Positions 1-64,000 of a stretch of DNA of 64,000 nucleotides are shown piece by piece. A program made the translations under genes and the position numbers. The stretch covers positions 60,576,001 through 60,640,000 of the forward strand of contig CM059432.1 of the NCBI GenBank assembly GCA_030390025.1. The letters are read 5' to 3'. Below the pieces are notes generated by a model. It searched no databases. It was not told the DNA's origin and was given only the letters and a program-made list of their open reading frames with translations. Positions within the stretch are counted from its first letter, which is position 1; every line of letters starts with the position of its first letter. This stretch comes from Squalus acanthias (Eukaryota).

Positions 1-222
1 TATGGCACTATTTCGAAGAAGAGCAGGGGAGTTATTTATCCCTCAATCAACATCACTAAAACAGATTATCTGGTCATTATCACATTGCTGTTTGTGGGAG
101 CTTGCTGTGTGCATATTTGGCTGCTGTGTTTCCTACATTACAACAGTGACTACACTTCAAAAAGTACTTCATTGGGATGTCCGGTTGTCGTGAAAGGCGC
201 TATATAAATGCAAGTCTTTCCT
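1..222 (+). mobile_element. 3' part of a DeuSINE-type (SacSINE1-like) SINE with L2-type tail
   Basis: Near-identical to 58709-58935; ends in gaaaggcgctatataaatgcaagtcttt. Confidence 0.75.
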
Positions 223-739
223 TTTACAAGTTATGCTTTTGTTGTACAGTGAAGATGTCACTTGCTCCATAGTGCTCTGCACTTGAGTCTGCAGTGATGC
301 CAGAGGTGCACTGCTGTACATTCTCCATAAACCACTGACAATTGTTCCTCCATTCGGTCCCATCTGAAGGTAGGCACAAAAGACTCCAATCCCGAGCCCA
401 TATGGCAGAGAAACACCTTGAGCTTCCACCCTGGTCTGCTGTTTCTTGGTTTTCTCCTATTACCTCCACTTGCTCCTCCTCACTTGTGAAGTGATGCATC
501 ACCCAATGTTCCTTCCTCTAGAGTTCGTAAACTGCTCGGATCTGTGTTGGCTTTTGGGACAGGTGGGGTGTTTGATGCAATCTGCTATAATGGAAGAACA
601 TATAGGGAGAGGAAAGGAAGAAGAATTGCAATGGATCCGTGATGTAATAACTTCAAACAGAGGTAAGTTTACAATGCATATATGTCACGCTGCTGCTTGA
701 TTGAGGTTAGGAAGGTTCCACATGTCTGTAATGACACCC

Positions 740-1320
740 AGCTGAATCTCTCCACTACCGCTCTCGACACCTCCCCTACCTCTGTGCTGTCAGATTACGT
801 ATCTGACATCCAGTCTTGGATGAACTGCAACTTCCTCTAACTAAACATTGGGAAGAGCAAATCTATTGTCATCGGCTCCCACCACTGAGCTTCTGACGCA
901 ATATCCTCTCCAACACAAAGACTGTCTACTTCCACTTCTGTAGCATTTTCCATCCCTACCTCAGTCCATGCAGCACTGAAACTCATTCATCCTTTATCAC
1001 CTCCACTCAATTACTGCAATACTCTCCTTGCCAGTCTCCCATCGTCCACCTGCCATAAACTTTAGCCATAAAATTCTGCTGCCCATATCCTATCCTACAC
1101 CAAGTCCTGCTTGCACATCATACATGTCCTCGCTGACCTGCATTGGCTCCCTGTACTCCAATGCCTCAACTTTAAAATTGTTATCCTCATGCTTAAAACC
1201 CTCCATGGCCTTGCCACTCCCCATCTGTATAATCTCTTCCAGTCTTACAATCTGCCTTGCACTCTCGGTTCTTCTAACTCTGCCCTATTGAGCATCCCCC
1301 CACTTTACTCCATCATTATA
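740..1320 (+). mobile_element. Old degraded L2 LINE 3' fragment
   Basis: Similar to other L2 copies in the window (acacccagct..., ctcgctgacctgcattggctcc; LADLHWLPV peptide). Confidence 0.75.
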
Positions 1321-1432
1321 AGCATATGAGGGAGAAGGGAATAGAAGTTATGCTGATAGAGTTAGATGAGGAAGGATGCGGGGAGGCTTGAGTAGAGCAT
1401 ATGAGGGTGAGGAATTTAATGTAATTAATATA

Positions 1433-2718
1433 ATTAAAAGCCGACAAATCCCCTGCACCTGACAGCCTACATCCTAGGGTTCTAAAAGAGGTGGCTGAAG
1501 AGATGGTGGATGCATTGGTTTTGATCTTCCAAAATTCCCTAGATTCTAGAACGGTCCCAGCGGATTGGAAGGTTGCAAATGTAACACCGCTATTCAAGAA
1601 GGAGGGAGAGAGGAAACATGGAACTACAGGCCAGTTAGCCTGACATCAGTTGTCAGCGAAAATGCTGGAATCCATTGTTAAGGAAGTGGTATCAGGGGAC
1701 TTAGAAAATCATAACATGATTAGACAGAGTCAACATGGTTTTATGAAAGGGAAACAGTGTTTGACAAATTTATTAGAGTTTTTTGAGGATGTAACTAGCA
1801 GGGTAGATAAAGGGAAACCAGTGGATTAGTATATTTGGATTTCCAAAAGACATTCGATAAGGTGCCACATAAAAGGTTATTACACAAGATTAGGGCTCAT
1901 GGGGTTGGGGGTAATATAGTAGCATGGATAGAGGATTGGTTAACGGACAGAAAACAGAGAGTAGGGATAAACGGATCTTTTTCAGGTTGACGGACTGTAA
2001 CTAGTGGGGTGCCGCAAGGATCAGTGTTGGGGCTTCAGCTATTTATAATCTATATTAATGACCTAGATGAAGGGACCGAGTGTAATGTATCCAAGTTTGC
2101 TGACGGTACAAAGCTAGGTGGGACAGTAAGCTGTGAGAGAACACAAAGAGTCTGTAAAGGGATATAGAGAGACTAAGTGAGTGGGCAGTAAGGTGGCAGA
2201 TGGAGTATAATGTAGGGATATGTGAGGTTATTCACTTTGGTAGGAAGAATAGAAAAACAAAATATTTTTTAAATGGTGAGAAACTTTCAAATGTTGGTGT
2301 TCAGAGAGATTTGGGTGTCCTCGTGCAAGAAACACAGAAAGCTAGCATGCAGGTACAGCAGGCAATAAGGAAGGCAAATGGCATGTTGACCTTTATTGCA
2401 AGTAGGTTGGTGTATAAGAGTAAGGATGTCTTGCTACAATTGTACAGGACCTTGGTGAGACCACACCTGGTGTACTGTGCACAGTTTTGGTCTCCTTATC
2501 TAAGGAAGGATATACTTACCTTGGAGGCGGTGCAACGAAGATTCACTAGATTGATTCCTGGGATGAGAGGGCTGTCCTATGATGAGAGATTGTGTAGAAT
2601 GGGCCTATACTCTCTGGAGTTTAGAAGAATGAGAGGTGATCTCATTGAAACATACAAGATTCTGATGGGGATTGACAGGGTAGATGCTGAGAGGTTGTTT
2701 CCCCTGGCTGGAGTGTCT
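1433..2718 (+). mobile_element. CR1 LINE ORF2 (RT) fragment, degenerate
   Basis: QHGFMKGK, LDFQK, FADxTK, RPHLxYCxQFWSP and RRMRGDLIETYK motifs; frameshifted. Confidence 0.9.
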
Positions 2719-5181
2719 GCTACCTTCACCCATTCAGCTTGTACCTGTGCTTTAATAGGAGAGTGACATCTTCTGCAAAGAGGACCATCCTCCTTTGCTG
2801 CACTTCCAGCAGCAGGACCTCCATTAACTCCTCTGAAAGTGGGAGGATCATCACCACTGCCCACATTACAATGATTTCTGCCACAAAATGTTACCACACC
2901 CTGTCCTTACGACAATGACTCCTTCTGCAATCACATTAAGTAACAAAGGATTCCTTATCTTTTAATGGCAAGCAGCAGCCCTTTAAGAGTTACTGGGTTA
3001 TTGTGTTTTACGCGATTCCCCATATGTTGAGTTCCTACTTTTGGAAAGGCTATCAAGAGATGGTGCCAAGCAGAGGTGAGACACAGGAAGTCACTCTAGA
3101 CCACTTTTGCAGATCTCTTAACAAATAATTGCAGAAGAGAGTTGGCAAGGCCTGAAACCTGAATGTATGTTTCCATGTTCGCCAGCCCTTGATGCCATTG
3201 GGAAACTAAATAAGAGAGGCGAATGGATTATTGTAGAATGAACAGAATCTTTAGGAATTTTTTGCACAGCAGTTCATTTTTCACAACAATGTTTACAGAA
3301 ACAAGTGTTCTTAATTTAAATGGCAGAATTCAGTTCTTGGGTTGACTTTTGTCTTATTTACATCTATCAAAAAATCTGTTTTAGTGATGTAACTGAAACC
3401 TAGTCAGACACTTTCTAGTACATCACTTAACTTCAGATTTTAACTGCTGTGCTGTAATTCTGGAAGAGGTTAATGTTTTATCTATCATTGTGTTACATAC
3501 TCTTATACCATGAGATAGAACTGTGTAAATTTCATTGCTGGTTTAGTTGCTTTCACTTCCTTTTCTGGTTCTTTCTCAAAGTCCTATTACAATCTTCAAT
3601 AAGTTTTCATGTTAGAGTTTTCTAGAAAACAAAACATCTGTGGCTGCTTTGACCACTACTCCCCAACAAGTTATTTGTCGCTGTAATATATGTGGGTAGA
3701 ACAAATGAAAGACAGAGACACGATGAGTTGCTAGTGCATATGCTTGCTTTATTAGGCCAGAGCGAACTGAGCATACTCATACCAAACCATCTGATAATAG
3801 ATTGCACTGCTTTCCCCCTTAAATAAAAATGTATGAATTCCCTTCTCAAATACAACAAAACTGTGGTCCCATCTTTCCCAGCATTACATGTACCACATAA
3901 CAAAAACTTCTGGCTTTTTTTCTTTTAAATGAACTACAAATCCAGTTTAATAACAGGTTTGCGGAACCTTCCTGATCTCCTTACAGAAGATTTTGGTGTT
4001 GAACCAATTTTCGGGCTTTTTTTTTAGTTCCGAACTCAAAGATGATCCTGTTTCTATCTCAGATTTATTTGAACCTGTATGTTTCACTTCAATCCACTTT
4101 GAATGACTACTAGTACCAGAAATAATCATTTGCTTTCTCACAGAAGTCTACATGTACTCTCTGAAAAGGTCTACTTGGCCATGACCAGGGTTGTAGTCGA
4201 GTTTTGGGTGGTTTGTTTCTGCAATTTTGGCAAACGCTACATTTGCTGACAAGTGATTCAAGATCACTGTCCAATCCAGGCCAGTAAACAAAGCTTCTTG
4301 CAATTGATTTCATACTGACGATCCCTGGATGTTCAGTATGCAATTCGGCCAGAATTCTATCTCTCAAAGAAGTAGGTACCAGCACTCTGTTTCCCCACTT
4401 GCTACAACCTTGCTCACAAGACAATTCAGTACGAAATGGCTTCAATTCTGTGTCCATACACTGATCAGTTCATCCATTCAAGGTGTTTTCATACAATCCT
4501 TTCAGTACTGAATCCTTTTGAGTCTCATCTGCAATCTCAGTTGCATTCATGGGAACATTTTTGTCAACTGCACCTAACGTGAAAATCTCACCTTCACTCC
4601 CAACACAGGAGTCTTCATGTGGCAACCTGGACAAGGCATCTGCGATTGCATTTTGCTTTGAAGTGCAATATTCAATCGTGTAGTCATATTGTGACAACAA
4701 CACTGCCCAACGTTGCATTCTTGATGCGGCCATTGCAGGGTTGGCAGATTTGGGCCCCAATTGCTAGTGTAGCGGTTATCAGGGTAAGCTGTCTGCCGAT
4801 TAGGAACTGTTGGAATTTCTTGATTCCAAACACTGTGGCAAGTGCTTCCTTTTCAATTTGCGCGTAGTTTCTTTCGCTCTTTGTGAGGGTTCGCGATGCG
4901 AACGCGATGGGTTTGGCTGTCATCCATTACGTGGCTTATGACAGCTCCCACACCGTAGCTGGAAGCATCACACGCTAACTTAAGCTCACTGCTCTGTGTC
5001 GTAGTGCACAAGTAGAGCATCGCTAGAGAGGCTTCTCTTACAAGCGTTGTAAGCTTTCTGTTGCGCTTTCGTCCACTTCCACTGGTCATCCTTCTTGAGG
5101 AGCTAACATGGTCGCTAACTCAAGTAAGAAACGTATGTAGTACTGGACCATTCCAAAGAAAGATCTTAACTCAGACACATT

Positions 5182-6917
5182 AGCTGTGATTTCGCCGACC
5201 GAGGCGGGTCCGGGGTGACCGGGGTCAGTGTCGTGGTCCCAGCCCGCACTCTCCAAGTGAGTTTATGTTGATTGGGCTTGTTAAGCCCGCCCTGCAAGGT
5301 TCCCGGACAATTAAAAGGAAGCGGGTCTGATGACGTCATTTGTTGACGTGTCATCAGCCGGTTTCCTTAAAGGGGCCATGACCAAATTGATTTTGCAGTT
5401 CTGTTGTCTGTGTTCTACAGCATTGTGGTGCTGCAAACACTGACAAGCACTGCACAAAGATGCACGGCTGCACCCAGGCTCTCCCACAGCACGCAGGGAG
5501 GTTCTCTTCTCTTCCCATGGGCGGAAGCGACCTCCCCAGGAGATCAACGCAGCCTGGTTGCACATTGCACAGGAGGGCACAAGCAGGGATGTCGCCAGGA
5601 GGACCAGGCTGCAGTAGCGCAAACCTTTCAATGATCCCAGTAGATCACGAAACATTACTGCCAAGCCACACTCAACCTCATCCTGCTGTGCCACTCATCA
5701 CATCCCCATCACTCTGCCTTCCCTACCCTGCTCCTGCACATCTTTACACACACCAACTTACCTTGCACCTCCACCCATCCCTCTCTATCTACATTATCAC
5801 TTCCCCATTTCACTAGCCACCCCTCACACTCACCCTCATCCTACTGCAAACATACCAACTAACAACACACAAGGGTAGGCACTTGGGTGTTTTAGCCAAT
5901 GTTCATGTGAAGTTTCTGGTAAAGTGCTGTCAAACATTGAAACCTTTATTTCCAGCACTTTGCGTTCTTGGACAGATTTGTGTGCATCTTTGGAAGTGGC
6001 TTAGTGAGTTGCAGTGAATGGTGAGACATAAGAGTAACCCCCCCCGCAATGGTGATGAGTGTGGCTTGGGCATTGTAGGGATGCTTTATGGTGTTGGTGT
6101 GGGGTGGTGCCAACCTGGCGCATCATGTGGCAGTCAGGGTGTACAGCATCAAGTGAAGTAAATCTGACCATGGTGGGGCCATCCCTAGGCGTCTCGGGCA
6201 GCAATGTGGTCGGGTGCTGATGCCCTCTGTCCTGTGCAGCATCAGTTGATTGCGGAGAAGGCTGGTGTTGTTGTTGTTGCTGCTGGTGTGCCCGGTGATG
6301 CTGGTGTTGGGGCAGATCTTGGTGGGATTCTTCGGGCCAAGGTGAGAGATTTTCAAGGGCAACGATGCTGATGTAATAGATGGCAGGTGAGGTTGAGATG
6401 ACAGAAGCGATCTGTCAGTGGTGAGAGAGGTTGTTCCAATGAGGTGGCACTGGATAGAGAGTTGGCTCCAAAACACTTGCAAGCTGCAGAAAGCTCAATA
6501 TGTCTTCCAAATACAGTAACCAACAGTTTCTGAGCTTTGAAAGTGAACAGCTGTAACATGGGATCTTTCATACAACTTTGGCAGCTGTTAGGTCATGAGA
6601 TAATTCAATGCTGAATCCACTCATGACATGCTGAGCGTACGTGTTCCCCGAGCAGCGGGTAACCCACGGAGGAGCACGTAAAATTGAAGTGTAGGCTTAA
6701 AATAACAGTTAATTGGATGTTAACTACCAATTTAACGATGTGAATTGCCTCCCCCGCTGCTTGGTGTCGGGTCTGTTCAGTGCCGACAGACCCGACACCT
6801 GGGAGACTCGCGTGGAGGTGGGTTGACAGCGGGTTCCCTACCCGCTGTCAATCTTTGCTATTTTGACAGCGGACCCGCCTCCAAACCCGCCCTCTGAGCG
6901 CCGGCAAAATTCAGCCC
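5182..6917 (+). mobile_element. Non-autonomous PIF/Harbinger element with a decayed Myb/SANT gene remnant, inserted in Gypsy pol
   Basis: Interrupts pol exactly at KVDAVINAPKPQN|VSELRSFFGMVQY; 3-bp TSD att/gtt; right end ggcaaaattcagccc. Region 5440-5900 is homologous to 61150-61680. Confidence 0.8.
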
Positions 6918-7993
6918 GTTTTGTGGCTTTGGAGCATTGATGACAGCATCAACCTTTTCCTTCCTGGTTGCAAGCCATTTGCATCAACTTTCAGACCAAG
7001 GTACACAACCTCAGGCTCCACAAAAGCACATTTGCTCCTTTTCAATTTTACATTGTGGGCATTCAACCTTTGAAGCTCTATATCTAACACTTCTAGATTT
7101 TCTTCCTCGCTGCTTGTTGCGATCAGCACATCGTCTTGATTGCATAAGCAAAATTACGGCAGCTTGGTGTATGAGTACAGTCCCTTGTGTATGTTGATGG
7201 TGATACTGTTGACTCTCTTTGTCAACATTCAGCTGAGCGTAAGTGTGCGACAGGTCAAGCTTGGAGAAAACCTTTGACCCAGAGAGTGCTGCATATAAAT
7301 CTTGTGACGTAGGTAACGGGTACTGCTCATCTTCAACTGCTTGGTTGATAGTAACTTTGTGGTCACCCACACAAGTGTACAGTTTTGTCTGCTTTGGGCA
7401 CTACCACAATCGGGGTAGCTCATTCTCTTTTGTCAGTTTTTACTAGCACTCCATTCTCTCTGAGCTTTGCTAGCTCTTCCTCCACCTGACTTTTCAATGC
7501 ATAGGGGACCTTGCCTTACAATAGACAGGCTTCGCATCGGACTTGATACGGATATGCGCGTCATACCCAGTGATGCCCTCATAATTGTCTGTGAACATGC
7601 TTTCATACTTGTTCAGCATTGTGACAAGTCGCTTCTTTGAAGCATCTACACTGAAGACATTTTCCCAGTCTAGTTTTAACTTTCTCAACCAGTCTTTGCC
7701 CATGAGAGTTGGCCTGTTGTAGCTCGCTAAAATAGTAGGCAGCTTTACTGACTGGTCATTGTGTTGAACTGTACATTCCATTTGTCCACATGTCTCTAGG
7801 ATTTCTCCAGATTAGATTTTTAACTCTTTGTAAGTAGTATTTGATTAAACTTACTCTCATAGGGGTCCTTACTCATGATAGAGCAGTCCGCCGCTGTGTC
7901 GATACACGTATCAATATATTGCTCGTTGATCAAAAGTTTTGTACGAAAGTCTTTCTCCTAACTGCTAGCGTTGCCGCTAGTGGCATAAATAGT

Positions 7994-8757
7994 GGGCCAA
8001 AAATTCGGCCCTTCCCGGGTGAGTACGCACTGTGTACTCACCCGTAAGGCGTCCTGAAGTGCAGGTTTCCTGCATGCACTGCGCATGCGCGGGAAACCGG
8101 AACTTCCGGTCTGGTGAAGGGGGCGGTTCATAGGTGAACCGCGTGCGCGGTAGAGGCTGCGCACGCAGCAAACTTAGTTTTTTTTTCAGGTTTCTACGGG
8201 AGGGTAAGCATTGAAGAACCTACGCTTTTAAAAAGGAGGCGCAGGACCCGTTTTCAACAAGGTAAGTGGTTAATTAATTATAATTTTAAAATTTTTTCAA
8301 CAGCTTTATCTTTTTTAGATACTTTAAAGAAAGGTAAGTTTATTTTTAGCACTGTTTAAAAAGTTTTTTAATTTTTTCAAAAATTTAAATTTTTGTTTAA
8401 AGTAGTTAATTTATTTAACTTATAGTTATTTTATAAATGTGATGTTTTTTTAAAAATTTATTTTAAGTTTAGCTGTTCTTTTGGGGCCGATTTCAATTCA
8501 TAGATTTGACAGGTCTTCCTGTCAAATCTATGAATGAAAGATGGTCTGCTGCCATTGGCTCTCCATGGCCCACGTGATCCCAGGGAACGCATCGCACTAA
8601 CTGCGCCCCTGGGACACGCAAGCACTGCACGCCGGCAGTTGGGAGAGGCCCAGGAGCTGAAGTTCCCGTGGGCCCAGAGGTCAACCGCAGGCGCGGTAGG
8701 TAAGTGCGCGCGCGATCCTTGCCCCCGCGGCAAGCCGGAGAGGCGAATTTCAGGGCC
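7994..8757. mobile_element. Harbinger-type MITE (~764 bp), copy 1
   Basis: TIR-like ends gggccaaaaattcg / cgaatttcagggcc; perfect 3-bp TSD agt; homologous over its full length to 57257-58018. Confidence 0.88.
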
Positions 8758-9893
8758 AGTGTAGCTGCCTAGTTCTTCAACATCAGGTGTGTTCACTTCA
8801 ATATTGTGAACTTCTCCCTTTTGTTGTAGCTGCTTTGCATTGCCACTAGAGTGGTTCTTACTTCCTGCTTTAGATCTAGCTCTGCAAGCTGTTGAAATAT
8901 GGCCTTGCTTCTGACAGTGAAAACACTTTGCATTTCTGTATTGGCAGGACTGTGGTGAGTGATTTCCATTGCAGCGATAACAATTCACTGAACTGCTCTC
9001 ACTGACATGCTTTTGACTCGGTCTCACAACTTTAGGTTTGCCGGTGGCTTTGTGACTGTAGACCTCAGCTGCATTAGTCACTTGAGTTGGACGGAGCTCC
9101 CTAGCATTCTTAGATGCCATCCCCATAGATAGAGCAATTTTGTATGCTATGTCAAACATTAGGTTTGGAGTGTTCAGTAACTTGGACTGTGTGTGCTCAT
9201 CCACCAGTCCACACACACACACAATCTCGCAACACACGATCCAAACATGTGCCGAAAGTTACAATGCAAAGACAGGTTCTTAAGAGCTACAATGTACTCA
9301 CTGATGGTTTCACTTTGTTTTTGGTTTCTGGTACCAAACTTATAGCTCTCTCCTATTTGTAATGGCTTTGGGTCGAAATGGTCCTCGAGTTTCTCGACAA
9401 TGTCTTAAAATGACGCATCCTTCGCTTTCCTTGGCGCGAGTAGGTTTGTCAACGTTCCGTAGACATCGGGCCCGATCTCCGTTAGAAAAATTGCTTTCTT
9501 CCATTCACGAATTACTTTATTTTGAGCTTGAACATTCTCATCTGCACCTTCGGTCTCAATAATGTTATTGGCCTTAAAAAAAACCCAAAAAAAAACCATC
9601 TCCAATGTAAGAACTGAATGGTTCGCGAGCTCGGTCATACATGCCGAGACTTCCGATGAATCTCGTAGGCGCGGCCATGATTGTCTCGATCCCGTTGAAC
9701 AGTGACCTGTGCGAATCAATGCCGTTGTTGCTGTGTATACATACACGCAAAGGCGAAGCACAGATGATTCTGCATGAGAATTAATGGTAAAACATCGCAA
9801 AAATTTAGTTTAGATGTCACAAATTCACCTTAAACTTGTCCACTCGAAGGTTGAACACTGTTTCTTTCCATGATCCCTAAAAATGGCTTTGGG

Positions 9894-9911
9894 ATCCCAT
9901 CCTCGTTGCCA
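9894..9911 (-). promoter_or_regulatory. Primer-binding site complementary to the tRNA-Ser(GCU) 3' end
   Basis: The minus strand reads TGGCAACGAGGATGGGAT 3 nt inside the 5' LTR, one CpG-type change from TGGCGACGAGGATGGGAT. Confidence 0.8.
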
Positions 9912-10194
9912 AAATGTAATATATGTGGGTAGAACAAATGAAGGACAGAGACTCGATGAGTTGCTAGTCCATGTCCTTGCTTTATTAGGCCAGAGCAAAC
10001 TGAGCATGCTCATACCAAACCATGTGAACCAAACAATACCAAACATTACAGTCTCTGCAATTGCTAATTCAGCCTATATTTTCTGTCATATTTTGCTTTC
10101 TTTATTTACCAGACCTCGAACCAAATATTTATTAGTTTTGTCTCTCTCCAGTTGGTTGGTTTTAAGAACTGTAACTGGCCAAGAGGCAGATGGA

Positions 10195-10828
10195 AGAGGG
10201 CGCTAACGGGGCGCAAAGCAACTAGCGCCCGGGCACGGTGCCGTCAACGCCTCCTGCGAAATTCAGCGGGAGGGTGGCGGCGGTAATGCGCCACCAGCGA
10301 TGACATCATCGTCGTGCGCAGCGCCCCGTTCGCGCCCCAGCTGCGATCTTCGGTAGCGCCCCCGACTTACCGCCAGACGTTATGTCCGACGGGGTCAGGG
10401 GGGCCTACCTGTGGCCGGGGCGGCGCTATTTAAAGGCGAGGTGCCAGGCGGCCATTTTTGTTGCTGGCCACCTGCCAGCACCTGCCTCCGCTGCTGTTCC
10501 TGGCCTCCTGAGCACCCCCACCCCCGCAGAGTGCCGGGCTCTTTTGCCGGCACTCTGATCCCGGTGGCCCAGCTGGGCCCCAGGTCGTGCTGCGCAAGGC
10601 CCCTCCCCTTTAAGAAGGGGAGGAAGGCCTGCAATACCGCGGTGCGACATGCCGCAGCGCCACATATTCCCTTGCAGTGCCCCAAGAGGGAGGCGGGGCA
10701 CTTCCAATAGCGCCCCACTTCCCTCTTGGGGTGCTACCACTCAATTTTGGCTGTGGGGGTGCTAATTTTTTCGTAGCGCCCCTGGCGAAGTTAGCGCCCC
10801 AAAGGGGGCGTGACTCAATTTTTCCCCC
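10195..10828. mobile_element. GC-rich MITE, probably Harbinger-type; left end not recognisable
   Basis: Homologous to 29911-30694 (repeated agcgccc/gggcgct motifs); right end aatttttccccc. Confidence 0.6.
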
Positions 10829-11420
10829 ATTATCTTTCAGCAGCGTCTGGGCCAGCTTAAAGTGATTCACACTCCTTTCTCTAAGAAAGCCTCTGGCCTC
10901 TCCATGCTGGCATAGCTTGGATCAGCTTTTGAGTATTCAGGAGTTGTATCACTTTTTGAATAGGATTATTCTGCTACATCACCCGTATGTCTGTATGCAA
11001 TGAAGCGTGAAAGTTCCCTGCCTGTGTACAAATTGTATTCTTGAATGAGAACTGCATTTGCTTAAGTTCAGTTGCACTAGTAGCAGCAACATGAATTCTA
11101 TCTGTGAATGTCAAAATTACTTTAGTTTGCGCAGGAAAACATGAATAGCCAATGCATTCTGAAAGACTTGGTCACTGCATTTCATTAATAGCCGGAATAC
11201 TTGAACTTTGAGCCACAAAAGCATTACAATATTCAAGTAGAATATTTTATATTTTAACATAGCTTCTTATGATCCCTAACTCTCCAAACTACTGATGTTT
11301 TCCTGCTGATTTAAATGTTATCTATCTACATTTATAGCTTTCTGAAGAGTTGGCAATGCTGTTAGTCCACCAGTACATCAAAATCAATGGGAAATGCTAA
11401 AGTCTGCTATTCTTACTTAC

Positions 11421-11564
11421 GATGCGGAGATGCCGGTGTTGGACTGGGGTGGACAAAATTGAGAGGTCGCACAACACCAGGTTATAGTCCAACAGTTTTA
11501 TTTGAAATTCAGATGTCAAATAAAACTGTTGGACTATAACCTGGTGTTGTGCGACCTCTCAATT
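11421..11564. mobile_element. Miniature palindromic Penelope-like element (terminal segment only)
   Basis: 49-bp perfect inverted arms (11457-11505 / 11516-11564), a 10-nt spacer and a one-sided 36-nt tail (11421-11456). Sequence is identical to 21529-21615. 12-bp TSD attcttacttac (11409-11420 / 11562-11573). Confidence 0.93.
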
Positions 11565-12049
11565 CTTACTTACCCCAGAGGTGGTGCTGTAATTTCTCAG
11601 CCTGTGAGAAGAAACAGAGCTAGAAGACATAATGCTCCTAAAAGTCCTGGATGTGGAGGGGGATTGTGATAGTGGAATTTTGGGCGGGACACAGTTTACA
11701 CTCCATCTCAGCCCCTTTCTTTAACTTGGAAAATTTCAACATCATTCAGAGGAAAGACTGGCGAGATGACTTCCTCAAGTCAGAATTTTTACCAGTTCTG
11801 CCTTTACTAGGGGGCATGATGCAGGTGTATTTACTTCACTAATGTGGTGGTATGGACCTAATGCCGGTTCCTTGGCAGCAATCAACCACCAAGAAACCAG
11901 CAAATAAATTGAATTTATTTTTATAAATGTACTCTTCAACTAGAACAGTCTCGACCCCCTGATGGAGTAGCAAGGTGCCATTCCAATATTCCTGGCCAAT
12001 CTCACAGGGCAGATATCCAGGGGCTGCCAAAGAGATGGTATGAGGACAA

Positions 12050-13240
12050 AATTTCAAAAAGCATCAAAAGGAACAGTAAAATATTTTACAATTATATCAG
12101 TAAAAAAGAATTGATAAAAGCGAGAGGATGATGATCAGAAAATGGCAGAGGTATTTAATAAGTACTTTATATTGGTCTTCACTAAAGAAAAAGATATGAG
12201 AATGGAGGTGAATCCTGAAGTGATTGAGCACAAGATAAGCGATATTATGATGGATAAAAGGAAAATTTTAGATGTTAGGCTAAAGGAAGACAAAGCACCA
12301 GGGCCTGACAGGATACATCCGAGGATCCTTAGGAGAGGAGGGGGGGAAGTTGCAGGGCTCATAGAAATTCTGTTTCAGGGCTCTATTGTATATGGATGTG
12401 TGCCAGAGGACTGGAGAGTGACTGGAGAGTATCCATTTTTAAAACAGGAGACAGAGCTAATCTGGATAATTACAGGCCAGTTAGCATAGCATTTGTGGTA
12501 GTGAAAATTAATACAGTCATTGAGGTTGAAGTTACAGGAAACTCTTTATTAACCGGCACCGACGGGACCGGTGTGGTGCCGGTTTATCAAAAGTACCGGA
12601 TAACGGAGAGTTATATCTACCGAGGCTATTTTTAACAAAGAAAAATAAATAAATCAAGAAATGAGCAGTATACTTCGGACAGCGCCAGGAGGCCGAGTAG
12701 TGGCACTTTTGAAAACTACCCCTACTGACTAAATTGGCGTTCTCAGACTCGGACTCGGGATCGGCAACATTGCCGGTTATTTGAGAGGAGTTTTCGGAGT
12801 ACTCGGCGTTCGCGGAGACTCGACTGCGACTCGGCAACATTGCCGGTTATTTGAGAGGAGTTTTCGGAGGATGATTTTTGCCGGTTAAGCGAGAATTCCG
12901 GATATTTGGGTGCCGGATAAACAAAAGTTTCCTGTACCATGTTTCCAAAAGAAAATAGTTAGAAATAGTCATCACAGATTTTGAAAGGAATGATTGTTCT
13001 TGGCAAGCCTATTTAGTTCTTTGTGGAGGTAAATGACATGGTAGATGAGGAAATGCAATGGACGGTAGTGCACATGGAACTGAGGAAAGCCTTTGACAAG
13101 GTATCACACAGGTGATTACTAGAGAAGATTAAGGAATATGGAATTAAGGGGAGGCTAGCAAACTAGGTTAAAATGAATTGGAACAGAGAAAACAGAGTAG
13201 GGATTAAGGGCAGTTTTTCAGAATGGTTTGAAGTGGGTTG
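12050..13240 (+). mobile_element. Old CR1 ORF2 fragment interrupted by a MITE
   Basis: MAEVFNKYF...KAPGPDRIHPRIL and KAFDKV-like segments; similar to 40780-41400. Confidence 0.75.
12535..12934. mobile_element. Tc1/mariner-pogo (Tigger-like) MITE
   Basis: TA TSD on both sides; imperfect TIR caggaaactctttattaaccggcacc / ggtgccggataaacaaaagtttcctg; internal 39-bp direct repeat at 12761-12799 / 12831-12869. Confidence 0.85.
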
Positions 13241-13904
13241 AGGTGCTGTTTTGTTGTAACAAGTCGCTTGACCACTATTGTAAGTCGCATCATGTGGCTT
13301 TAAAAGGTAGATCCAGGGTAAATAAATTCTAATTTAGATGTTCATTCCTTCACAAACATTTTTTTAAAATTAGATAATATTTTGGAACAATCAAAGATAA
13401 TGCTGTATTTTAAAACCCAGCTAAATTGCGGCTAGTCTTTCTTCAGACTTGTACTTCCCAGTGGCCTATACACTGAGCAGCACTTTACTTTTCTTCTTTG
13501 TTGCAATAGCTGGAAGGAGAGAACAACAAAATGAACTATGGCTATTTTTGGATGATAATGTGCTACTCCTGTCCTTGGATTGAGAATACTCATGTTTCTC
13601 ATACAGTGAGACTGGTATCATTTTGACTGCTAATTATACAGTAATAGTATAATATACTGTACAGAACACCAAATTTGTTTAACTTATCTGCAAGAACTGA
13701 TACCATGTTTGAGACACACCTGCTTTCAGTATAGTCTATTGTGGTCTCAATAGGATGTTCCTTTTTTGTCTGTTTTAAAATAAGTTAACCTGCCTTTTCA
13801 ATTGTGAAATTTGAGATTCCTTTTCATCAATGTGAATTTAAGAAATTTGGACATCAAGCTTTCCTTGCTCTCATGTTGTCTGCATGCATATTTATTTCTC
13901 CCAG

Positions 13905-13987
13905 GTCCTGGAAAAACATCCTAACACGCCAATGACACCAAAGCAGATATTACAAGTCATTCAGAAAGAGGGCTTGAAAGAAATGAG
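13905..13987 (+). CDS. ASXL3: ASXL3-like coding exon (equivalent to exon 2), HARE-HTH domain: [27 protein letters not shown] + AG
   Basis: 83-nt exon with polypyrimidine tract and cag acceptor (13902-13904) and gtcagt donor. The peptide matches the ASXL N-terminus (human ASXL3 as recalled: [27 protein letters not shown]). It ends in phase 2, compatible with the exon at 43021. Confidence 0.93.
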
Positions 13988-14189
13988 GTCAGTAGACAGC
14001 AATGCAGCATAATTTGGGGCATTTGTTAACTTCTAAACATGGAATTTGTTACTCAAGTCTATTTTGACTTTGTAGAGATTTTCAGTCCAGTTTTTTAAAT
14101 CATATTTCTTGTGATTCTGTCAATTCAGATGACAAATTAGGATTCATTTCATTATTGTGTCCCTCACACCCTATTTATATTAACACCCT

Positions 14190-14661
14190 GCCTCTGCCTC
14201 CTAACTCGCACCAAGTCCCGTTCGCCCATCACCCCTGTGCTCGCTGACCTACATTGGCTCCCGGTTAAGCAGCGCCTCGATTTCAAAATTCTCATCCTTG
14301 TTTTCCAATCCCTCCATAGCCTCGCCCCTCCCTATCTCTGTAATTTCCTTCAGCCCCACAACCCCCTGAGATATCTGCGCTCTTGAGGATCCCTGATTAT
14401 AATCGCTCAACCTTTTGTGGCCGGGCCTTCTGTTGCCTAAGCTCTGGAATTCCCTGCCTAAACCTCTCCGCCTCGCTACCTCTCTTTCCTCCTTTAAGAC
14501 GCTCCTTAAAACCTACCTCTTTGACCAAGCTTTTGGTCACCTGCCCTAATTTATCCTTATGTGGATCGGTGTCAAATTTTTTGTCGTAAAATACTCCTGT
14601 GCAGCGCCTTGGGACGTTTTACTACATTAAAGGCGCTATATAAATACAAGTTGTTGTTGTT
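14190..14661 (+). mobile_element. L2 LINE 3' end
   Basis: Near-identical to 36470-36950; ends in aaggcgctatataaatacaag(ttg)n. Confidence 0.9.
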
Positions 14662-15269
14662 GCATATAATTCCAGTTTTGTCCTAGTTCTACGGGATGAT
14701 TGTCAGCGATCATAGATCTGCTAGAATGTATTTTACTTTGCAAAGGTGGTTACATTGTCTTCTGGAAACTAATTGCATCAAAATATGAAGTGCTCATAGT
14801 TTCACATGAAAGTATAAACAAACATTTGTTACATAATGGGCAGGCTAGTAGGCCTATCTATATTCCGACCTCTTATCAGTACATCACTAATGTATAATAA
14901 ATACATATTTTGTTATGCTAGTCTGGGTCAAGTAAGGTTGCTTAGAGAAGCCCAATTAGATAAATTGCTCCTGATTTTACCTGACAACTGGCAGAGCTCA
15001 AAAATGTATTTCATTTTTCTACTTCGCAAACATGTGGTCTATTGATTCCACCCCCCGCCTCCCCAATAGATTCTGAGTCTCTGCTTCCCAAAATATTCTT
15101 TGGCCCAAAGATAAGTCCAGCACCTGTGTTGAAATTGTTTCCAATATATTTAGTTAGAATGTTTTCCTAACTCCTGAGCTCAAAAATGATCATTTTAACA
15201 AATCAGAAGTTTGTGGTAAAAAAAAAAATCATGAGATTTTAAGTTCATTACATGACTTTACCAAGATGA

Positions 15270-15600
15270 CACCATGGATGAAGAGTTATAGTTATGAAGA
15301 GAGACTTGAAAAGTTAGGATTTTTTTTCCACTGGAGCTGAGAATGTTAAGGAGAGATCAGATAGAAAGAAGTCTTTAAGATTATGAAGGGTTATGATAAG
15401 ATAAATAGTGATGGATAGTTTCCACTGGTTGGTGAGATGGTAACGAGGGCACAAATTTAAGACAATCACAAAAAAATTAGGAAGTGGCGATTACAAAAAA
15501 TTCTTTACACAAAGGTGGTTAGACTTTGGAATTCTCTTCCACAAACCAAGGCTGAAACAGAATCCATAAGCTCGTTTGAAAGGGAATTAAATAGTTGATT
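15270..15600 (+). mobile_element. Old CR1 3' fragment
   Basis: Degenerate SYEERL...FFTQRVV-like segment. Confidence 0.6.
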
Positions 15601-15605
15601 GAATA

Positions 15606-15896
15606 AAGAAAGACTTGCATTTATATTAAGCCTTTCACGACCTCTGGGTATCCCAAAACACTTTACAGCCAATGAAGCACTTATGAAGTGTAGTCACTGT
15701 TGTAATCTAGGAAAAGCAGCAGCCAATTTGTACACAGCAAGCTCCCACAAATAGCAATTAGATATTGACCAGATAATCTGTTTTAGTGATGTTGGTTGAG
15801 GGATAAATATTGGCCAGATTTTGTGCTCAAGGCTCTGGAGTAGGACTTGAACCCACAATCTTCTGACTCAGGTGAGAGTGCTATCAACTGAGTCAT
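15606..15896 (-). mobile_element. DeuSINE-type SINE with internal deletion
   Basis: Reverse complement of both the tRNA-like head and the tail of 58499-58942. Confidence 0.8.
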
Positions 15897-16599
15897 AGAA
15901 AAAGAGCAACATTAAAGGATGTAGGGAGTGAGTGGGATTAGAGTAGGTGTCTCACGGAGAAAATCTGGCACAAATTTGATTTTGTTTTGAAGCCAGCTTT
16001 TATGTATTTTTGATTTTATTTTAGGTTTTCCAATTATGATAGGGTTTGAAGGAGTTTACTTGGTCAGCAAGACTGAAAGGAGGGAGAAAAAGGATGAGAG
16101 AGAATTCACCAGAGACATCAAAGAGAGAAGACTACAGAGAAGGGGCAGGGAGATAGAGGAAAAAGCTGCAGAGAACTGCTCATTTTGTCTGCTATGCTAC
16201 ACACCTACTTAGACAAAGGGAATCCAGACGTATAACTTGGGGTAAATAAGAATGACCCCGAGGTTCTGTTTATGATCTCTTCTTGTGAGAAAAGAACTGG
16301 CCTCAATTAGATGCTTTCCCATCATTGCACACTTGTTATATGCAGTTTTTGTTCAACATTTTTGTTAATAACCTAGAGGAAGGCTTAAATGTAAAAATCC
16401 TCAAATTTCTAGAGGATACAAAATGTATGAGAGAGTTAGTAATTCAAAAGAAATCACTCGTTTTTGCAGACTGCTTTACATAAGTTATGTGAATGGGCCC
16501 ATGTGTGGCTGATGTTATTTAATGCCAACAAGTGCAGGATCTTGCCCATGGGGTTAGTAAACTCTAGGCATGCCTATACCATGCAAGGGTTACCTGTTA

Positions 16600-17180
16600 A
16601 AGGAAAGGGATCAGGAAAGTAGTTTAGCACTCTTTAAAGGTGCTCATAAAGTGTGAGGTTGCTGTAGAAAAAACAAAAGGATTTTAGGTCATTTGGTAGG
16701 ACCATTAACCAAAATAGTGAGTACTTTACATTTTTTTTTTCATTCCTGGGATGCTTAATCTATATAAAACTGTTAAGAGTATTGTGTCCAGTTTTGATCC
16801 CCACACATGGTGAAGGATATTGATGCTTTGGAAGAGGAGAGCGAACAGGATGATACCAATTCATAGAGCTTTTATTTATAAGGTTAGGCTCCAAGATTTA
16901 GGATTATTTATTTTGAAGTAATGTAAGCTAATAGGGGATATGATTAAAAATGTTTAAATAATGAAGGGATTGGATGTGGTCTTAATGGATAGGTTATTTG
17001 AAATGGGTAGGGATGGGAAGACATGGCCATGCCTATAAAATTCGTAAGCAAAGTTAGATGCCAGGAAGTACTTATTTTCGCAGAAAGTCACTGCTTTCTG
17101 AAACAAACTGATAAGATGTGAGTATGGAATCACTACAGTTCTTTTTAAAAGGAACTTGACAAGTTCCTGAGAGAAGAGAA
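16600..17180 (+). mobile_element. Old CR1 3' fragment
   Basis: Degenerate EYCVQF..PH and GDMI..FKIMKGLD-like segments. Confidence 0.55.
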
Positions 17181-17521
17181 CGGCCTAGAAATTGGATAAG
17201 GCCCAAAAACGGACGTGGGCATTGCGCAACGCCATGTGCCCGTGCCCGTTCAAAGTGGTGCAGGCAGCATGCAAAATTCATGCTGCCTGCTCATTATAAT
17301 GATTGCAGCACTGATCTCAGTGCTAAACGCGCTGCTGATTGTCTTAGCGCTGAACAGGGGGGCCAATATCGGGTGCAGTCTTATGGCCAATAAAGTTTGG
17401 CTTAGGCTCTCTGCACTACTTAAAGAGGAGGTGCTTTGTTGCAGAAGCACCTCATTGTCATTGTGAACAGAATTGAGAGGTCGCACAACACCAGGTTATA
17501 GTCCAACAGTTTTATTTGAAA

Positions 17522-17559
17522 TCACAAGCTTTCGGAACTATCGCTCCTTCCTCAGGTGA
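17522..17559 (-). ncRNA. Minimal hammerhead ribozyme motif (mirror copy)
   Basis: Exact reverse complement of 21492-21529. Confidence 0.8.
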
Positions 17560-17896
17560 AGTAAATTGGATACAGAATCGTCAGAGCATATATAGATGGA
17601 AAAAAAAGCATGTGTACTTTACAATTGCAGACCAATAAATTAAATCATCCTGACTATCTGCCGAGGTGTGATAAAGTTAATTAAGTCAGCCAGGAAGGTA
17701 CCACATCAAAAGACATAGCAAGATACAACTGAGACAATGAGGTGAAGTCGCAGGGGTTCTAACGTGTCAAAAGCTGCCGTCTGTATGTAAAACGAAAAGC
17801 TTTAAAAAAAAAAAATTTACTTTTTTACTGGGAAAATTTTTACTTTTTTACTGGGAATCACATCTGTGAACAAGCTAACGACGACTCGAGTCCGGA

Positions 17897-19525
17897 TCAC
17901 GTCATGTATCGTGACATAAACCCAAGATCCCGATTGAGACCGTCTTCATGAGTGCAGAACTTGGCTATCAGTTTCTGCTCGATGATTTTGCGTTGTCGTG
18001 TGTTTCTAAGGTTGCCTTGGAGAACGCTTACCCGCAGATCCGAGGCTGAATGTCCTTGACTGCTGAAGTGTTCCCCGACTGGGAGGTAACAATCCTGCCT
18101 GGCGATTGTTGCGCGGTGCTCGTTCATACGTTGTCTCAGTGTCTGCATGGTCTCGCCGATGTACCATGCCGCGGTGCATTCTTTCCTGCAACGTATGAGG
18201 TAGACAACGTTGGCCGAGTCACATGAGTATGTACCATGTACCTGGTGGGTAGTGTCCTCACGTGTGATGGTGGTATCTGTGTTGATGATCTGGCATGTCT
18301 TGCAGAGTTTGCCATGGCAGGGTTGTGTGGTGTCGTGGTCGCTGTTATCCTGAAAGCTGGGTAATTTGCTGCGAACGATGGTACTTCTGAGGTTAGGCGG
18401 CTGTTTGAAGGCAAGTAGTGGAGGCGTGGGGATGGCCTTAGCGAGGTGTTTGTCGTCATCGATGACATGTTGAAGGCTGCGAAGAACATGTCGTAGTTTC
18501 TCCGCTCCGGGGAAGTACTGGACGACGTAGGGTACCCTGTTGGTTGTGTCCCGTGTTTGCCTTCTGAGGAGGTCTATGCGATTTTTCGCTGTGGCCCGTC
18601 GGAACTGTCGATCGATGAGTCGAGCGTCATATCCCGTTCTTACGAGGGCGTTTTTCAGCGTCCGTAGGTGTCCATCGCGTTCCTCCTCGTCTGAGCAGAT
18701 CCTGTGTATTCGCAGGGCTTGTCCATAGGGGATGGCTTCTTTAACATGGTTAGGGTGGAAGCTGGAGAAGTGGAGCATCGTGAGGTTGTCCGTGGGCTTG
18801 CGGTAGAGTGAAGTGCTGAGGTGTCCGTCTTTGATGGAGATTCGTGTGTCCAGGAATGAGACCGATTCTGAGGAGTAGTCCATGGTGAGTTTGATGGTGG
18901 GATGGAACTTGTTTATGTTATCGTGTAGTCTTTTCAGTGATCCTTCGCCATGGGTCCAAAGGAAGAAAATGTCGTCGATGTATCTGGTGTACAGCGTTGG
19001 CTGGAGGTCCTGTGCAGCGAAGAAGTCTTGCTCGAACTTGTGCATGAAGATGTTGGCGTATTGGGGTGCGAATTTGGTCCCCATGGCTGTTCCGTGTGTT
19101 TGGGTAAAAAAATGGTTGTCGAAGGTGAAGACATTGTGGTCAAGGATGAAGCGGATGAGTTGTAGGATGGCGTCTGGAGATTGGCTGTTGTTGATGTTGA
19201 GTACTGAGGCTGTTGCAGCGATGCCGTCATCGTGGGGGATACTGGTGTAGAGTGCCGATACGTCCATCGTGGCAAGGAGTGTTCCTGGTTCAACTGGTCC
19301 GTGGGTGCTGAGTTTCTGTAAGAAGTCTGTAGTGTCGCGACAGAAGCTGGGGGTTCCCTGTACGATGGGTTTCAGAATGCCCTCGACGTATCCAGAGAGG
19401 TTCTCACACAGGGTTCCATTGCCTGATACGATAGGACGTCCGGGTGTGTTGGCTTTGTGTATCTTTGGGAGGCAGTAGAAGTCTCCCACGCGGGGAGTAC
19501 GTGGGATGAGAGCGCGTAGGATGTT
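17897..19525 (-). CDS. Mirror copy of the PLE RT/GIY-YIG ORF, 5'-truncated
   Basis: Identical translation except one residue (LKNAL vs LKDAL; nt 18652 vs 20399). Confidence 0.93.
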   Translation of the reverse strand, partial: NILRALIPRTPRVGDFYCLPKIHKANTPGRPIVSGNGTLCENLSGYVEGILKPIVQGTPSFCRDTTDFLQKLSTHGPVEPGTLLATMDVSALYTSIPHDDGIAATASVLNINNSQSPDAILQLIRFILDHNVFTFDNHFFTQTHGTAMGTKFAPQYANIFMHKFEQDFFAAQDLQPTLYTRYIDDIFFLWTHGEGSLKRLHDNINKFHPTIKLTMDYSSESVSFLDTRISIKDGHLSTSLYRKPTDNLTMLHFSSFHPNHVKEAIPYGQALRIHRICSDEEERDGHLRTLKNALVRTGYDARLIDRQFRRATAKNRIDLLRRQTRDTTNRVPYVVQYFPGAEKLRHVLRSLQHVIDDDKHLAKAIPTPPLLAFKQPPNLRSTIVRSKLPSFQDNSDHDTTQPCHGKLCKTCQIINTDTTITREDTTHQVHGTYSCDSANVVYLIRCRKECTAAWYIGETMQTLRQRMNEHRATIARQDCYLPVGEHFSSQGHSASDLRVSVLQGNLRNTRQRKIIEQKLIAKFCTHEDGLNRDLGFMSRYMT

Positions 19526-21154
19526 AACATCCTACGCGCTCTCATCCCACGTACTCCCCGCGTGGGAGACTTCTACTGCCTCCCAAAGATACACAAAGCC
19601 AACACACCCGGACGTCCTATCGTATCAGGCAATGGAACCCTGTGTGAGAACCTCTCTGGATACGTCGAGGGCATTCTGAAACCCATCGTACAGGGAACCC
19701 CCAGCTTCTGTCGCGACACTACAGACTTCTTACAGAAACTCAGCACCCACGGACCAGTTGAACCAGGAACACTCCTTGCCACGATGGACGTATCGGCACT
19801 CTACACCAGTATCCCCCACGATGACGGCATCGCTGCAACAGCCTCAGTACTCAACATCAACAACAGCCAATCTCCAGACGCCATCCTACAACTCATCCGC
19901 TTCATCCTTGACCACAATGTCTTCACCTTCGACAACCATTTTTTTACCCAAACACACGGAACAGCCATGGGGACCAAATTCGCACCCCAATACGCCAACA
20001 TCTTCATGCACAAGTTCGAGCAAGACTTCTTCGCTGCACAGGACCTCCAGCCAACGCTGTACACCAGATACATCGACGACATTTTCTTCCTTTGGACCCA
20101 TGGCGAAGGATCACTGAAAAGACTACACGATAACATAAACAAGTTCCATCCCACCATCAAACTCACCATGGACTACTCCTCAGAATCGGTCTCATTCCTG
20201 GACACACGAATCTCCATCAAAGACGGACACCTCAGCACTTCACTCTACCGCAAGCCCACGGACAACCTCACGATGCTCCACTTCTCCAGCTTCCACCCTA
20301 ACCATGTTAAAGAAGCCATCCCCTATGGACAAGCCCTGCGAATACACAGGATCTGCTCAGACGAGGAGGAACGCGATGGACACCTACGGACGCTGAAAGA
20401 CGCCCTCGTAAGAACGGGATATGACGCTCGACTCATCGATCGACAGTTCCGACGGGCCACAGCGAAAAATCGCATAGACCTCCTCAGAAGGCAAACACGG
20501 GACACAACCAACAGGGTACCCTACGTCGTCCAGTACTTCCCCGGAGCGGAGAAACTACGACATGTTCTTCGCAGCCTTCAACATGTCATCGATGACGACA
20601 AACACCTCGCTAAGGCCATCCCCACGCCTCCACTACTTGCCTTCAAACAGCCGCCTAACCTCAGAAGTACCATCGTTCGCAGCAAATTACCCAGCTTTCA
20701 GGATAACAGCGACCACGACACCACACAACCCTGCCATGGCAAACTCTGCAAGACATGCCAGATCATCAACACAGATACCACCATCACACGTGAGGACACT
20801 ACCCACCAGGTACATGGTACATACTCATGTGACTCGGCCAACGTTGTCTACCTCATACGTTGCAGGAAAGAATGCACCGCGGCATGGTACATCGGCGAGA
20901 CCATGCAGACACTGAGACAACGTATGAACGAGCACCGCGCAACAATCGCCAGGCAGGATTGTTACCTCCCAGTCGGGGAACACTTCAGCAGTCAAGGACA
21001 TTCAGCCTCGGATCTGCGGGTAAGCGTTCTCCAAGGCAACCTTAGAAACACACGACAACGCAAAATCATCGAGCAGAAACTGATAGCCAAGTTCTGCACT
21101 CATGAAGACGGTCTCAATCGGGATCTTGGGTTTATGTCACGATACATGACGTGA
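19526..21154 (+). CDS. PLE reverse transcriptase + GIY-YIG endonuclease, open frame, 5'-truncated (no native start)
   Basis: FYCLPKIHK, RPIVS, MDVSALYTSI, GTAMGT, RYIDDIF, FLD, YRKPT; Cys linker CHGKLCKTC; NVVYLIRC...WYIGET...RMNEH...E...GLN. Confidence 0.93.
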   Translation, partial: NILRALIPRTPRVGDFYCLPKIHKANTPGRPIVSGNGTLCENLSGYVEGILKPIVQGTPSFCRDTTDFLQKLSTHGPVEPGTLLATMDVSALYTSIPHDDGIAATASVLNINNSQSPDAILQLIRFILDHNVFTFDNHFFTQTHGTAMGTKFAPQYANIFMHKFEQDFFAAQDLQPTLYTRYIDDIFFLWTHGEGSLKRLHDNINKFHPTIKLTMDYSSESVSFLDTRISIKDGHLSTSLYRKPTDNLTMLHFSSFHPNHVKEAIPYGQALRIHRICSDEEERDGHLRTLKDALVRTGYDARLIDRQFRRATAKNRIDLLRRQTRDTTNRVPYVVQYFPGAEKLRHVLRSLQHVIDDDKHLAKAIPTPPLLAFKQPPNLRSTIVRSKLPSFQDNSDHDTTQPCHGKLCKTCQIINTDTTITREDTTHQVHGTYSCDSANVVYLIRCRKECTAAWYIGETMQTLRQRMNEHRATIARQDCYLPVGEHFSSQGHSASDLRVSVLQGNLRNTRQRKIIEQKLIAKFCTHEDGLNRDLGFMSRYMT

Positions 21155-21491
21155 TCCGGACTCGAGTCGTCGTTAGCTTGTTCACAGATGTGATTCCCAG
21201 TAAAAAAGTAAAAATTTTCCCAGTAAAAAAGTAAATTTTTTTTTTTTAAAGCTTTTCGTTTTACATACAGACGGCAGCTTTTGACACGTTAGAACCCCTG
21301 CGACTTCACCTCATTGTCTCAGTTGTATCTTGCTATGTCTTTTGATGTGGTACCTTCCTGGCTGACTTAATTAACTTTATCACACCTCGGCAGATAGTCA
21401 GGATGATTTAATTTATTGGTCTGCAATTGTAAAGTACACATGCTTTTTTTTCCATCTATATATGCTCTGACGATTCTGTATCCAATTTACT

Positions 21492-21529
21492 TCACCTGAG
21501 GAAGGAGCGATAGTTCCGAAAGCTTGTGA
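21492..21529 (+). ncRNA. Minimal type I hammerhead ribozyme motif in the PLE 3' region
   Basis: TCAC-CTGAGGA-A-[GGAGC gata GTTCC]-GAAA-GC-T-T|GTGA. Conserved CUGANGA/GAAA core, 5-bp stem II, palindromic AAGCTT in place of helix III, stem I TCAC/GTGA. Confidence 0.8.
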
Positions 21530-21628
21530 TTTCAAATAAAACTGTTGGACTATAACCTGGTGTTGTGCGACCTCTCAATTTTGTCCACCCCAGTCCAACA
21601 CCGGCATCTCCGCATTGTGAACAGAGCC

Positions 21629-21867
21629 ATGGCCCATAAGCCAAGAGAGAGGGTGAGGAGATTTTCGGATGCTGCACTGGAGGCCTTGGTCCTGGGGGTT
21701 CAAATACACCATCAGGTGCTCTACCCGCAGGGGGACAAGAGGCCTTTAAGGTTGAACAACAGAAGGTTGTGGGAGGAGATCGCTCAAGCCGTCACTGCGC
21801 GAGTGTTGTCCCCAGAACCTGGATCCAGTGCCGCAAAAAGTTTAATGACATCACACGAGTGGTCAAG
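21629..21867 (+). pseudogene. Harbinger Myb/SANT-like DNA-binding protein, exon 1, frameshifted
   Basis: MAHKPRERVRRFSDAALEALV...LWEEIAQAV / PRTWIQCRKKFND followed by a gtgagt donor. Confidence 0.8.
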
Positions 21868-22839
21868 GTGAGTGAATGCATCTTCAAATGCCATATCTCA
21901 CCAACTGCACCACTAGCCTCACACACTGCTCAATGCACCACACCCCCATCACTCACCTACCAACAATCTCGAGCAATCATCACTCATACCTCACAATCAT
22001 AGCTTCACATCACCGTCACACACTTACCACTGCTGCAAGACTCACTCCCACATCTCAGACACACTGCCAGCTATTCAACCATGGAAGGCACATCACCCAA
22101 ACACATTGCACCACACTCACTGACACACTTCCGTTTCTCTCATGATGCTGCGTGTGATGGGCGATATCGCAGCTTCCATTGCAGCACAGGCGGAAGTGAC
22201 CCAATGTCTCAGTGCTGCAGTGGAATCTCAGACTGCTGCCATCGTGGTTGGGTTTACGAGTGTCGAAAAGGGCTTGCGGGGTCTCGCAGCACCCCAGCGA
22301 TCTGTCCCCCAACAGATGGCTAGGAATGTTGAGGCACTGCCCCAGGGGAGTGGCAGTGGCTCAGTAGAGCAAGAATCTGCTGTCCTTTCTCAGGATAACA
22401 GCGTTCGTACTCCCAGCACTGTCACTCCACCAGTGCCCTGACTGCTGCCTCTCATCCAGCCAGCCCAGACTGTTGCCACCCGTGCCGAGGTGATGCAGTC
22501 TACAGCCGGGCCTTCTAGGTCCAGAGCTGCTCGAGGTCATCCTGCACGGCCATCTGCAGTCTCCCACACTGAAAGTCAGCAGCCTTCCACCAGCCATGCT
22601 GCAGCCACTGGGAGAGCACTTCATAGGAGCACTAGAGTAGGAAAAGGTACATGAAAGACAGACATTAAGGGAATGCACAAGGGGGATTAGTTGACTTTGA
22701 TCTTTTGATTTGCATTTGATAACTTTATAAATTATGTTTGGAATGTTTGTTTTGTGGTAGCTTTCATTTCAGCTTTGTGCCTAGGAGGACACTGTGATGG
22801 TAAGATGGGGAAGTGGTGTGCAACGGGGATTTGGGGTTT

Positions 22840-23690
22840 CATTCACTGGAATCAGAGCCTGACTAGGCGTTCACAGACAGCCTGTCCGGAATGGGGATCT
22901 GCTGCCTGCCTCCTCCCTTCCTTCTCTTCCTCTTCCTCTTCTTCCTCCTCCTCCTCCTCCTGAGGTGGTCCCAGAACCCCTGGTGGTAAGGGCTGCACCT
23001 TCTTGCTGGCTAAGTTGTGGAGCATACAGCAGACCACCACGAAATGGGACACCCGCTCCGGCATGTACTGGAGGGCTCCTCCCGAGCGGTCAAGGCAGCG
23101 GGACAATTGCTTTAGCACCCCAGTGGTCTGCTCGACGACGTTCCTCATGGTAACATGGCTGCCATTATATGAGTACTGGCCACGAGTGTTGGGGTTGCGG
23201 AGGGGAGTCATCAGCCATGTGTAGAGCGGATAGCCCTTGTCTCTGAGCAGTCACCCTTGGGTTTGACGTAGAGGCTGGAAGATTGCTGGCACACCAGACT
23301 AGCGCAGGATAAAGGCATCATGACTGCTGCCAGGATACCGGGCATTTACCATCATGATGAGCCACACAACGCCACATTATGTGAGTGGTAGCCTTTGCAG
23401 TTACAGAACATCTCAGGATATGTATGCGGTGCCTGCAAAGCCACGTGTGTGCAGTCGATGGCACCATGCAGAAGCCCGATATCCTGGCAAAGTCACATGT
23501 GCGCTCGTCCTGCTTCTCTCTGTTCAGAAGCAGAGCCTCTCTCTGTGACCTCCCGGATGCAGCGATGGACGGCAAACTGGGATATGTTAGCTATGTTGCC
23601 TGCTCCAGACTGGAATGATCCGATGGCGAAAAGACTGAGGGTCATGGTGACCTTGAGGACCACTGGGAGAGCCGTCGTCACCCTGCTCTG
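22840..23690 (-). pseudogene. Harbinger (HARBI1-like, DDE_Tnp_4) transposase remnant
   Basis: GSFQ...ISQFAVHRCIREVT; MTPLRNP...YNGSH...[12 protein letters not shown]...CCMLHN followed by an acidic tail; several frameshifts. Confidence 0.85.
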
Positions 23691-24364
23691 AGATTCTGGT
23701 CTGGTTGCAGGAGGTGGCAGAGTTCCTGTTGTTGCTACTGCTGTTGCTGCTGTTGTTGTTCCTGGTTCTGCTGCTGCCGTGGCTGCTCTTCATTCAAATC
23801 TGAGGTCCAGGATGAAAGGAAATAAATGGTTCCCATGCTGCTGGTAGATACCTCAGTTGAGGAAGCGTTCAGTCAATGTGGAGAGAGGGTTTTCCCAGGA
23901 GGTCACCGTGGAGATGGATCTCAGCTTCACCACTTCCAAGATCAGTAGACCTGCAAGAAGTTCTCCAAGACCTGAAAAAACAAAGTTCTGCCACCTGCAA
24001 CTGATCCTTGTTGAAATCTCCATTTTTATGGTGGAGCTGCAGCTGTTAGGAAGCCAGCCACTTGTTAACCCGACAGGATTGGCTGGCGTGTTTCAGGGGA
24101 GACGTGCAGCACGCTGGAAATGTGGGAAAATGTGAAAGGCCTCTCAAAATGGCATTATAGAGGTTCTGAAGTAGTAGTTAAGTGCCTTAAGGGCCTATCC
24201 CGCCGCTTGGAGGTGCGACCGAAATGGACTCTGCAAGCCGCCTCTGGCAAAGTTGCGCGGAGGCGGGTTGACGGCGGGATCAGAACCCTGCCGTCATTTT
24301 TTACAAAGTTTCCCACCTGACCTGCCTTCAATCCCGCTTCCTCAGGGCTGGTAAAATCTAGCCC

Positions 24365-27300
24365 TTTGTGTCCTCCTCACAACTTGCTTTCCCACCTATC
24401 TTTGTATCATCAGCAAATTTGGCTTCAGTACACACGGTCCCTTCATCCAAGTCATTAATATAGATTGTAAATAGTTGAGGCCCCAGCACTGATCCTTGTG
24501 GCACCCCACTAGTTACAGTTTACCAACCTGAAAATGAACAATTTATCCCGACTCTCTTTTTTATGTTAGTTAGCCAATCCTCTATCCATGCTAATATATT
24601 ACCCCCAACCCTGTGAGCTCTTATCTTGTGCAGTAACCTTTTATGTGGCACCTTATCGAATGCCTTCTGGAAATCCAAATACACTACATCTACTGGTTCC
24701 CCTTTATCCACCCTGCTCGTTACATCCTCAAAGAACTCTAGTAAATTTTTCAAACACGATTTCCCTTTCATACAATCAAGCAGAGTCAACATGGTTTTAT
24801 TATGATTTTCTAAATGTCCTGCTATTACTTCCTTAATAATGGATTCCTACATTTTTCCAATGACAGATGTTAGGCTAACTGGCCTATAGTTTCCTGCTTT
24901 CTGCCTCCCTCCTTTCTTGAATAGGGTCGTTACATTTGTGGTTTTCCAATCCGCTGGGACCTCTATGACTCTCCAGAATCCAGGGAATTTTGGTAGAATA
25001 CAACCAACGCATCCACTATCTCTGCAGCCACTTCTTTTAAGACCCTAGGATGTAGGCCATCAGGTCCGGGGACTTGTCAGCCTTTAGTCCCATTGGTTTG
25101 CCTAGTACTTTTTCTCTAGTGATTGTCATTGTTTTAAGTTCCTCCCTCCCTATAGCCCCTTGATTATTAATTATTATTGGGATACTTTTGGTGTCTTCTA
25201 CCATGAAGACTGATACAAAATATTTGTTTAAAGTCTCTGCCATTTCCTGGTTTCCCATTATTCATTCCCTAGTCTCATCCTCTAAGGGACCAACGTATAC
25301 TTTAGCTACTCTTCCTTTTTATATACCTGTAGGAGCTCTTACTCTCTGTTTTTATATTTTTTGCTAGTTTAATTTCATAATCTATCTTCTCCCTCTATTA
25401 TTTTTTTAGTCATCCTTTGCTGGTTTCTAAAAATTTCCCAATCCTCTGGCCTACCACTAATCTTTGCAACATTGTATGCCTTTTCTCTCAATTTGATACC
25501 ATCCTTAACTTCCTTAGTTAGCCACGGATGGTTCATCCTTCTCGTAGAGTCTTTCTTTCTCACTGGAATAAACCTTTGTTGAGAGTTATGAAATATCTCC
25601 TTAAATGTCTGCCACTGCTTATCTACCGTCTTATCCTTTAATCTATTTTCCCAGTCTACTTTAGGCAACTCTGTCTTCATACCTTTGTAATTGCCTTTAT
25701 TTAAGTTTAGGACACTAGTTCCAGACCCAAGTTTCTCACCCTCAAACTGAATTTGAAATTCTATCATGCTATGGATCACTCTTCCCTAGAGGATCCCTTA
25801 CTATGAGATTATTAATTAATCCTGTCTCATTACACATTACCAGATCTAAAATAGCCTTCTCCCTGGTTGGTTCCACAACGTATTATTCGAAGAAACCATC
25901 CCGAATTCTATGAACTCGTCCTCAAAGCTACCCTTGCCAATTTGATTTGTCCAATCTATATGAAGAATAAAACCACCCATGATTATCACAGTACCTTTCT
26001 TACAAGCCCGTATTATTTCTTGATTTATACTCTGTGCTACGGTGTAGCTACTGTTAGGGGGCCGATAGACTACTCCCACCAGTGACTTCTTTCACCAGAA
26101 TAACTACCAACCATAATAAAGAAAAATTGGTATAGTTATTTCTTATCTCCACCCAAACTGATTCTACATCTTGATCTTCTGAGCCAATATAATTTCTCAC
26201 CACTGCACTGTTCTCATCCTTTATTAACAGAGCTACCCCACCTCCTTTTCCTTTCTGCCTATCCTTCCAAAATGTCAAATACCCCTGAATATTCAATTCC
26301 CAGCCTTGGTCACCTTGCAATCACGTCTCTGTAATGGCTATCAGATCATACCCATTTATTTCTACTTGTGCCGTCAACGCATCTATCTTGTTACGAATGC
26401 TGCGTACATTCACATAAAGAGCCTTTAATTTTGTCTTTTTACCATTTTTCCCTACTCTGACTCTATTTGCTGGTGCACACTTATGTTCATACGCTCTGTC
26501 TCCTCCTGTCACACTCTGGCTATATGTGGGGTTATGGGGATAGGATGGGATATGTTAGGGGGAATTAAATACGTGGGGTTACGGGGGTAGGGTGGGATAT
26601 GTGTACTGTGGGGATTAAAGCAGGGACAGGGTACTGGATTTGAATGATCAGCCATGATCATATTGAATGGTGGAGCAGGCTCGACGGGCCGAATGGCCTA
26701 CTCCTGCTCCTAGATTCTATATTTCTATGTTTCTATTACCCCTATCGCTACCCTGCACTATTGCCTTCTCCTTTCTCTTTGACTTTTTAAATTCCCTTTC
26801 ACCTGAAGCCTCCCCACTATTTAATTTAAAGCCCTATCTACCGCCCTAGTTATTCGATTCGCCAGGACACTGGTCCCAGCATGGTTCAAGTGAAGCCCGT
26901 CCCAACGGAACAGCTTCTTCTTTCCCCAGTACTGGTGCCAGTGCCCCATGAATCGAAACCCATTTCTCCCACACCAATCTTTGAGCCACGCATTGAACGC
27001 TCTGATCTTATTGACTCTATGCCAATTTGCTCGTGGCTCAGGTAGTTATCCAAAGATTATTACCTTTGTGGTTCTGCTTTTTAATTTGGCCCCTAGCTGC
27101 TCATACTCCCTCAGCAGAACCTCTTTCTTAGTCCTACCTGTCATTGGTACCGACGTGGACCACGACAACTGGATCTTTCCCCTCACACTCCAAGTTCCTC
27201 TCCAGCCCCGAGGAGATGTCCTTAACCCTGGCACCCGGGCAGGCAACACAGCCTTCGGGACTCACGCTCTCGGCTGCAGAGAACAGTATCTATCCCCCTA

Positions 27301-27977
27301 ACTATACTGGCCCCTACCACTACTACATTTCTTTTTACTCCCCCAACTTGAATGGCCCCCTGTACCATGGTGCTGTGGTCAGTTTGCTCATCCTCCCTGC
27401 AGTCCCTGCTCTCGTCCACACCGGCTGATGGACAAATGCAAGGGCTAAGGCTCCTCCAATGCTACCTTCTGGATCCCCATACCTGCCTCACTCGTAGTCA
27501 CACCCTACTGTCCCTAACCACGGACCAGATTTGAAGTATTTAACCTAAGGGGTGTGACTGCCTCCTGGAACAAAGTATCCAGGTAACTTTCTCCCTCCCT
27601 GATGTATCGCAGTGTCTGAAGCTCGGACTCCAGCTCATCAACTCTGAACCGAAGTTCCTCGAGCTGCAGACACTTACTGCAGATGTGGTTGCTGTGGATC
27701 ACACTGGGGTCCACCAGCTCCCACATGCTACAGCTGCAACACATCACCTGCCCTGCCATCTCTATTTTATTTTATTTAACTAATTATGTTTTCAAGTTTT
27801 GGACTATCACTCAATTGTCTATATATAGTTTTTAAACTATAATCACGGCTCTTAATTTAAACCAATGACCAAGTTTAGAGAAAAAGAAATACTCACCAAA
27901 TACTCTGTATACTCACAGAATCTCCCGCTCTCTATACTCAGCGAATCTCCCGCTATGTTTACTCACCGAATCTCCCG
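24365..27977 (-). mobile_element. CR1 LINE, 5' portion (ORF1 Zn-finger/esterase, APE and N-terminal RT), truncated by the Harbinger end
   Basis: MAGQVMCCSCSMWE...CSKC, VVVGASIVRG, YVNVRSIRNK, LDFQKAFDKVPH, FADDTK; tandem actcaccgaatctcccg repeats at the 5' end. Confidence 0.88.
26521..26735 (+). mobile_element. 5'-truncated V-SINE (HE1-like) inserted in CR1
   Basis: Near-identical to 29540-29745. Confidence 0.85.
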
Positions 27978-29321
27978 TAATAAATGCTGGCCTTGCCAGT
28001 GACTCGCACATCTCGGGAACAAATAAAAAAAATCTGGAGCTACAAAAAGCTGAGTCAGTCCAGTTAGCTCCCATAAGTAGCATTATAAGCAGAAAAAAAC
28101 AAATGTGTATTAATGAAAATTAAATTCAAAATTATTGTTTAGCTTAGAGTTTGTGAACCATTTATTATTTTTTCCTGTTCATGGAGTTGGTGTCGTCTAA
28201 AATCTACATTATTACTGTTATTTGCTTGTTCATCTATTCAATCAATTTGTTTGAGAGTTGATGCTTATTACTAGGTCTTTTCTTGGTGTTACTCTGCCAC
28301 TTTTTAAGATGAGGTTAATCCTTTGGAGGTACACAATCGATTCAGTACCTAAAGGAATCTAAGGAAAGGCTTTCTGTTCATTATCCTGGGCATCAAAGAT
28401 AGTATCAATACTCATGAGGCTATAGAGAGCTAAAACTTACTCAAGAGACTAGTCATAAATATTTAAGCCAAAAAATCTAGAGATCAAGGGCAGGAAAGAC
28501 CGAAGTATATAACATCACTGGTGAATGGATGGAAGGGCTTAATGGACCTGATCTTTTCTCGCCCTTCTTTTTGTATGTTAGTATCTAGATGATGGACAAG
28601 CAACTTATTCCAAAGCCCGTAACAATGTTGAACTAACCAGCTACTAAAAGTATAATAAAAATCATCCAAAATATCTTACTAACAGGCTATGGGAAATCAG
28701 GGTTTCCATGTGTTGTGAACTCTGGAATTAGAAGACTTTTTCTTCTGGGTTAATGGTTTCTTTTACAGTTAATAACGTTCTATAGTTTAATACCTTTTTC
28801 TAATTTTATTTTTTATTGCAAAATATCTCCAACCCCACCCCACTCATCTTCATGGTATAGCAGATATGAATTTAAACCCATGTGATCTAAGGAGCAATTT
28901 ACAGTTACTGACATGGGGGGGGCGTGGAGAGGGGAAGAAGAATTAAAATAGAAAATGGAAAGGGAATTGCTGATGTAAAAGGTTGGGCCAATGCTGACAG
29001 AGACAGACTTAGGGCATTTAATTAGAGACCAGATACCAGACTAACCAGGAGTTTGGGGGTAATGAAATCAATATCTTGAGTATCACTAAGCAATTTGCCA
29101 GAGGATCGTCTGAAGGATTAAAACCTTCATATTAGAGGCAGTGTTTGAATAGTTAAAGTTTGTTTTATGAGTATCATGTAGAGGTGAAAACTGGGGGGTA
29201 ATTTTCCAACTTTGTGTTTATCGCAGGAAGCATCACCCACTAGGAACACATATCAGAATTTGGATTAAAATAGTCGGAAAATCATACAGCACATGCCTGA
29301 ATTTCCAATATATGCTACAAG

Positions 29322-29757
29322 TGGGCATGGTGGCATAGTGGTTAGCACTGGTGCCTCACAGCGCCAGAGACCCGGGTTCGAATCTGACCTCGGGTGACTG
29401 TCTGTGTGGAGTTTGCACATTCTCCCCGTGTCTGCGTGGGTTTCCTCCGGGTGCTCCGGTTTCCTCCCACAGTCCAAAAATGTGTGGGTTAGGTTGATTT
29501 GGCTATGATAAATTGACCCTTAGTGTTAGGGGGGATTAAATATGTGGGGTTATGGGGATAGGATGGGATATGTTAGGGGGAATTAAATATGTGGGGTTAC
29601 GGGGGTAGGGTGGGATATGTGTACTGTGGGGATTAAAGCAGGGACAGGGTACTGGATTTGGATGATCAGCCATGATCGTATTGAATGGCGGAGCAGGCTC
29701 GACGGGCCGAATGGCCTACTCCTGCTCCTAGATTCTATGTCTATGTCTATGTCTATG
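29322..29757 (+). mobile_element. Full-length V-SINE (elasmobranch HE1-like) with CR1-derived tail
   Basis: Pol III A box (tggcatagtgg) and B box (gttcgaatc); V-domain tgtgtggagtttgcacattctccccgtgtctgcgtgggtttcc; CR1-like tail ending in (ctatgt)n. Confidence 0.9.
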
Positions 29758-29910
29758 TTCCCCACCAGAACCGGGAAGTCAGAAAGTTACCCCTTGTAAA
29801 CCCATACTTTTAGTTAACAATTAAATGAGCATAGACATGTGCAGGTAAAAGCATATTTCTAGGAAGAGAAGAAGTGCAGAAAGGACAAAATTTCATGAAA
29901 AACACTTCCA

Positions 29911-30694
29911 GGGGGAAAAATTCGTCTGGTTAGCACCTCGGGGTGAGGGGTGCTAATGGGACGCTAGGAACTTAGCGCCCGAGCGCGGCGATATTAGCAC
30001 TGCTCACGAAAATGACCAGTTGTTTTGCGGCGGCGCTGAACACTACCGCCACAATCTCCTGTGCCCGCAGATCGTGACGTCAGTCAAGCGTGCAATGCCC
30101 CAGTAACGCCCCAGACCGGATATTGAGCCGCGCCCCCTGCCTTAGCGCCTGCCGCTAGGAATGACAGGTAGAGGGGAACATTTTCAAGTCAGGAAGGGGC
30201 TGGGGGAGCGCTATTTAAAGGCGGGCGCTGCCTGCCTTTTCTTGTTGGCAAAATTTTTGGTCCTAAGGAGTTGTGGCCCTCAACACCACTTTTGAGGTTC
30301 CTAAGCGACGAGCTCTTTCCCTGGGCCTATCCGTTAGTGCTTCCAACACAATTGCTTTTGCGGTCTCTTCAGGCAGAGATTCAAGGCTGCAATGAGCAGG
30401 GAGTGGCTGGCCATCAAGTTGTCCCCTCCCCTTTAAGGACTGGACAACGCCAGTCTGTCTGGCTTCCATGGTAATTGACATCGCCTGAGCTTCGGTAGCG
30501 TTCTGGGGTAGCGCCTCGCTCCCTGACGTTTGCGCCTTAAGAGAGATGTGTAGCGCCTGATTTAGCACTCAAATCACCTCCAGGGGCGATAGAGACGAAT
30601 TTTGCAGTTGGAGGCGATAATTAGTGCCGTGCGCTAAACTTTGTGCCCGGCTGATATTAGCGCCCTAAAATGGGCGATACCGAATTTTTCCCCC
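29911..30694. mobile_element. GC-rich MITE with TIRs, probably Harbinger-type
   Basis: TIRs gggggaaaaattcg / cgaatttttccccc; homologous to 10195-10828. Confidence 0.75.
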
Positions 30695-33432
30695 CCTGTA
30701 ATTCAAAACATTAACTGCTAATTTGCTGCAGCATTAGGACTAGTCCAGCTAGTGTGCCAGCCTCTCCCTATTCTCAATTGTTTTTCTTCTAAACTTCAAA
30801 AAAACAGCACAGCAATTAGCATTGAGGTGTCACTGCTCAAAAATCATTTAGTTAGCCTACGGCAACAACTTCCATCCTCAAACTCTCTACCCTTCAAATA
30901 GCTTCTGGACTTCACTGACCTGCTTTGGACAGCGGTTCGTCGATGCTCCGGGCCGGCTCCATCCTGCTTAGGTCGGATTTGTCCTTCCATGGGACCTCTG
31001 ACTTTGACCCTGGTCTCCCTACTATTGTCTCCAACCTATTCCCTCCTGCCAGGAAATATATATTCCATTAATTACTACATTTAAACAGGCCTATGTAACC
31101 TGAGCTTTTCCCATGTCTATTCACATGCGTACTTTGACTGCCGCTCCGGACCCGAGCCATTCAATAGTTTTCCACTTTTTCCCCCTCTTTTCCTTTTCTC
31201 TCTATCCATCCCTCTCTTCTCTCGTCATACCTTCTTTCATCTCTCCTCTCTCGGATACTCTGCCCTCCCAAATCCCCACCCCAATCCTCCATTACTCTTC
31301 GATCTTCCTACTCTCCTGCCACCGTCCCAGGCTTGACTCCCTCTTCGATAAGCCTACAGCTTCACTTTGTGCCTCTCTTGGCATCCTACGAAGGGCCCAT
31401 TGAGTCACTCGTCGCTGCCGCCTTACGATCAGCAACCCCAACTGTCCCATCCTACTCCCTCGCCGACCTTCCCGCCCAGCGCGCTCACTTGGGGAAAATC
31501 TTGCCAATCTCCTCCCCATCCAACTCATCCCCCCCCCCCCCAACGCTGACCCTGTGGACGCTGGCAGTGGGGCAGCCATCAACGACCCTCTCCGCATCTC
31601 CCTCCAGAATGTCCGGTCACTTGCGAACAAGGCCCTTGCCTTCCATGAGCTTATCGTGGATGATTGCATCGACATCATGGCCCTGACGGAAACTTGGTTC
31701 AGGGGTGATGGCACCTTACGCTTAAATGAAACCTCCCTGCCTGGCTATACCTTCCACCACTTGCCCCACTCAGACTGCCGTGGTGGCGTTGTGGCTCTCA
31801 TCACCAAATCACACCTTGGTCTGTCCCCCTACTCCTCCGGCACTTTCTCCTACTTTGAGCATCCCTCTCACCGCTCATTTAAAATTCTCGTTCTCTACCG
31901 TCCACCCAAGTACCATAAAAATTTTATTACCGAGATATTTTTACGGCTCTCCTCCCTCAGCCTCTGCACCGATCGACTTCTCATCCTCGGTGATTTCAAC
32001 CGCCATCTCAATTCATCATGCTCTCTCTCCTCTGAGTTCACTAGCCTCCTATCCTCCCTTAATCTCTCCCTCCATGTAAACTCCCCAACCCATATTCACG
32101 GCCACCCCCTCGGCCTTGCCATCTCTCGTGGCCTTGCTACTCCCATCGTGTCAATCGCAGATAAGGCCATCTCTGACCACTTCCTCGTATCGCTCTCCAC
32201 TCACATCCCCCTTCCACCGCCCGCCAATGCTACTTCCTTCTGTATCTGCCCCTGGAAAAAAACTCTCTCCCAACTCTCTTACAACTGCACTTATGAAATC
32301 CCAACTGTCCAGCCTTTGGCCCTCCATTCACCATGACATTTCTGCAGCTACCGATCTGCTCAACCACACACTCACCACCACCTTTGATGCCCTAGTCCCT
32401 ATTAAAACAATTACTCTCTCTCACCCTGGTCGTTGCCCCTGGTATGGCCCTCATCTTCACTCCCTTAAGTCCAAGGGACGCAGACTTGAACGGATATGGC
32501 GGACAACTGGTTTAGCCATTCACCGCCAGATCTGGCTGGACCACATAAAGCATTATCGGGTCTGCTCTCATCTGCCAAAATTGCTCACTATTCCAGAATC
32601 ATTCTGGAATGCAAAGATATTACCCGGCTCCTATTCTCTACTGCTACCCGTCTTCTTAAACCCCTCTCCCCTGTCTCTTCCACCCTCACCTCTGACAACA
32701 AGTGTAAGGAGCTCATGGACTTCTTTGTCTCTAAGATTGAGACCATCCGTTCACCTGCCTCTGCCACTTCCCTTCCTTCCCCTAGCCCACCGGGCCAAAC
32801 TTCCTCTAAGGTTCCCCCCTGCCCTAGCCCTGAACTCACATCTTTCTCCAGTTTCTCTCCAATCTTCCCTCATGACCTCTCCGCACTCATCTTGTCCATG
32901 AGACCCACTTCCTGCTCCCTCGACCCTATTCCCACCAAACTGCTGACCACCCAACTTCCTTTTCTGGCTCCCATGTTAGCTGACATTGTTAACGGTTCTC
33001 TCTCCTCAGGTACTGTCCCCCTCTCCCTCAAATCTGCCGTCATCACCCCTCTCCTCAAAAAACCAACCCTTGACCCCTCCGTCTTTGCAAACTACCGCCC
33101 CATCTCCAACATCCCTTTCCTCTCCAAAGTCCTTGAACGTGTTGTCGCCTCCCAAATTTGTGCCCATCTTTCCCGCAGTTCCATGTTTGAATCCCTCCAA
33201 TCAGGTTTCCGGCTTTGCCACAGTACCAAAACGGATCTCATCAAAGTCACAAATGACATCCTTTGTGACTGTGACAAAGGTAAATTATCCCTCCTCGTCC
33301 TTCTCGACCTGTCTGTAACCTTTGACACGGTTGACCACTCCATCCTCCTCCAACGCCTCTCCACCGTCGACCAGCTGGATGGGACTGCACTCGCCTGGTT
33401 CCATTCTTATCTATCGCATCGTAGCCAGAGAA

Positions 33433-34487
33433 TAAGAACATAAGAACATAAGAAATAGTAGCAGGAGTAGGCCAATCGGCCCCTCGAGCCTGCTCCGCCA
33501 TTCAATAAGATCATGGCTGATCTGATCCTAACCGCCAATCTACTATCTATCACAGAACCATCTCCTGCATCTAACAGAATTGCACACACGAAATAGGAGC
33601 AGAATCAGGCTACACAGTCCCTGGGCCCGCTCCACTACCCACAGGGCCATGACCGATCCGAACCTAGACTCATGTCCAAATTCCTGCCCGCTCCCCGTAA
33701 CCCTTAATGCCCTTTACTTCTAGGAAACTGTCTATTTCTGTTTTAAATTTATTTAATGTTGTAGCTTCTACAGCTTTTTGTGGCAGCATATTCCATGGAC
33801 CTACCACCCTCTGAGTGAAGTAGTTCCTCCTCATCTCAGTTTTGAAAGAGCAGCCCCTTATTCTAAGACTATGTCCCCTAGTTCTCGTCTCACCCGTCAT
33901 CGGGAACATCCTCCCCGCATCCACCCGATCCAACCCCTTCACAATCTTATATGTTTCAATAAGATCGCCTCTCATTCTTCTGAACTCCAATGAGTAGAGT
34001 CCCAATCTACCCAACCTCTCCTCATATGACCACCCCCTCATCCCCGGGATTAACCGAGTGAACCTTTTTTGCACTGCCTCGAGAGCAAGGATGTCTTTCC
34101 TTAAGTAAGGACACCAAAACTGTATGCAGTATTCCAGGTGCGGTCTCACCAATACCTTGTACAACTGAAGCAATACCTCCCTATTTTTATATTCTATCCC
34201 CCTAGCAATGAAAGCCAACATTCCATTTGCCTTCTTAATCACTTGCTGCACCTGCATACTAACCTTTTGAGTTTCGTGCACCAAGACCCCCAGATCCCTT
34301 TGCACTTCAGTACTCTCCAGTTTCTTGCCATTAAGATAATAAATTGCTCTAGGATTTTTCCTGCCAAAGTGCATCACCTCACACTTTCCAGTGTTGTATT
34401 CCATCTGCCAAATCTCTGCCCACTTACTTAGCCTGTCTATGTCCCCTTGCAGGTTTTTTATGTCCTCCTCACTCACTACTTTCCCTC
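33433..34487 (-). mobile_element. 5'-truncated CR1 with an open C-terminal ORF2 frame
   Basis: ORF 33670-34518; 3' end with (tcttatgt)n-type microsatellite. Confidence 0.92.
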
Positions 34488-35020
34488 CCTGCAACAGCTT
34501 CTCTTCCCGCTCCCGCATTGTTACCTCTGGTGTCCCCCAAGGATCTATCCTTGGCCCCTCCTATTTCTCATCTACATGTTGCCCCTTGGCGACATCAGCC
34601 GGAAACACAGCGTCAGTTTCCACATGTACGCTGATGACACCCAGCTCTAGCTCACTACCACCTCTCTCGAACCCTCCACAGTCTCTAAATTGTCAGACTG
34701 CTTGTCCGACATCCAGTTCTGGAAGAGCAGAAATTTTCTCCAGTTAAATATTAGGAAGACCGAAACCATTGTTTTCGGTCCCCGCCACAAACTCCGTTCC
34801 CTAGCCACTGACTCCATCCCTCTTCCTAACATCTGTCTGAGGCTGGACCACACTGTTTACAACCTTGGTGTCATATTTGACCATATATCTGCGGCATAGC
34901 TAAGACCGCCTATTTCCACCTCTGTAACATCGTCCGTCTCCGCCCCTGCCTCAGCTCATCCGCTGCCGAAACCCTCATCCATGCATTTGTTCCCTCTAGA
35001 ATTGACTATTCCAACGCATT

Positions 35021-36396
35021 TACCTGACATCGGCAGTGGGGAAAATGCTAGAGTCCATTATAAAAGATGTAATAGCAGAGCACTTGGAAAACAGTGACAG
35101 GATCGGACAAAGTCAACATGGATTTACAAAAGGTAAATCATGCTTGACAAATCTACTGGAATTTTTTGAGCATGTAACTGGTAGAATTGATAAGGGAGAA
35201 CCAGTGGATGTAGTGTATTTGGACTTTCAGAAGACTTTCGACAAGGTCCTGCATAAAAGATTAGCATGCAAAGTTAAAGCACATGGGATTGGGGGTAAGG
35301 TACTGACTTGGATAGAGAACTGGTTGGCAGACAGGAAGCAAAGAGTTGGAATAAACGGGTCTTTTTCCGAGTGGCAGGCAGTGACTAGTGGGGTACCGCA
35401 GTGATCGGTGCTAGGACCCCAGCTATTCACAATATATAGTAATGATTTAGACGAGGGAACTAGATGTAATATCTCCAAGTTTGCAGATGACACAAAGCTG
35501 GGTGGGCGAGTGTGCTGTGAGGAGGATGCAGAGAAACTCCAGTATGATTTGGACAGGTTGGGTGAGTGGGCACATGCATGGCAGATGCAGTAAAATGTGG
35601 ATAAATGTGAGGTTATCCACTTTGGTGTCAAAAACAGGAAGGCAGATTATTATCTGAACGGCAATAGATTGGGAAAAGGGGTGGTGCAACGAGACCTGGG
35701 TGTCCTTGTGCACCAGTCGCTGAAGTTAAGCATGCAGGTGCAGCAGGCGGTTAAGAAGGCAAATGGTATGTTGGCCTTCATAGCGAGAGGATTCGAGTAC
35801 AGGAGCAGGGATGTCTTGCTGCAGTTGTACAGGGCCTTGGTGAGACCACACCTTGAGTATTGTGTGCAGTTTTGGTCGCCTTATCTGAGGAACGATGTTC
35901 TTGCCATGGAGGGAGTGCAGCGAAGATTCACCAGACTGATACCTGGGATGGCAGGGATGACGTATGAAGAGAGATTGGATCGATTAGGCTTATACTCGCT
36001 AGAGTTTAGAAGAATAAGAGGGGATCTCATTGAAACTTATAAAATTCTAACAGGACTAGACAGACTAGATGCAGGAAGGATGTTCCCGATGGTGGGTGAG
36101 TCCAGAACCAGGGGTCAGAGTCTAAGGATAAGGGGTAAGCTATTTAGGACTGAGATGAGGAAGAATTTCTTTACCCAGAGAGTTAAATCTGTGGAATTCT
36201 CTACCACAGAAGGCAGTTGAGGCCATCATTAAATATATTCAAGAAGAAGTTAGATATAGTTCTTAAGGCTAAAGGGATATTTGGAGAAAGCAGGGACAGG
36301 GTACTGAATTTGGATGATCAGCCATGATCTCATTGAATGGTGGAGCAGGCTTGAAGGGCCGAATGGCCTACTCCTGATCCTATCTTCTATGTTTCT
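35021..36396 (+). mobile_element. 5'-truncated CR1
   Basis: QHGFTKGKSCLTNLLEFF, FADDTKLGG, RPHLEYCVQFWSP; CR1 3' UTR. Confidence 0.92.
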
Positions 36397-37357
36397 ACTC
36401 CTGGCTGGCCTCCCACATTCTACCCTACGTAAAGTTGAGGTGATCCAAAAATTCTGCTGCCCATTTCCTAACTCGCACCAAGTCCCGTTCACCCATCACC
36501 CCTGTGCTCGCTGACCTACATTGGTTCCCAGTTAAGCAACGCCTCGATTTCAAAATTCTCATCCTTGTTTTCCAATCCCTCCATGGCCTCGCCCCTCCCT
36601 ATCTCTGTAATCTCCTTCAGCCCCACAACCCCCGAGATATCTGCGCTCCTCTAATTCTGCCCTCTTGAGCATCCCTGATTATAATCGCTCAGCCATTGGT
36701 GGCCGTGCCTTCTGTTGCCTAGGCCCTAAGCTCTGGAATTCCCTGCCTAAACCTGTCCACCTCGCTTCCTCTCTTTCCTCCTTTAAGATGCTCCTTAAAA
36801 CCTACCTCTTTGACCAAGCTTTTGGTCACTTGCCGTAATTTCTCCTTATGTGGCTCGGTGTCAAATTTTTCGTCTTTTAATACTCCTGTGAAGCGCCTTG
36901 GGCCGTTTTACTACGTTAAAGGTGCTATATAAATACAAGTTGTTGTTGTTACCACATACTTGTGGTTATTACTAAAGCTGTAAAATATTTACTAGCTGAG
37001 CTAAATATTTAGTGATTATTAACAGATATTCAAAAAGCATAGTGCAGTAAGTTAGTACTGTTGGGTGCCACACCAAAGCATGGTAGAAGCCAGACTTGTC
37101 CTTGAAGTTCCTTTCACAATGAGTCCACAGATTTACACAGACTGTTAGTGACATTCTAAATAATAGAGTGCTCTCCTGTAAAAAGGAGGGAATATCCACT
37201 TGTTCAGTTTATTCGTTTAGTTTAGTTACAGAGCAGCATTGAGAGAGGTTTGAGAGCAGGACTTGGATTGGAAAGTTGTGGGGCGGAAAAAAGTATAAAA
37301 GCAGCAATATTATATTGATTTTTTTTTAATATCCTTCCAATATACTTCCTTGAAGCT

Positions 37358-38385
37358 TCCCTTCAGCGACATCATCCGAAAACACAGCGTCAGTTTCCAC
37401 ATGTACGCTGACGACACCCAGCTCTATCTCACCACCACTTCTCTCGACCCCTCCACAGTCTCTAAATTGTCAGACTTCTTGTCCGACATCCAGTACTGGA
37501 TTTGCAGAAATTTTCTCCAATTAAACATTGGGAAGACTGAAGCCATTGTTTTGGGTCCCCACCACAAACTCCGTTCCTAGCCACCGACTCCATCCCTCTC
37601 CTTAGCATCTGTCTGAGGCTGAACCAGACTGTTTGCAACCTTGGTGACATATTTGACTCTGAAATGAGCTTCCGACCACACATCTGTGCCATAACTAAGA
37701 CCACCTACTTCCACCTCCATAACATCGCCCGTCTCCGCCCCTGCCTCAGCTAATCTGCTGCTGAAACCCTCATCCATGCCTTTGTTACCTCTAGACTTGA
37801 CTATTCCAATGCACTCCTGGCCGGCCTCCCATGTTCTACCCTACGTAAACTTGAGGTCATCCAAAACATGGCTGCCTGTGTCCTAACTCGCACCAAGTCC
37901 CGTTCACCCATCACCCCTGTGCTCCCTGATCTGCATTGGCTCCCGGTTAAGCAACGCCTCGATTTTAAAATTCTCATCCTTTTTTTTCAAATCCCTCCGT
38001 GGCCTCGCCCCTCCCTATCTCTGTAATCTCCGCCAGCCCCACAACCCCCCGAGATATCTGCGCTCCTCTAATTCTGCCCTCTTGAGCATCCCTGATTTTA
38101 ATCACTCAACCATTGGCGGCCGTGCTTTCAGCTGCCTAGGCCCTAAGCTCTGGAATTCCCTCCCTAAACCTCTCTGCCTCTCTACTTCTCTTTCTTCCTT
38201 TAAGATGTTCCTTAACACCTACCTCTTTGGCCAAGCTTTTGGGCATCTGGCCTAATTTCTCCTTATGTGGCTCAGTGTCAATTTTTTTTGTCTTATAACA
38301 CTCCTGTGAAGCGCCTTCAGATGTGTTACTATGTTAAAGGCGCCATATAAATAGAAGTTGTTGTTTTTGTTTTTGTTGTTGTTGA
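37358..38385 (+). mobile_element. 5'-truncated L2
   Basis: YADDTQLY through the 3' tail with (ttg)n. Confidence 0.9.
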
Positions 38386-38386
38386 A

Positions 38387-38725
38387 GGCATGATTCCTCC
38401 TGGGGTAGGATTCCATGAGCACCCATTCTGGTATGGTGGATCATTCATGTGTGAGCATGAGAGTTGGCTGTCAAGAGCTTCACAGCCAAGTCTGATCCTG
38501 TATTCATCTGAAGCCCATACACAAGGTCATTGGGTATCACTCAGGTGCAGAAACTTTTGCTCATTTTCCTCCCCCCACCCACCCCGCTCAAAGGTAGTGA
38601 GACCAATTGTGGAGTCCTCCCTGCTGCTGCAGCTGAGACCAACCCTTACAAAATCAAATCTGGAACTCTGTCTTTATGGCTTACTGCATCACCAGGTGGT
38701 AACTTTACCATCAAGCTATCAAGGT
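38387..38725 (-). repeat. Possible ancient tRNA-derived SINE remnant
   Basis: Weak tRNA-like head on the minus strand near 38650-38725; not confidently classifiable. Confidence 0.3.
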
Positions 38726-38966
38726 ATCATATTAATATAAGTTAAATTATAACCATAAGAAAGCATTTTAACACTCAAACTATTAGAAATATTAAAAGTT
38801 CTATGTTTTGGTTGTGTAGTCATTTTACTCTTTACGGTACCTTACTAAAGATTTTTAGACTTAATGCAATTATATCACGTGTTGTATTCATTGTTCTATA
38901 TTTCTGTTTTCTTTTTTTCTGCTTTAACACATTGGATTTTATTCAACGTCTGGTGACATGTTTTAG

Positions 38967-38969
38967 AAG
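38967..38969 (+). CDS. ASXL3: Candidate 3-nt microexon (AAG) of the ASXL gene; inclusion changes KEM-SGTSP to KEMRSGTSP
   Basis: ttttag|AAG|gtgagc, preceded by a long pyrimidine tract (~38900-38925) in apparently non-repetitive sequence. Frame-preserving, and gives the R residue found in ASXL1/ASXL2 (KEMRSGTSP / KEIRSGTSP). Confidence 0.7.
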
Positions 38970-40094
38970 GTGAGCATTTTTGATTTTTCTAAAATCTAGT
39001 GTAATTGGATGTACTGTACTGTTAGGACTTTTTTTGTTTTATAAGGGGACAGAAAGATTTTTATTTATAATTTTTTTTGACTAAGATGGGCCACTATCAC
39101 AGGCCACAATTCCTTCAGTATTGCTCTTAAGGCAACTAGTAAAGAAGTATGTAAGAATTCTCGCCTTCCCCAAGGTGGTGCCTAATTACTGTTCCACACT
39201 TCTCTGTCAAATTCTTCTTCCTACCCCCAAAAGGTCTGGCTAAGATTGGCAACTCCTGCGTAGGGACATGCAATCATAAATTTGCATGGTACAGTGCCAG
39301 TCTGCGACATAATTTTAGTGTTCCAATGTCATGTACCAACTTGTTGGCACCAATTGCAAAGATGTTAATTTTGTGCCTGCGCAAGTAAAAACAATGGAAT
39401 TTATTGTGTTACAATGATGGTGATGGTTTTTGTCTTGTTCACATCTGTGTAAATGTTAAAGTGTCACCTCAGTTTTAACAAAAAACTTTATTGGATATTC
39501 AAAATTCTTGGTAAATCATTCTGTGTCAATAGTAAGGGGCACTTCCAGAATATTTAATTTTAAAAATATAGTAAGTTATCAGTGCATTTAACTGCAAACT
39601 GAATTTCCTTGTAAAGTAATTTGTCACCTCAGTACCTTAATATTTGGTTTGATTTTCACTAACGTAAATGATTTTCTGATGTAATGTAAGCAGAACTATG
39701 GATTAGTAAAACAAGTAAGTTTTGTTGTAACTATACATTGTTCAATTATGCTTGAGATTTGCTTTCTAATAATTTCTCATATTGTTACAAGAAAGAGGTG
39801 GCAAAAAATGTCTAGTTACTGCAATAAATAGTCCACATTCTTCTCTCATTTGTGATTTTTAAAAAATTCAAGTATCTGAATTATACTGAGAGTTTTAAGA
39901 ATGCTTAACTATAAAAGTTTCATTCACCTTTGGTCCAGAGTTCAATTTTCATGATCTGCCTCGTGACCAACATAAGTTACTCCCTGTTGGCCAAATAACT
40001 GCCTCATTCTTAAATTTGGAAGCTCCTCTATTGCCAAGACTTTACAGCAGCACAACTGGCTTGGCTCCTGGATGGAAGTATTAAATCCTGCTCG

Positions 40095-40700
40095 TAGAAT
40101 TATAGAATTTTACAGCCCATCGCACCTGCACTGACTCTCTGGAAGAGCTACCCACTTAGTCCCATTCTCCTGTCGTTTCCCCATAAATATTTATCTACTT
40201 CCCTTTTGAAAGCTGATATGGATTTTGTTTCCTCCAATGTTCTAGCAGGATATTCCATGGTCTAAAAACCCTCTACATAAAATTATTCCCCATACCTCTC
40301 CCTTCATTCATCTGCGGATGATCTTAAATGTATACTCTCTAGTTACCAACCCACCGACTGGGGAAATAGTTTTTTACTATTTACCTTATCAAAACCCCTC
40401 ATAATTTTGAACATCTCTACCAGATCCTGTGTTAACTTTCTCTGTTCTAGTAAAAGGTTCTGCACTTCCTCTAGTTGCTCATCATAACTAAAGCCTCTTA
40501 TCCCTGGTATCATCTTAGTAAATTTCTTCTGTACCCTCTCCATAGCCTTGACATCCTTCCTAAAGTTGAGCACTCAAACTGTATTCCAAATGAGGCCTAA
40601 CCAATGATTTGTACAGATGTGACCTACTTTTACTTTTTTATTTTATGCCCCATTTATAGGATCCCCTGTGTTTTTTTAAAAAAACCAGCTTATTAACGTC
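40095..40700 (-). mobile_element. Old CR1 3' fragment
   Basis: RKDVKAMERVQKKFTKMIPG...FKIMRGFDKV. Confidence 0.8.
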
Positions 40701-40779
40701 CTCCACTTCTGATTTCTGTATCTAAACTCCGAAGCCTCTCGACTCCTACTTTTTTTAAAGTGACCAGTAAGCTATACAA

Positions 40780-42020
40780 GGTGAATCCTGAAGTGATTGA
40801 GAGTGAGATGAGCGATATTACAATGGATAAAAGGAAAATTTCAGACAAGGTAGTTAGGCTAAAGGAAGTGCTAGGGCCCAACAGGATACATCCTAGGATC
40901 CTGAGAGGGATGAGTGAGGAAATTGCATAGACCCTAGAAATTATATTTCAGGGCTCCATTGAGTGTGGGTGTGTGCCAGAGAACTGGAGAGTGGCCAATG
41001 TAGTACACATTTTTAAAAAGGGAGACAGCTAATCTGGGTAATTACAGGCCAATTAGTTTAACATATGTGGTAGGGATATTTTTACAGTCTTTAATTAAGG
41101 ATGGAGTTACCGCATATCTAAAGAGAAAATAGTTAGAAGTAGCCAACATGGATTTCAAAAGGGACAATTATACTTGACAAACCTCATTGAATTCTTTAAA
41201 GAGGTAAGATGGTAGATGGAGAAATGCAGTGGATGTAGTGTACATGGACTTTAGGAAAGCCTTTGGCAACGTACCACAGGGGAGATTACTAGAGAAGATT
41301 AAGGTGTATGAAGTTAGGGGGAAGATAGCAAGCCAGATTAAAAATTGGTTAGAAGGGAGAAAACAGGAATTAAGGTCAATGTTTCTGAATGGTTGGAAGT
41401 GGGTAGTGGTATCCCACATAGTTCAGTTCTGGGGCCACTTCTGTTTACTATGTATACCAATGATTTGGATGTTGGCCAGCAGGGAGTGGTGCCAAAATTT
41501 GCAGATGATACCAAAATAGGAGGTATAGTAAATTCTTTAGAAGACCAAAGGAAGCTGCAAAGGGCTATTGATAAGATGGGGGAATGGGATAAAAAGTGGC
41601 AGACAGAATTCAATGACAATAACTGTGAGGTGGTACATTTTGGTTAAAAACAATAATAGTAATTATACTCTGAATGGAAGCAAGCTCGGTGCTGTGGAAG
41701 AGCAGAGGGATTTGGGGCTACAGTTTCATAGGGCATTAGAGGCAGCATCTTGGGTTCATAAAGCTGTAGGAAATAAAAAAGATAATGAAATTCTAGTTTT
41801 TATTACAAAGGGTATAGAATATAAAAGCCAAGTGGTAATGATGAGTCTGTGTAAAACAAGTAGTAGGCCGAACTGCACCGCTGAATGTGATGTGAATTGA
41901 GAACTTACCTGTGTCCATTGTTATTCAGTCTGTTGTTACTTGATATTTATTTTTCCGTAATGATCTAATTGAATGCTGGAACAGGCTCGAGGAGCTGATT
42001 GGCCTATTCCTGTTCCTATA
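40780..42020 (+). mobile_element. Old CR1 ORF2 fragment with 3' UTR
   Basis: [25 protein letters not shown]. Confidence 0.85.
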
Positions 42021-43020
42021 AATCACAATTTATCTGCTGTGTATCTTCTGTTTACAACATAGTGCTAGGAGAGAACCCAATATCTGAAGCACTTATCTAT
42101 CAACTTCCTAGTCATGTTATCAACAGTTAGAATATAACATTCAACAAAATTGCTGAATTTTCTTTAGATTCTATCACTTCTGCATTTCTGTTATTAAATA
42201 TATATCTTATAATAAACCATCAAATTTGATGTTAGATTAATCCACCCTCTGAAAGGTATTCAGCTAAGCCTAGAAGAATGCCAAAATGTCATTTTACCAC
42301 TTTAGCCTTTTTCCTGAATTCAACAATACAATATCTCCATAATCTTCAACTGTTTACATTTAATCTCAGTTAAGCTGACGTAATAATAGTGTGGAAATGT
42401 TTGTGATTTTGTAATTTAAGTGGCAACACTGGGTTAGTGTGTATTATATGAAATGTGCTGTACAGCGTGTTTCTTTTCCTCATGACAAACTGGAATGAAT
42501 ACAAAAGCAAAAAGTTTACACAATATGCAAACGACTCATGTAGGCAACATCAGGCTGAGTGACTTCTGAGAAGAAAAAAAGAAAGCAAAGAATGTGTGGT
42601 AACAGTGTCTCCCAACCCCCCACTTCCAGGTCATTCTAATGCATTTTCTTTTATTTCATTGAATACTGATACTCTTGAACTTTCCCCTTCTTTGATCATT
42701 CTGGCATTTTAGAACACAAGGGTGGTTTCTTGGATTTCTGCTGCATGTGTTAACATGTACATTTTGATTTGTCTTTAGCCTTCAATGACTGTATATATTT
42801 TAGATTGACAATTTAGATTGTGATTTCATTTGGATTTTATTTTTTTTGTGCTTGATGGTTGATTTTACAAATGGTCAAGATTAAAATTTGCTCTTCAACT
42901 CTGCTATTGTAATGTAAATGCTGGTCAAGGTTGGAGGAATTTGCACAAAGTCCAAGTGGAAAGTGAATATCGTGTGAGAAGTGCTCACACATTTACTTAT
43001 GCATCTGTCTCTCAAATCAG

Positions 43021-43129
43021 TGGAACCTCTCCTCTGGCCTGCCTTAATGCCATGCTTCATACCAATGCTCGTGTGGAAGATGGAGCTTTCTGTCGAATTC
43101 CAGGAAAGATGGGTCTTTATGCTCTTAAA
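43021..43129 (+). CDS. ASXL3: ASXL3-like coding exon: (S)[36 protein letters not shown]
   Basis: 109-nt exon with cag acceptor and gtaagt donor. Contains the invariant ASXL motif [14 protein letters not shown]; the IPGKxGLYALK end resembles ASXL3 more than ASXL1/2. Confidence 0.95.
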
Positions 43130-43689
43130 GTAAGTAAATATGTAACACTTTTTAACACTAGTTATATTTCTAATGTTTTATTATTACTAGGAAACAGGAA
43201 AACTGTTGGCTTGTTTGTCTTTCAACAAAAAATGGTAAATACTCAGACATATAAATGTTTGATCGGAGGGAAAAAAGCTTATTGATTTTAGTTGTGCTAC
43301 CAGTAAAGAGAATAAATAAGTTCTATAACGTTGCATGGTGGTGGAGACTTTATTCTTTCCAATCTATTTTGGTTGAATTATTAACTTAGGTAATTTTTAA
43401 AACTGCTATATCAATCATGTTGTCGGCGTGTCTTCAAAATCAATTATAAATCCAGTTACGTGCTGTTTTTGCATTAAAAATTAATTAGTCTTAAGTTCTT
43501 TCATTATATATGAAGATTCAATATTATGATTTGCTCAGTTTTATACATTCAATCTCAAATGAGCACAGGCCCAATTGAGGGATGTCCTCACTATAACAAA
43601 CAATTGTGTATCAATTAATTGATCATATTGGTGTAGCAGCAACAACGGAGAACTTTCAACGACTGTTTAAGCCCAGTCAGTCATTTTTA

Positions 43690-44135
43690 AAAGAAAGACT
43701 TGCATTTACATAATATATTAGCTCTGTCAGACACATGTCAAAATGCTTCAGATACAATATATTTCTTTGAAGTGCAGTGACTTATATAGTCAAACACAAT
43801 AGCCATATTCTGCACAACAATGAGAGTAATGAGCAGTTAATCTGTTTCTAGTGCTGTGGTTGACCAGTACACCACAGAACTCCCTGCTCTTCTAGATCTA
43901 TAATATCCACTTGAACTGACAGTCAGAATTTAACATCTCAACTGACGTACAGCACGCAGGAACAACAACTTGCATAGCCTTTTTAACATAGTAAATGCCC
44001 CTAAGCATGTCACTTCGGGGAAAAAAAATGTAGTACACCGAGTGTCAGCATAATTTATGTACTCAAGTTCCGGCTTGGGGCGTGAACTGCAACCTATTGA
44101 TTCAGAGGTAATAGAGTGCTACCAATTGAGGCAAG
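43690..44135 (-). mobile_element. Degraded DeuSINE-type SINE
   Basis: aaagacttgcattta tail and tRNA-like head similar to 15606-15896. Confidence 0.55.
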
Positions 44136-44840
44136 CCGCCATTGTACTGCAATTGGCTAGAAAAGCAAGGTAGAGGCTCAACAGTAGTTAAACCTGAAGT
44201 CAAATACTGATTCTCCTTTGCTGTAGGGGAGCTGAGGGTGGTGGGCCAATAGCAGCACTCACCCTGCGCCCATTTAAATTCCCCAGTTGTTATGGTGCAG
44301 GTCATTAATTATTACTCTGAGAAGTTATAAACTAAGTGGTACAAATACTAAAGATGTTGCACTGTTGAAAATGAATTTCTGGATTAAAAAAATGATTGTC
44401 AAATGCAATAAATTTTATCTAGAACGTAGGCAGTTCCTGTCATTCCCATGTATTATCCCTATAATCATTGAAACGGTTCAGATTCAGGAAATAGACAACC
44501 TCATTAATACTGAAAGATTTATATTTCTCTTCTGTAGTCTGGATATTGATGTCACTGGCTGGAATTTAAAGCTGCAAGCTATAGTTGTGAGCTGAAACTA
44601 GTAAACTTTCAGTACAGCAGTTCAGTGTAAGTGTTATTCATCAGTATACAAGGGATATATGGCAAAAGCAACCCACATGCTTTGTATGCAGAGCAAGCCT
44701 CAACAAGATGTACACCCAGGTTAAGGTTGACGAGCTGACTTCTGCTCAAACAGAACATAATTGTTGCACTATTTTATATTAAAAATGCTTTTGTAGAAAA
44801 GATATGTGACCACTAACTTAACTGTTTTTGTTATCTACAG

Positions 44841-44952
44841 AAAGATGAATTGGTAATGTCAGCAGAGGGGGTCATTGATTTGGATGGTGACTCAGATTTA
44901 GACAGCTGCGAAATGGCTGAAACAAACAATAGTAATGGAGAGGAAAATGGAG
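44841..44952 (+). CDS. ASXL3: ASXL3-like coding exon: KDELVMSAEGVIDLDGDSDLDSCEMAETNNSNGEENG + G
   Basis: 112-nt exon with tacag acceptor and gtatgt donor, starting in phase 0 after the previous exon. Aligns with the ASXL3-specific segment [36 protein letters not shown] (recalled), which supports the paralogue call. Confidence 0.88.
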
Positions 44953-45509
44953 GTATGTGGAGTTGTCAGTAATTTTGAACATGAAGCTGTGGTAATTTGC
45001 AAATTGAGAAGAAAGGCTTTTGACATTTGTTAGATTCAGTTTGGAAACAATGACTAACAATGACTAATTTCATTCTGGAATGCAAAGATAAACCCCGGCT
45101 TCTATTCTCCACTGCTAACCGTCTTCTTAAATTCCTCTCCCCTGTTTCCTCCACGCTCACCTCCGGCAGCAAGTGTGAGGAGCTCATGGACTTCTTTGTC
45201 TCTAAGATTGAGACCATCCATTCACCTGCCTCTGCCACTTCCCTTCCTTCCTCTAGCCCACCGGGTCAAACTTCCTCTAAGGTTCCCCCTCGCCCTAGCC
45301 CTGAACTCACATCTTTCTCCAGTTTCTCTCCGATCTCCCCTCATGACCTCTCCGCGCTCATCTTGTCCATGAGACTCACTTCCTGCTCCCTCAACCCTAT
45401 TCCCACCAAACTGCTGACCACCCAACTTCCTCTTATGGCTCAAGAACAGAAAATGTTGAAGATACTCAGCAGGTCAGGCAGCATCTGTGGAGAGCGAAAC
45501 ATAGATAAT

Positions 45510-46307
45510 GGGCAGAATTTTCATTGACACGTGGAGGCGGGTTTGGAGGCGTGTGGGGTGGGAAAATAGCAGATTCGGGGGTCCCGAACCCATCCCGCCT
45601 CCATGCCAGTTTCACAGGAGGCGGGTACCCGACCTGTGCTGGGACCCGCCTCCCCGAGGCGGGAAGGGGATTAGTGCCAATAAACTGCCTGTTAACAGGT
45701 TGTTAACGGGCAGTTTTTTGCGTAATCCCTATTTTTAGCCCTGAAGTGTGGGCTACCCGACGGCTCCAAACCACGCCGATTTAGCGAGGTGGACCGTGGG
45801 TCTGCAGGGGTTGGAGGGGTCGATATGTCCGGTGGGCAGGTGAGTGATGGGTGCATGAGTGCAGAGGTAAGTGTGTAAGGTAAGTGTAAAGTGTGGAAAA
45901 AGGTTTTACTTACCTTAACTTCCTCCTGCAGGTGTCAGCCCTTCAGGTCTTGGGAGTCAGAAATCTCACTGGCACAGAAAGCAGAATGGCCGTTGAGCTG
46001 TCAAAAGGTGCAGCCTCTGCTTTTTGTTCTGCAGAGATCTCTAAATCAGCCTGAGAGGAAGGAATTAACTTAGAGGACAGATTGTCAGTGTTTGACAGCT
46101 TCAAAGAGCTGTCAAACGCTGATATTTCATCTGTCAAAAGCTCTTGACAGATGAAATGTCAATCTGTGATGTCGCCCGCTGGGCAGGCTCAACAAGGTCA
46201 ATCAAGGGAAAATACAGTGGGTTGGCCACAAGTTGATGGAGGCGGGACTACAACCCAAGAAGTGGGAGTCCCGCCTCCATCACGTCCCCATTGACAAAAT
46301 CCAGCCC
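45510..46307. mobile_element. Harbinger-type MITE (~798 bp)
   Basis: Ends gggcagaatttt / aaaatccagccc; perfect TSD aat. Confidence 0.85.
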
Positions 46308-46340
46308 AATGTTTCAAGTCGATGACCTTTCGTCAGAACT
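46308..46340 (-). ncRNA. Minimal hammerhead motif of the second PLE family, disrupted by the MITE
   Basis: Minus strand: AGTT-CTGACGA-A-[AGGTC atc GACTT]-GAAA-C-ATT; the stem I partner (ATCT, 3 of 4 pairs) lies on the other side of the MITE at 45503-45506. Confidence 0.65.
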
Positions 46341-48634
46341 GGAAAAAGTTAGAGATGTAACAGATTTTAAGCAAGTGCAAAGGCAAGGAAAGGGGGGAGG
46401 AGAGGAAAGAACAAAAGGGAAGGTCTGTGATAGGATGGAAGACAGGAGAGATTAAAAGACAAAAGGGATGATGGTGCAAGGCAAAAGGAGATGGTAATGG
46501 GACAAATATAGAAACAAAAGATGAGTCTAAAAGAGGTGTAAATGGGAATGGCAGAATCATCAATAGCTGCCATGTGAAAAAATAGGGGCAGAGGTTATGG
46601 TCTGAAATTGTTGAACTCGATGTTGAGTCCAGAAGGCTGTAAAGTGCCTAATCGAAAGTTGAGGTGCTGTTCCTCGAGCTTATGTTGAGCTTCGTTGAAA
46701 CACTATAAGAGGCCGAGGACAGAAAGGTCAGAGTGGGAGTGGAGAGGAGAATTAAAGCGACAGGCAACCGGAAGCTCGGGGTCACGCTTACGGACTGAAC
46801 GGAGTTGTTTTGCAAAGTGGTCATCCAATCTGCGTTTGGTCTCCCTAATGTAAAGGAGACCGCACCGTGAGCAGCGAATACAGTATATTAAATTGTAAGA
46901 AGTACAAGTAAATCGCTGTTTCACCTGGAAGGAGTGTTTGGGGCCCTGGACAGTGGGAAGGGAGGAGGTAAAATGGCAGGTGTTGCATCTCCTGCACTTG
47001 CACGGAAAAGTACAGTGGGAAGGGGAGGGGGTGTTGGGGGTGATTGAGGAGTGGACCAGGGTGTCGTGGAGGGAGCGGTCCCTTCGGAATGCTGAAAGGG
47101 GAGGTGAGGGGAAGATGTGTTTGGTGGTGGGATCATGCTGGAGGTGGCAGGAAATGGTGGAGAATAAACCATTTCTGGATTTTCTGGCTCCCATGTTAGC
47201 TGACATTGTTAACGGTTCTCTCTTCTCAGGTACTGTCCCCCTCTCCGTCAAATCTGCCACCATGACCCCTCTCCTCAAAAAAACAACCCTTGACCCCTCC
47301 ATCCTTGCAAACTAGCGCCCCATCTCCAACCTCCCTTTCCTCTCCAAAGTCCTTGAACATGTTGTCGCCTCCCAAATACGTGCCCATCTTTCCCGCAGTT
47401 CCATGTTTGAAACCCTCCAATCAGGTTTCCGCCCCTGCCACAGTCCCAAAACGGCTCTCATCAAAGTCACAAATGACATCCTTTGTGACTGTGACAAAGG
47501 TAAACTATCCCTCCTCGTCCTTCTTGACTTGTCTGCAACCTTTGACACAGTTGACCACTCCATCCTTCTCCAACGCTTTCTCCACCGTCGTCCAACTGGG
47601 TGGGACTGCACTCGCCTGGTTCCATTCATATCTATCTAATCATAGCCAGAGAATCACCTGCAATAGATTCTCTTCCTGCTCCCGCACCGTTACCTCTGGT
47701 GTCCCCCAAGGATCGATCCTTGGCCCCCTCCTATTTCTCATCTACGTGCTGCCCCTTGGCGACATCATCCGAAAACACAGCATCAGTTTCTACATGTACG
47801 CTGACAACACCCAGCTCTACCTCACCACCACTTCTCTCAACCCCTCCACGGTCTCTAAATTGTCAGACTGCTTGTCCGACATCCAGTTCTGGATGAGCAG
47901 AAATTTTCTCCAATTAAATATTCGGAAGACCGAAACCATTGTTTTCGGTCCCTGCCACAAACTCCGTTCCCTAGCCAATGACTCCATCCGTCTCCCTAAC
48001 ATCTGTCTGGTGTTGAACCACACTGTTCGCAACCTTGGTGTCACATTTGACCCTGAAATGAGCTTCCGACCACATATCCGCGGCATAACTAAGACCGCCT
48101 ATTTCCACCTCCGTAAAATCGCCCGTCTCCGCCCTTGCCTCAGCTCATCCGCTGCTGAAACCCTCATCCATGCCTTTGTTACCTCTAGACTTGAATATTC
48201 CAACGCACTCCTGTCTCCCATGTTCTACCCTACGTAAACTTGAGGTCATCCAAACCTCGGCTGCCTGTGTCTTAACTCGCACCAAGTCCTATTCACCCAT
48301 CAGCCTGTGCTCGCTGACCTACATTGGCTCCCGGTTCAGCAACGCTCGATTTCAAAATTCTTATCCTTGTTTTCAAATCCCCCCCATGGACTCGCCCCTC
48401 CCTATCTCTGTAATCTCCTCCAGCCCCACAACCCCCCCCCGAGATATCTGCGCTCCCCTAATTCTGCCCTCTTAAGCATCCCTGATTATATTCGCTCAAC
48501 CATTGGTGGCCGTGCCTTCTGTTCCCAAGGCCCTAAGCTCTGGAGTTCCCTGCCTAAACCTCTCCACCTCTCTACCTCTCTTTCCTCCTTTATGACACTC
48601 CTGAAAACCTACCTCTTTGACCAAGCTTTTGGTC

Positions 48635-51600
48635 ATAGAATCATAGATAGAATCATAAAAAGTTACAGCACAGAAGGAGGCCATTTCGGCCCATCGTGTC
48701 CGTGCCGGCCAACAAAGAGCTATCCTGCCTAATCCCACTTCCCAGCTCTTGGTCCGTGGCCCTGCAGGTTAGAGCATCCCAAGTGCACATCCAAGTACTT
48801 TTTAAATGTGGTTAGGGTCCCTGCCTCTACCACCCTTTAAGACAGTGAGTTCCAGACCCCCACAACCCTCTGGGTGAAGAAATTTCCCCTCAAATCCCCT
48901 CTAAACCTTCCCCCAATTACTTTAAATCTGTGTCCCCTGGTTTTTGACCCCTCTGCTAAGGGAAATAGGTCCTTTCTATCCACTTTATCTATGCCCCTCA
49001 TAATTTTATACACCTCAATAAGGTCTCCCCTCAGCCTCCTCTGTTCCAAGGAAAACAGACCCAGCCTATCCAGTCTTTCCTCATAGCTAAGATTCTCTAC
49101 TCCCGGCAACATCCTTGTAAATCTCCTCTGTACCCTCTCTCGTGCAATCACATCTTTCCTGTAATGTGGTGACCAGAACTGCACGCAGTACTCTAGCTGA
49201 GGCCTAACTAGTGTTTTATACAGTTGAAGCATAACCCCCCTGCTCTTGTATTCTATGCCACGGCTAATAAAGGCAAGCATTCCGTATGCTTTCTTAACCA
49301 CCATATCTACTTGGCCTGCTACCTTCAGGGATCTGTGGACATGCACTCCAAGGTCCCTTTGTTCCTCTACACTACTCAGTGTTCTACCATTTAATGTGTA
49401 TTCCCTTTCCTTGTTAGCCCTCCCCAAATGCATTACCTCACACTTCTCCGGATGGAATTCCATTTGCCAGTGTTGTGCCCACCTGACCAATTTATTGATA
49501 TCTTCCTGCAGTCTACATCGTCCTTCTTCAGTATCAACCACACAGCCGATTTTAGTATCATCTGCAAACTTCTTAATCATACCCCCTATATTCAAGTCAA
49601 GATCATTGATATATACCACAAAAAGCAAGGGACCTAGTACTGAGCCCTGCGGAACCCCACTGGAAACAGCCTTCCAGTCACAAAAACACCCCTCTGCTTC
49701 CTGTCTCTGAGCCAGTTTTGAATCCAATTTGACACTTTGCCCTGGATCCCATGGGCTTTTAACTTTGTGACCAGTCTGCCATATGGAACCTTATCAAAAG
49801 CCTTGCTAAAGTCCATATACACTACATCAAATGCACTACCCTCATCTACCCTCCTTGTTACCTCCTCAAAAAATTCAATCAAGTTTGTCAGACATGACCT
49901 TCCCTTAACAAATCCGTGCTGACTATCCTTGATTAATCTGTGTCTTTCTAAATGAAGATTTATCCTGTCCTTCAGAATTCTTTCCAATAATTTTCCCACC
50001 ACCGAGGTTAGGCTGACTGGCCTGTAATTACTCGGTCTATCCTTTTCTCCCTTTTTAAACACGGGTACCACATTAGCAGCCCTCCAGCACCACACCTTAA
50101 GCCAGAGAGGATTGAAAAATGATGGTCAGGGCCTCTGCTATTTCCTCTTTTGCTTCGCTTAACAGCCTGGGATACATTTCATCCGGGCCTGGGGATTTAT
50201 CCACTTTTAAAGCTGCTAAACCCCTTAATACTTCCTCTCTCACTATGTTTATTTCATCTAATATTTCACACTCCTCCCCCCACCCCCGATAGCAATGTCT
50301 GCTTCGCCCCTCTCCTTTGTGAAAACAGATGCAAAGTATTCATTAAGAACCCTACTGACGTCTCCCGCCTCCACACACACATTACCCTCATGATCTCTAA
50401 TAGGCCCTACCCTTTCTTTAGTTATCCTCTTACTCTTAATATATTTCTGAAACATCTTTGGGTTTTCCTTGATTTTTCTTCCCAAGAATTTTTCATGCTC
50501 TCTCTTTGCTTTCCTAATATCATTTTTAATTGCACCCTTGCACTTTCTGTACTCCTCTAAAGATTCTGGGGTTTTTAGCCCTCGGTATCTGTCATATGCC
50601 TCCCTTTTTTTCTTTATCCTATCCTGCATGTCTCTAGACATCCAGGGGGCTCTAGATTTGTTAGTCCCACCTTTTTTCTTTAAGGGCACATGTTTGGTCT
50701 GAACCCTCCGGATCTCGTCCTTGAATGCCTCCCACTGCTCTGACACTGATTTACCTTCAAGTAGCTGTTTCCAGTCCACTATGGCTAAATCCCCTCTGAG
50801 CTTAGCAAAATTTGCTTTTCCCCAATTTAGAATTTTTATTCCTGGTCTATCCTTGTCCTTTTCCATAACTACCTTAAATCTAACAGAATTATGGTCACTA
50901 GCACCAAAATGCTCCCCCACTGATACTTCTACCTGCCCAGCTTCATTCCCTAAAACTAAGTCCAGAACCGCCCCCTCCCTTGTTGGGCTTGCTACATGCT
51001 GGCTAAAAAAGTTCTCCTGGATGCATTTTAGGAATTCTGCACCTTCTGTACCCTTCACTCTAATTTTATCCCAGTTAATATTGGGGTAGTTGAAATCCCC
51101 TACTATTACTGCCCTATAGTTTTTGCACATCTCAGAAATTTGTCTACCTATTTGTTCTTCTATCTCCCTCTCACTGTTTGGGGGTCTGTAGTACACTCCC
51201 AGCAGTGTGATCGCCCCTTTTTTGTTTTTCAATTCGACCCATATGGCCTCGTTTGATGATCCCTCCAACATATCATCCCTCCTCACAGCTGTAATAGTTT
51301 CTTCAATCAATACCGTGACCCCCCCCTTCCGTTTTACCTCCCTCTCTTATCCCGTCTGAAAATCCTGTAACCAGGAATGTTGAGCTGCCATACCTGCCCT
51401 TCTTTCAGCCACGTCTCTGTAATAGCTATAATATCATAGTCCCAAGTATCTACCTGTGCCCTCAGCTCATCTGCCTTGTTCGATATACTCCTTGCATTGA
51501 AGTATATACCATTTAGTACAGACAAACCTCCTTGTTGACTACTATCTAGCCCTTGATTCCTCTGTCCTTCCAATTTACTTTCTACGTTTTTCTTTTCCAA

Positions 51601-52898
51601 TTCCAGTTTTTCTTCCCTCCCTATTGACTCTATACTTAGGCTCCCATCCCCCTGCCAAGCTAGTTTAAACCCTCCCCAACAGCACTAGCAAACCCTCCCG
51701 CGCGGATATTGGTCCCATTCCCGTTGAGGTGCAACCCGTCTGGCTTGTAGAGGTCCCACCTCCCCCAGAAACTGTTCCAATTCCTCAGGAATCTAAAGCC
51801 CTCCCTCCTACACCATCTCTCCAGCCACGCATTCATCTGCTCTATCTTCCTATTTCTGAACTCACTAGCACGTGGCACTGGTCATAATCCGGAGATTACT
51901 ACCTTTGAGGTCCTGCTTTTTAACCTCTTTCCTAGCTCCCTAAACTCTGCCTGCAGGACCTCATCCCTCTTCCGACCTATGTCGTTGGTACCGATATGGA
52001 CCACGACCTCTGGCTATTCACCCTCCCCCCTCAGAATGCCCTGCAGCCGTTCAGTGACATCCTTGACCCTGGAACCAGGGAGGCAACATACCATCCTGGA
52101 GTCACGTCTGCAGCCGCAGAAACGCCTGTCTGCTCCCCTAACTATTGAATCCCCTATCACTATTGCTCTCCCTCTCCTCTTCCCCCCCCCCCTCCGCCTG
52201 TGCAGCTGAGCCTTCCATGGTGCTGTGGACTTGGCTCTGGCTGCACTCCCCAGAGGAACCATCGCCCTCACCAGTACTCAGCACCGAATACTGGTTGGTG
52301 AGCAAGATGGGCTCAAGGGACTCCTGCACTACCCGCCTGGTGGTCCTCTTCTGTCTGACGGTCACTCGTTCCCTCTCTGCCTGCACACTCTCAAGCTGCG
52401 GGGTGACCACCTCCCGAAACGTGCTATCCACGTAGCTCTCAGCCTCGCGGATGCACAGCAGTGACTGCAGCCGCCACTGAAGCTCCGAGCTGCTGTAGCT
52501 GGTGACACTTCCCGCACATGTGATCATCCAGACCACGGGAGGTGTCCAGGACTTCCCACATGGCACAGGATGTGCATTCCACGGGTGTGAGCTGCCCTGT
52601 CATACCTCTAATTAACCTCTAATTTACTAAACTAGCTGGAAAAAACTTAAAAACTTTAAGAAAGCTAACTAAAAACACTTACCAGATACTCACCAATCAG
52701 TTCCCTCCCCTTGTGCCGATGTCACTTTTGAATTCTGACGTCACTCTTTGAAAATTCTGCCGGTGCTGCTCCTCCCGGGTCCGCTCTGCCGCCGCTGCTG
52801 CTGCTGTGGGGCCTACCTGCGCCTCAGGCTCTCTTTATACCGCCGCTGCCACCTCGCCACTCCTCCCGGGTCCGCTCTGCCGCCGCCGCTGCTGCTGT
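48635..52898 (-). mobile_element. Essentially full-length CR1 (ORF1 Zn-finger + SGNH-esterase-like; ORF2 APE + RT), with frameshifts
   Basis: IVIGDSIVRG...CCLPG...[54 protein letters not shown]; 3' microsatellite; gtca at both junctions. Confidence 0.93.
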
Positions 52899-53589
52899 CA
52901 CCTGCCCTAATTTCTCCTTATGTGGCTCAGTGTCACATTTTTTGTCTTGTAATACTCCTGTGAAGTGCCTTGGGATGTTTTACTAAAGGTGCTATATAAA
53001 TACAAGTTGTTGTTGTTGGCACCATATTGTTTGATACTCCTGTGGACTGCATCTAGCAACATTTTCTGTGAATGTACTGTAAATGTGTTTTGTGTCATTT
53101 AGTAGGGTTTACCATTACAGGCAGTACTCTGTTCAATAGATTCCAGAATTTTAAAGTGAATGTTTTATTCTGATGCCATCGTTCTTCTTCTAATCTAAAT
53201 TTTGAAGTATAGTTTTTACCTAATTTATATTATAGTGTCATTTTACGAGGTCTTTACATTTACACTGGGTACAGTGAGTTTTATTATATTCGTCAAGAGC
53301 TATTTCACAAAGTTTTGGCTCAGTTTACTGGACTAATAAAAAAGCCCTGTGGTATATCGATTGAACTACACGGGCAGTTGTAGTTTTTCTTTCAATAGCA
53401 ACTTTCATTTACAGTATATAGCGCTTTTAATCTAAAAAATTTCCCAAGGCACTTCACAAATAGATGCAAGGAAAACAGATGCCATGTCAAATAGAGGGAC
53501 GAGGAGGGGTGATTGAAAGCTTGGTCAAAGAGATGAATCTTGAGAAGGTTTTAAAGGTGGAGATTGATGTGGCGAGGCAGAGGATTAAA

Positions 53590-53935
53590 AAAACAGGAAA
53601 CACGCCTCCAACCTGCCCACTTCCGGTATAACGGAGACGGGTCGGGGGGGTGGGCGACCAATTCGCTTTCAGGAGGCGGGTCGATCAGTGAAATATTTTA
53701 AGGAGGCTGCGTGCCTCCATTTTAACCAATGTTTTACTTTTAACTTCTGTAGGTTGGGTTTCCCGGGATTCGGGAAACACCCAAATCAAAGGAGGCGAGA
53801 AGGGCCAGATCCATGAGGTCAGTGCCTTTACTGCACTGCTTGTGGGCCAGGAGGAGCAGGAGTGCTTCCCCCGCCGGCCCACCAAGCTTACCTTTTAAAC
53901 ACCCCGTGATCGGCTGACTCCCGAACACAGCTGCA
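53590..53935. repeat. GC-rich fragment resembling the Harbinger-type MITEs
   Basis: Shares cgcctcc/gaggcggg and tgaggtcagtg-type motifs with 45510-46307; no termini recognised. Confidence 0.4.
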
Positions 53936-54099
53936 ACACACACTGGATAAAATTTGGGTGACCTGGTACCCCAATGTATCATGCAAGTTCATTTGGGGTG
54001 GGGTAGAATAAGGCAGTTGTGGAGAAATGCAGTGGTATTCATGGGTCTTGTTGTATGGATGGAACCATGCTTTATTCAGCAATGGTATAGAAAGTAAAA

Positions 54100-54551
54100 A
54101 GGCATCTTTCACGAACACTGGACGTCCCAAAGCGTTTTACAGCCAATTAAGTACTTTTCTTTTTCAAGTGCAGTCACTGTTGTAAAGTAAGAAATATGGC
54201 AGGCAATTTGCGCACAGCAAGCTCCCACAAACAGCAATGGGATAATGACCAGATAATCTGTTTTTTAATTATGTTGATTGAAGGATAAATATTGGCCAGG
54301 ATACTGGGAATAACTCCCCTGCCCTTTTTCAAAATAGTGCCGTGGGATCTTTTACATCCACCTGAGAGAGCAGACAGGGCCTCGGTTGACTATCTCATCT
54401 GAAAGCTGGCACGTCCAACAGTGCAGCACTCCCTCAGTACTGCACTGGAATGTCAGTCTAGATTTTTGTGCTCAAATCTCTGGAGTGGGTCTTGAACCCA
54501 CAACCTTCTGACTCAGAGGCGAGGGTGCTACCAACTGAGCCACGGCTGACA
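54100..54551 (-). mobile_element. DeuSINE-type SINE
   Basis: Reverse complement of 58499-58942. Confidence 0.88.
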
Positions 54552-54582
54552 CAATGGTATTGAGCACATGTGTTGATGATTG

Positions 54583-55798
54583 TAGTCATGGAAGTCTTGG
54601 TCCAAACATGGACAAAAGAGTTGAATTCCAGAGGTGAGATGAGAGTGAATGCCCTTGACATCAAGGCAGCATTTGACCGAGTGTGGCATCACCTCATAAA
54701 ATTGAAATCAAAGGGAATCAGGGGGGAAAACTCTCCACTGGCTGGAGTCATACCGAGCACAAAGCAAGATGGTTGTGGTTGTTGGAGGCCAATCATCTCA
54801 GCCCCAGGACATCACTGCAGGAGTTCCTCAGGGCAGTGTCCTAGGCCCAACCATCTCCAGCTGCTTCATCACTGATCTTCCCTCCATCATAAAGTCAGAA
54901 GTGGGGTGTTCGCTGATGATTGCACAGTGTTCAGTTCTAGTCGCAACTCCTCAGACAATGAAGCAGTCCATGCCCTCATGCAGCAAGACCTGGGCGACAT
55001 TCAGACTTGGGCTGATAAGTGGCAAGTAACATTCGCACCACACAATGACTATCACCAACAAGAGAGAGTCTAACCACCGCCCCTTAACAATCAACGGCAT
55101 TACCATCACCGAATCACCCACCATCAACATCCTGGGAGTCACCATTGACCAGAAACTTAACTGGACCAGCCACATAAATACTGTGGCTACAAGAGCAGGT
55201 CAGAGGCTGGGTATTCTGCGGCGTGTCTCACCCATGAGTCCCCAAAGCCTTTCCACCATCTACAAGGCACAAGTAAGGAGTGTGATGGAATACTCTCCAC
55301 TTGCCTGGATGAGTGCAGCTCCAACAACACTCAAGTAACTCAGCACCATCCAGGACAAAGCAGACGCTTGATTCGTACCCCAACACCATCATAAAGATTC
55401 ACTCCCTCCACCACCGGCGCACCATGACTGCAGTGTGTACCATTTACAAGATGCACTGCAGCAACTCACCTAGGCTTCTCCGAAAGCACCTCCCAAACCA
55501 GCGACCTCTACCACCTAGAAGGACAAGGGCAGCAGGTGCATGAGAACGCCATCACCTCCAAGTTTCCCTCCAAGTCACACAGCATCCTGACTTAAAAACA
55601 TATCGGTGTTCCTACATCGTCGCTGGGTCAAAATCCTGGAACTCCCTCCCTAACAGCACTGTGGGAGTACCTTCACCACATGGACTGCAGCGGTTCAAGA
55701 AGGCAGCTCACCCCCACCTTCTCAAGGGCAATTAGAGATGGACAATAATGCTTGCATTGCCAGTGACGCCCACATCTCTTGAATGAATTTAAAAAAAG
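54583..55798 (+). mobile_element. 5'-truncated LINE of a third CR1/L2-group family (Crack/Daphne-like, tentative)
   Basis: [48 protein letters not shown]; poly(A) tail. The same tail occurs at 27978-28032. Confidence 0.75.
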
Positions 55799-56004
55799 TT
55801 CTAGACAGCTAAAAGGGCTCAAAACAAACAAATCAACAGGGATAGTTGGTATTTATCCTAGATTCTGAAAGAGATTAGGAAGGAAACTTGTGATGCAGAA
55901 ACAGCCATTGTCACGGAGTGACTGGACACTGTGGATGTGCCAGTAAATTGGAAATGGAGGCACTGTAATGACCATTGGGGATAAAATCGACTCGGGCAAC
56001 TACA

Positions 56005-58378
56005 CACTGGTGGGAGTAGTTTTTAGGCCCCTAACAGTAGCTATACTGTTGGACAGAGTATTAATCAAGAAATAAGAGCGGCTTGTAACAAAGGTAATGC
56101 AATAATCGTGGGGGAATTTAATCTTCATATAGACGGGACAAATCAAATTGGCAAAAGTAGTTTGGAGGATGAGTTCATGGAATGCTTTCGAGACAGTTTC
56201 CTGGAACAATATGTCGTGGAACCAACCAGGGAAGAGTCTATTTTAGATATTGTCTTGTGTGATGAGACAGGGTTAATTAGTAATCTCGTAGTAAGGGATC
56301 CTCTGGGGAAGAGTGATCATAATATGATAGAAGTTCATTGAGTCTGAGCATGACGTACCTAAGTCAAAAACCAGAGTATTAAACTTAAATAAGGCCAGTT
56401 ACATAGGTATGAGAGGCAAGTTGGCTAAGGTTGATTGGGAAATTAGATTAAAAGGTATGATGGTAGATAAGCAATGGCAAACATTTAAAGAAATCTATCA
56501 TAATTCTCAATGAATATACATTCCATGAATATACATTCTGTTGAGAAATAAAAACTCCATGGGAAAAGTGATCCATCCATGGCTAACTAAGGATAGTATT
56601 AGATTAAAAGAAGAGTAGTAAGCCTGAGGATTGGGAGAGTTTTAGAAACCAGCAAAGGATGACCAGGAAAATTGATAAAGAGGGAGAAAATAGAATATGA
56701 GAGTAAACTAGCAAGAAATATAAGAGGAGTTTCTGAGAGCTTATACAAGTATGTAAAAAGGAAGAGAGTAGCGAAAATAAATGTGGGTCCCTTAGAGGCT
56801 GAGACAAGAGAAATTATAATGGGAACAAGGAAATGGCTGAGATGTTAAACAAATATTTTGTATCTTTCTTCACAGTAGAAAACACAAACAACATACCAGT
56901 GGGGAGCCAAGGGTCTAATGAGAGTGAGAAACTTAAAGTAATTAATATTAGTAAAGATAAAGTACTGGAGAAATTAATGGGACTAAAAGCTGACAAAACC
57001 CCAGAACTTGCATCCTCGGGCTCTAAAAGAGTTGACTGCAGAGATAGTGGATGCATTGGTTGCGATCTGCCAAAATTCCCCAGACTCTGGAATGGTCTCA
57101 GTGGCTTGGAAGATAGCAAATGTAACCCCGCTATTTAAGAAAGGAACGAGAGAGAAAATGGGGGACTACAGGCCAGTTAGCCTGACATCAGTCGTCGGGA
57201 AAATGCTGGAATCCGTTATTAAGGAAGTGGTAACAGGGCACTTAGAAAATCATATTGGGCCAGAAATTCGGCTGTTGTCGGGTGAGTACGCGTTGTGTAC
57301 TCACCTGTAAGGCCACCTGAAGTGCCGGTTTCCTGCATGCACTGCGCATGCGCGGGAAACCGGAACTTCCGTTCCCCTGAAGGGAGGGGTTCAGAAGTCG
57401 AACGCGTGCGTGGGAGAGGCTGCGCGCACGCAGCGAACTTCAGGTTTTTTTTCAGGTTTCTCCGGGAAGGTAAGTATGAAGAAGCTACGCTTTTAAAAAG
57501 GAGGCGCAAGGCCTGTTTTTAACAAGGTAAGTGGTTAATTAATTACAATCTAAAAAAATTTTCAACAGGTTTATCTTTTTTAGATACTTTAAAGATAGGT
57601 AAGTTTATTTTTAGCACCGTTAAAAAGTATAATTAATTTTTTCAAAAATTTACATTTTTGTTTAAAGTAGTTAATTTATTTAACTTATAGTTATTTTTAA
57701 AATGTGATGTTTTTTTAATTTATTTGAAGTTTAAGTGTGGTTTTGGGGCCGATCTCTATTCATAGATTTGACAGGTCTTCCTGTCAAATCTATGAATGAT
57801 CATGCCCTGCTAGGATTGGCTCTCCATGGCCCACGTGATCCCAGGGGACGCTTCGAACTAACTGCGCCCCTGGGATACACAAGCACTGCGCGCCGGCAGC
57901 TGCAGGAGGCCTAGGACCTGAAGTCCTCGTGGGCCCAAAGCACAACTGCAGACGCGGTAGGCAAGTACGCGCGCGATGCTTGCACCCGCAGGAAGCCTGA
58001 AAGCTGAATTTCTGGCCCAATATGATTAGGCAGAGTCGGCATGTTTTTATGAAAGGGAAACGTGTTTGACAAATTTATTAGAGTCTTTTGAGGATGTATC
58101 TAGCAGGGTAGATAAAGGAGAACCAGTGGATGTAGTATATTTGGATTTTCAAAAGGTATTCTATAAGGTGCCATATGAAAGGTTGCTGCACAAGATAAGG
58201 GCTCATGAGGTTGGGGGTAATATATTAGCATGGATAGAGGATTGGTTAACAGACAGAAAACAGAGAGTAGGAACAAACGGATTATTTGCACGTTGGCAGG
58301 CTTTTATTAGTGGGGTGCTGCAAGGATCAGTCCTGGTGCCTCAGCTATTTAAATCTATATCAATGACTTAGATGAAGA
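56005..58378 (+). mobile_element. CR1 ORF2 fragment (APE to RT) with nested MITE
   Basis: GEFN, SDHN, YRPVSLTSVVGK, LDFQK; similar to 24365-26079. Confidence 0.88.
57257..58018. mobile_element. Harbinger-type MITE (~762 bp), copy 2
   Basis: Perfect 13-bp TIR gggccagaaattc / gaatttctggccc; TSD att/aat; homologous to 7994-8757. Confidence 0.9.
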
Positions 58379-58498
58379 CACCGTCTTTTCAAACTACCCT
58401 CCCCTGCCTCCTCCTCCCTCACCTCCAACGATAAGTGCGAGGAGCTCATGGGCTTTTTTGTTGCAAAGATTGAGACCGTCCGTTCAGCTGCCTCTGCT

Positions 58499-58942
58499 GT
58501 GTCAGTCATGGCTCAGTTGGTAGCACCGTCACCTCTGAGTCAGAAGGTTGTGGAGTCACGTCCCACTCCAGAGACGTGAGCACAAAAATCTAGGCTGACA
58601 CTCCAGTGCACTGCTGAGGGAGTGCTGCACTGTCGGAGGTGCCGTCCTTTGGGTGAGACGTTAAACCAAGGCCCTGTCTGCTCTCTCAGGTGGACATAAA
58701 AGATCCCATGGCACTATTTCGAAGAAGAGCAGGGGAGTTCACCGCGGTGTCCTGGCCAATATTTATCCCTCAATCAACATCACTAAAACAGATTATCTGG
58801 TCATTATCAAATTGGCTGCCGCGTTTCCTACATTACAACAGTGACTACACTTTTTTAGTACTTCATTGGCTGTAAATTGCTTTGGGGCGTCTGGTGGTCG
58901 TGAAAGGCGCTATAGAAATGCAAGTCTGTCTTTCTTTTTCTT
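58499..58942 (+). mobile_element. Full-length DeuSINE-type (SacSINE1-like) SINE
   Basis: tRNA-like head (tggctcagttgg A box); central gggagtgctgcactgtcggaggtgccgtc...gacgttaaac...aaagatcccatggcact domain; L2-type tail. Confidence 0.85.
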
Positions 58943-60272
58943 TTGGGTCCCTCCCTTCCCCTAGCTCACCGGGCATAACTTCCTCTAAGGTTCCCTGCTG
59001 CCCTAACCCTGAATTTGCATATTTATCTAGTTTCTCTCCTATCTCCACTCATGCTTTCTGAGCTCATCTTGTCGATGAGACCCACTTCCTGCTCTCTCGA
59101 CTCTATTCCCAATAAACTACTGACCACCCAACTTCCCTTCCTGGCTCCCATGTTAGCTGATATTGTTAACGGTTCTCTCTCCTCCGGTACCGTCGCCCTC
59201 TCCAAATCTGCCGTCATCACCCCCTCCTCAAAAAACCAACCCGTGACCCTTCTGTCCTTGCAAGCTACCACCCAATCTCCAACCTCCCTTTCCTCTCAAG
59301 TCCTTGAACATGATTCACTTCCCAAATTCATGCCCATCTTTCCCAGAACTCCATGTTTGAATCCCTCCAATCAGGCTTCCGCCCAGATACAGTACCAAAA
59401 CGGCTCTTGCCAAAGTCACAAATGACATCCTAGTTGACTGTAACAAAAATCCCTCCTCATCCTTCTTGACCTGTCTGCAGCCCTTGACACAGTTGACCAC
59501 ACAATTCTGCTCCAACGCCTCTCCACTGTAGTCCAGCTGGGTGGGACTGCACTTGCCTGGTTCCATTCATATCTATCCAGTCGTAGCCTAAGAATCACCT
59601 GCAATGGCTTCTCTTCCCCCTCCTGCACAGTTACCTCTGGTGTGCCTCAAGGATCTATCCTTGGCCCCTTCCTATTTCTCATCTACATGCTGCCCTTGGT
59701 GACATCATCCGACAACACAGCGTCAGTTTCCACATATACGCTGACGATACCCAGCTCTACTTCATCTCCACCTCTCCCGACCCCTCCACTTTGTCTAAAC
59801 TGTCAGACGGCTTGTCCGACATCCAGTACTGGATGAGTAGAAATTTCCTCCAACTAAATATTGGGAAGACCAAAGCAACTGTCTTTGGTCCCCACCACAA
59901 ACTCCGTTCCCTTGCCACCGACTCCATCCCTCTCCCTGGCAACTGTCTGAGGCTGAACCAAACTGTTCGCAACCTTGGTGTTATATTTGACCCTGAGATT
60001 AGCTTCCTAACACATATCCGCGCCATCACGAAGACCGCCTATTTCCACCTCCGTAACACTGGCCGTCTCTGCCCTTACCTCAGTTTATTTGCTACTTAAA
60101 CCCTCATCCATGCCTTTGTTACCTCTAGAGACTATTCCAATGCACTCCTGGCCAGCCTCCCTTGTTCTACCCTCCATAAGCTGAGGTCGTCCAAAACACT
60201 GCCGCCCGTGTCCTAACTCGCACCAAGCCCCGATCGCCCATCTACCCTGTGCTCGCTGACCTACGTTGGCTC

Positions 60273-60428
60273 CAATGTTCCCTTTAAGCTGTGCAGCGCT
60301 CTGCAACTCCCGCGCAGCAGGCTCACCGGCTTTTAAATAGGAAAAGCCGCGCATGTGCGGTATTTTGAATGGGGCGTACAGCCCCTTAAAGAGGCCGTGC
60401 TTCCAAAAAAATATTAAAGAGAACATTG
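60273..60428. mobile_element. hAT-type MITE (156 bp)
   Basis: 15-bp TIR caatgttccctttaa / ttaaagagaacattg (1 mismatch); 8-bp TSD gttggctc / attggttc duplicating the L2 target. Confidence 0.85.
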
Positions 60429-60904
60429 ATTGGTTCCTGGTTAAGAAACGCATCAATTTTAAAATTCTCATCCTTGTTTTCAAGTTCCTCCATGGCCTCG
60501 CCCCTCCCTATCTCTAGACTCCTCCAGCCCCACAACCCTCCGAGATATCTGCGCTCCTCTAATTCTGGCCTCTTGAGCATCCCCGATTTTAATCACTCCA
60601 CCATTGGCGGCTGTGCCTTCCACTGCCTAGGTTCTAAGCTGTGGAATTCCCTCCCTAAACCTGTCTACCTCTCTTTCCTCCTAAGATGCTCCTTAAAACC
60701 TATGACCAAACTTTTGCTCATCTGCCCCAATATCTCCTTGTGTGGCTTGTTGTCAAATTTTGTTTGATAACGCTCCTGTGAAGCACCTTGGGACGTTTTA
60801 CTATGTTAAAGGCGCTATATAAATGCTAGTTCTTGTTGTAATGTATCCAAGTTTGCTGATGATACAAAGCTAGGTGGGAAGGTAAACTGTGAGGAGGACA
60901 CAAA

Positions 60905-62062
60905 GGCCGGAATTTTCTGTACCTGGGTGGGTCGGGTGGGTGCGGTCGCCATGGCAGGTCGCGACCCCGTTCTTCATACCATGCCGCTCCTGAGATCGAC
61001 TTTTCGTTAGTGGGGCCTATTAAGGCCACCCTGCGTGTTAGCCGGCCCTATTAAATGGTGCGGGTCTAATGACATCAGCGATGACGCGTTTTCAGCCGGG
61101 ATATTTAAAGGAGCCATGGCCACATTGCATTTGAAGGTTCATCTAGGAGTGTGCAAGCAGCACATTGCACAATTGGACTGCTACAAAGAGTGCCAAACAT
61201 GCCTGCACTGAGACAGAGGGCTGCACCCAGGTTCACCGATGACTCCCTCCATATGCTTGTGGAGGGAGTCAGAGCACGCAGGGAGGTCCTCTTCCCTTCC
61301 CATGGGCGGAAGAGACCTCCCCAGGAGACAAAAGGAGCCTGGCTCCAAATAGCAGAGGAGGTTAACAACAGGGATGTGGTCAGGAGGACCTGGGTGCAGT
61401 GCCGCAAACGTTTCAATGATCTCATTAGATCAGGAAAGGTGAGTGCAAAGCCACACTCAACTTCATCCTGCTGTGCCTCTCATCACATCGCCATCACTCT
61501 GGCATCCGAATCCTGCTCTTGCACATCCTTACTCACACCATCATACCTTGCACGCCCACCTATCCCTCTCTCTCTACATTATCACATCCCCATCTGACTA
61601 GCCACCCCTCACACTCACCCGCATCCTAATGCAATCATACCAACTAACAACACTCAAGGAGGCCACTTGGCATTGCCACCCCACTCCATCATAGTCACCC
61701 TCTACAGATGTAACCCATTCATTCCTTACACTCATTCCATCACTCTCACTCAACCTTCTCACTCAACCTTCTCTTTCCATCCTTGCAGGAAGAGAGCCCC
61801 ACAATGAGAGGGAGAGAACCGGAGGTGGCACTCCATCATTGGCCACCTTAACATCAGCAGAGAAGGCTGACTTGGAAGTCTCTGGAGTCTCCAAGCAGCT
61901 GGAGGTGGGAGACGGAGAGAGGGGGACATCTCGGCAACCTGGTGACAGAATTACATCTCATACAGTTACATGGCATACAGCAGTCACTCATATGGGGACT
62001 GATGTCAGCAGCCAGTGAATGTTCATCATGTGCATAATGGTATCTGTACCCATTATTCATAA
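60905..62062 (+). mobile_element. PIF/Harbinger left part with an intact Myb/SANT exon 1 (61199-61438)
   Basis: Starts ggccggaatttt; MPALRQRAAPRFTDDSLHMLV...AWLQIAEEV...RTWVQCRKRFND followed by gtgagt; next acceptor ccttgcag at ~61788. Confidence 0.82.
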
Positions 62063-62813
62063 ATGTGAGAAGTCGCACAACACCAGGTTATAGTCCAACA
62101 GCTTTATTTGAAATCACAAGCTTTCGGAGTGCTGCTCCTTCGTCAGGTGAAGTGAAGAGATGCACATAGTCACAGCATATATAGTCAGAGAACACTGCCA
62201 GATGATTACAGTTAATCTTTCCAACTACCCTTTATCACACCTCGGCAGAGAGATAATCACAGCAATCAAAGGTGTGGATGGTGTCCAAACAGGTCAGTCA
62301 GGAAAACATTACATCAAAGACAATGTGGCAGATGCTGGGGTCTGTATGGAAAACAAAAAACTTTTTTTGCTGGAAATCACAGCAGGTCCGGCCGCATCTG
62401 TGTAGAGAGAACAAGCCAACGCCGACTCGAGTCTGGATGACTCTACGTCAGGTGGGGTTACATGTAGCGTGACATAAACCCAAGATCCTGGTTGAGGCCG
62501 TCCTCATGGGTGCGGAACTTGGCTATCAGTTTCTGCTCGACGATTTTGCGTTGTCGTGTGTCTCGAAGGCCACCTTGGAGAACGCTTACCCGAAGATCGG
62601 AGGCTGAATGTCCTTGACTGCTGAATGTTCCCCGACTGAGAGGGAACACTCCTGCCTGGCGATTGTTGCGCGGTGTCCGTTCATACGTTGTCGCAGTGTC
62701 TGCATGGTCTCGCCGATGTACCATGCTCCGGGGCATCCTTTCCTGCAATGTATGAGGTAGACAACGTTGGCCGAGTCACATGAGTATGTACCATGTACCT
62801 GGTGGGTGGTGTC
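62063..62813 (-). mobile_element. Diverged copy of the palindrome-forming PLE family (GIY-YIG end + 3' UTR), cut by CR1
   Basis: DSANVVYLIHCRKGCPGAWYIGETMQTLRQRMNGH...DGLNQDLGFMSRYM; terminus homologous to 17471-17560. Confidence 0.92.
62114..62150 (-). ncRNA. Minimal hammerhead ribozyme motif
   Basis: TCAC-CTGACGA-A-[GGAG cagca CTCC]-GAAA-GC-T-T|GTGA. Differs from 21492-21529 only at N7 and in the distal stem II/loop II. Confidence 0.8.
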
Positions 62814-64000
62814 ATAGATACATAGATACATAGAAGATAGGAGCAGGAGTAGGCCATCCGGCCCTTCGAGCCTGCTCCGCCATTTAATGAGATCATGGCT
62901 GATCCTCCAATTCAGTATCCCGTCCCCGCCTTCTCTCCGTAACCCTTAACCCCTTTTGCCTGTAGAAATATATCTAATTCCCTCTTAAATATATTTAATG
63001 AGCTGGCGTACACTGCCCTCTGTGGCAATGAGTTCCACAGGTTCACCACCCTCTGAGTGAAGAAATTCCCCCTCATTTCTGTCCTAAATGGTTTAGCCCT
63101 TATCCTTAAATTATGTCTTCTAGTTCTGTTCTCACCCGCCAAGGGAAACATTCCTTCTGCATCTAGTCTGTCTAGACCTGTCAGAATTTTATACACTTCT
63201 ATGAGGTCCCCTCTCAATCTTCTAAACTCCAGTGTGTACATCCCTAAACTACATAGTCTCTCCTCATAGGTCAATCCCGCCATTCCTGGTATCAGCCTGG
63301 TGAATCGCCGCTGCACCCCCTCCATGGCAAGAACATCTTTCCTCAGATGAGGCGACCAAAACTGTACACAGTACTCGAGGTGTGGTCTCACCAGTGCCCT
63401 GTACAGCTGCAGCAAGGTATCCCTGTTCCTGTTTTCCAACCCTTTTGCTATGAAGGCCAGCATACTGTTTGCCTTCTTGACCGCCTGTTGCACCTGCATG
63501 CTCGCCTTCAGTGACTGGTGTACAAGAACACCCAGGTCTCTCTGTACTTCCCCCTCTCCCAATTTATTGCCATTTAAATAATAATTTGCCCTCCCGTTCC
63601 TGCACCCAAGGTGGATAACTTCGCACTTGTCCACATTATAGTGCATCTGCCATTTATCCGCCCAATCACCCAGTCTGTCCAAATCGCTCTGGAGCTTCCT
63701 GGTCTCCTCCTCTGAGCCCACCCCCCCTCCTAGTTTAGTGTCGTCTGCAAATTTGGAAATGCTGCATCCGACTCCCTGATCCAGATCATTAATGTAAATT
63801 GTGAACAGCTGGGGACCCAGGACAGATCCCTGCGGTACCCCACTTGTTACTGCCTGCCATTCAGAAAATGAGCCGTTTATTCCAACTCTCTGTTTTCTAT
63901 CTGACAGCCAGTTCTCTATCCACGTCAATACTTTCCCCTTTATCCCATGCGCTTCAATTTTCCATGCTAATCTTTTATATGGGACCTTGTCGAAGGCCTT
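62814..64000 (-). mobile_element. CR1 3' part with an open RT frame; runs off the window
   Basis: ORF 62912-63928 ([15 protein letters not shown]); (tatgtatc)n-type 3' microsatellite. Confidence 0.93.

Follow-up and report, generated by a model that had tools for sequence, protein, structure and literature searches.

A head-to-head pair of 5'-truncated Penelope-like elements occupies positions 17471-21580 of the window (the whole 64-kb stretch of Squalus acanthias DNA that was analysed) and very probably represents a single real Penelope insertion. One target site duplication (TSD), one tail, and a second copy sharing the layout support one insertion event, as the first-pass annotation had claimed. 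The palindrome is a known kind of layout, of which it is an unusually long and clean example. What this locus adds is that the family's native sequence upstream of the turn departs from the mirror partner at the very first base. The mirror arms may have been made by cDNA fold-back, with a probability of about 0.5.

Anatomy of the palindromic insertion

The arms span 17471-19525 and 19526-21580, each of 2055 bp, and the mirror centre lies between 19525 and 19526 with zero spacer. A full pair count gave one mismatch in 2055 pairs, at 18652/20399; pair 2056 is the next mismatch and the start of the flanks. The 64-kb window contains no N letters. The inverted left arm (minus strand) has no tail and bears the single arm-specific change at 18652, which converts Asp, the residue in homologues, to Asn. 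CpG decay as its source is ruled out by the context AAAGAC. The palindromic unit is asymmetric, as the right arm (plus strand) alone has a 32-nt tail (21581-21612, plus strand), or 35 nt when a 3-nt overlap into the TSD is counted. Stem-loop folding of the tail does not reach significance (31 of 200 shuffles were equally good). The two TSD copies (17459-17471 and 21613-21625, plus strand) are exact 13-mer matches. The 13-mer occurs twice in 64 kb, two matches arose in 0 of 100 shuffles, and no TSD is present at the centre, only the one bracketing the full unit. At its left and right copies, the TSD shares 1 and 3 nt, respectively, with element-like sequence. The first-pass annotation had described two spacer-free 2055-bp arms, only one mismatch, and a single 13-bp TSD around the whole unit, and the pairwise check, the mismatch count, and the shuffles bear out all three.

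At the head-to-head junction (19520-19531), the native upstream sequence is unlike the mirror partner from the first base. Five contigs of one sequencing run (X5) diverge from the reference at precisely 19526 and carry different letters beyond it, so that the turn is not explained by a built-in hairpin. Among the 24 runs listed as sharing sampled words, five contain at least half (0.61-0.65; two samples, two studies). There is no RNA run among those on record, which carries no information on expression. Contigs from 4 of the 24 runs were compared with 19500-22600, a stretch that takes in 26 left-arm nucleotides and excludes the left flank, and family copies swamp the signal; among the rows listed, no contig bridges the centre, the tail-flank junction, or an empty site.

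A minimal hammerhead-like motif lies in the right arm (21492-21529, plus strand), consisting of a 4-bp stem I, CUGAGGA, a 5-bp stem II, and GAAA, with no stem III. The left arm has its mirror (17522-17559, minus strand) as a motif only. The core and stems I and II conform to the minimal hammerhead description (PMC4209133), and ribozyme cleavage is predicted after 21525. Folding of the motif was matched by 12 of 200 shuffles, and no Rfam hammerhead match was found there at E up to 1. Rfam microRNA-precursor matches, all under their cut-offs, were rejected as a product of the hairpins.

Coding content and classification

Each arm carries a 5'-truncated reading frame (17897-19525, minus strand; 19526-21154, plus strand) encoding a reverse transcriptase (RT), a CX4CxxC linker, and a CCHH-type GIY-YIG endonuclease. 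Each frame runs open for 544 codons from stop to stop, with one residue differing between them, in agreement with the identical truncation and open frames annotated at first pass. The RVT_1 profile matches at E 8e-9, and YIDD is found at residue 184. The GIY-YIG profile matches at E 2e-4, with 22.1 bits just below the cut-off of 22.6, and the domain has C448 and C452 between VVY and YIG, and H472 and H488 downstream. The linker motif occupies residues 405-413. Alignment with a homologue starts at residue 343 of an 881-residue protein, and ~340 of ~880 codons are missing per arm. The truncation has removed the DKG motif and the N-terminal domain from both arms, and both are present in the closest homologues. 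The first Met is residue 89, beside the first RT catalytic Asp. The closest protein relatives are from sharks.

The order of RT then GIY-YIG endonuclease in one ORF, the CCHH residues of the latter, a tail at one end of 32-35 nt here and 36 nt in the nearby miniature (30-40 bp and often one-sided in EN+ Penelope-like elements), and an inverted 5'-truncated copy with a TSD are all EN+ Penelope-like characters. Judging from the linker motif, the arms represent the 3' portion of a Neptune/Nematis-type element, as CX4CxxC falls within the CX2-5CxxC pattern of that type. Assignment to the Penelope/Poseidon clade was rejected, because that clade has no linker zinc-finger motif and the linker is present here. 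An autonomous element was likewise rejected, as there is no complete ORF with a start codon and no upstream pseudo-LTR. Having open frames does not render the copies active: the first ~340 codons are missing from each, and the palindrome cannot move by itself. A Gly-to-Glu change at residue 471 is common to both arms and looks like a subfamily variant rather than a private change. Beyond the locus, a protein search returned one distant locus (28%) among 290 candidates, and the 24-nt terminal pattern had 0 loci in metagenome contigs and 0 in viral contigs.

Related copies, target site, and known systems

Located 6 kb from the palindrome is a miniature insertion (11409-11573, minus strand, 165 bp) that belongs to the same subfamily and has the same layout. 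It consists of a 12-bp TSD (11409-11420 and 11562-11573), a tailed arm (11421-11508) with a 36-nt tail, a 7-nt spacer (11509-11515), and a tail-less arm (11516-11564) whose start falls on a 3-bp inverted match in the native sequence (21527-21534). The arm ends are 3 nt apart in the miniature and 0 nt apart in the long palindrome, and the turn point of the miniature is 1-3 nt past the predicted ribozyme cut. The family also has an older copy in the window at 62061-62813 (minus strand, 86-88% identity), single-armed and without a tail.

The target is a decayed Harbinger-like transposon. Its Myb/SANT-like frame (21629-21871, plus strand; Pfam match below the cut-off) has its ATG 3 nt behind the TSD, and a DDE_Tnp_4 transposase fragment (22852-23250, minus strand) forms part of the same context. 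A scripted search found no Harbinger terminal repeats around the insertion within 3 mismatches. The candidate seen by eye (9/12 match, 17182 and 24353-24364) has no TSD. Resemblance between target and tail is borderline at ~0.03 per target versus window sequence, with lengths picked post hoc; by duplex energy the values are 0.33 and 0.028, and two rows of p = 1.0 are the scoring floor.

Penelope insertions joined head to head, with a palindrome at the junction and a tail on one side only, are already described in PMC3846280, PMC8557442, and PMC11167929. The rarity implied at first pass was overstated, as head-to-head junction palindromes are called the most frequent arrangement in PMC3846280. 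There, Pen2a_Av, Pen2, and Pen3a of Adineta vaga similarly have an inverted 5'-truncated copy head to head, a junction palindrome, a tail at one end (~31 bp), and a single TSD (8-10 bp). In contrast, those palindromes are 18-38 bp with an inverted copy of ~180-210 bp, whereas here the mirror takes in the full 2055-bp arm, lacks both a spacer and a native hairpin, and turns within the RT gene. EN+ elements of canonical Neptune/Nematis type, as outlined in the available sections of PMC8557442, share the RT followed by a C-terminal GIY-YIG with CCHH, the CX2-5CxxC linker, the inverted 5'-truncated copy, and the 30-40 bp tail at one end, but the present locus has neither an upstream pseudo-LTR nor a full-length copy. 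PAc, a Poseidon element of Anolis carolinensis (PMC11167929, in part), also has a tail with two end points, and its hammerhead motif just upstream would correspond to the hammerhead-like motif here. However, Poseidon lacks the linker motif found here, and PAc starts at sites without homology to its target, in contrast to the weak tail-likeness of the two targets in this window; the available description does not treat inverted pairs. A search of titles and abstract beginnings, with most subscription papers and supplements outside its reach, returned no multi-kilobase spacer-free Penelope palindrome.

Origin of the mirror arms

In the fold-back model, the GIY-YIG endonuclease from an intact copy elsewhere would cut the target strands ~13 nt apart. 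The right-hand target end would pair with ~3 nt at the end of the RNA tail and prime a 2.09 kb cDNA, whose synthesis would end within the RT gene. The cDNA 3' end would then gain two or three untemplated bases, allowing self-priming round a TTAA tip. Once the returning strand had come to the tail region, the left-hand target end, similar in sequence to the tail start, would join it at the tail-less site, and fill-in would open the hairpin into the palindrome. A near-zero offset between arm ends, expected by construction from fold-back, is seen in both two-armed copies of the window, and each has exactly one tail. Moreover, the tail-less arm of the miniature begins at a native 3-bp inverted match. 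The sole arm-specific change (1 of 1) lies in the tail-less arm, the would-be second strand, which is at most a two-fold hint in favour of fold-back. Self-priming has been proposed for Penelope junction palindromes (PMC3846280, available part), and cDNA snap-back was observed in cells with an R2 protein (PMC11371274, in part). The R2 junctions are alike in that the cDNA 3' end self-primes before the 5' junction forms; they differ in coming from another retroelement class and engineered templates, with snap-back as a minor class. On the other hand, a hairpin requires an unpaired tip of ~4-6 bases (PMC7999016, in the text available), so fold-back needs untemplated bases that chance to mirror the end, and the native sequence upstream of the long junction offers no hairpin in the X5 contigs. 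The weakness of the target-tail resemblance also counts against it.

The first pass had named fold-back and two joined cDNAs, which is the right pair, and this locus cannot separate the two. Two cDNAs from one RNA are a possible, somewhat less probable source: a dimeric RT-endonuclease would prime one cDNA at the tail end and another at the tail-less site, the two would run off the same broken RNA 5' end, and their ends would be joined by template jumping or end joining. In the accessible part of PMC11167929, a Penelope protein in vitro cleaved both target strands and extended them from the two ends of the tail, with two start sites bounding the tail and a predicted dimer. Such extension suits two cDNAs and counts against fold-back. 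No joined two-cDNA product is described in that part, which counts against two cDNAs. A zero spacer without a native hairpin needs no extra bases under this scheme, which also accords with the 1-3 nt overlap with native sequence at both outer junctions and with the miniature turn close to where the ribozyme is predicted to cut, which could be a defined RNA end. The single-armed tail-less copy points the same way; tail-less ends may not need a hairpin, because this third copy has no partner arm. Nevertheless, two cDNAs require an RNA pre-broken at an arbitrary codon, and two enzymes that each complete the 2-kb copy down to its final base, with the first having to be displaced by the second. In L1 twin priming, both target ends prime and one TSD brackets the inverted product, and the copied RNA parts differ and do not overlap. 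A product of this type is rejected, since both arms are the same 2055 nt. L1 twin priming is mentioned in the available part of 10.1101/2024.12.14.628481.

An assembly or read artefact, in which a fold-back read or polishing produced the perfect centre or else the entire second arm, is quite improbable. Such structures trouble assemblies (PMC8557442, available part), the best runs contain 0.61-0.65 of the sampled words, and none of the records listed bridges the centre or either flank junction. However, that blank is no evidence, as the comparison used contigs with few rows listed (2601 loose ends beyond). The distinct flanks, shared TSD, one-arm tail, one arm-specific base, and 165-bp twin of the same layout argue against an artefact, and two different flanks sharing one TSD would not be expected from a fold-back chimeric read. 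Just as improbable is an originally less symmetric insertion, with unequal arms or a spacer, evened later by arm-to-arm conversion or central breakage and rejoining. Long inverted repeats are recombinogenic (PMC7999016, in part), and several sites in both arms carry a letter other than the family's commonest one. Yet, in run X2, 0 of the 25 arm rows listed reach 100% other letter, out of a table with 249 further rows, and thus the differences look like subfamily variants. Repair, moreover, is generally expected to add asymmetry rather than remove it. Two independent insertions at one site are most improbable, given one TSD round the unit with none at the centre, and identical truncation with one difference in 2055.

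One mismatch does not establish the very young or polymorphic palindrome expected at first pass. If it arose after insertion, one change at a shark mutation rate allows an age of ~9,000 to 1.9 million generations; any younger age fits if it was a copying error. A more ambitious joint reading is unlikely: a dedicated Penelope step in which a dimer copies one RNA twice from both tail ends, the tail acts as a telomerase-like primer-alignment guide for target DNA, and the cDNAs are joined bluntly, together with long tolerance of multi-kilobase perfect palindromes in shark germ lines. Within it, the spacer-free, homology-free centre would be the footprint of that dimer step. A single locus settles neither the mechanism nor palindrome lifetime. 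The origin of tandem and inverted Penelope insertions is still called undefined in the available text of PMC8557442, and a long pair with almost no mutations and its turn within coding sequence offers a clean test case. Given many copies of this kind, fold-back and two cDNAs would be told apart by the arm in which arm-specific changes fall. If the zero spacer is real and the allele is common to several animals, the locus would provide a gauge of the lifetime of a 4-kb perfect palindrome in the vertebrate germ line.

Anatomy and identity of the insertion

The palindrome is composed of a tail-less left arm (17471-19525) and a tailed right arm (19526-21580), which meet between 19525 and 19526. 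Pairing outwards from this centre, 2054/2055 positions are complementary with the sole exception of 18652/20399, which bears out the 4.1-kb spacer-less palindrome with one mismatch described in the first-pass annotation. None of the other inverted pairs among the 25 listed (of 78 in the window) comes near it in length or in the match between arms. The insertion is asymmetric, with 32 extra bases (21581-21612) beyond the right arm and none beyond the left. The single 13-bp TSD proposed to bracket the whole unit (17459-17471 and 21613-21625) is also confirmed, the 13-mer occurring twice in the 64 kb and two matches being found in 0/100 shuffles.

Each arm carries an open frame, as claimed earlier, of 544 codons and directed outwards from the centre. 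The frame has an RT match, a GIY-YIG match slightly below the Pfam cut-off, a CCHH-type core and a CX4CxxC linker. According to an excerpt of PMC8557442, linkers of this type are a property of Neptune and Nematis and are absent from Penelope/Poseidon; by motif, not by tree, the linker would assign the arms to Neptune/Nematis. The best named of 2303 homologues are shark proteins, with identity up to 92%, which points to a probable shark host. Neither arm is autonomous: relative to an 881-residue homologue the frame begins only at residue 343, and the DKG motif is missing. A minimal hammerhead-like motif, identified as a motif only, is present at 21492-21529 with its mirror image on the left arm, and is of the type described in part of PMC4209133; a hammerhead match was absent from the Rfam search.

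The centre and the reality of the structure

Contigs of sequencing runs were compared with 19500-22600, a stretch that ends short of the left junction. In run X5, five contigs match from 19526 on and have other letters before it, reading Asp-Pro-Asp-Leu-Gln as in homologues. The native upstream sequence, as read from these contigs, thus departs from its mirror partner at the first base; on this reading the spacer is zero and the turn is not explained by a native hairpin. In run X6, from another organism, 18 contigs depart from the reference two bases later, and an X6-like source copy would make the centre a 4-nt self-complementary spacer. A small central spacer may also have been lost in assembly. 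In 4/24 runs, whose contigs are dominated by family copies, no listed record spans the right junction or the centre. An artefact of the whole structure is unlikely, since a fold-back read would carry the same flank mirrored on both sides, whereas here the TSD is shared by two distinct flanks, a tail is present on one arm only, and a single base sets the arms apart. The insertion is very probably real.

Other Penelope copies in the window

Two of the three copies in the window are two-armed, both with near-equal arms and exactly one tail. The miniature (11409-11573, 165 bp), of the same subfamily as the long insertion and identical to its right end at 84/84 bases, consists of a 12-bp TSD, a tailed arm, a 7-nt spacer and a tail-less arm, with 5' ends 3 nt apart. 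The miniature turns at a native inverted match of 3 bp, 1-3 nt past the predicted hammerhead cut. Within its spacer, GATG repeats the first four letters of a tail-end-primed cDNA. Native CATC (19528-19531) starts two bases after the long turn, and the miniature's tail ends on the same letters (11421-11424), which may be chance.

The third copy (62061-62813) is older and has one arm and no tail. Since its 3' untranslated region differs from that of the young copy, and contigs of organism B cover both sides of 21268-21475 and leave that part uncovered, this region of the family seems to turn over. A jump of 1458 bases between the RT region and the terminal repeat (20097-21556) occurs in a single contig of run X2 and a single contig of run X5, with 27 letters on the short side, and may represent an internally deleted subfamily. 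At 46622-47221 lies part of another, only distantly related Penelope-like family (32% identity over 208 residues), and a 42-bp near-palindrome at 46120-46161 has no relation to the family of the palindrome.

Mechanism, age and target site

The palindrome may have been made by cDNA fold-back, to which we give a probability of about 0.5. A single cDNA would be primed at the tail end and stop, gain two or three untemplated bases and prime itself; the returning strand would then run back and, at the tail-less site, be joined to the second target end. By construction this yields arms of equal length and a single tail. R2, another retroelement class, provides a snap-back precedent in part of PMC11371274, and an excerpt of PMC3846280 reads junction palindromes as self-priming, there proposed on an antisense template. 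The single arm-specific change sits in the tail-less arm, at a non-CpG site where homologues retain Asp, as would be expected of a second-strand copying error (n=1). Against fold-back, a hairpin requires an unpaired tip (PMC7999016, in part), and therefore the added bases must mirror the cDNA end by luck, which would be expected in some of many copies. Alternatively, two cDNAs from one RNA would have been joined end to end, the blunt join giving zero spacer without added bases. For PAc, the Poseidon-type element of Anolis carolinensis, sections of PMC11167929 describe both strands as cut and extended from two sites bounding the tail, and a predicted dimer. However, this requires a broken RNA on which two enzymes finish at the identical base. 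Given that requirement, the side of the mismatch and the precedent from R2, we place fold-back ahead, with joined cDNAs as a less likely second reading. Target and tail start are weakly alike in the long insertion (6/9 bases; ~0.03, post hoc) and in the miniature (7-nt match with a one-base shift; ~0.03, post hoc), and pairing of a target end with the tail would suit this under either mechanism. The tail-start-like target DNA adjoins the tail-less end (17455-17471 and 11564-11579).

At the epaulette shark rate of 7e-10 per base and generation (from part of PMC10587355), one mismatch between two 2055-bp arms corresponds to ~350,000 generations (95% ~9,000 to 1.9 million) if it arose after insertion; as a copying error it would be uninformative on age, and arm-to-arm conversion would hide age. 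Youth is plausible because long spacer-free palindromes are more recombinogenic, as stated in an excerpt of PMC7999016.

A tail on one side, an inverted copy truncated at its 5' end and a palindrome at the junction all belong to the architecture described in parts of PMC8557442 and PMC3846280. The palindrome is a further example of it and stands out solely by length and perfection; no report of so long a case was found in a literature search of incomplete coverage. The target is probably a decayed Harbinger element, judging from its sequence. A weakly matching Myb/SANT-like frame has its ATG 3 nt past the insertion, and a DDE_Tnp_4 fragment lies nearby on the opposite strand. The Harbinger-like region spans 17182-24364, with the Myb-like frame split over two reading frames and a weak terminal match. 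Transcription from the Harbinger left end would read through the palindrome, and the resulting RNA could pair with itself into a double strand of 2 kb.
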